A stretch of DNA of 54,516 bases, filler included, from Sluysia triapertura (taxonomy: Eukaryota), in assembly GCA_046118255.1 (NCBI GenBank). It is 4 parts of 4 records of this genome, joined end to end, with 100 filler letters (N's around TTAATTAATTAA, not from the genome) between each part and the next. Parts side by side here need not be neighbours in the genome. Positions count along the whole stretch, not along the records: positions 28,002 to 42,056 come from JBJNIA010007326.1; 3 more parts are not named here. One strand, 5' to 3'. The notes under the pieces are model-generated. The model worked only from the letters and a program-made list of their open reading frames with translations, was not told the DNA's origin and made no database searches. Below, in pieces: positions 1 to 54,516 of the stretch (positions within the stretch are counted from its first letter, which is position 1; every line of letters starts with the position of its first letter). The position numbers and the translations under genes were made by a program.

Positions 1-258
1 ATTTCAACGAAGTTTATAATACTTCATCTGTTACTTCTCATCAATTCTTTCTTCATTTGTAATTCTATATATATTCTCTACTCGTCTCTTAATCTAAAGT
101 TGGGCAATCCCAACACTAATACGAAAAGCATAATTTTAGCTTCCTCCAGATATAAAGATTATGCTCTTCGTATTACTTTAGCAGGATCTTGCATAGCAGT
201 TGTGTAAGAGAAAAATCGCCATTGACGCCATATGGTGGTCCCGGGCTGAAAGGGTTAA
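1..258 (-). mobile_element. piggyBac-like element terminus (5' end on minus strand; rest extends beyond window start)
   Basis: Minus strand reads TTAA|CCCTTTCAGCCCGGG... (TTAA at 255-258 followed by a CCC terminus, the piggyBac signature). A decayed N-terminal-like ORF (MQDPAKVIRRA*SLYLEEAKIMLF) follows. No partner end in the window. Confidence 0.45.
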
Positions 259-385
259 TTTAATCCATTTATAATTTAATTTAAATCTTATAGTTCTGCA
301 GAATTTTAACTTTTTTAATTATACCTTAAATGAACAATAATATTAGTAACAATATTAGTAACAACGACAAATAATCATAAAAATA

Positions 386-640
386 TGTAGCGTACAAATA
401 TCTACTGAAGTTGAGAAATAAACATAAAACCTTATCATCTGTTAGTAATCTTCACAAAAAGAGGTGAGAGTTGAAAGAGAAAAAACTGGTGTAGCAAAGG
501 AGTTCATCAGATCAGAAATCGAATATAACATTTCTATAACTTTAAAATCTCTTCAGCTAAAATTAGCGTAGATTAGAACTGTTAATCATTGTTTAAATGA
601 GTTTAAATAGTTTTAAAAGAGTTTCACTGATCCCTGGACA
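386..640 (+). mobile_element. LTR-like unit (TG...CA) at the head of cassette A
   Basis: Starts TGTAGCGTAC and ends GATCCCTGGACA, resembling the GGATCCTGATACA/GGACCCTGCTCA ends of the other LTR-like units. Shares TATCTACTGAA-like sequence with the unit at 32528-32720. A G-free tract follows shortly after. Confidence 0.35.
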
Positions 641-699
641 CTGAAAATAGTATAGATAAAAGACAACTTTACTATGTAAAATATCTAACATTCATAATT

Positions 700-1160
700 A
701 AATTGCAAACATTCACAACATAAAATTTCATAACATCAAAATCATATTCGATACCGAAAGTCATCAAACATATACTTAAAAAATTAATTTAAATTTAATT
801 CAACATATCACACATTCCATAACATTTTAACTACTTTTCAATCAAAACATTTTTCATATTTTATTTCTTTCAGATCCACTAAAACTATTTTCATTTCAAA
901 ACATTTTAAATTTACAACCCTACTACACAAAAACCACATCTACATTCAAAACAATCAATCTACATCTTAAAATCAACCCAAAATATTTCAAATTTACAAT
1001 TTTTAACATTCAATCTTTAACATCACTCAAAATATTGAATCAACACTTTGAAATCATTTTTAGACAGTGCAATCAAATTGTTACTTCTTTAACATTTTTA
1101 GTTACGTATTATTTTCTTTAAACATTTTCCTATCAACACTTCTACACATCACATATCTTA
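700..1160 (+). repeat. G-depleted C/A-rich tract (dispersed family)
   Basis: Only one G between 771 and 1036. The motif AAACATTTYAAATTYACAAC-like recurs at ~900, ~985, ~43510 and in reverse complement at ~32510. Confidence 0.7.
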
Positions 1161-1536
1161 GTAATCCCGAACAAGGTCTTTTTCAGTAGAATCTTAAAAG
1201 AATTTTACTTTTATATAAGAAATCATTTTCAAGGAATTTTAAATATGTCAAGAAACAAGATAATATACAAGAAAAGATCATATTAAGACAAAAAAGACAA
1301 AGATTTGTTTTTTTCACAATTCAATTCATTTTATTTTTCATTATAATTATTATTATTTTCATCATTCTTATTATCATTATTATTTATTATTATTACTATA
1401 ATTATTATGATCATTAGTATTTCTCATTAGTTTTAATTAAAAATTGTTATTTAGTGGTTTCTACCACTATCTATACTGTCATTACTGATAATTATTGTCT
1501 GGTTCATGTGCAAAAAAATTAATTTTGTCTTGTTAC

Positions 1537-1607
1537 TTGATTGGATGTCCAATCAGTTCTACTTTATCATTATATATTTATTTCACATTTGACTGGACAT
1601 CCAATCA
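1537..1607 (+). promoter_or_regulatory. double ATTGG-N-CCAAT palindrome (paired inverted CCAAT boxes)
   Basis: TGATTGGATGTCCAATCA ... TGACTGGACATCCAATCA, ~300 bp upstream of the 1906 ORF. A homologous copy lies at 31945-32013. Confidence 0.5.
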
Positions 1608-1905
1608 CAAATAGTATACATCGTGCTGATCGTAATAATTTAGTCTGGCGACAAACCGATGCTAATATTATTGGATAATACTATTAACAACAGGATACAT
1701 CAAATATATAGTCAGCAATAAAAATTAAAAATAAACTTTGTCAGAATTTTATTTTAATCTGCTTATACTCTATAGAACGATATATAGTTATTTAGATTAA
1801 TATAGATATAAAGAAAACGTGTTCCTATCAAAGTTTTCAATTAAATTATAGTCTTTTATTTTGTAATTCTTTTGGTGAAAAGTAAAAATTAAAATTTTAA
1901 AAACA

Positions 1906-2623
1906 ATGTTGATGCTTACGTTAAATGAATTGTTTGATTTTAGATATTATTGTGATCATAGCATTTCAACAATTAATATAGTACTGTATTCTCATCAAAA
2001 AGATAATTTAAAAATCGGTTATGTTGTTTGTCCTGTTAACAGCAAGCAAATAAAAGATGATAAAAGTGATGGTAAATTTGATGTATTGTGATATTTTAAA
2101 GACTCGAATAGTTATTTTGTAAATAGATTAGTACATGTACAAAACATCGGTACAACAAGTTTGCTTGAACAAAATTATACACCTCAATTTAAACAATTTA
2201 GTTTAAATCATGTTTATTCGTTGAATTATAATATGGCAAATAAAAATAAAAATATTCCTAGATTAATTATAACAGTTGATGAACAAGTTATAAAAATTTC
2301 TGTTATAGAAATTTTTAGCTTTTTACAAACTAGTTATCACTAATATAGTAGATGTATATTCTTATGTCAAGACAAATAAAGTAACATCATTAAAGACAGA
2401 CGTGTCAAATGAAAGATCAAAAACTGGCTGTTCTAAGTTTTTCTATAACGATAAACAAGGCGGGTCTTTGTATGAAACAATCCAATCTGGGGAATGTGGC
2501 AATTATGGCCAGAATTGCATGAACTATCACACCATTTATGAACTTCAAAATGTTCCTGTTTATCCAGCTTGCTTCGTCGATCACTGTCAGAATAAAATCT
2601 ATTTTATCGGATTTGGGAATTGA
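1906..2623 (+). pseudogene. disrupted CCCH (TIS11-like) zinc-finger ORF
   Basis: ORFs 1906 and 2161 are one frame interrupted by TGA at 2089-2091. A frameshift near 2330-2340 leads into RSKTGCSKFF...GECGNYGQNCMNYHTIYELQ (C...C-x6-C-x3-H then EL, like the RYKTxxC...GxCxYGxxCxFxHxxxEL pattern). Confidence 0.5.
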
Positions 2624-3673
2624 ATTTTATTTACAAAATCTAGTAATTTTATGCTGACAATTTTACGAGTGATGGTAATAATTATGTATTTTTATTCGAA
2701 TTTTATTAACTTAAATCAATTTTTATTGTTATATGAACTATGAATATTTACCGCGGCATAACCAGAAAATAACAAAACAATTTTTAAACATAATTATATT
2801 TTACATAAGAATGTTAAAAATAAATAGTTTTCGTCTTTATTTTCGCTTGTTATCAAATTTTAAAAAGATTAATTTGAATCTTGTTGTAAAGTTTTCAAAG
2901 ACATAATTTTAACAATATTATTCAATTCTCGTTAACAGATATTAATAAAAGCAAATTAATTTTATCAATAATGATTTTAACACTTAATTTAAACTCAAAC
3001 ATCAACTTCCAAACTTAGGATCTTAGGTGAATTCACACATAATATTCAAAACATTTTATTGTTATACAAGTTTTTCCATAGTTCTCTAGAATGTATCAGG
3101 CAAAATGCATTTGCATTTTCATTACTGACTAATTCAAGGAGATGAGAAGAATTTATGAGATTGTATAATTCAACTGTTCCTGAAGTACAGCAAGAAGTCC
3201 AGAAAAAAAACGCCAAGAGAAAAAAATTATTAGAAGAAACAATGAGCCAATTTTGTAATATACATCTAAAGATAATACTTGTTATTTAATTAGCCACTTT
3301 TAAGAGAAGTTTGATTATTAAATAAATTCAATATAGTTATAAGAGATCCTACAGTTCATTACTTTTTATTTATAAAGTAAGTTAGTAAATGTAATTTTTA
3401 TGAATAAATGAAACTGCCAGATAATCCATAGTCTGAGAGTTATTCAATATATCTCAGTGATTAAAAGATAAGAAACTGAAATAAATTCAGGAAATGAAAA
3501 TAGAACATACTCTCAGAACGAATTTGGTCGAGGAAATTTTGTGGTATGTTTTTATTATCGGTATTCAGGGTAAAAGGTTTTTACTGAATTTTTAATGACG
3601 ACGTAATTTTTACACATTTTATTAATATCAAAATAAATGAAACTTTTATTACTTCTTGAACATTCTGCGATAT

Positions 3674-4263
3674 CTACCTTTGAACATCCTATAAATAAAA
3701 TTATAAAATCATTTAATAAAAATTATTATAAAATTATAATAAAAATTATAATAAAAATCAAGAGTCTTGTAATGTTTGGAAAAGAGAAAAATTACCTTAT
3801 GCAAATATTTAGTAAGAGAACAGGAGACTGGTAATAACTCGTTTGGTCCATGTGCATAAGGACAATGATCTGAATATTTGACATTGACCCGAAAAGGTGG
3901 TTGAAAAGGATGCCATGCACATTTAAGATTTGACTTCATATCTGGAAAAGTGTTGTTTACATAACAAGGCATTTGAATTTCATAATTAGAATTAATTATA
4001 TCAAAACGTTTTGTCGACAATTGATATTCTAATCGACTGATTTCGTATTTATCTGTTTTCGACGTGAATTCATCATAGGGACTTTTAGACGATGAAAATT
4101 TTATTGAAATATCTTGTAAACTTGAGTAAAAAGTAAACTTTTTGTTACTCTCATTGATTAATAAATCATTGAACTTACTTTCATCATAATAATTTGACAT
4201 GACTTTAAAAGACATTTGAAAATCGAAATATTTGTTTAAATCTGGAAAACCAACTCTTTTCAT
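3674..4263 (-). CDS. divergent CCCH zinc-finger protein; probable exons 4263-3796 and 3688-3674
   Basis: 184-aa ORF containing PC...KC...YSDHCPYAHGPNELL (CPYAHGxxEL is a typical CCCH finger end). Donor AAG|GTAATT at 3795 and acceptor TTTATAG| at 3689 give a 107-nt intron and terminal exon DVQR*. Confidence 0.55.
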
Positions 4264-5201
4264 TGATTAAGGACTATATAAATAAATTGATTAAAAATGA
4301 TGATCTTTTACGGAGACTTTGTAAATTGATTATTAGTAAAAAAATTGATTCACTATTAATTCTGAAATATAATTGAGGTTAACTAATTTTTATCCAATAA
4401 TGACTGCTAAGATGATTTATAAAAGTTAATTTTTTATTTATTTAAATAATTGTTGTGTTTAACTTTATTTTCAAAATTACTCAACCATCTAAATTCATAC
4501 AATTGTGATTGTTGTGCCAAAAATATAAATGCCATATGCAGTGTCGGCACAACCTGTATATGTAGATGGCTTTTAAACATCCTTTCCAATTAAATTCTAA
4601 TTAATTTGATATATCATTTAATTTTAGATAATTAAAATGCTGCCAATCGTGACAGTTAATATAGTAGGAAACTACAAAATCCAATTAATGGCAATGCTAT
4701 AAACAGATGACAATAATTAAAAATAATAGTACAAATAATAATAATAATATTGTAACAATAAAATAATAATAGTAATAATAATAATATTAAAATAATAAAA
4801 TGGTAGTGATTAATAATAATATAAAATAAAATAACATAAAATATATAATAATAAATAATATAATAAAAAATAATTAAAAGCATAAATTCAATTCTTTCAA
4901 ACATTTTTCTTTAATTCATAACAACTTTCTTTTTCTTTACAAAAATTTTGAAATTTTTCTAATTCTTATAAAACAAATAAGTTGAACTATATAAGAAATA
5001 TAAGGTTTTTCATGCATTCTTTTATAAAAATATACATGATGAAAACTTAAGTAGAATGAAAAATCTTTTTTTACTATTTAACAATTTTCACAAAATAATG
5101 TAATTTTAAATTAGACTCAATGCAAATAGATTTACTTATTAAATAATCTGATGGGGTTCTTTTAAATAACCTACGCAACAAAATAAAAATTAACTTATAT
5201 T

Positions 5202-5455
5202 CGTGAGTTCACCAACGTACTAAGCTTACCGGTTAGGGCTAGCCGTTGGATTTTTGCAATTGAAAAGACTTTATTTGGAAATAAAAATGTCTTAGCGCTT
5301 ATTAACTTTGAAGTGTTTGCTGGCTAAATTAAAATAAAGATTCGGAGGTTTGTAAATAAAAATTTATATTATTACAATAGTTTACGATAATCAAATGATT
5401 TTACGAGTTCAGAGTTATATTCTGAATAAAGCTTCACTGTGCGGTTGATTTTATA
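5202..5455 (-). mobile_element. LTR-like unit, homologous to 44496-44741
   Basis: GTGAGTTCACCAACGTACTAAGCTTAC...CCGTTGGATTTTT aligns with the reverse complement of 44686-44740. Co-oriented with, and upstream of, the 4263 CCCH ORF. Confidence 0.55.
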
Positions 5456-5803
5456 AATTTGAAATTATAGAAATTAATGGTTATTTAATAATAAGAACTT
5501 CTTAAATAATTTATATATTCACAAATTTAAAATACAAATGTTTAACACCTATGAATAGGTATGATACAACAATATAATTAAAAATTTCGAATATTACAAT
5601 AATTAACTATTAATTGGTTTTTAAATGGGCAGATTTTACAGATATATATTACCCTGAAACTCTTAACAGTTTCTAAAAATCTTTATAAAATTAATATTTT
5701 GCATGTATTTTATGACGATACTTATTAGTATCAAATCCTAATGAAACAAACTAACTTAAATTATTTTTTAGACGTCCAAAGTAAAAAAACTTTGATCAGT
5801 TGA

Positions 5804-5985
5804 TTGCTTTGTTCTAAAAATCGTAAATGTGACTACCAAAACTGTCAAAATAAGAACTGTATTGTAAAAGTGGATTGCTAAAGTAGCTCGTATGAATAAC
5901 TTGTGTGAACAAGGATCGTGCAACTAAATTGTATCAACGAATTGCGAGAATAAATTTCTTTTGTGTATTAAGTTGGATGTGACCT
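5804..5985 (+). pseudogene. decayed Cys-rich zinc-finger-like fragment
   Basis: LLCSKNRKCDYQNCQNKNC (C-x5-C-x4-C-x3-N; Nab2/ZC3H14-type spacing with His replaced), then LCEQGSCN*IVSTNCENK in another frame. Stops and frameshifts present. Confidence 0.3.
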
Positions 5986-6616
5986 TTATTTATAATTTAT
6001 AAAAATTTATAATAATTTATATTATTAAATTTATAATATAATATTTAAAAATACTGGCGTTAGTTTAGGAATTATTGTTTTTCAAAATATAAAATAATTA
6101 TCCAAAAAATTTACCAAAACAATTAATTTAAAATTTCCAAAAATTCAAAATAATATAATCAATAATAATATAAATCAAAGTCAATAAAGTTTTAAAATAA
6201 TAAAGTTTTATTAATAAAGTTTTAAAGTTTTAAAGTTTCCAATTCAATTTCACAATTCAAAGGAAACACGCGTAGCTCACTTTGTTAAACCATAAGCTAA
6301 GGTATGTATATTTGTGAGATCCTTCCTTAGTAAATATAGTAAGTTAAGGAACAAATATCACTGAAGTAGTTATATGATTTCATTGATTAATTTGACAAAC
6401 TGTGGTCACTTAAAATGTACTTTTGATAATCCGATCTTTTATTAAACAGCTCTGAGTTAACATTTGTTTGTATTGTTAAATATTAATAATGCAAGTGCTA
6501 CTAAAAAGAAACTAAGTTGTTCAGATAATTCTGAAATGTTACATATCTCAGATTCGATAGAGTCCGAAACATTACGTTCTACATTTGACAAAATTTTCAA
6601 TAAGGATCGAACTGAT

Positions 6617-7017
6617 ACTTTTCAATATACTTTCATTTGGATGACAAGGAGCATAAATCTAATAACAGTACTGCTATCTGTGGCAATCCTTTTGAGGTAC
6701 CCTCGCGGGAACTCAAAGTTTTGTACATACACCGTGAACACTGAAAGACTGGTTTGAGAATTTATTGAGGTAGGTGTACGTTCTTTGTCTTATTCTTAAT
6801 TTCTTTGACATATTCATTAGGTAAAAATTTTACAATAAAATTTCAATAAATTCTTTTATGATGTGAGTTTTGGTAGGGCACAAATTTACTTTTTAGAAAA
6901 ACTCTAATTTCTGGCACCCATTTACTTTTAAACCAATGTTTAAAGATTCTTCTGTCCATGTATGCTCCTTTTTTACTATTGTAGTCAAGAGGAAGATACT
7001 TTTTTTCTGTTCCTTTT
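6617..7017 (-). mobile_element. Tigger/pogo (Jerky-like) DDE transposase fragment, split by an insertion
   Basis: KGTEKKYLPLDYNSKKGAYMDRRIFKHWFKSKWVPEIRVFLKSK // KGLPQIAVLLLD-(frameshift)-YAPCHPNESILKS matches the DDE_1 consensus LPVxY...AWMxxxIFxxWF...FVP...KAVLLLDNAPSHP. Confidence 0.8.
6693..6882 (-). mobile_element. 190-bp TG...CA insertion (solo-LTR-like) inside the Tigger fragment
   Basis: Starts TGTGCCCTACC and ends GGGTACCTCA. Flanks AAATT/AAAGG fit a decayed 5-bp target duplication whose removal restores ...SK-GLP. Confidence 0.55.
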
Positions 7018-7058
7018 TGTATTTTCTAAATATTATCAACGGGTAATCGGGAGATTAC

Positions 7059-7091
<33 letters not shown>
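7059..7091. repeat. (TA)n(TG)n compound microsatellite
   Basis: Directly visible. Confidence 0.9.
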
Positions 7092-10068
7092 TTACATTAC
7101 TCGTGAAAGTATTTTAACACTTAACGAAACTAGAGAGTACCCTAGAATTTAATGCAATTGTTTAATTAATTCACTTTATTATAAAAAATTTATTTCTCTA
7201 ATTCTAAGGCAGCCTTAATAATTTTTTTACGTACGTATAATTTGTAAATAATGTAAATCTAAAAGGAATTTTTGAAAATAAAGTAAATTTAAATGAAAAT
7301 TGTAAAAAATAAATTGATTTAATGAAAATTTGTATAAAAATTGTTAATTAAAATTGTATCTGAGAAATAAATTATTATGAAAATTATCAATTAATTTTAA
7401 TTAATTTTAAAGTTTGAAATATTAAAAAAGGAAGTTAAATTATTTGATTGACTTAAAAGTATAATATTTATTAAGAAAACCGAAATTTAATCATTTATTT
7501 ACATTATTAATGGACTTATTTATTTCTATTAAATATTTGTTTATATTATTTCGTTAAAACTTAAATATCAATATTATTCATTAAAATAAACAAATTATTT
7601 ATTATTGGCAAAAAAGCGGTATAAAAGCGGTATAAATATTGTAACGAAAATAGCACTACCGCAGCGCTAATTACAACTAAAGATTATTTTCAGTAAATTT
7701 TCAAGTGACCAGTACATATTCTTTCGGAATTGTCAATATTTTATCGGATTCGATCATATTTAATTAACATTCGTCAATACTAGATTGATCGGTGATCTAT
7801 ATTACCAATTTATCGAAACCATTCATATTGAAGAGTAATAATATCCGGAATTTTAATGAATAAGTATGATATTTTTTGTTAAGGTTTGGCATTAATATTT
7901 TGCCTTAAAATCGACTTAAACTGACCATTTTTTTTGAAACTCAAGCATTCGCCTGAGTCAAAATCTTAATTAAAATACGACGTTTATTTTTATCCATGAG
8001 AAATCCTGAGTTTTTATATTTATATATCTATACATCATTAAAATCTGTTGTATAATTTATATTTTTGTTTATTTTTGAAAAAATAGATAATTGTTTCGAA
8101 GTTTTTGCGTTATAAATTCGAATATAGTAATAATCAATTTTGTAATTAAATTTTGATCGATTAATTTCTGAATAATTATTAAGCATTTTGTAAAGTTCTA
8201 AGACTCATTAAATTAAAATTACAAGTGTAAAATATATTGACAAGTAATAAAATAACTCAAATAAATTAGCGACTACGAAGTTATTGAAAAATATCACGAT
8301 CATTGCATCCAATAGTAGTAAGGAATTATTTATGTAGCATTTTTCACCAAAAAATCCTGTGAGTACGTCTTTCACGTAATATAAACCGTGTATCACAGGC
8401 GAACCCTTAAGTTTAATAATCTTATAATTGTTTCAAATTCAGAAAAGCTGAACCCACACATATATATATATATTTCTCTTTTCTTCACTTAACCAAACAA
8501 TGTCAATGAATATATTTATTACAAACAAAAACTTATAAAAATTAAAACAAAATATAAATATATAAAAATACAAATTATTATAAATATACAAATAGTAATT
8601 TTTAGTTTATTATTAATATCACTCTTAATAATTTTGAGATTTTAAAGTATCTTTATTCTAGTTTCTTGTACTAGGAAAAATTTACAAATATAATTTAAGT
8701 AAAATATTGAATTATTTAAGAGACGAAACTTAGCAAAATATAACTTACCATTACAATAAGATCAAAACTATTCTCCGTTAGCGTTGGATCAGATTATAGA
8801 TGATTTATTATTAAATCAATGGTAATGGTATCAGCGATTGAATATTAATAAGTTTAAAGACCGGATAAATGCTAGCAAATCAATAGTAGTAGTACCGACA
8901 ATCGAATAAATGTGAATGTCCAAGCAATTGATGATTCAACAATCAAGAATATCAGTATGAAATCGTAGCTGAATTTTATATTTTTTTACTTTATTGTCTT
9001 TTTAATAACCAACACTTCTTCTACAGTGATTGCAAGACATTTCTAATTTACGCCAATAAATTGTTCTTATTCAGAAATTTATTATTATAATTATAATAAT
9101 AATTATTTTCATGGTATCAATAATAATAGTAATTATTTTTCATTATATCATTTTAATTACCATCATTATTATGACGTAACAACCGACATTAAATCATAAT
9201 AGTTCAGGATGATTATTGTTGTTCTTAGTACATAACAAATACACAATATTACTCATAGACAATCTAGATTAAACATGAAGAATTTTAAACGCATATTATA
9301 AATATCAAAATTATATAATTGTAATCTTTTTAAAATTATAATGATTAATTGTTAGCATTAATAAATAATAATAACATTCGATAATTTAACAAATTTCTGT
9401 TTTCTAAATTGTACAAGCAGTCACATTTTAGTTAGAAATCATAACTAAGAAAATCGTTGTGAAAAATTTCTTATTCCTCTGCACTATAAATATCTGCTCT
9501 TCCTTTTGTGTGGACAATCAAATTATTGATGAAGTTTGACTATCTTGGTTACAAATTATCTTATTTTTCATCACAGATATTAACTTTTATTCTTTGTAAT
9601 TTATACGTTGAATGCCGCGATTAATTAATTGTCTCTTTCTTGTTAATTTTAAGTTTAATTAATTTTTTAAGTTCAATTTTGATATGAATATAAACTTATG
9701 CTATAATTGATTTAGGTTATCTGAATATTTTGTATTATTTATTCTTTTTTTATTGAAGTTTGTTGTTTAATATAGATAATTATTTATTTATAAGAATAAT
9801 TAACTAAACAAAACAAATTAATCTGTCATTAATCTATACCTACTCTCAAAATGTGAGGTCAACAAGTTTTAATATTGATAAAAACTGAAATTTTGTTAAT
9901 TTAAATGTTTTATTAATGAAAAATGAATTTATTTACTTATTTCTAACGTTAAAGTTTAAATAAATATCAATTTTAATTTTATTGATTAATTAATATTATT
10001 TCGAAAGACAATTAAAATTTAAATTTGTGATTTTAATTAATTATTTTTTCGTGATAGTCGGTTATAAT

Positions 10069-10824
10069 CAGTGTTTAGCTACAGGAGGTCTCGCACCAGC
10101 CCCTTGTTCCTGAAAAACATATTTATTGTATGTTATCCTGAAACGTGGAATATGGAAGAAGTTACGTGTCCATGGCCAGAAGGAGAAAATAGAAAAAGAA
10201 CTTTGAATTTTATTTTGGAAAAACAAATTAAAATAAATGATTTTACAGATTTAGTAGAAAACTCACTAGGTAGAAAATTCCAAATCGAAATTCCCAACAC
10301 CGTGAAAAAAACCAGGGTCATTATGGAAATAATCGCAGTTAGCAGCGCTGAAGCTGAACAAGCTTTTAGTTCCATGAATAATATCGTTGCAATGAAAAGA
10401 TCTTCTCTCACTTTTAAATACGTTTCGGATTTTATGACGATCTGCTTAAATGGGAAATCTTTGGAAGAATTTCACCCTAACCCGTACGTTAAATCTTTTT
10501 TGAAAAATCATCGTTAGATAAATCTAAAAGATCACCAGAACTGAAGCAGGAAGGAAATACAGTATGGCAACTTCAGACATAAGTTGTTAATATTTTCTTG
10601 TAGTAGTACTTTTAGTTATTATTTACAAATGGCATATTTTTTTATTTTATTCTATTATTCAGTAATTAATATAATATTGTTTTTGTGTAAAATAAACCAT
10701 TTAATTAACATTATTTTGTTTTTTACACGTCATTCGCATTGACACATTGCTAGAGTACTAGTTCATACGATTCTCGAGAAAGAAAGAACCAGCCCATTGT
10801 TAAAAATTTCATTGCTCACCACTG
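10069..10824 (+). mobile_element. internally deleted hAT element carrying the C-terminal dimerisation domain (ZNF862/KIAA1586-like group)
   Basis: ORF 10071-10517 contains IAVSSAEAEQAFSSMNNIVAMKRSSLT...ICLNGKSLEEFHPNPYVKSF (hATC motif). Imperfect TIRs CAGTGTTTAGCTA / CAGTGGTGAGCAA. An 8-bp TSD is not preserved. Confidence 0.75.
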
Positions 10825-11039
10825 GTTTGTTCGCTTTCTTCTTAATATCCATATGGAAGACACGGTTACATATTTTAAATGTATTCTAACAAATCTAAAT
10901 GTATTTAAACTAAAAATCTTTACGTAAAGGTTGTTTTGAATAGATTTTACGTATATACTTGACATTTTATGATATGGTAACAGTTCTTTGTTATGCAGTA
11001 AAATATAGAATGTTAGAGTGAATTTCTAGATGATAACTA

Positions 11040-11420
11040 ATGTTTTTGACTGAAAGCGACATTTGAACTTTGGGAGATTGCAAATAGAAGAGTGTGGTTT
11101 AATAAGTGCGAAAAGATAAATTATAGTATATTTGAAAGGTTATAGTGCAATGTTATACGTGATTTGTTTTCTTGATGTTTTTAAGTGGTATTGTACTTTG
11201 TGCTGTTAGTGATTAAGATGTTGTAATTGATTCGAAGGTGTAAAGTGGATAATTTCAAATGTGGTTATTATTTGATTATTGTGAATGTCGAGTTATATGT
11301 TTTTGATGGATTTGTTGGTGTAAATTGGTGGTATTGGATGTAAATGTGAAGTGTAAGTTATAAGATTGTGAATAATATAATGTGTGAATATTAGAATGTT
11401 AAGGGTTATTTTTATCAAAT
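11040..11420 (-). repeat. C-depleted G/T tract (reverse-orientation counterpart of the G-free tract family)
   Basis: Only 6 C in 11161-11400. The reverse complement resembles 700-1160 in composition. Confidence 0.55.
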
Positions 11421-12690
11421 TTTAATAATTTAGCTATTAGTTTACAAAAAGTAAAACAACTCAATATTAAATTGCATTATTAAAACATAAATAAAATTAT
11501 GCAATAAAGAGGCAACAACTATAATAATAGTAATATAAAGATAATTTGATTCTAAAGTTCTCCTTTAGTATTAATTCTAGATTTTAAAAATTAATATTAA
11601 GTAAGGAATTATTCTTGACTTTTTTGAGCATTACAAATGATTTTAAGTAAGAAGTCAAAACTAAATAATATAGTTAAATATTTAACAAGAATTAACTTAT
11701 AAATTCATATCATGGAAAATTTGTTCAGAAAGAATATATGTTCTCGATTGTCACGACCAAAAATTGATTATAGTCCACGTAAAAATAGTCCACATAAAAA
11801 TTCTGTTTCCGAAATTATTAATTACTGAAAGATAGCTTTGCAAATAAATTTCTTTAGTAGAAGACAAAAATCATTTGAGAGATTCCTTGAAGAATTTCAA
11901 AACGGTTTAGAATTATTGTGCGTAATTGATTGTGAGTAATTTGTATTTCTATGTTTATGTTTTTATTTCAAAATAAAATATTTTGTCATATAGACATATC
12001 ATTAAATTTTAGATTTAGATTTATAACTTCTTAAATGTTCACATTTTACTTATTACAATTTTTATTTAAATGTTGATTCTACTTATTTTTGTTTTTGGTT
12101 AAGTCTGATCCTCATTTATATAAATGATGATATAGGTAAACTGTACGAAGACTTAAAGTTTGTTCACAATCAATTCGAGTATAAATACCCGGTACTCAAA
12201 TTAATATAAATCTAATCTAGAAGCTAGGATCTAAATTTAAGTTAAATAAAATTGTGATTAACAAGCAAAATTAAAAGTAAACATATCATTATGAGTAAAT
12301 AGTTATAACTATACTGCTTAGAATAGTTATTTTAAACACATCTAATGATGATAGCACTTTAGTAAGATTCATTTGTGAACTGAAATTAAAGATTAATAAG
12401 TTTTCGTGTCTTACAACTTTAGCTGATGCGTTTAATTTCACCTGAGATATATTTATATGATACTATAAAAATAAATACCTTGACAGTTACTTGACAATCA
12501 ATGCTTTTGCTATCCCGTACTATATCTACAATACTCACTTAACCCATGCATGCTTTATCATCAAGTTATAACTTAAACATAATATCATTCAGTTACAAGC
12601 ATTTAACTCCACAAATAGAATCGAAAATAAAATGAATGAATCAATATTATAACATGAAAATATAATGCAAATAAAGAATAATATATTTTA

Positions 12691-12900
12691 TTAACACTAT
12701 TTCTACCACGATTTTGTACATATCTCTTTGTGTACCAGGTACGTATATTTAGATCTAAGATGAGCCGAAGGAAAATTATACCGCTAAATAAATTTAACAA
12801 TTATTATATTATTGAGAAAAAATGGTTAAAATTATAAAATAATCTCAAATTAAAATGTTAAAAGGTGTCTTTTGACACCTTTTGGTAGAAATAATGTTAA
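12691..12900. mobile_element. piggyBac-type MITE (202 bp between TTAA duplications)
   Basis: TTAA-CACTATTTCTACCA ... TGGTAGAAATAATG-TTAA (13/14 TIR match), with subterminal palindrome GGTGTCTTTTGACACC. Confidence 0.8.
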
Positions 12901-14201
12901 TACAATAAATTAGTATATAATATTATCACTGTGATTACAGAGATTACTGTGATTACTGCACGAATAAAGGTTAATTAATACATTTAAAAGTGAAAGATTT
13001 TAAAAATGCCTTTGTGCACATAGTGATGATATAACTGATATCTTTTTTTGTGTTGACATTTTTGAAATGGTTTTCATTTTCAGCTACAAATAATATGTTT
13101 GAGTATTAATTTTCATTCAACAAAAGATAAAGTAATAAGTTTTAACATGTTAAAACTATATAAAATCGAGTATGTTGTTCCAGATATTCAGATGAATAGA
13201 AACAAGAAAACCAAAAAAATGATACATAAATATTAACACAGAAATTGTAAAATATCGGAATATAAATATATCAAAATTGATTTAAAAAATAATTTTAATT
13301 GAGTTTAATTTAAACTTTTCGATTCATATAATTTATTTATTAAGTTATTATATTTACATCATTTAACAGTTCTAATTTTTCAGCTATTGAAGTGAAATAA
13401 TTAATTGTTCACTTGAAAATGATTTGATTTAGTATTTCTACTGAGTGTAATTGAAGGTTTTCAAAATAGAGAAAATGAAATGATGATGATGATTTTTATC
13501 AATACTTACTCTAGTTTAAATAAAATCATAGTTTTATAAATTAAATATATTCCGCAAATTATTCAGTGTGCAAACACACTAAAGTATAGTTATTTCAAGT
13601 TAGAAAATATTTTGTTTTGAATTGTCAAGGTTAATTTTTAAATAATGTACTATTTTTAATGCATTTTATTCAATGTAAAAACAAAAGTTTAAAATAAAAG
13701 CTACTAAATGTGTATATTAAAATTTTACGTTAAATTTTGACAGTAGAACTGTAACGATTCGAAAATGTTATTGACGACAGAGTATTGATACATACTTACT
13801 TTTAAGATAATGTTCAGCAACATAAATTTTAGAATGGTTAGGCTACTTAAGACGTGCAGTAGGATTGTCTGTAACTAAAAATGGCAGTTTAACGTTTAAT
13901 TTTCTAACCTGTGTTAGTTTAAATTGTCAACTTTATCTTAAATTGATGGTATAATCTTTTTGCTTTATCAATGAAATGCTGTATCTTAATTATCACAATT
14001 TAATTCATTCAATATATATTAATTGTCCACAATAAGTCAATAACACTATTAACTTTTATGAACTAAAATTTAAGTACAACTCGTAAATTCAGATAAAATA
14101 AAAAGAAATGAAAACTTGTAGAATGCATAATGAGATGACAAGAATTTTTTTAGTATATTAGTTTTAAAATCTAATTCGAAAAATACATTCTAAAATAAGT
14201 A

Positions 14202-14202
14202 G

Positions 14203-14234
<32 letters not shown>

Positions 14235-14262
14235 TATTATTATTATTATTATTATTATTATC
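14202..14262. repeat. inverted (AAT)n/(ATT)n microsatellite, near-perfect palindrome
   Basis: GATAAT...TAATTA...ATTATC with arms of 32 and 29 bp. Confidence 0.85.
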
Positions 14263-15419
14263 ACTTCCCCATTTCCATTAATTTCCATTATAATTTCCAA
14301 TGTCCAAAAATTTCCATTATATTGTTAAGAAAAAGTAATAAAACAAAACATGTAAAGAAACATTTACATAATTATGACACAATCACAATTTATTGCAATA
14401 TTGTAGAAAAATCACTAAATTCCATGTCCACATTTATATCGTGATTGGTCCAAACCATTCTTTTTCCTCGAAGTCATCGAAACCAACTATCCAAGAGTGA
14501 TAAACTGGAACTGGTCTTGAGCAGTAGGATGTTTAATGATTTGGGGAATCGTAGATGGTGTTATCACACAGAAATATTTTTCTTTTTATACATTTAATAC
14601 TTATATTCAAAGTTGTAAAAAAATTTTAGTTTTAATATTTTAATGCCTTATGGCTCCTTAAAAATTTTAAATGAATTCAAAGAATGTTTAGTTTGATTTG
14701 AAATTATGTTAACAATGCATTTTAAAGAAAATAATTCAGAAACTTTCAAAGCGTACACAGTATCAAGAAAGCTAAGTGTTGGACGCCGTATATAAGAGGC
14801 ACTTTCAGCATTATGTTGTTTAATTTTAAAAGTCGTTATACGCCAAAACTTTCAAAGTGTACGTAGAATCAAGAAAGTTAAAGTTAAATTTTTTATACTG
14901 TTACATGAACTAGATTTAGTTCGATAATATTGCATTTACAGTGGTTACAACAGCGTAAAATCATGAGTAAATATGACGCCGAGAATCGACTAATTTATGG
15001 TCTAAATATTCTTTCGGTGGTTTTGTTTTATTATTAAATTAATACTTGGAATATATGACAAATTATATTATACTACCTGAACTGTACAACCTAGATCAGA
15101 TTTTACGGTTAGATTATATGCCATTTTAACTGTTATAATAATTAATACATCCTTGCTTATCGCAACAATTCCAATTACATAGTATAAAGTCTTGTCGACG
15201 TTAATGAGACCTATTCTTGCGAGATCTTTAGTTGGAAGTGCCTCAATGACTTTTATTTCTGATAGATTTTTAGCAATATAACTTGAATCGCGTTCTTTAC
15301 CAATTATTCAGCACGTTACTGATACATTTTTCTACATTTTGCAAGGATGTACAAATTTTTGTATATATTTTGGACTTTTTAGAAAATTTTTTAATTGTTA
15401 AATTTTTGAAAATTTATTA

Positions 15420-15519
15420 NNNNNNNNNNNNNNNNNNNNNNNNNNNNNNNNNNNNNNNNNNNNTTAATTAATTAANNNNNNNNNNNNNNNNNNNNNNNNN
15501 NNNNNNNNNNNNNNNNNNN
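15420..15519. other. artificial assembly linker
   Basis: N44-TTAATTAATTAA-N44 (100 bp, stop codons in all six frames). Confidence 0.95.
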
Positions 15520-15575
<56 letters not shown>

Positions 15576-15600
15576 GCTACTATTATTACTATTACTGCTG
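15520..15600. repeat. (TAT)n microsatellite at contig edge
   Basis: Directly visible. Confidence 0.9.
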
Positions 15601-15639
15601 CTGTGTGATGCACCTATTGTGCACATGCTACAATTCATC

Positions 15640-15910
15640 CATCTTCTGAGAGCAGTTAATAAATTATGAAAGCGATTACAGAAGATTAATATTGGAAGTA
15701 TGCATATATAAATAAAGACAGCGAGCAAATGATAGTAATACGGGATCATTGTTTCAGATGTAGAATGAAATATATTTCTCTAAAATGAATTGGATTATAT
15801 TTTTCAAGTTCTCTTTTAAGGATTATGCAGCTAGATAGATATATAGTACTGTGTTTTCATTTTCTGCGCGCCTCAATAATAGTAATAGTAATAATAATAA
15901 TGATAATAAT
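15640..15910 (+). mobile_element. possible Penelope-like (GIY-YIG C-terminus) remnant
   Basis: Frameshifted YESDYRRLILE / SMHI ... GIIVSDV resembles the KRLILESxHI...N...G end of Penelope endonucleases. An (AAT)-rich tail follows. Confidence 0.3.
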
Positions 15911-16834
15911 AGTTCTTGTGATAATTGTAATAATAATGTCTTATAAATAATACTTATTTGGTGTTTTAAATATTGACTGAGACCTATCAGTATAATTTAC
16001 TATGCAGCTTCTCTTTACTCAATTTGTATTTAATTATTTATTTTCCTTGGCAGATATTTCTTTCCTAAATTCAATACGTACAACTTCTGATTCGGCGGAG
16101 TTCGTTTTACGAATATTCGATTTGTAAGTAAATCTATGACACGAGTTTGTAATTGTTCTCCGTGGTCGGAAAGGTGGAATTGCAAACTTCGATATGTAAC
16201 AGGTACTAGCTGAAAAATAAATAAATAATAATAATAATAATAATTATAATAATAATAATAATATCTACATTGAATGACGGGGCAGTGAAAGAACTCAAAT
16301 TCAAGAGTTGATATTGCCTTCTTAATCCAAATTTAAAGTCAGAAAATAATTTCAAAGACGAAGCAAAACCATTCAGTTTTACCTGAGTCTCCAATGAGAA
16401 AGCTGAATGATTCGGTTGGACTAGAAAAGGAAAGCGTTGAAAATATACTTCACATTTGAAGGACATTGATCAGAAAATAATCAATGAAAATAAGAAATGG
16501 GGAAAAACTAAAAGTAGCGTTTCGTAAAGATATGTGTGCTGTGATTTTAGAAAAGATAGTTTACCGAAAGACTCAGGAGAAAAAACTGGGAAAGAATTTT
16601 GGCTGAAAAGTCTTCCCTTATGAAACTAAAATATGAAATACAGTGTCCAGTAGTCGTTATTGTAAAAGAAAATTCGAATTTTATAAGTTGCATAAACGTG
16701 GAACAATCAAGAATAAAGGAAGCAAAATAAATTATCTACATTGTCGTAAATACGGTATTGGGATGAAGTAAACTATAATCGTTGTATAATACGTCACATA
16801 ATTCGAACTAATTCCGAACCCCTCGAGTCCTGAT

Positions 16835-17152
16835 TTATTTTAACTTTTTGTAATATATTGAAAACTTATTTAATTTTACTGTAATATCAGATGAACACAC
16901 ATTTATTTTATAAACATATCCAATTAGTGTTTGCCACCATTGTATTGAATCAGCCTTCTTATAAAAAGTTATACTTTTCTTTTGTTCTGATTGGTTAAAT
17001 AATATAAAAATGTGGTCCTTTGGATAATTGCTATGAAGTTGGAAATTATTGTGCATGTTACAAAGACATGCTGACTTCTTAGAGTCGGTTTTGTGCCGAC
17101 CAATTTTATTAATTCGATATGAATATAAATCTCCGTCAAATTTCCACCTCAA
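16835..17152 (-). pseudogene. possible PH-domain-like coding fragment
   Basis: LRWKFDGDLYSYR...HIFILF...SITFY..ADSIQWWQTLIGYVYKINVC has PH-like strand/helix patterning with a terminal Trp helix. No ATG (TTG start). Confidence 0.3.
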
Positions 17153-17329
17153 TATTATCTAGCAGTTATATAAAGATAAGGAGTTTTGTGGTAGAAAAGT
17201 TCTTATATTTTGGACATAATAAAATTAAAATTTAAGATCATAGTTATAATAATACTTTCAATACAACAATAGGTTAACTTAAAGTGAATAAAAATCTAAT
17301 CGAATATAAAACTAGTTTTCAATATTAAC

Positions 17330-17700
17330 TTTGATACAAAGCGCAACACCCTAACGACACATCACACGTCAATTTCAATAGCATATTTAGAATGATCTCT
17401 TAATGAGCATTAATTTGATATATACTTTTATTATGTGTGCTCATTATAATACATCGAAATTTAACTTTATAATGAAGAAAATTAATTAAAAATAATGATT
17501 TTACCTTATCCACGTTGACGTCTTTCACAGTGTCTTGCTGTACATAACATTGGTGTGCAAGCATCATAAAGAAAGGTATTGATTAAAATGATTTTCAAAT
17601 AATTCTAATTAAATTAATTAATTAATATACTTATAAATTTGTTGAAAATCTTTATAAAATACTGATCCCTTTATCTTCAAGCCGCAGTATCCTTCCAGTC
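17330..17700 (+). repeat. dispersed repeat, copy 1 (other copies 18250-18540 minus, 40985-41410 plus)
   Basis: CACGTCAATTTCAATAGCATATTTAG...GAGCATTAATTTGATATATAC and TTACCTTATCCACGTTGACGT align with 41008-41160. Confidence 0.65.
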
Positions 17701-17889
17701 ACTTTATTTTCCGAACACCCATCACGAATTCAATATTGAAATTTTAACAAATAAATTCAAAAAGATATTTTGCACTAACATTTTCGTAAATTGCGTAAGT
17801 TTAATTTTATTTCGCTTTTCTTCGTTTGAATTTTATTAACTCAATTTTTGTCTTACCATTTGTGAATAATTGATAAGTGATGGTTTTGC

Positions 17890-17995
17890 TAAGGTGGCAC
17901 CACAAGTCTATGTGATTCAACTGAACTACCATCATTAGTCTACCCTCTATAATACAAACAAGATAAACCACCTCAGAAGTTATAGAATCCACGAC
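17890..17995 (-). mobile_element. Ty3/Gypsy pol fragment (just upstream of the integrase zinc finger)
   Basis: LYYRG*TNDGSSVESHRLVVPP resembles the VLYRxWExxDGxxxxxQLVVP segment of Gypsy pol. Confidence 0.35.
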
Positions 17996-18249
17996 TTGAG
18001 AATCAAACTTAGATAATGCACAGTAAGTAGATATAAAAGCCCTCAATAATATTATTAAAGTCATTTTGAGCTGCGACATCAACAAATAGTAATTAAGAGC
18101 TTCTGATTAATCACAGACAAATTAATATACAAATTGATATGTACAAGTTAAGAAGTTAAGTGTAATGCCAATTCAGTTGCAAGCACACCTAGTACATGTT
18201 TTAAATTACGTACTCTAACCTAACCCAATTGCATGTGGATATGTGTTAT

Positions 18250-18540
18250 AGCTTATAATATAAGATTAAAGTAAGTATTACTGGGGAAATAAGATAAAAC
18301 ACTACGACAAATGTATGTAGAAAATATTTAAATCAAAATAAAAGAAAGAACTCTTTATAAGGCTTTACTTGTTACATATTAAAGTACATTTATTAAATAA
18401 TTTAATTAAAAATTGTTTAATTTAATAATTTCGTGAAAAATGTCTGAACATGATAAAATAACATTAGAATCGGGGTTTAATGTTGAATTTCACCATTTTT
18501 TCCTAATGTTGAAATGTTACGAAGCACGTCGAAATAAAAA
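18250..18540 (-). repeat. dispersed repeat, copy 2
   Basis: Reverse complement TCGACGTGCTTCGTAACA...AAATTCAACATT...TTAATTAAATTATTTAATAAATGTACTTTA aligns with 41152-41305. Confidence 0.7.
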
Positions 18541-20094
18541 GGGATTGTTCATCACAAATCACAGAGACAATAAAATTGGAAGCCTACGGAAATAACTGTT
18601 GAAATTTAATTATTGAAATTGGTCGGTTTAAGACTGAACATTTATATGAATGAACATTTATATGAAGTAATTATTTCCATTTTCCAATTTTTAATCTCCT
18701 AAGCAATTATCCAACTACTATATAAACGATCGCATTTTTGTAATAAAGTCAGAACAAGGTAGCTGGACAAGACAGAAAACTTTGAATATAGAGCTTACTT
18801 TCTATTAAGAAAGCTGCCTCAATACATCCGTGATAAACATTGTGATTGAAGACTTATCTTTAGTATTAGTCTAAACTTTATAAGCATTATTTTTAGTGTC
18901 ACAGTCAGTGATATGGGTTTTATTATTTTATTATTTTTAAATACGCGCGTCAATACTACCATGTTGTGTCACTCCTGGAATCTTTTTATTGAATAATTGT
19001 CTACAGACAGTGATTTATAATTCTGATTTATATATTGTTTTTAAAGAATAATTCATAATTTTGTTACTTCTGTGATATTTAAAATATATATGGCGATTAC
19101 AAATTAATTTAATTTAATTATTGAGTTTACGTTGAATATTTTGAGTAACGACACACACAAACTTCATTTTTGAAAGAGAAAGGTGCGTCATTATTATTAT
19201 TATTACCAAGTTGTGATAATAGATGAAAGATAAAAAGAAAAAGATGAAACGAAGAAAATCGAGAAAGAAGATTAGCAAAAAGCTGAATGAATTACAAATT
19301 ATTTTAATAATAAAAATTTTTAATTTAATAATAAACGTTCATAATAAATATCTACTTGAATAGTAGCACTGGAAATTGCAGGAAATTGTGGCGATACTGT
19401 TTGACAGTTTCAGTTTTTCGAATAAACAATTAAATACCAACTAAAACGTATTCTTATCTTCCAGATTTCTAAGTAGTGGATGAACTTGAAGTATTTGTAT
19501 TAATATAATCTGATTGGACATATGATATTAGAGTAGCGATATTATTCGACGATAAATGAAATTTATATTAACATTAATAATGTAAGCATCAATAACAATT
19601 ATTCATATAATTAATACCTACAATAAAACACTAATGCAGTTACGTAGTGGTTATTTCTGCAATCAGTTATTTTACATATCTAGTTTTATCTGTTCTTGCT
19701 CAGCCAAGCAATCACTGCGAAAGAATACATGCCAGATTCAAATTTAACAAATAGCTGTTCAGTTCTTTTTTAAGTCATTTACGTATTCTTTCTTTTGAAG
19801 TATGAATCAATCAATAACATCGTTGTTGCACTTCATTATTTGTTGATAAGTTTCATTGTTCTTTCTGTTTCGAACTCTAATAGAACTTTTATTTTAATAT
19901 TGATTTTATAGTACATATTCAAGCTATAAGATTACTCTATAATTCTAATTCTAATTTTATATAGTAATGATAATAATAATAATAATCTCAATATTTAAAA
20001 TCATTATTCACATTGCAAAAATTAATAATAATTTATATCCTCGTACAAAATATCGGTCTAATTTATTGCAGCCATTAAGATGTCTTTACAACAA

Positions 20095-20235
20095 NNNNNN
20101 NNNNNNNNNNNNNNNNNNNNNNNNNNNNNNNNNNNNNNNNNNNNNNNNNNNNNNNNNNNNNNNNNNNNNNNNNNNNNNNNNNNNNNNNNNNNNNNNNNNN
20201 NNNNNNNNNNNNNNNNNNNNNNNNNNNNNNNNNNN
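20095..20235. other. assembly gap
   Basis: Run of N. Confidence 0.95.
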
Positions 20236-20786
20236 ACCCTTTGCACAATGCTAGTAACTCTAATCGTACTTCTACAACTTACTCTCTATCAAGACAAATC
20301 AAAAATAAATGAATTTTTTGTCGACACATTCAACTGAAATGAGACTGCACAACATTAGTCATCTTCTTCCTCGATATTCTGGATTTGGGAAAAGTGTGCA
20401 GCTGCGATATTAAGATAAAAGATGATGAATAAAAAAATATTTTATTCGGTAATGCTTCCATGGTCAGAGAATAATGTCAAAGAGAGAAATTCTTAGTCGA
20501 TGAATTTTTATGAAATTAAATACCATCCAAATGTGACTCATCCCAAATAGTCCGATACAACGACAAAATGGAACATCGTCAAAAGAACAAATATAGTAAC
20601 GTGGATTTCGTCAGAAGTTATCAACAAAGAATAGACTTGAATATCATGAGATGGATCCACAAATATATACAAATATATATAACACTTTCTCTTGTGCTGC
20701 TGCTGCTACTGTAATCACTCTAGCTTCAGTAAATCACGATTCTTCGATCTCATTTTCACATACGAAATGCAAGAAAATAACTAATC

Positions 20787-21090
20787 TTACCGACATTGCT
20801 GACCTTGAAACTCATTGTTCCTTGAAAGCGGGCATTCAACAGTTGTCAAGACTGGCGTTACCAAGATATCAGTATTTGAAATCATTGTTGTTACGTGGAT
20901 CTCAGTCTTTTTATTCATTAATATTAAATGCATGTTCTCTGTCCGTGTTTGTCGGAGACGGTAGTTGCTGTGGAAACAATTGTTCCCATTTCCATATGGG
21001 CATTCATTATTTATTGTCCTTTTTAACATGTACAGACATGCATAATCAATACTAATTTGTCGTCTGTCCTTAGGGACTAGTAGTAATATT
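20787..21090 (-). pseudogene. decayed CCCH-like zinc-finger ORF
   Basis: In-frame DYACLYMLKRTINNECPYGNGNNCFHSNYRLR, with a second Cys cluster VECPLSRNNEFQGQQCR*. Lies ~250 bp downstream of a co-oriented LTR-like unit. Confidence 0.35.
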
Positions 21091-21336
21091 CATTATTTTG
21101 ATACTTTGTTGTCATGCTTATTACAGTTTTCTGGAATTTATTTTGATAAAATTCTTTTTTTCGTCTTTCATACTTCTCGATTTAAGTTGCATCAAATTTT
21201 GCCTCATTGGACATTACACTTTTATATGCATTCATTTTAAAACCAGAAACTTGCACTAAGAGATACGTGACCTTGAGTCAAGGGTGTCTTCCAATTTTTG
21301 AATTAATATTGCAGTCGTTTCTCTAAAAATAATTTT

Positions 21337-22150
21337 TGGTAGGATCCTGTTGCACTAAACGTCTTACAGCGTATAATCGGCGTCTCTGCAACTAAATAAT
21401 CGAATATTAATACTACTAATATACAACTTATAATCGAATTTAATGCTGAGGTTCTATATTCAAAATACAAATTCAAATTTTAATATAATGAATCCAACTA
21501 AAAATCAAAACCTTTACTAACTAAAAATCCGACAATTAAAACAAATTATAAAACTTATAAGAATAAAGGAAAAGAAAAGAAAATGCAAATAAATTATAAT
21601 TATTAAAATTAAGACTGATTTCAATCTTTAACTTTCATCACTAAAACGTTAGTTTACCTCTGTTTAAAAATTTAAATTTAAATCTGATTTGTGATATTAA
21701 TCTTATTAATTAAAATTAATACCGCCTTATAACAATAACTTACTGCTAACATGGATCTTGAAAAGAATCCTTCGAATATACGATTGAGAATCCCACAACG
21801 TAATGTGACGCTGTGTCGCCCTTAATGAACTCACGGAAATATTTTCAAAATTCAAAATTGGAATGAGATTTTTACACACAATTAAATATATGAATTCGAG
21901 AAGACAAATTAAATTATTTAAGAAATACGTTTACGATAGTTAAAAATAATAAAATTTTCAGATGGCTGTTTTCTGAATTTTCAATATGACGATTCTTATT
22001 AAACTGATGCTAGTTTATATACTAGTTATCAACCAATGAGAACCTATTCTATTTTTAGAAGCAAGTTTTCTTTTTTCGAAAAATAATTTGGAAAATAATT
22101 ATTTTTTAAGTGATTTTAAATGTTTTTAGAGTTGTCATGACAACCTAACA
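21337..22150 (-). mobile_element. LTR-like unit (family with 36000, 46155 and 50951 copies)
   Basis: Starts TGTTAGGTTGTCATGACAAC and ends GGATCCTACCA. 21975-22150 aligns with 51400-51622. Confidence 0.7.
21797..21950 (+). repeat. ~155-bp repeat duplicated at 22637-22790
   Basis: Shared ACGTAATGYGAYG...TCACGRAAATATTTTCAAAATTCAAAATTGGAATGA...TACGATA. Confidence 0.7.
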
Positions 22151-23499
22151 ATATTTTCTAACTGCTTCGTTCTTAGTCACCACTCCTTCAGTTTAGATTA
22201 TACTTGCAATCTGTGCACAAGCCACGGCTGCTTCTGGTATACTAAGAAACTGCATGTAGTTCCTCCTTTTAATTCAATTATTGAATCACTATTTATTCTA
22301 AGTCTTCCACTCCGAGTGCCTCTAAACAAGCTCTAAATAGCGTCAGCAGCACAAGTTCTTTACAGTTCCATGTAAATTTATCCAGCTCCAAAATTAGATT
22401 GCATAGTTCATGTTGCTCCTGAGCAACCTTCTACATCTACTATTGAAAAACTGCTTTCAATTTGTGGATGGCTTCAGTTATACAGAATTATTCATTGAGT
22501 CGGTCGAAGTCCACGCACCAACGACGTCTGGGTCGGTATTCTCTGAATTTTTGTAATTGATTCAGAGTAAATGATGCTTTCTTAAATTGTACCATGTTTA
22601 TTTTATGCTACCCATTCTTCGGGGATATTTTCTTGGCACGTAATGCGATGTTGTGTCTCCGGCAATGAAGTGTCACGAAAATATTTTCAAAATTCAAAAT
22701 TGGAATGATTAAATATAAACGAAGATAATGCGTGAAGATTATAAATTAACATTATTTAAGATTTACGTCTACGATAATTAGAAATAATAATAATAATAAA
22801 AATAATAATAATAATAACAATGCATAAAAACATTACACATTGAAAATTAATGGAAAATTAACAAAATTTTCAAATTACGCGCTCATCTCCATAATGAATA
22901 TTTAAACAAAAGAATGTCTAATTGACGTACATTTAACAAAATTAAATTAGCAAATCAAACAAATATTTCAAGGTCACCTATTTTATTTCCTTTTTATACT
23001 TGACTCTAACTTTACTTTTTATATTTTAATTTAATTCGATATAATAAAATGAATTCTATTATTTCATAAATTATATTATATACACGGGTTGTCGCGTGTG
23101 CTCCTGTGGAATTGCAGCCCGCATTTATTTTTAATTTAATGTAGCTCTATTTGACAGATCTAAGGCGTATTCAGCATATTTAATACTACAATTAAGATGT
23201 TCAAAAATTGATTTTTCGCCAATTTTTTAAAAATATAAAAATGGTATAATATAAATAATACAATATAAAAATTGTACAATATAGATAATCCAAATTAAAT
23301 AGTCTAATATAAATAACATAATATCAAAATTGTATAATATAAATAATTCATAAAATTAGATTGATCGTAGATTAGTAGACAATCGCTTCTTCTTAGATGC
23401 TTGTTCATGCACCAATGAATCGACTCCTTTTTCAAACCTTGAAGGTACTTGTAATTGTAGCTTGAAGAATATGTTTTATTAAAATTTCATCTTGAAATT

Positions 23500-23743
23500 A
23501 ATTATCTGTTAGTAATTATGTGTTCCACGGGAAGCACCTGCGGCGATATCGAAAATGAGTTTCAAACAGATTAAGGATGATCTTAAAACAACACGACATA
23601 GTCGAATAGGAACTGCGACTCACTGATTATTTAAGAAAACTTGAAGTTAAAAGTCTTCTATAAATGACTGACGGGATTCGAACCTGGGTCCTATTATCTC
23701 ATAGTTGTGCAGTTCGATGCTCTACCACTGAGCTATCAGCCCC
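23500..23743 (-). mobile_element. tRNA-Cys(GCA)-derived pseudo-tRNA / SINE head (tRNA part 23665-23743) with putative SINE body
   Basis: GGGGCTGATAGCTCAGTGGTAGAGCATCGAACTGCA...GGTTCGAATCCCGTCAGTCA. A box, B box, D stem, acceptor stem and CT-GCA anticodon are intact, but the anticodon 3' arm and T stem do not pair. Confidence 0.65.
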
Positions 23744-24239
23744 GTCTAACAATTTTATTTTATTATAGTCAATTATACTATCATTATTCTAAATGGCACT
23801 TTTTCGTACCTTAATATAGTTAAATTCGAATTTAAGAGCTTTCATCTGTTTTATTTAAAATTTTCGAAATGAGTTTAATATTTGGGTTGCTCATAAAATG
23901 GCCTGGGCGTTAGTTTTAAAAATATTAATTGAATTATGATCCCTCGAATTACGTTAAAGTTCAAATTAAAAAGAAAGCGGGACTTAAGGTGCTTCATTAA
24001 ATCATTCAAGGAGAATTTATTAAACCATTATTAATCGAGTAAATGTGACTGAAAAATTCAAAATATTCATTAAAAGTACATGAGAAAAGGACAAAATAAT
24101 TAAAAACGTCATATATTGAACACTCAATAATCATAAAAAGGTGAAAAAAACTCCAATGAGTCAGATCCGAATCAAGTTTAAATAGACTACTAAGAAGAAC
24201 TTGCTTTTGGAGTAGTTTTCGAATAAATTGAGATTTTTC

Positions 24240-25240
24240 GTAACCAGTCATAACTATTTTCAACATGATTTTCGAGTTTCGAGCGATGTTCTGAATCAAT
24301 TCGACTAATCATTTGATTAATAAGACCCATGAATGTTGAATATCGGCCCAAATTTAAGTGAGAGGCAACACCGATGACAGCAGAAGTGGTTCTGATTTAG
24401 TTACTGATATTTCTTTAGTTGTGCCAAATTTTTTGTCAGTAAATTCCATTTGGTATATACCAAGGATAGACATTAAAACAGAAGGCTCATGTGACTTTAA
24501 CTCATGTAATAAAGGAAGTACTTCATCCAGTACGAAGCACTTATCAGTATATTCCAACTGTTACTTGTACATATTAAACGAGACACTTTCATCTGAGCAG
24601 TTTGAGAATTTAAACATAGAATCTTTGAATGTGGAAATATTTCAATTTTTAAAGTACGGAATGCCATTAATTGAGCTACAGTTGGCAAAATTTTTAAACG
24701 CACTTCCTGAGTTTGATTATTGCCAACTTCAAGAGCTCGATTCATCATAGGAAGAATGTAACTCTTGAAATCCAACTCAGGACATTTGCTCATCAAAATA
24801 TTCAAATGTTGTAGAATTATATGTACGATTTGATTTAGTTCTGGTATATTAAGAACAGGGATAAGTTTGGTAGCTCGCATTTGGAAAACTCAACTTCCGT
24901 ACATAAATCAGCGGTTTGAGGAGTGTTGGTAAAACAGAAGGGCCTTATTGCTGTTGTTTAATTCTAGAGTTAACTGTGGTAACACTCTATGTAAATTGAT
25001 TCGCTTGGGCATTGACATAACAGTTTTCGGTAGTGATTTGTAAAATTGGGATCGAGTTCGAAAAGTTGATACAGCAGATGGAATATGGAATCTTGCTAAG
25101 TTGTAGTGCATCTAATCGCAAAGCAAACTACTTTCTTAATCGAGAAGTAAGATATTCCTTAAAATTTTCCGGTGAATGTTGAAGTTGTGAATTTCGTAAT
25201 TGCGATGATTTTTTACTTTCACCAATTTTAAAATTCGAAT
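24240..25240 (-). pseudogene. SCYL2: SCY1-like protein 2 (SCYL2/CVAK104) pseudogene, end of kinase domain plus HEAT region
   Basis: Colinear fragments LDALQLSKIPY, RSQFYKSLPK...HRVLPQL, SYILPMMNRALE...QEVRLKILPTVAQL, DKCFVLDEVLPLLHELKSHEPSVLMSILGIY...KKFGTTKE and LNLGRYSTFMGLINQMISRIDSEHRSKLE, broken by several frameshifts and stops. No introns evident. Confidence 0.85.
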
Positions 25241-26984
25241 ACATAGAATACATATTTAACAATTTCTGAAACATTTTCATATTCGCAAAAAAGTGGGATA
25301 TTTAAAGAAAAATAAGTTAAACATCAACTTTTCTGATATGCATAATCTTTGAAAATTTATACATTTTGGAAACATAAATATTTTCACAATAAATTAAAAT
25401 TTTAGACGTGCTGCCAAGGAGGACGAAGAAAGTGATATCAGCAAGAGACTATAATTGATTTATAAATAATAAAACTTTTGTATGTTAATGATCGAGTCAC
25501 ATGAATTTTGCAAGTTGGGCGAAATATGATGATGTTATAAGATGAATGAAATGCTCATGAACGGGTTTGAAGTGAATTGTATCTGTACTTATGTCTATGT
25601 TTATTAATGGGTGTATTTAACAACAAAATGATGCGTACAGGTATGGCACTACAACTCATGAAGTAACTGATAATGTATTCCACACCCATACTCTACTAAT
25701 AAGTGACACATCATTAAATTTCCTTAATTCATAAATGCACATTTTCAATCATTGATTCATTAATTTTATTTATTCTGATCTTCATAAATTTGACCATCTG
25801 AGAAAAGCTCGCCATTATATCGTGATCCAAGTAAAATATAATTCAGTTTCAAATTTCGGTCGAGACCTGAATACTGAATGATGAAAATCGGGGAGAGTTT
25901 ATTTCAACTTTTTAAGAATCTTATGGAACTTAAAATTATATTTGTTTTATTTGAAATAAGGCACAACGATAATTTTCATATTAATTTTATTTGAAGTCCA
26001 GGGACACGAAGGACACCACTAACATTTATATGATCTTTTATCGATTGACATTGTGAAAAATTTCTAAATTAACTCAAATTCGATGAATGAACTCATCCTG
26101 AATTTTATTTTGGGGTCGTTTTGTTGAAGTATGTGATAAATTGACTTTATGGTTTCTATACGTGCACAACCTCCAAACATGTTTTCAACTGTCTCGGAAT
26201 TGTAACATTGTCATGCAGTTTTTATTAACTGGACTGTGGAGTGGTCATCAATTTTGGTTTATTGTCGACAATGTTCTTTTTGATTTTCTTGGCCCTCTCC
26301 AAAATGCTTATTTTATTCCTGTCTATTATGAAGTTGCCCAGTAGTATGTCTACTTGTTTGTAAATATGTTTGTTGTGGATATTTTGAATTTTAAAGAAAT
26401 CGGTTTAAAGAAAAATGACAATACTTATTGTAAATTGATTCGTTCCACGGATTACATAAGAGTGATAATGTGTATGGGTTTACGAACCACTCTTTATGAT
26501 TTGAAGTTGGAAAATAATTACAAGACAAACTGAAATAAAGTTTATTTAATTTCGAATGACAAACTGTTATGATACAAATAAAATGTCTTTAAATAACTGC
26601 GTATTTAATTTTTATTTAATTTTAGGACAGCCTTAAAATATTTTATAATCACATCACAATTTAAATTGATAAACACTGAGTAATGAAAGAATAAGACAAT
26701 AGGAATTTATAAAGGTAAAATATGTAGCACAAAGAATGACAATTTGAAATTCTTATTCTACTTTAAAGTAGAGAGACATCGGTGGATCAAATAGATGTTA
26801 GATGGTTGATGATAGTTCTTTAACAGTGACGTTTTTATTATCGATAATATGAATTGACGTATTATTTTTGCATATGATGTATAATGACCAGTTGATGAAA
26901 TGGAAGAATTTGTCTTTGTGAGGTAGTCTAATTTTGTCGATGCCTATCTCTTTCGTTGTTGATGTGTCTCTGATTGATGAGTCA

Positions 26985-27620
26985 CTTAGGTTTACATTAT
27001 TATACATCGCATTGCTTCGGCTTTATTTAGATTACTAAATAGAGACATGAATTTATCTACCTTTACATTGTTAGATATTACGATTGTTGTTCCTTCTTCT
27101 ACATTACTAGATAGAGACATTTTGTTAGACATCAAGATCGCTTTATCTTTACGAGGATTACTAAATAGACATGTGACTTTGTGCACATCAAGATTACTTT
27201 ATCTTTATTTATATTATTGAATATTATATTTGCTTTATTAAACATTAGAATTACTTATCTTTATTTAGATTACCAAATAGAAACATGAACTTATCTAGGT
27301 TTACATTGTTAGATATTACGATTGCTCTTCTTTCGTTTACGTTACTAGATAGAGACGTGACTTTCTCGATGACCACTTTGTCAGACATCAAGATTACTTT
27401 TTCTTTATTTGGATTATTAAACAGAATGGCTTTTATATACATTTACTTTGCTAAACATCAAGATTACATTGTCTATATTTACACTACAAAATACCAATTT
27501 TAGTACATTTACTTTGCTAAACATCAAGATTACATTGTCTTTATCTATACTTTAAATAGAAATATAACCTTAGCAACAATATCATTATTTATTATACTAA
27601 ATAGAAATATAACTTTAGCG
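26985..27620 (-). repeat. degenerate 36-nt (12-codon) coding-type tandem repeat with higher-order duplication
   Basis: Minus strand gives SLSSNVNERRAI/VISNNVNLDKFM/FLFGNLNKDKVI/LMSDKVVIEKVT-type units. 27020-27135 is duplicated at 27258-27385. Frameshifted. Confidence 0.7.
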
Positions 27621-27827
27621 TGAAGTTTAAAAGACATTTTTTTACCAAGTTGACACGGACATTTCTCAAGATAACAAAAAGAATTATTCACTCTAAACAC
27701 AGTATGTCCAAATCATCTCTGCATTATTTTATCTGCACTAATTTTGGCAAAATATTTGTAAACAATAACTTTTTGTTGTGACCACTAATAAATTTAGTAT
27801 CGTATACATATATGCATGTATGACGAC

Positions 27828-27829
<2 letters not shown>

Positions 27830-27901
<72 letters not shown>
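27830..27901. repeat. (ATT)n microsatellite at contig edge
   Basis: Directly visible. Confidence 0.9.
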
Positions 27902-28001
27902 NNNNNNNNNNNNNNNNNNNNNNNNNNNNNNNNNNNNNNNNNNNNTTAATTAATTAANNNNNNNNNNNNNNNNNNNNNNNNNNNNNNNNNNNNNNNNNNN
28001 N
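27902..28001. other. artificial assembly linker
   Basis: N44-TTAATTAATTAA-N44. Confidence 0.95.
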
Positions 28002-28019
28002 ATACTTTTTATTTATAAA

Positions 28020-28119
28020 CTTTGGCACCAAGGTTCGATTTTGTTTGCGGCCCGCAAAATTTTCTCAACTAAATGTTTTGCCCTCGTGCGTAAGCGAGTT
28101 TGACACCACTGGTGTATAC
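28020..28119. mobile_element. hAT-Charlie-type element end
   Basis: Subterminal GCGGCCCGC, terminal GAGTTTGACACCACTG (ends 28111) and a Charlie-like 8-bp flank GTGTATAC. The other end is lost at the contig edge. Confidence 0.65.
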
Positions 28120-30395
28120 AGTAAAAGTTACAGTTTAGTGTTTTTTCCATTGTTAATTAATAAATAAATAATTAGTCAATTAGGTGGCATAGTATTTATA
28201 CATTATAAAGCGTGATTTTGAATTAACTCTCAGAAAGTTACATAAACTCGTTTAGCAAATAGTTAAATTATATAGGCAGGTTTTTAACAAGAATATAAAA
28301 CGCATACGCGAATCCATAGATGGAAACTAATTTTGCATTTTAAATATAAAAAATCTTAGCTGTATTTACTTTTTAGAGGATTTGCAATACTTTATTAACA
28401 TTTTCGTTAGAAATGTAATTTTTCTGGAAACTAATTAAGTGTGAAGGATTTTTGTCAACTTTGTTCATGTTTGTTTTCTAAATTGAACATTGTTGTTTAA
28501 AGGAATTTCTAAGTACTTTTTGATGTTTATGAAAATAACTTAAACACTTTGATAGCTTTGAATTATAAAGTCGGTGCTTCTGAACATTTTAATGTTTTTA
28601 TTCAAAATGTTTTTTCCTTTTAAATTATTTTCAACAATAGGTACAATATTTATAAATGCATAATAATAACTTAAATCAGGAATTGATTTTCCTGAGTTAC
28701 ACATTAAAATAAGAAAAATATCGAATGAAATTTGATGAAATTTTCATAAATAAAGTTTGATTGCATAAATAATAATTTCATTTAAAAAGCAGAAATTTAA
28801 TTTTTTTATCAGCAATTGATAAAATCAATTCATTATCATTTGATTAGTAAAACAGTTTTGACTACCAATTTAAAGCAATATTTAAATCAATGAGAAACTT
28901 TGTGGTCATTGAACATTTCTAAAAGTTGCAAAAACACTTTAGTTACGGTCTACTTTTATTAAATTTTATCAACTTTTGTTTGATTTATTACAAACTAAAG
29001 TATTTTTCGATATTATTATATTATGTTTTTCTGTATTTAACTTTTGTTAATATATATAAAGTTAATTATAAAGTTCATTTTAAGGATAGCAATTTCTCAT
29101 AAATGTTAAATTATCTCTTAGTATAGATTTTTCTTTAAATATGCATTATTTAAAGGTTTTTATACAAAAAAATGAGTAGAATGTACTATGTAATTTTTTT
29201 AATGACTTAAGTGAGTTTGCCTGTAATTCAAGTCTTGTAAATGATCATAGGTTTGTAAAGGTATATAGCATATGTGTATAAAATAAAGTATAAATAAAAT
29301 ATTAATGATTAATTGCCATTTAAATGAAAAATATGATTAGTAATATTTTTATAAAATTAATGGCTAATAAATAAATCATTTTAAGACAAAGTTTATGACT
29401 TGTAAAATAAATAGATTATTTCTGCAGAACTAAATGCATTAGAAACAAATTTCTTTGATTAATGAATAAATATTCAATCAAATAAAATAAACAAATCATT
29501 TTTCTTTAAAAGATAAAGGTAAATTTTTATGATTAATGAAATAAATACTTAGATATTTTAGTCAAATAAAATAAACTATTTTTCTGTGAAGAATAATTTT
29601 TACATACAGTGGATTTAAATTGATTATAAATAACAAAAAATTATCTCAATACATAAAACAGCAAAAAAACTTAGAGTTTGGTGATTGGAAATTATTATTT
29701 CTACGCTTTCAAAAAAACATTCATTCTTCATTTCTTCAATGTCAATGATAAAATTGCTCTATAATGCTTTAGAGTTAAAATCCAGGTAAAATCTCATCAT
29801 TTATATATCCAAGAATTAATCCTGGTTCAAATTATATTTTTTTAAAATCGATTTTGATTAAGATTATTTTATTCTTATTTATTTATTTTATTTCATTTAT
29901 TTTGAATATTTATATATCATACGTTGTAATTGTTTTACTTGTAGGATTATATGATTAGACATGACATTATTAAGATATTTATACAAAATTTTATTTCCTA
30001 CAAATTTTATACAAGTAATATTTTGAAAAGAAACAACAAAATGATATTATATATATTAAAATTTATATATAATATAAAATTGTCTTGAGAATATATACTC
30101 GATCATATATTCATGAGTTTGTTGGATCCTAAAATAAAAATTATCACATTTAGTAAAAATACATTAAAATTGTTAATTACTTTAATTGACTGTTCTGATG
30201 AACATCTTGGCAAATATCATCTACAATCTTCATTACTTTTGATATAAAACCAATATTTTAAATATCCCTTCGACTACCAAATATCAAGTAGAATTAAATA
30301 CAAAATCTTCAACTTCATCTGTTCTCTGCAAATGCTCGTCTAATTTCTCAATAACCCGTGTTGATTCTTTTGATTTAACATCCTCCGTTTGGTTA

Positions 30396-31463
30396 TCAAC
30401 TTTTATTTGACTTCTTAGAATCATGGAATTCAGCATTATTTGCATTTTTAAATACTCTTCTAGTAGAAATTCGTCTTCTTGTAAAAGTATTACTGAACAT
30501 CGAAGTATTTAAAATTAACTCAGAATTAGAAGGATCTAATTTACATTGTACACATGGCCATGTAATAAACTCTTTTAAATGAAGTTGACGGGTTCTCCAA
30601 TCGTACTTATCGAACGATATTTTATGACTGCCAGGTTCTTTGACACGATTCATCATATTAATTGAATTTAATTGTTGAGGATTCATATCTATAGCTATAA
30701 TGATAGAATTATTAGACTGGATAACTAAATTATTCAATTTATCAACATTTGATTCATCCATGTTAATCATATTTACGAATTCATAATCGACATGACTCCT
30801 AATAGGTTCTTGCTCAATTGATTCGAATAATTCTCGAAGATTCTCCGACTTAAAATATTCGCCAACATTAGATTGCTTCAAGTTGTTTATAAAATCACTG
30901 CATGACATTTTTGGATACATTTGATTTTGTAAATGTGCATTTAATATAATCAGTGCACAAACTAAAGTGTGACATTTATATACAGACGGGTTACAGAACG
31001 TATATCGTTCTGAAAATTGATGCATAATGCGTTCTCGTTCTTGTATTTTGCCATAAAGTGTGACTTTGCTCAGAAATTGCCGTAGTGCTTTATCAAGTCG
31101 TAAATTTGTAAAATCAAAAAGATTTGAGAATTCTATTCCAACAACTTGACTAAAATAATTTCTTTTAGATAAATGTTTTTCAACATCGATTAATCTGAAT
31201 TCATTATATTCGAATAAACGTTTTACTAAACGCTTTGCTGCTTCACGATCAACAGGTTTTGAAATTTGATGATATACTTTAGTTACATATGTTTCGTCTT
31301 GATTATTAACTAATAATTTCATTACATCATATATTGTATCAATGGCATTAAGTGTATGCAATGATGAAGTGTTGATTGAGATTTCATAGTGATCTTTATA
31401 GCCTTCAGAAGCATTTCGTACAACATCATTAATACTACATTTCAACTCGCAAATTCTATCCAT
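30396..31463 (-). CDS. PSD/EFA6-family Sec7-domain protein, divergent (catalytic Glu->Lys; degenerate PH start); possibly a young pseudogene
   Basis: DREAAKRLVKRLF...HLSKRNYFSQVV...FDFTNLRLDKALRQFLSKVTLYGKIQERERIMHQFSERYTFCNP...HTLVCALIILN...KMSCSDFINNL matches EFA6 Sec7. KEPGSHKISFDKYDWRTRQLHLKE resembles the start of the EFA6 PH domain. A protein-like +1 frame continues past the stop to ~30281. Confidence 0.8.
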   Translation of the reverse strand: MDRICELKCSINDVVRNASEGYKDHYEISINTSSLHTLNAIDTIYDVMKLLVNNQDETYVTKVYHQISKPVDREAAKRLVKRLFEYNEFRLIDVEKHLSKRNYFSQVVGIEFSNLFDFTNLRLDKALRQFLSKVTLYGKIQERERIMHQFSERYTFCNPSVYKCHTLVCALIILNAHLQNQMYPKMSCSDFINNLKQSNVGEYFKSENLRELFESIEQEPIRSHVDYEFVNMINMDESNVDKLNNLVIQSNNSIIIAIDMNPQQLNSINMMNRVKEPGSHKISFDKYDWRTRQLHLKEFITWPCVQCKLDPSNSELILNTSMFSNTFTRRRISTRRVFKNANNAEFHDSKKSNKS

Positions 31464-31944
31464 TATAAGTTGAAGAATTAGTATATTTTTGTTTTTTGAA
31501 ACTTACAAATCTAAATATTTTATTTTTTATCTTTTATACAGAAATAATTGTAGTAGTAAAATTATGCTGAAGCTTATTTTTATTCTAAACAACAATATCT
31601 TTGAAAGTAGTGGAATTGCACCAATAAAAATAGTCTAAATAAAGTAATAACATACAAATAAAAGCGTTAACACGCAATTATTTGATATTGTTATAAAATC
31701 ATTCGGAATGTTTGTATGTTCAAATTGTAATTATCCAATTATGGCAAAATTATTTAACTCAATGTTGTAGTATAGACAATGTAGACACTTTTCTATGTAA
31801 CAATAGTAACTATTAAGTATGTTTGCTTTTGTATCATTATTATTACACAATTCAGTTCCTCGGTTCAAACGACATGTCCGCACAAGGCAGCGCTATATGA
31901 TTGGGCTTTAATATTTCTATTAAACTAAAAGATGATTTGAAAGA

Positions 31945-32013
31945 TGATTGGACGTCCAAACTGAATAAATAAATTTACAACGTAACGATGGATTTGGTTG
32001 GATATCCAATCAA
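31945..32013 (-). promoter_or_regulatory. double ATTGG-N-CCAAT palindrome, second copy
   Basis: Minus strand TTGATTGGATATCCAACCA...TTTGGACGTCCAATCA aligns with 1537-1607 (69 vs 71 bp). ~480 bp upstream of the Sec7 ATG. Confidence 0.5.
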
Positions 32014-32527
32014 TTGTTATATAATTTAAGATCAAATTGCGAATAAATATATACAGCAAATTAAAAGTACTTCTGATTAATTATGTTAGTTGTCTGTGTA
32101 TCATAATTTTGACAGGTTGTATCTAATTCACTTGGCAGCAACCAGGATTAATGTAGTTATTTGCTTCAAACCGTAGTAATGATAATAATAATAGTGAATA
32201 TTACGAGACTAATAATAAATAATTAAAGTTAAATAACATTAATATCAGAAACAAGATAAAATGCATAAATTCTTGTACTTTTATATTACATGATCTTTCT
32301 TTTTTAAAAATACAAAAATACTTCTTACGTTAAAATTTCTTGATATAAATTTAATAAAATTCTTTTCTTTTATTACTTAATTTCTTATGATTTATTTTCT
32401 TCTGGAGTTATTTAAAAAGAATTGATTAAAATAAATTCTTATTGAATTAAAAAATAACTTTGATGTATGAGTTTAATGTTTTTCGATTATATAAAAGATT
32501 GAGTGTTAAAAGGTTGTGAAATTGGAA

Positions 32528-32720
32528 TGTTTCGTATCTTTACAATCACGTCCTCTTCGAGTTTAAGACGTAATTTGTAAACGAACCCAGAGTATAAAAT
32601 TATATTTTGCTAGGTAAAATTAAGTAGAAGAAAAAAAACAATATTATTATTACTTTTAATTATGCGTCTATTTCAGTAGAGATATAATTTGACTCTCTCA
32701 TGAAGGAGAACCATACTACT
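32528..32720 (-). mobile_element. LTR-like unit at the head of cassette B
   Basis: 3' hairpin TTTACAA/TTGTAAA with inner ACGTC/GACGT, ending GATACGAAACA, then directly a C/A-rich tract. 5' boundary uncertain. Confidence 0.35.
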
Positions 32721-33977
32721 GACTAAAATCAAATTTTAATCAATCTATAAAATTAAAATATGTAATTTTATATAATTTTAAAAAGGTATAAGACAAATGG
32801 TTTGAAGGAACCAAATTGAATATGAAATCAAAATTTAATACATCAAATGGTTTGAGCAACAATAGGTTTATATTTCATATTTCCACTGTCGCATTATCGG
32901 CAACACCGGATTGCCAAGGGTCTAACTCCAAATGGATTATTCAAATAATGGAAATATTCAAGCTCTCTATTCAAGACAGTAAACGGATATTGTCGATGTT
33001 GTCATAATTTTCTAAAATATCTTATTCCGATAATACTGAAATTTCGGCTAAGCAATTTTATAAAAACATTGATAGTTTCATTTCAAATTTATTAACAAGT
33101 TTCGATTTAACAAAACAATTAAATAACAAGATAATTAACATGAAATGTAGTAACAAGAATAGAAGAAAAATGAATTTCAATAAGATTAATTTTAGATTGT
33201 AGGTGTGTGTAAGTGTTGTCGTGAGTATTATTATCATTATGATTGTAATTGTTGCTCTGAGTATATGTTGAGCTTGCATTGTGTTGTTTGACGAGTATTT
33301 CTGCTTTATATATGTTATTTGTTCATTTGTGTTATGTTGAGTAGAAACTTTTTTTAATTTTATATTGTTAAATAATGAAAAAATAGGAATTTCTTTATTC
33401 TTTAATATTTGTAGAGTTTATTCTCCAATATTTATAAGAAATTCTTTTCGTATGTTGCTTTGGAAACATCTCATCATGTAGTATTTTTCACTGATGCTAT
33501 ATTATGGCCAATAATTTTTTATTTTTGTTCTAGAATAAATTTTCTATTATAAATTTTTCTTTATACTCAATTTCAACACATGGTCAGTTTTACATTATAA
33601 TTAAAAATATATAAATATAAATCCTGGGCATTTTCATTCTAGACCATAACTGTGACCATCACATTCATTTACATTCTCTCTGATAATGTGTATTAATTCG
33701 CTAATGCTAGTGCTTCATATTCATTTCTGTTTTACCAGCATTACACATTTTTATTTAGTCCGTAAATTTACATTTGACTAATTTAATATGTTAAGTTAGA
33801 TTCCTCTTTCTTATTATTCTGTTTTATTTTATATTATTTTTATTTTCTAATTTTGAAATATTTCTTTTTCATTTTCAGAATTTGTTTCTTTTTTTGACAA
33901 CAGTAGAGTTTGTATTTTGCTGAAAAATTTATTTATTTTATAATTAAATTATAATCTTTCATTATAATATTTCATTA

Positions 33978-34519
33978 ACGTCGGATAAAGGGACGGACAA
34001 ACCGGGCGACTGTCTTGGCGCTGATATAAAAATGAATTTTTTTACATTCATTATTTTTTTAGATTTTATAAATTAAAATCGATCATTTTTCATGAGACAT
34101 GGATTTTTTTAGCAAGGAATAATAACAAATAAAGATCACAACGCTAATTTGTAAACTCTTTACAAATGATTTTCAAAACAAATTAATTTAATTAACTATG
34201 TTATTTAATTTTTTACAAATAGCATTTTAAAAATCTTCTATGCCTAATGTATGCAAGAGGAGTAGCATAACTTACTTTTCAAAGTTCTCGCTCCTTCCTC
34301 GCTCAAACTTCAAATGTTATTCCATATGTTGTATCGCTTATTAGTAAATAACAATTGTATTATTTTTTAAATAAGTAAATTTTTTACACAGTTATTTATT
34401 GTGTAATTTTTATTTTTTTTTGCTATTTTTTTAATTTGCAGTAAATTTTTATATTCTTGTATGAAAAGGCGACAAATTTTGTTTTGCCCGGGACGCTGAA
34501 AACCATAGATCTGGCTCTG
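33978..34519. mobile_element. non-autonomous hAT-like element
   Basis: Right end reads CAGAGCCAGATCTATGG...CCCGGGCAAAAC on the minus strand. Decayed GC-rich left end CGGATAAAGGGACGGACAAACCGGGCGACTG. AT-rich interior. Confidence 0.5.
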
Positions 34520-34787
34520 CTTGCCATATTTACATTCTCATGAATTTCATTTATTAAAAATTGTAAAAAATTATCAGAGAAATGTGATGGAATGTTAAAA
34601 AAATTTGTTTAAATGGTAACATCAAATGAGCAAAAGAAACGGCAAACAATTAAAGCAGAAATATTTAATGATTGTACTATTATTTTAGAAGATTCTCTCG
34701 CGAGCTTTCTAGTTTATAAAAGTATTTTGCTTTTAAAATAATTTATAAAGTAGAATTCATTGAAAGTTAATTTATATAAAAAGTATT

Positions 34788-34926
34788 NNNNNNNNNNNNN
34801 NNNNNNNNNNNNNNNNNNNNNNNNNNNNNNNNNNNNNNNNNNNNNNNNNNNNNNNNNNNNNNNNNNNNNNNNNNNNNNNNNNNNNNNNNNNNNNNNNNNN
34901 NNNNNNNNNNNNNNNNNNNNNNNNNN
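34788..34926. other. assembly gap
   Basis: Run of N. Confidence 0.95.
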
Positions 34927-35399
34927 ATGACATCAAAATGAGTGCATGGAAGAAAAGATCAAAGAAAATGAAATAGGTATATTAATTTTAGAAGTAGCAA
35001 AATTTATATATCCTAAAAATTATAAGTTCATTTTAAAAATGAAAGAAAATAGTAATAAAAGAAATGGAATAACTAGCTAAACACTTGTATTTATCTCACA
35101 AATAATTTTGACATTATGTCATAACACATTTTACAAAACTTAAATTACGCCTTATAACTCTACAAATTACTCAGACGGTATCAATTGAAAATGTCTTAAT
35201 TTATCTACAAAATGGCTTTAAAATAAGTTTCATTATTCAATAAGAATTATTTTTAAAACACTTCATTTGATTATTTTGTATAAGTTCTGATTATTTTATA
35301 TATGTAATCAAATAATCTTAACACTTTGTTAACATATTGTATGCGTTTTTCATAGTTTGTTTCTGGAGTGCTGAGACATTTGAGTTAGTCAGCGGATAT

Positions 35400-35600
35400 C
35401 GTATAAATACGATGGTAATTGTATATATGCTGGGCAACGCTTGGCATTATTTATTCCCAAAGATTTTGTTTGTTAATTTAGTCGTTCTTTTTCTGATTTT
35501 ACTGAATGACCAAACTGCAGAAAATTCACCGAAAAATGTCCACTGTTCGCAGCGATGTGCACCCGCATGTCAATATCTGTATTCAGTGATATTATCATTG
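35400..35600 (-). mobile_element. possible transposon XPG/PIN-like domain remnant (Academ-type)
   Basis: NTDIDMRV...LGNK*CQALPSIYTIT resembles DTDV...LGxxLCxALPxFHAxTGCD. Frameshifted. Confidence 0.25.
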
Positions 35601-35999
35601 TGTGAAACAATAAAACAGAATTGTATTTTAATAATTTCGACGTTCTGTTTTCCGCGTCTTCACAATTTTTTAATCTTTAATTCCCATATAACTGCATTAA
35701 ACAAAAATTTGGAATGATCGATTTTATTTTTTACATTTTTATTTACAATATTTTTATATAATATTTATTTATTTAAGTTTTTCATTTTATTTTAAGACAT
35801 ATTTACAATTGCATGTTCATAAAGAACTTAAAACTTTTAAATTTATTGAAGACGCCTATTTTTTCAGGAAATAAAAACTCATACACCTTTTTTCAGCTTC
35901 TCCATAAGCGATGTTTCTTCGTCCGATGAATAACTTTCTGATTCAGAATTATCAAATTATTCAAGTCTTGATATATTGCCAGTACGGAAAATTTAAAAA

Positions 36000-36185
36000 T
36001 GTTGAGTTGTCATCACAAACCTCTTCTAAAAAGTAAGTCTAAATAAGACCCTCCGTTGAATAATTTAAACACGATTAAAGATAAATGATAAAAGTTGATA
36101 ATTCGTTTAAGTAAATTGCCAATTATACTTACAGAAACTCCAACTCTACGTTGTAAGTCGTTTAATGTAACCGGATCCTGATACA
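36000..36185 (+). mobile_element. short LTR-like unit (186 bp)
   Basis: TGTTGAGTTGTCATCACAAACCTC ... ACGTTGTAAGTCGTTTAATGTAACCGGATCCTGATACA. Both ends match the 21337/46155/50951 family. Confidence 0.65.
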
Positions 36186-36910
36186 ATTTATTTTGCCATA
36201 TAATAATGCTTAAGAAAACTGCAGCAAAACACTAAGTAAACTAAAACACTAAATAAGGATTAAAAACCAAAATTTTAAAATACATTAAAATTTTTTAGGA
36301 ATAATCAGATTTCATTCAAATTTTAATTTTATTTCCCTAAACGTTATAACAAAGATGCATTGGATACCTTTTCAAAAAAATGAACATTGTACTAAAAGAT
36401 AAAAAGGAAATTCATAGTATATGATATATCAATTTATACAAATCTAATACTATAGAAATATGTTATTCACTATAATACTTCGGGATTAAAATAAATGTTG
36501 TCTCCTTTTGAAATATTCATTTATTAAAGATAAATGACACGCTTTCCCTCTTACACAATAAGAAAATGCGAAAACACTCTTCGTAGCACAGCAGCACAGT
36601 TTCATTTACAAGTCTATAATTGTGCAGCAACCATCTTATAAGACTTTATTATGTACAGACTACGATAACACAATTTGTATTCTAAGCATTTATAAAATTA
36701 AATTCTGCTTTGTGTCATGATGTGTAGTGTACAATATCAACTTACACAAACTAATTTCGCATTTGTTCTATGTTTAGTATTACGCAACATGTAGGAATAA
36801 TGCATGCATTTAAATATTCATAATTTCAAGTATTTAACGAAAAGATCAAAGTAGAATTTGACAAATAATAAAGAACATTAATATGAATGTTTATCTTTAT
36901 ATATTTTCTT

Positions 36911-37940
36911 ATTTTCCCCGAAAATAAGACCCACACTGGAAATAAGATCTAGTGTGATGTTTCAGGATGATTTTAATTTAAGACCTACTCCTAAAATAAG
37001 CTCTTGTTAATAGCCGATTAGGATACCTAATGAAAGTCAATGAATGGCTTGAAACTGAGTTCAGCGCATTCTTCCGTATTTTAAGCACAATTAGCTTTAA
37101 ATTATAATACATTCATTGTCAAAACATTCTAGTTCACTCTCTGACTGCGACTGACTACAAGATTCTGATTTTGATTCGCTTTCAAACAATTCTACAAGTA
37201 AGATTTTATTAGCAATTATCAATGCATTTCTCCTTTGTCGCACAATATCTATGAGAATGATTTAAAATAATGAAATTCAATTAAATGAAAACTCCGCAGA
37301 AACTTTGGAATCCAGTTACTTATGCTGGGTGTTTTTCTTAATCTAAAAACATAACCTACAGCAAAATAATTAATTATTATGAGTCCATTTACAGTATACG
37401 ACTTACTGTATACTGTATACGGCGTACCTGTAAAATTATCAAAATTAATCGTACAAAATATGCTTTGCCTTAACTCAAAAATAATGGGCAAAAATCGTCG
37501 TTTATGTCAATTAACAACAGATAACTTAAAAAACTAATTAAGACCAACGCTAACTTAAGAGATATTTAAATTAATATAAACAATTCAAGTAAATAATGTG
37601 AGTATAAAAACGTGTCGTCTATTATATCTTTAAATCTGAATATAATGACCGTTACAAGTTTTAAACTTAATGAAATAATGTTACAATTAATATATACTGG
37701 ATTAAAATTTTATTTAACTTTAAATTATTTGAAAAAATAGAGTAATTACAAACTAAATTCAAGTAAAAAGAATTCAAGTAAATGTAGATTGGTTTTCATG
37801 TTTTTTGTATGTATAGAAATTCATAATTTCATAATACTTTGTGATTTTATTTTTCGTTAGGTGAAAATAAGACAACCCCAAAAATTAAGCCATAGAGTAA
37901 AAATTAATATAAGTCCTGTCTTATTTCCGGAAACATGGTA
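36911..37940. mobile_element. Tc2/pogo-like non-autonomous element
   Basis: TIRs TTTCCCCGAAAATAAGAC / GTCTTATTTCCGGAAACATGG-TA, with repeated subterminal AAAATAAGAC motifs at both ends. Confidence 0.7.
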
Positions 37941-40675
37941 TAAAAACTAAAAATTTAATTTATTTATAATTATTATATAATTATTATTCAACAAAATTTA
38001 TCTAATATTTATAATCTATTTCATCAAAAGTTAAATTATTCAAATCAAAGTATCTTTAAAATTAGATATAATTATATCTAATTAATTATTATGAAATTAA
38101 AATTAATTATTTCAAATATTATAATGTAACTTCATAATTTTTAAATTTAAATTTTAAATAAAAACTACGATTTAGTTAAAATGAACATGATTCTCTCCTG
38201 AGAGTATAAAAATATGTATGAAAATTTTATTAAAGCTGATTATTCATTTTAATATTGAACATTATTTGAATCGTTTGAAAATTCTAAGAATTATTTTTTG
38301 CATAGCCATTAGAGACGTAGCATTAGTCAACGTAAATTAAGGATGTATCTAGTTTCTAATCGTGAAACTAGAGATTAATAAAACAAACAATGATTGTTAA
38401 AATATGATAATCATTAATTTTATGAAAATAAATAAAGTATGTATATTTATTGCTAAGAACGGATTTAAAAGTAATTTTTAAGATAGAAATATTAGAAATA
38501 AAATCACTATCACAATTGAATTGTGTAAATATAAATATAAAAATACAACAAAAATAAATTAAATTACTAATCAAATTAGATCATAATTTTCTTGTTCAAT
38601 TATTTTGCTATTCATTGTTTTCTTATAGAGTCCTTTTATAAATAAGATTTTTCAATTCAATCAATAGTGAAATTTCTTAACTAAATAAATTTCAACAAAA
38701 CACGCAATTTATTGTTTTATAAATATTTGTATATTGATTATTTCTTTTCGTTTATACTTCTTTTAATTTTCTATACTTTAAAATACAGTGAAGCCAACAA
38801 AAATGTAAAATCAAGATAAATTTACATAAATTCGTTTAAATTATTTTGATTTTATTGATAAAATCTTATTTAAATTTATTTTTCTATGTATTTTCTTGTA
38901 TAATACATTGTAAAACAATTTTCGAGATTAACCAGTCACTAAAAAGAAAATTTAATTTATGTATTATCGCGCATTACTTGCAAAAAGCTTCTAATACAAT
39001 TGTTTATTATCAAATTGCTTACGAAATAGTCCTAATGCCTATCGACTAAGGGTTCGCCTGTTCTTTAGGACTTGAGTTTCGTCGAACAACATATCTAGAG
39101 GATTTTGGCTGACCTTTAGTTGCATTATCAGCGAGGGTCTTTAGCTACAGTCAATAGATTCAGTTAATTAATTCTATTTCATCAATGGCTAGCTGAAGTA
39201 ATTATAGGGGAAAAAGTTAATTCTTGACAAATAAATCCTAGTTTCTTTATATATTATTTATTCGCTTTAATTGTTATTTGTCAGATTTTCTCCTTCCTGA
39301 TTGTATACAGACCAATAAACAAATTAAATGTTATGAGTCCGTCTACGATCCTAGACACACAGGTTAAGGCTAGTCCGAAGGATTTTCAGAAAATAAGATA
39401 CAATGGATGGGTAACACGCTTGGAAATTATTCGAAGTCTAATTTTGTTTCTTGTTAACTTAACAATTTGATTGAAGAGTCTTAAGAAGAGTCTAAAGTTT
39501 ATTAGATATAACTATGAAGTAATTAATTTGTAAATTTTTTGAGTCTAATTCCGCTCTGGGGCGAGACTGATTAAATTTGAACCTTACTTTTATTTATTCA
39601 CTTTACGCATAATCGCAAGGCTAAATAAAATTCTGATTTTACTTAGGTTCTCTTTAAACAGAAATAGATAATTTTTACAACTCGATATTATACACCAAAT
39701 AAACTTTGACTGACAATTTTAATGAAAAGTTATAATTATAGAAATTGATATAATTCAATCTTGATCCAATTTATAGGGATCAATTAAAAAATAATTCTAT
39801 AGAAAGTTATTTATTCTATTGGTTATGAATAGAATAAATAAAAAGACTGTTAAGGTACACTAATACAAATTGATAATACTAATTATACAATAATTTAATA
39901 TTAGTGATAATTGTAAAAACATTTTTGTATAGTAAATATACTGAATTTTATTCGGATTATAATTACTAGAATAATAATCCTTGTACATTTTTTCGACACT
40001 AATTTTAAATTTGTGAATTACTTAAAACAATAAAACTAACGATTAAACCGATTTTTTAAATTTATAAATTGTCACTATCATTTTTCATTCCAAATTATTT
40101 TCTCGTTAAGGACAAATGATTTGATCAATGGATAACAGTAATTTATACTTTTTTAAATTTATGAAACAGTTATGCAAGAATCAAAGAATTAAAATAATCG
40201 TGAGACATTTAGAAGATATGTTGTATCTTTTACACTTTTTTATTTTACAAATTATTAATTGTTAACTCAATAATTAAACAAATTCAGAATCTCGATATAT
40301 TCTTTGAATTATCACAAAATTCTAACTAAAAGATATAAATTGTTCTTTATAACAACGACAATACAAAGTACTCTTTACAACAAAATACAAATTATTCTTT
40401 ATAGCAATATTATAAGTTATTCAGTAAAAACAAATCACAACCATGGGGTGGCACAACTTTATATTTTCGCAGACATATTAATACAAAATAATTCACTAAC
40501 CCTTAATCCTCTAATTTCATATACTTATTTTAATCAATTACTAAAGAATAAGCCTTGATATCACCATTAACTGCAGATGAATCAAGGCAGAGTCCCAACA
40601 ACGTCCTATCTCTTGCTTTTTATGTCTGATTCTGTGCAAAAATGTAACTGCTTTTATAAGAGTTTTATGACGCTG

Positions 40676-40811
40676 TAGGAAATTAAAATTAGAAATTGAA
40701 CAAGACGCAAATTAAAGCTGTCTATTCTCTTTTAGCCGACTAATTTTACTGATTGAATTTTTGACAGCAATTTTCGTCTATGTTCAAATTCAATCTAATT
40801 TTAATTACCTA
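40676..40811. mobile_element. foldback MITE-like inverted repeat
   Basis: ~47-bp imperfect arms (TAGGAAATTAAAATTAGA..TTGAACAAGACG..GCTGTC / GACAGC..CGTCTATGTTCAA..TCTAATTTTAATTACCTA) and a 40-nt loop. Confidence 0.65.
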
Positions 40812-40984
40812 ATGATAATGTGATTTGCGGTAAATAATCCCCTTATCTTCTTAATATCATCTCGTTAAAATTTAAAATCATTGTTATAATGATGCTATAC
40901 TAATAACGTCATTTGTCAACTTAATTCAAAGATAAAATTTATGAAATTATGAATTTATTTCTCATAGGAATATTTTGCATAATA

Positions 40985-41410
40985 CGTTGTGCGTCAACCA
41001 TACGTCGCACCTCAAGTTCAATAACACATTTAAATCAGTATCTCTATAAGCATTAATTTAATATATATTTTATTAATACTTAGACATTGGAACATATATA
41101 ATCTATAATTTTAAATTACAAAAGAAATAACTATTTTTTACGTTATCTACGTCGACGTGCTTCGCAACACTTCATCACTAAAACCAATAATAAAATTCAA
41201 CATTTGATATCAAATTTGATATCATTATATCATGAGCAAACATTTTCTACTGAGTTATCAAATTAAATAAATTTTAATTAAATTAATTAACAAATGTACT
41301 TTAGTATTTTAACAAATAAAGGGTTGTTTCTTCGTAATTCTCATTGTTTTTTTCTTAATTCAAGGTTTTTACATATTTATCTTACCCTTACAATTCGTCA
41401 GAATCCTCTA
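40985..41410 (+). repeat. dispersed repeat, copy 3
   Basis: Aligns with 17330-17700 and with the reverse complement of 18250-18540. Confidence 0.7.
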
Positions 41411-42056
41411 TCTCAATTCCTTAATAACGTTCACCTTATTCTATTATCCTGAGTCTTAAACCTTATATCTATATTTACTCTTCACTAATCCCAACAGATA
41501 GTTAAGGATTTTTGGTTTGTCTATGTCGTTATTTTTGCTTCTTTAAATAATAATCTTTTACGTTTGACCTTTAAATTAGATACTTCATACTAATGTATTT
41601 CAAAACTATTTATAAGTACTTCTATATTAATTAAAGTACTATTTCAATTATCATAATTCAATTAACTGATAAATATTTAATACTTAAACTATTTGACTAT
41701 CAATGTTTATAATAATAATTAATAATATAGTAAATATTTACAAATAATAATAAAATATACAATACATTTATATATGCATGATTCAATATAATAATATGTA
41801 AACAATAACAACAATTTAACATTTGGGTTATGTATATAAATATACAGTTTTTATTGATATTATCTTCAAGTTAATCTTTGTTGATTGTTGCGGTCGTCAA
41901 ATTTCCTAATATCGTTATATTGTTCTGTAAATCTTCACTTTTAAATCTAATGATGAACTGTTAAAGTATATCTGACTAAATGATAAATTTTGTAAGATCT
42001 GTACTTAAATTCAACCATATTCTATTACAAAGACTATTATAGAATGTAAAACTAAT

Positions 42057-42156
42057 NNNNNNNNNNNNNNNNNNNNNNNNNNNNNNNNNNNNNNNNNNNN
42101 TTAATTAATTAANNNNNNNNNNNNNNNNNNNNNNNNNNNNNNNNNNNNNNNNNNNN
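42057..42156. other. artificial assembly linker
   Basis: N44-TTAATTAATTAA-N44. Confidence 0.95.
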
Positions 42157-42659
42157 TATTATAATCCAAAATTAAATAAAATTTAAAATGTATTTTGCTT
42201 AGTTTCTATTATAAGAAACTTCAGAATTATTAAATATTTTAGTAGGATTTTACTTGGGCAATTTTTAATAATTGCCAAAATCTTATAATTAAATAGACTA
42301 ACAATACAAATCGATTATAGATTTCTCTTCTTGTGTTCGGTAATGGACTCTTGACGTGAATAACTTCTGGATTGTTGAAAGGACTTCAAAAATATCGTCT
42401 GTTTGATAAAGAATTATTGATATTTATGTTGGTTAAAGATCGCTAAAATCTTTGCTACGAATGAAGCTTATAAAGATTTGTAAAAATAAATTGAATTGTG
42501 TGAATTTTAATTTTTGTTAGCCTTATTTATACCAGTTTTATTTGTTTAAAACAAAATTTATGATATTTAAAACAATTAAAATTTTTATTAAATTATTCAT
42601 TTTTTAGTAATTTTTTACTATAATTTATCTATAAAATTTTTGAATATAAAATATAACAA

Positions 42660-42793
42660 TATAAATATTAAATAATTTAAATACAAAAATAATTAAAAAA
42701 TTTTTTAAATATACAATATTAAATAATTTAAATACAAAAATAATTAAAATTTTTTAAATATACATTATTAAATAATTTAAATACAAAAATAAT
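42660..42793. repeat. ~50-bp AT-rich tandem repeat, ~2.6 copies
   Basis: TATTAAATAATTTAAATACAAAAATAAT occurs three times. Confidence 0.8.
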
Positions 42794-44495
42794 AACATAT
42801 TATACTTACAATTTTTTTTTGGACGATGATATAAAACAAATTAGATCCTTTAATTAAACTCCTAAAACTTTGAAGATAAATTAAATTTTTAGATTAAAAT
42901 TTATTTAATGTAATTTATAAATTTAATGATTAATATTATAAACATTGTACTGACGACTTTGAAATTAATGAACTTTGTGTATTTATTAAATTTTTATCGT
43001 ATTGAAAACTTTACAATATTCTGAACTTCTCTATTAATGTTATCACTTTATATTAAACTTAAATGGAAGTATGAATTAATATACTCGTCCTTGTTGTTCA
43101 GGATAGAAGTTCTTAACAAAATTATAATTCTATAAAGTTTATTTATCCAAATTCGAATATATGTTTGAAAAATTTTACTTTAATCTATGGAGTTGCAAAG
43201 ACTAATCCAAACACTTCTCAATTGTATCACTATCAAATTCTATCTTTCTTTATGGCTCTATTTATTCAACAAAAGAAAATGAAATAAATTACCAATTTAT
43301 GCAATAAAGTTATAGTTATATTTTTATATATTAAGATAAAATATTTTATCATAAGTAAATTCGAAAAAGAATCAACAAATGTAACTGTGGTGGCCAACCT
43401 TTTACCTTAAAAAATTCAAAATAATTATCTCATTTGTGATATCACATTTAATATTTACTCACATTTTATATTTTACTTCCTTAGATTTATTAAAACCTCT
43501 TCATATTTCAAAACATTTCAAATTCACAACTTTACAATATTGTAAATAAAGGCAGGTCAAATGTTAAAGTCGAAGTCAAAATATTAATCAATAAGTTTAA
43601 TTATTAAATCATATCTATCAAGTTTAATCATTAAAAGTTTTGAAAATTTATTATTAATTGGAAATAATTAATTCAAAAGTTTCGTAATTTAAGAAAATTT
43701 ATTATCAATTGGAAATTTAGAATTTAAAATTTAAATCATTTTGGAAAATTTATATTTTCGAATTTAAAGAATTTAAATCAGCAATCATCATCCAGGTTAA
43801 TATTTTATTATTTTATTATTATTATTAAAATTGTTATTCATATAAATATTATTAAAATTAAAAAATTATAAATATCATATAAATATTATTATTAAAATTA
43901 AAAAATTATAAATATTAAAATTAAAATTATTTCTTACTTGTTTTACCTATCTTGACATCTTGTTTTACTTAACCTGTTCAAGGACATTTCAAATAGATAT
44001 AAAAAGATCTACATTCAAGCATTAACTTACACAATTTTGACAAGCTCAATTTTTATATTTTTCATTCAAGCGTTTTTTGAAGAATTCATCTCGATTCGTG
44101 TAATTTTACGATTGAACATTACTTGGAAGAGCTACTATTCACATTCGTGGGAACAATTTCATTTTACTCTGAATTTCTGCATCAGGATATTTATCGTTAG
44201 TTTTTTAGTATAGGATTATCGCAATTTTTCACATTGCATTTCTAAACTTATACGTAAACTACATTTTTAATTGAATCGCTATCATTTATCGATAGCAGAG
44301 TAAAATAATTTTTAAAAATTTATCTTTGAGATTATTCGCAGAATAATCTATTTTAATATATCATTTTTATTATATTCATTGCATTATATTATTTTGTATC
44401 ATATCGAGTTTGTACATTAATAAAAATTTTTCGTGAGTTTAAACATTTATTATAATAATTTAATCGGGTTCCTTGGTGAATCCAAGTAAAATAAC

Positions 44496-44741
44496 TGACA
44501 GGTTCATTTTCACTGAACCTTATTAAACTATTTATTTTAAAAAAGGTTTGTATAATCAAACCTCAGCAAAATCAATTCTATTATTTTTTAAAATCTTAAA
44601 ATCTATAAAATCTAAATTAGCCCCTTAAAATCTTAAATTATTAAATTAGTAAATTATTAAACTATTAAAATCAGTTTTTGTAATAAAAAATCCAACGGTT
44701 GGCCACTAGGTTCGTAAGCCCAATACGTTGGTGGACTCACA
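44496..44741 (+). mobile_element. LTR-like unit (246 bp)
   Basis: TGACAGGTTCA...TGAACCT 5' hairpin; 3' CCAACG...CGTTGG hairpin then TGGACTCACA; flanks TAAC/TAAG. Homologous to 5202-5455 and followed by a (TTA)-rich block. Confidence 0.55.
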
Positions 44742-45340
44742 TAAGTTTTTAAGTTTTTATTCTACACAGCCAAAATCTTGCACATTGCATCTAAGTTCAA
44801 ACACTTTAGTAAATACTAAATAATTATTATTAAATTATTATTAATTTTTGTTATTACTCTCATTATTAATTATAATCAAATCTTTTTATTGTCAATTTAT
44901 TATTTTTATTGTTATTATTACTTTATTATTATTATTTTTTCTTTTTTTCTTTATTTTGTTTTAATAATAATGTAGTATATTTTAAAATTTTTATTAAAAA
45001 TTGAAAAATTTCGCTTACTTCAAATGTTTCATGGCTTTTTCAAGAGACTCAATATTATTGGTGAATAATGCTAATATTTGTTTAAAAGTATTATTTTTAA
45101 ATTTTGTTCAAATGAATCAATTCGTAAATTTGAGAAGAAAAAACAAATATGGCGGTTAAAAATTTAGTATTTAAGTACTGAATTTTCAACAGTTATAAGG
45201 ATACAAAATTTATAATCGTCAATCAAGCACCAGTTCAAATCCATGAAAGTAAAATTATTTATATTAAGTTTTTTTCAATTCTCACTGCAACTGGGAGAAT
45301 TTAAAATAGCTCTAAATTAAAGTTATTTTTGTACTTAGGG

Positions 45341-45641
45341 CGTAATAAGGCTAAGTTAAACTAATTTTAAAATTAAATCCACTAAATTTTTATTTAAGTG
45401 ATAAATTAATTATTTGTATTATATTTATGCATAGTTATTTGTTTTGTATAATTTTGAATTGTCTAGTAATATACTATAGGATCTTATTTTTCTTTCATTG
45501 TGAATAAATAAAATCATTGTTTTCCTGCTAAACCGTAATAAGGCTAGCTTAAATTTTAAAATATAATATTATTTGCCAGACCGTAAAAGGCTAAGTTAAA
45601 ATCTGAATTTTCTCATTATATGTTAAAAAGGCTAACTTAAA
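45341..45641 (+). repeat. four spaced copies of a ~20-bp motif CGTAATAAGGCTAAGTTAAA
   Basis: Copies at 45341, 45534, 45582 and 45622 (the last degenerate). Confidence 0.75.
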
Positions 45642-46154
45642 ATGTCATTTTAAATTAAATATATTTGTAATAGATTTTTAAAGAGTTGACTAAAACGTTA
45701 ATTTGAAGATATTTGCACTACTTGACAGATTTTGGAATTTCAAAATTCTAGTATATCGCCTTCGTTCAGATTTAAGTCGTATATATTGGGCTAACTATTC
45801 TCCAGAATCTTTTGCAAGCACCAGTTGAGTCTTTTATAAGTAAAATACTTGCAAACGTAAAAATTTCCTCATCCAAACATATAAAAAAGCCTCCTGATAT
45901 AAGAGCATTCTGATAAAATAATATCAATTCATAAAACATTAGATTATGATTTCGTGAACTTTCTTATTATATTATTATATTAATAAGTAAGCGCCGACTT
46001 GGGATATAGTATAGGTATGTAAAACAGATTCAAAATATTTCATAGTGATAAATAATTGATGAACATTGAGCACTTAATATTTGAATTTTCGTAGATTTTC
46101 TAAGACGTGATCAACTGTAAGACTCTTAACTCTTAACCTACGGCAAAATAAAAT

Positions 46155-46617
46155 TGAACAGGGTCCAGTTACAATAATCGTCTTATGTCGTAAAGTAGCC
46201 GTCTCTGTAACTGACACTAAGTTAATTTTAATACAAAATCTCGAAATTAGAGGATATTCTTAATTACTTTAATTAATAATCAATCCAATCAATTTATTAG
46301 TTAAAAATTTATTAATTAAAAACTCAGGAATATATGTATTAATTATAGTTGCAAATTACTATAATAAAAAGAGAAAAATTCAGGTATTAGATCAAGTCTT
46401 AAAAATCAATTAATTTGAAATTAAAATTTTACATATTTTTTATTTAACTTATTTTAAATTATAAACGTTTTCCTCACTAGATCGGGGTTTTGAAAATTAC
46501 TTAGATTAATTTGAGTATACTTTATGATTTCAATAAATCTTGCCAAATAACTAATCAGATGGTCGAATAAATAAATATTTTTACATAATTTTAGAGGGTT
46601 GTGATGGTAACTTAACA
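46155..46617 (-). mobile_element. LTR-like unit (463 bp)
   Basis: TGTTAAGTTACCATCACAACCCTC ... GTTACAGAGACG...TGTAACTGGACCCTGTTCA. Confidence 0.65.
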
Positions 46618-49529
46618 ACCCTATAATTTTTCTTATGCAGCATCTTGTATATAATCAAGTATCTTATTTGAAAATCAAAACTAAACAAATCAAATGGAAT
46701 GAAAATTTTTTTTAATGAAAATAAAAACGTATACAACTATCACACTTCAAAAAAGATAAAAATAAGACTAAAAAGCACAAAACAGGAACATAAGATTATT
46801 TTAATTTTAAATAAAAATCATTCATTTTATGTTCTATTATATTTTTAAAATAATTGCAAAAATTTATCAAAAGTTGACTAAATATTCTAATGCTACAAGT
46901 AACTAATCCTGTTGCAAATTGTATTAACTAAAAAAAATTTAATTTATCACAGTACAAAATAATTTATTTTTTAATCCTTTAAACAATACTTTTCTAGTTT
47001 TAAATTTTAGTGGAAAAAATTTCCATAATTATTTTAACATAAATAAATCCAAATAAATTAATCACATCAAATAAATATCAATAATTACAAAATTAAAAAT
47101 TAAAACTAAAAAATAAAACTATATAATAATAATAGTTTTAAATCATACGAGAAGAGCACATTTTTAAATAATTTCAATTTCAATTTGTTTTATTAACAAA
47201 TACAAAAATGAGCAAATTTTATTTTTATTTTTTGTATATAACATAATTAATGTAATTTTATATAGTATTATTTCCATTACATAAAACCTATATAGATTAT
47301 AATATTAATAAATAAATATTAATGTCTTTTAATTCAAGTATATAAAATAATTTTTAACTATTTAATTTTGGATTAATAAAACAAATTATAAATATAAAAA
47401 TTATTTTAATTAAAAACAGCTACAAATGGGAAAGTAAACAGATTACTTCGTTACTATTAATTCATTTCTTTTAGTTTTGATTCACCTTCTTTAAGATAAG
47501 TTTCCAATTCTTCTACTACCTAAAAATATTAACTATTATTAAGAAATTTAGATGCTAATCCCACAAAAACTTTATTAAATCTTAACATAGGCGCTTAATC
47601 ATCTAGTAATTGTCATAATAATATAATTTCAATCAAATTTAAACATTACAATTTAAATATTACAATTTATTTTTTAAATAACAAAGCTACCGCATTAAGT
47701 TCCTATGTATTTACATTTATTTTATATTTATTTCATTTATTTATATTTTATTAAATGGGTCTTACGATAAATTACGTATGGTAATCGTTCAGCGAGCTCA
47801 GAATGCGAAGCTAATCATGATAGTGAAAACAGCAAGACAAATTGAAAGAAATAAAGCTGATAAGGCTAGCAAACTTCATTATTCTGAATTAGAGGTCGTT
47901 ATATGTAGGGATATATTAATTTTAAAAATATTTATGATCGAATACATTTTCCATCAATCAAACTTTATAAAGCGAATGAAAAGTTTAAAAATTGCTGGAT
48001 TTTTATCAAATATACCTTTTGTTCATTTAAAACTTTTACCTTTTATTTTACATACCAGTTAGTACAAGCAATAATTTTACAGTTCGTATAACACATTTTA
48101 ATTTATAAATAATAAAAAACACAATTTATAATTTAAAATATATATCTCATATATCATCGTATAAAAACAAAACACCTTTTCTAAATATTTTCTAAATATT
48201 TAGATTGCGTATTTTTTAAACATATTATACTCTTTTGACTGCCATGCAATATTACTAATATAATTGTAGCAGCTGTAACTTAAAGATAAATTTTTATTCA
48301 AAAGATATTCTGTTACACAGTTATAATAAAAATAATTAACATAGTTTAACAACAATAATAGTATGAGTATTACTAATGATAGTCGCAATAATAATAATAA
48401 TAGTCATACAGATAATCATAATTATCATTCCTCCATCTGTCTCATCCTTATTATCACTATTATTCTAAGTATTACCTTCATTATCAACATAATACTGTAA
48501 TTCAAATTTCATTGGCAGCACACAATAAAAAGTTAAAGTTTAAAAGGCACAAAAATTATAAATAGACGTGAAATAAAATTTAAACCTATTGAAATAGAAT
48601 GGCTATTAATGTTAAATAAGATGGAGTTAAATAAGATGGATTTTGAATTAAAAGATATTCACATGGTAATACAGTTTTAACATGTACAATATTTAATATA
48701 GAATTTTGTATTTTATACTTTCGGCCATTTTGACTAATACATATTTTATTCAGGTCGTTAATTTATGTACTTCTAATGCAATATAAGATGTTATTCTCAT
48801 TATTATCAACGTGATAAACAAATCGAATAACTATTTTTGGAATATGTTAAATTTGTATTCTATTCACAACTTGTGTTATAAATTTGAAGCTTAGATTTTG
48901 AAATCATGTATCGTGTTATATTAAACATCGAATTTCAAATAAAATCTACAAATGTGTTAGTTATAATGAATGTATTAGCAATTTAGTTATATTAGGGTTG
49001 AAATAAATCTTAGTCACTGAGTACTAAAAATGAATTTCGAGAACACAATCGATGCAGATAAATTTTGAAGTTAGTATTAAACAATTAGTGATAACTTAAA
49101 TGGTATCATAAGGAACGCCAGTGGCAGTTTTGTACCTAATACAGTTTGATGCATTAGTCTTTTTTTCACTTATAAATATTAGATATATGAAATTAAACTT
49201 TGCTTTGAAATTTGGTTGGTCTACGGACCGTTTTATGAGCTTAGACGTTAAATCTTATCAATTATAAGAGTTCAGAAAAATTTTATTAAACTTTGTACGA
49301 CTTTACGCTCATATATCGAATTATTTTTATTTTGTTGTACTATAATGGTTTTGTAAAATTTGATTATGGCTGCCAATTAAGATAATATTGAAAATATGTT
49401 ATAAAGGATAAGATTTATAGAGAATTTTGTTATTTATTTGATGAATCAAACAATGCTAAATTGATAGAATTAGATTGAATTAGTGATTTATTCAAGTATA
49501 ACAAAGAAATGAATAAGACACATTAGATA

Positions 49530-50170
49530 TGAAGTAAAAAAATTACGAAATATAGGTTGTATTAATTGTATGGTTAAAAAGTGTAAATATCAATTAAATA
49601 AAGTATCACATATTCGAAAATTTATTAATAAAGAAACAGCTAAACTTATTGTTCACTAATGATAACTAGCAACATAGATTTTAACAATGGTTTGTTGTAC
49701 TCAGTTTCAAAGAGAAAAGTGAAAAAAATTAATAATTAATCAAGCAACAATACTATTTCTCCAAGTTGGAAGAAGATCTTAAAGAATTACATTGGTTGAC
49801 AATAAAAGCAAAAATAGAATTTAAAATCATGACAATAATTTACAAATGAATACATTACGGAATACCGGAATATCTTTTAGAAATAATACGAAAATTGGAA
49901 AGCAAGATGAATATTTCATTGAGGCATGATAATATATACAGAATCCACAGTGATAACAAGCTAGGTGATAGGTTGTATACTGTTTGTGTCTTAAAAGTAT
50001 ACAACCAGTTACCAGATAATGTCAAATTGCTGGAAAATTATGAAATATTTATGAAAAATGAAAAGTTCTTTCTGTTTCAGAAATATTATGGTGAATGATT
50101 TACCTTAAACGTTTTTGAGTACTTTCGCAGTATGAGCGCAATATAAATTAATATATTATTATTATATTAC
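49530..50170 (+). mobile_element. 5'-truncated L2/CR1-clade LINE (ORF2 C-terminus and 3' tail)
   Basis: IRKFINKETAKLIVH...IDFNNGLL, LKELHWLTIKAKIEFKIMTIIYK, LGDRLYTVCVLKVYNQLPDNVK...FLF, and the tail AGCGCAATATAAAT...(TAT)n. Confidence 0.85.
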
Positions 50171-50950
50171 AAATTTAGTTATAATTCCTTATAAATTATA
50201 GTAATTAATTATTTATATTTATAACTAATGTTATTATTATACGAAATTTAATTTTATACTAGATGATTTTATTCAATCTCAATTTAATATAATTTTATCT
50301 TATATATAATATTTTAAATCATGTTATTAAGATAATTTTGATCGAATCTTACGTTCTTAAAGTTTGATTTCATATTATTGTTATTGATTCTTAATTTTAA
50401 ATGATTTTATTAATTATAATAATATGTTTTGATTTTTATAAATTTTAATTTCATATTATCTTTATTGAATCTCACTTTAAAATGATTATTTATTCATTTT
50501 CGATTTAAGATTGATTGTTATTTGTTACTAAACTTTGAATTTATATTAACTGTATGTAATCTTAATATAATCTGTTATTTTTTGAGTAGTAAAAATTATT
50601 TTAACATAATTTTAACATTAAAATGCACATGAAAAAATGAGTATTATTTTTAAAGTCTGCACATTATTTTACAAATGAGTATTGCTAAATATTACAATAT
50701 ATTTACATTTTCATAAGTTAATTCTTTAAAAATTGCTATTATTTTTATTAATTCTAAAAATTTATCATTAACTCTAAAAATGTACAATAATCACTATTAT
50801 TTACATTAATTACATATCAGTAAATTGAAAAAATGTAGTGGGGATTTAGACAGATCCTCTAAATTAATAAAGAATATTATTGTCGTATTTTACAACTACG
50901 TCTTCATTAAGATTAAAATTGCTGTGGTTTTTCTAACACTTAAATATTTT

Positions 50951-51622
50951 TGAGCAGGGTCCGGTTACAGTAAAAGACTTACAACGTGTATTGGGCGTTT
51001 AGGATTTTATCTTCAATCGTAAAATTCTGGTTCAATTAAGGTTATCGTAGATATCAATTCCAAGACTATAAATCCAAAATTTTATTAAACAAATCTAATA
51101 AAACTTGCACAGTTATTTATTTATAAAATAAAGAGTAAACACAATGAAAGGAAAATAAAGATTTAAATGTTATAATTGAGGCTGTAATAGCCTTTATTAA
51201 TGAATTACATTACCTGGATTTTAACCCTCAATATATTGGGGAAACTTAATTTTCTTTTAAAATACTATTTTTTTAAAATAAAATTAGCACTGCCTTAAAT
51301 GCCAGTTCCGATACAAATAAATCAACTAAATAAATCAACAAAAGAATACTGCATTTTTTCCAAACTGAAATACAAAGTGAATAAAATCTTGAAATTGAAA
51401 TTTTTCAAAATGGCGATTTTCATTAAACTGATGTTAGTTTATATACTAGTTATCAGCCAATAGGAATCGATGGAATGTTCCTATTTTTAGAAGTTAATTT
51501 TCTTTTTTTCGAAAAGTAATTGCTTTTTTTGGAAAATAAATATTTTAAAAGTGATTTTAAAGGTTTTAAAAGATTTTTAAAGCATTTTAGATGATTTAGA
51601 AGGTTGTGACGACAACCTAACA
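50951..51622 (-). mobile_element. LTR-like unit (672 bp)
   Basis: TGTTAGGTTGTCGTCACAACC ... ACGTTGTAAGTCTTTTACTGTAACCGGACCCTGCTCA. ~220 bp align with the 21337-22150 copy. Confidence 0.7.
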
Positions 51623-52953
51623 AAATCAATTTGCTAAAGTAAGAAAAGAAACAAAAGATAAACTAGCAATTTTAATCGTACCAAAAACTTATAAAGTAAA
51701 AATAATGATATGCATCAACCACAGAATGGAAACAGTTCTGTAAAAATCAGATTTGGCATTGTAAAAAAAGGGTTATGTCGAACATCTCTGTAGATTTCGG
51801 ATTTGGTATTGTAGAAAGTTAACGTAACAAATGTGACAATTATTTTGAAGTTTTTTCACTAATTTTAATCAGAAAATTTTTTTATAAAATCGTTATGAAT
51901 TTATGTTTAATGTCGTGAATTAAATTTATAAAATTTTTTCTCTTTGTCAAAACAGAAAATTTCTTTTATGCCAAAATGCTGAGTGATGGAAAAGTAAAGT
52001 TAATTATTATGATTAAATACTAGTTACTAATTAATAAGGTTCAAAGGTACCTTAACACTTCAAAACGTTGTCCGAACCATTTCAAGCCTCCATAAGAGTT
52101 TCAACACCTTACAAAGGTCTTTGAAACTCCAAAGCATTCTTCAATTCACAAAATGACTATAGACGTTTTCATTTTCATTATTTTTATTTTATTATGTCTT
52201 GCCCATTATTTGATACGAATTTTTAACCACACCTTTTTCCCACTCATTTCTGGTTCCACAGTGGGACAATCCCAACAGACATAAGAATAATATTTAATTC
52301 ATAGCTAATTATTTCCATTTATTTCGTTTATAAGCAACGTCGTGGTGAAAAGACTCAGTCAACATTCGAGGCCTCATTTCTAAACTTAATTTCATTTGTT
52401 ATTTGACAGAATTTATTTAGTATCACTATTTTGTTTTTGCTGCATTAATCAAATTTTATTTACTAAATCCTGCTGAAGGTACAACGAATAGGTTAAATAG
52501 GCCAATTGAAAGAAAGTGTTGGAATAAATTGATAACTCTGTAAGAGTGCAATATTCAGTGCATTTTATGTGTAAGACTTTGTAATTTTGTCGCAAGTGAC
52601 TCTTCAACATCTCTGTTAATATATTTATTGTGTAAATAAGGGACGCAAAGTTTTGTTAATTAAAAAAAATAACAAAAACAAAAAAATTTATTAAAAAAAT
52701 ATATATATAATTGTACCTAAAATTAAATAATGCAATTAAAATTAAATTTAAAATGCAGATTTTGCCTCGGAAATCAAAAGAAACGTTATTGGTTTTATAA
52801 TAATTTCTTTTTGGAAAATCACAATCAATTAATACAAATTTAATTCAATGTTTTTAAATTTAAATATACAAATGTAATAAACAATTAAGTATAAATTAGA
52901 CTTTTTTTGTGATTTCAAAAAGAAAATTAAAAACAAAAAATAATAATTTTTAC

Positions 52954-53976
52954 TTATAACAGAATCTTCGCTTTTCTGACACAATGGTGGCAATTTATCA
53001 GTACATTTTGTTTTTATCCATTTTCCATCAGAGGATAATGAAATGCATGATTCTTCATTTCTCGGTATCCAATGGCCAATTTTAATAAGACCATCGTCTT
53101 TTGTCCGATTACCATCAATCCATCTGTAGGTACCTTTAAAAATTTAAATATTAAGCAGTAATGTCAACGATTAACTATAGTATAAATGGCGATTTCATAA
53201 AACAATTAACTGTTCACTACCTCGTTGACTACGATCTGATAAACCAATGAAAACATTTCTAATTGAATTCTTTGTCATATAGTCTTTCAATGATTCACGT
53301 TCAACATCGTTTAGCAATATGGCTAAATTACCATTTTCAGCAAAACAATTCATTTCACCATCCGAAAAATCTCCTTTATTATTTAAAATTTTGTAACATA
53401 CACCATTCGGACGTAAATCACAAGTTAAAGCTTCTAGAAGCACTGTATTTAGTGCAAATACAATACAAATACTGAGTAAATCTAAAATTTATAAAATACC
53501 GTTTTACTTTATATAATTAATACATCAAACATTTATAAAATAAAGCATTTTAATATGTTGACGTAAGATTAGAAAATAATTTATTTTTGACTTTATTAAA
53601 ATAAAATTCGATATGTGAATTAAAATATCCGAAATTTACTCTCGAATCATATAAACAAATATATTTATATTATTCCATAATAATACATCGATTAATAATA
53701 TATTACAGTGTCTTCAATTAGGTTAAAATAAAGCTAAAGCTAAAATCTTAATAAAAATTACTTTACAAGGAAACTCATTTATAATTTTGCTAAATATTGT
53801 ATAATTATAAATTTTTTCGTAAAATATTTATTAATAAAAAATGTTTATTTACTTAATTCGAAATTTAATACATTAAGTAATATGACATAATTAATGTATT
53901 AAAATAAAATTTATTTAAAAATTTTAAATTATAATTTAGAAAATTTCAAGTAAAATTACTTACTTAAAATTATCAT
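52954..53976 (-). CDS. secreted C-type lectin-like domain protein; exons 53976-53964, 53481-53221, 53133-52954 (downstream exon not determined)
   Basis: Phase-1 GT-AG junctions give signal peptide MIILNLLSICIVFALNTVLLEA, then CYKI...C...GNLAIL...VFIGLSDRSQRG|TYRWIDG...EESCISLSSDGKWIKTKCTDKLPPLCQK. Four core CTLD cysteines plus FIGL and WIDG motifs. Confidence 0.85.
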
Positions 53977-54516
53977 TATTAATAAACAATTTTCATTTCA
54001 TATTATCTGAAATTCTTAATTTAATATTTTTATATATAGTTTTTCAAGGAAGCAGATTTTTTACACAATATGTTACAATCTTATTAAAAGTGACTATTTC
54101 TTGATTTAGAATGACAGTTGCATGGCACATTTATATTTTAAAATATACTTTGATCTTTTATTATATTGATATTGACTTAGGTGAAACATTTGATACTAAA
54201 TTAGTTTTGCTGAAAGGGCATTAAAGATAAGATCAATATATATTATTGACGTTATTTGCAAAAATTAGTTTTAGATTTTTGATTAAATTAATAATTCAAG
54301 TACTATAATTCTGTTTTGAGTAGGTTTATTATTATAATTTCTCAAGAAAACAAATTACTGTGAAAATGTGCCTATGAGAAGTGTTTTCTAAAATCAAAAT
54401 TCGTGACTGTATTTGATGCATTATATACCGTCAAATAATAAATACTAATGTAATATAATACAATAATGATAATGATATTAATAAATAATAATATAATAAT
54501 TTACAGCATACATTTT

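Follow-up and report, generated by a model that had tools for sequence, protein, structure and literature searches.

The window, the whole 54,516-nucleotide stretch of Sluysia triapertura DNA that was analysed, contains an open reading frame (ORF) whose product, judged from its sequence, is an EFA6/PSD-derived Sec7 protein with a lysine in place of the catalytic glutamic finger. The reading we consider most likely, with a probability of roughly one half, is that the ORF encodes a maintained, exchange-dead protein, that is, a pseudo-GEF. Exchanging this glutamate for lysine is the standard laboratory route to a dead, Arf-GDP-trapping GEF, and a natural copy with its fold kept under selection would, if the reading is true, be a Sec7 pseudoenzyme. 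With it one could investigate whether Sec7 domains serve the cell as inhibitors of Arf signalling or as scaffolds for it, and it would provide a natural sequence showing which further changes, here in motif 2, go with a finger reversal reported to be dominant-lethal when engineered. If the ORF is a young pseudogene, the finding is an ordinary one.

The open reading frame and its Sec7 domain

The 14-kb piece that carries the ORF (28002-42056) is AT-rich, with a GC content of 18-30% per 1-kb interval and ~24% around the ORF, and includes a run of 139 N at 34788-34926. The original prediction that a frame stays open for 355 codons in such DNA holds: the ORF is complete, its first ATG lies at its 5′ end, and the same bases contain 18-52 stops in each of the other five frames. 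It is the sole long ORF of the piece, where the longest other open stretch has 131 codons, no other genes, tRNAs or Rfam families were detected in these 14 kb, and nothing there looked human. About 2.4 kb of the piece is left downstream of the ORF, down to the edge at 28002. GC is 34% over the 100 nt past the stop and then drops to the level of the flanks. A +1-frame stretch of 74 codons (30287-30508, minus strand) overlaps the end of the ORF and extends 37 codons beyond its stop; it matched no family and no PH profile. The features of the ORF are collected in Table 1.

Table 1. Positions of the ORF and its features along the window.
Feature	Position	Strand	Remarks
ORF, 355 codons + stop	30396..31463	-	Open frame from 31502
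N-terminal region, aa 1-72	31248..31463	-	Weak likeness to flatworm PSD pre-Sec7 part; low model confidence
Sec7 domain, aa 73-221	30801..31247	-	Pfam, AlphaFold, Foldseek
Motif 1 GKIQERER, residues 138-145	31029..31052	-	Relatives: GE[TS]QERER
Codon AAA = Lys139, glutamic-finger position (ARNO E156, EFA6A E242)	31047..31049	-	
Motif 2 LNAHLQN	30924..30944	-	Relatives: LN[TS]DLHG, LNTDLHG/N
SVYKCH, 4-residue gap site	30969..30986	-	Coincides with trematode intron 2 (SYSSE|DTCH)
C-terminal tail, aa 222-355	30399..30800	-	Without recognisable domain; low model confidence; stop-free, codon-position periodicity
PH beta1-beta2-like stretch, marginal, aa 270-302	30558-30656	-	Inside C-terminal tail

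The Pfam Sec7 family (PF01369) matches the central domain with an E-value of 2.2e-29 and 102.8 bits against a cut-off of 22, and Pfam finds no F-box or other partner domain in the ORF. When the ORF was compared with PDB sequences by HMMER, the top match was 1r8s_E, the engineered ARNO E156K, with Lys139 aligned on the mutant lysine. In an AlphaFold2 model for which 71 relatives were aligned, the pLDDT is 86-98 over aa 70-222 and confidence is low elsewhere; Foldseek superposes the domain on the Sec7 domain of ARNO (4z21) with an rmsd of 1.7 Å over 152 columns. By profile and model, the ORF is a member of the Sec7 superfamily, and its predicted structure keeps the all-helical Sec7 fold. Upstream of the domain, the likeness to flatworm PSDs consists of a ...YHQ.pK..DR..A motif.

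A glutamic finger has been described for all known Sec7 domains. The predicted change of GETQERER to GKIQERER is present in the ORF, as is the AAA codon, which in this one assembly is a single transition from GAA. Among the best 152 relatives the finger residue is Glu in 150 and Asp in 2, and a MAFFT alignment of 135 rows has 131 Glu and 4 Asp at this position; Lys occurs in neither set (0/152; 0/135), so that among the relatives sampled no orthologue or close paralogue has a Lys finger and the Lys is unique to the ORF. The second predicted change, of NTDLH to NAHLQ with a short deletion before it, was found as LNAHLQN with a 4-residue gap ~10 residues upstream. Ile140, Ala176, His177 and Gln179 are each seen in 0 of the 135 aligned relatives. 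A competent Sec7 Arf-GEF has the invariant glutamic finger and a motif 2 of the form LN[TS]DLH; the ORF has Lys139 and LNAHLQ in these places. Conserved columns are kept at 10 of 15 positions within the motifs and at 38 of 44 outside them, an enrichment of motif changes that is not significant.

The effect of the same substitution is known from engineered proteins, and here the original prediction that they are exchange-dead agrees with the literature: EFA6 E242K is “ARF6 activation incompetent” (bioRxiv 10.1101/150037), and ARNO E156K is “dominant-lethal” and yields an abortive Arf1-GDP-GEF complex, 1r8s (PMC2823772). Even the conservative ARNO E156D lowers activity by 99.74% (PMC3314957). 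By analogy with these mutants we infer that the ORF product would be exchange-dead.

Relatives, introns and the PH domain

An HMMER scan of 1.84 billion representative proteins with the ORF gave 1646 matches, the best of which are trematode PSD/EFA6 proteins from S. mansoni, S. japonicum, Clonorchis and Paragonimus, followed by molluscs, Macrostomum, a monogenean and a cestode. The S. mansoni relative XP_018653328 is annotated as “putative arf6 guanine nucleotide exchange factor”. A word-indexed protein search returned Schistosoma fragments alone, the exact ORF protein is absent from a collection of 15 billion proteins, and the nearest protein has 59% identity over 102 columns. In the Sec7 domain, identity is 54-56% between the ORF and trematode PSDs and ~82% among the trematode PSDs themselves. 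The full-domain IQ-TREE phylogeny places the ORF in a starred clade with the trematodes (97/97), with the monogenean outside, on an end branch of 1.14 substitutions per site as against ≤0.1 for the trematodes. The AU test does not reject a tree in which the ORF groups with the monogenean Cichlidogyrus (p 0.30). Both the top matches, all of them PSD/EFA6, and the starred flatworm PSD clade place the ORF in the EFA6/PSD subfamily; on this sequence evidence it is closest to the EFA6/PSD proteins of neodermatan flatworms, and it derives from this family.

A tree of the N-terminal half pairs the ORF with P0026 as its sister (97/93), a 307-aa singleton PSD fragment from a flatworm (MetaClust UPI00060BCF1F) for which no closer kin was found in the protein collection. 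P0026 and the ORF have ERIMH and DREAAKRL in common, and the finger of P0026, one of the two Asp among the best 152 relatives, is itself not Glu (TLTGDTQERERIMH), which hints that the lineage had already relaxed the finger position. A second natural non-Glu finger occurs in Macrostomum lignano, where one PSD paralogue has GDTADQER and the other GETADQER. The P0026 model runs through intron 2 into a repetitive stretch, and the 1337-aa KAF6778374.1 of Paragonimus kellicotti has duplicated N-terminal blocks, with the first half of Sec7 present twice and joined by intron read-through; these duplications are probably an assembly or model artefact.

The S. mansoni region that aligns to the ORF is interrupted by four introns, which lie in R97 and D162, at the junction of Q181 with G182, and in H226, and Clonorchis has the same four; the ORF is without all of them. 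P0026 keeps intron 2, through which both it and a Paragonimus model are read. Relative to trematode PSDs the ORF has gaps of 4, 1 and 1 residues, at 30969-30986, 30912-30932 and 30789-30806. All three fall within two residues of trematode introns 2, 3 and 4, for which simple arithmetic gives a chance of ~1e-3, and the coincidence suggests that splice sites once shifted or that introns were lost imprecisely. In the monogenean Cichlidogyrus casuarinus, a single exon encodes aa 87-394 of KAL3318908.1 and runs up to a GT directly after SPYLDV, and a PH_9 exon annotated as a separate gene lies 3 kb downstream of the Sec7 exon. The two models on JBJKFK010000191.1 (L004:10001-15362), KAL3318908.1 with 394 aa and a separate PH_9 model with 193 aa, look like parts of a single PSD gene that the annotation has divided; KAL3318908.1 closes with 11 residues of intron read-through past the GT donor. 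Because the monogenean orthologue is also without the same introns, their absence from the ORF may be a lineage trait. Retroposition was accordingly downgraded as a firm explanation, the monogenean being intron-free over the same region and the AU test allowing it to group with the ORF. Around the ORF no flanking direct repeats or target-site duplications were found, and past it no poly(A) remnant. The sole candidate for a decayed poly(A) is a tract at 29868-29903, a 14-nt tandem repeat that is A-rich on the minus strand and lies ~490-530 nt past the stop; it carries no evidential weight.

The EFA6/PSD family is defined by a PH domain (PF15410) C-terminal to Sec7 (PMC6727740). The description of the ORF as EFA6-like is therefore sound for its Sec7 domain but does not extend to this family-defining domain, which went undetected both in the ORF and in the 2.4 kb that follow it. 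Pfam gave no PH match on the ORF even at E≤1, and general and flatworm PH profiles scored ~0 wherever they were applied, namely to the tail, the +1 frame and all 610 open pieces. A tblastn search of the piece with full-length flatworm PSD proteins returned nothing besides the ORF, and no C-terminal coiled-coil region was found. We also considered a frameshifted PH domain, in which the ORF end, RRVFKNANNAEF, would be continued by the +1 frame past the stop, ILRSQ..VDN..RVIEKLD (30287-30508). The idea began from a likeness, seen by eye, to beta5-beta7 and the C-terminal helix of flatworm PH domains, and was rejected when PH profiles scored near zero. Within the tail, aa 270-302 are modelled by AlphaFold as a hairpin (pLDDT 64-75), and some phmmer alignments extend to aa 300; a pairwise permutation test for a PH remnant here was marginal (max z 2.6, mean z 1.4). 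A downstream PH exon beyond the edge of the piece at 28002 is possible.

Constraint and competing explanations

The substitutions in the ORF are distributed as they would be in a working gene. The more conserved a column, the more often the ORF has the trematode consensus residue, with 19% agreement where columns vary most and 82% where they vary least (Spearman 0.43, p 5e-9). The trend is nearly as strong as that of a bona fide monogenean orthologue, for which the coefficient is 0.50. The ORF keeps 48 of the 59 columns that are ≥90% conserved, and outside the motifs it has mostly exchanged one residue for a similar one (A>V, L>M, L>I, Y>F). In a codon alignment for which the S. mansoni exons were joined, dN between the ORF and S. 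mansoni is 0.42 while dS is saturated (NG86 ~2), with 17 of 23 shared fourfold sites differing. Since nearly all of this dN falls on the ORF branch, that branch cannot have evolved neutrally over most of its length. The original prediction had set against itself the combination of a Lys unique to this copy and a dN/dS near 1; the Lys is unique, but because the long-term dN/dS is far below 1 the prediction was not overturned. Because the constraint is averaged along a branch as long as 1.14 substitutions per site, it is no proof of present-day selection.

By shuffling, the chance of a stop-free sequence is ~0.0015 for aa 1-70, <5e-5 for the tail and 0.005 for the last 55 codons, and these last 55 codons also show codon-position periodicity (p 0.001). 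Neutral evolution was simulated from the ORF itself, with substitutions drawn at the composition of the flanks; the frame was intact in 22% of runs at 0.02 substitutions per site, in 3.5% at 0.05, in 0.5% at 0.1 and in none at 0.2. By these figures a neutral phase, if there was one, can have spanned no more than roughly 0.02-0.05 substitutions per site. The marks of a pseudogene are absent, in that the frame is intact, the substitutions follow site conservation, and a dN of 0.42 stands against a saturated dS. Four tests on the sequence argue against long neutral decay, and by them the ORF is not an old pseudogene. We favour the view that it is a real coding sequence, kept by selection now or until very recently. 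Where the original prediction had left the choice between a pseudo-GEF and an early-stage pseudogene, the constraint tests fit the former better, and the latter survives as a very recent pseudogene.

Such a pseudogene, or a dead processed copy, only lately made or released from a fast-evolving parent PSD and with the Lys as a neutral change, would account for a good deal of what is seen at the locus. All four trematode introns are gone, the PH domain was not found, the ORF is solitary amid 14 kb of otherwise non-coding AT-rich DNA, and its protein is missing from the protein collections; the Lys is confined to this copy among the relatives, on a very long branch, and the change from GAA ACN to AAA ATA (G-to-A, C-to-T) fits AT-ward drift. 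We nevertheless think this explanation improbable. The neutral phase that the open frame permits, ≤~0.02-0.05 substitutions per site, contrasts with the five changed motif residues, the unrecognisable tail and the branch ten times as long as those of the orthologues that have already accumulated, and with substitutions that track conservation. The poly(A) tract and target-site duplication of a processed copy were not found, and the absence of introns is non-diagnostic when the monogenean orthologue is without the same ones. An error of base calling or assembly, or a rare allele, with GAA as the true codon and a normal if divergent exchange factor as the product, is far less probable still. The AAA codon is one transition from GAA and the finding comes from one assembly, but a single error cannot restore a canonical active site because the neighbouring Thr140Ile and the three motif-2 replacements, each in 0/135 relatives, are changed as well.

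The remaining alternative bears on gene structure alone and can hold together with the pseudo-GEF reading: the ORF may be a large exon of an ordinary multi-exon PSD/EFA6 gene with its PH and coiled-coil exons >2.4 kb downstream, in which case the Lys would lie in a full-length Sec7-PH protein. This is a possibility to be taken seriously, though we lean away from it. Cichlidogyrus provides the model, with its Sec7 region in one exon and a PH_9 exon 3 kb further on; a clade of the ORF with Cichlidogyrus passes the AU test (p 0.30), the two have LRQ[FY]L, LFES, Y213F and the loss of W223 in common, and the piece offers only 2.4 kb in which downstream exons could have been seen. The full-domain tree, however, joins the ORF to the trematodes with the monogenean outside (97/97), and the nearest relative, P0026, retains intron 2. 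The 134-residue tail is stop-free (P<5e-5) and periodic over its last 55 codons (p 0.001), so a splice donor must sit very near the stop; the sole candidate, AGA|GTATTT near aa 337, was picked by eye. The rest of the piece yielded no PSD exon.

Possible function and comparison with known systems

If the pseudo-GEF reading is right, the gene would encode an EFA6/PSD-derived protein that keeps the Sec7 fold and bears Lys as its catalytic glutamic finger. The Thr next to Lys139 and three motif-2 residues are also replaced, by states seen in no relative. Judging from the engineered Glu-to-Lys mutants of ARNO and EFA6A, such a protein would not catalyse the release of GDP from Arf. It might act as a non-catalytic binder or trap of Arf-GDP, held in an abortive complex like that formed by E156K, a mechanism that we infer by analogy. 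Alternatively, the motif-2 changes could weaken Arf binding, and the protein may then have a role independent of exchange or of Arf. As to structure, the gene might stand by itself and encode Sec7 alone, in which case it may be a retrocopy, or the ORF might represent one large exon within a PSD gene of several exons, with the PH exon past the edge of the piece. Going further, one could propose that a parasitic flatworm expresses this charge-reversed, EFA6/PSD-derived protein under selection as an endogenous Arf-GDP trap, forming with P0026 a non-catalytic Sec7 lineage. It would be the genetically encoded equivalent of the laboratory dominant-negative E156K and E242K proteins, but we hold this extended proposal to be unlikely, and the dominant lethality of E156K seems to make an unregulated natural trap costly.

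The closest parallels to the active site are the engineered proteins ARNO E156K (1r8s) and EFA6A E242K, which have the same residue change at the same aligned position of the FG-loop motif. They are laboratory mutants of otherwise canonical domains, whereas the ORF is natural, carries Thr140Ile in addition and has three motif-2 changes that may alter Arf binding; the mutants have been assayed as proteins (see above), and the ORF is known from sequence. The nearest full-length relatives, the trematode PSD/EFA6 proteins, have the CHTLVCAL and KMSC.DFINNL signatures in common with it. Unlike the ORF, they have a Glu finger, a canonical motif 2, four introns, a PH_9 domain and 1000-1500 residues, and the ORF branch is ten times longer than theirs. 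Cichlidogyrus casuarinus KAL3318908.1 resembles the ORF in having Sec7 and linker in an intron-free exon, a short Sec7-only product and several ORF-like residues; it differs in its Glu finger (LLGETQEKER), its PH exon 3 kb downstream and an identity of 46%. The loci differ in composition too, with a GC content of 36% in S. mansoni, 45% in Clonorchis and 42% in Cichlidogyrus, as against ~24% for the piece with the ORF.

Sec7 proteins that do something other than activate Arf have been described. FBX8/FBXO8 is a Sec7 protein described as suppressing, not activating, ARF6 via ubiquitination (PMC6727740), and so is a precedent for the use of the Sec7 fold otherwise than in Arf activation; unlike the ORF, it bears an F-box, and its subfamily is another one, derived from IQSEC7. 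Within the EFA6 family itself, C. elegans EFA-6 has a GEF-independent function that maps to an 18-residue N-terminal motif (PMC4596636), making it an EFA6-family protein able to act without exchange activity, as is proposed here for the ORF.
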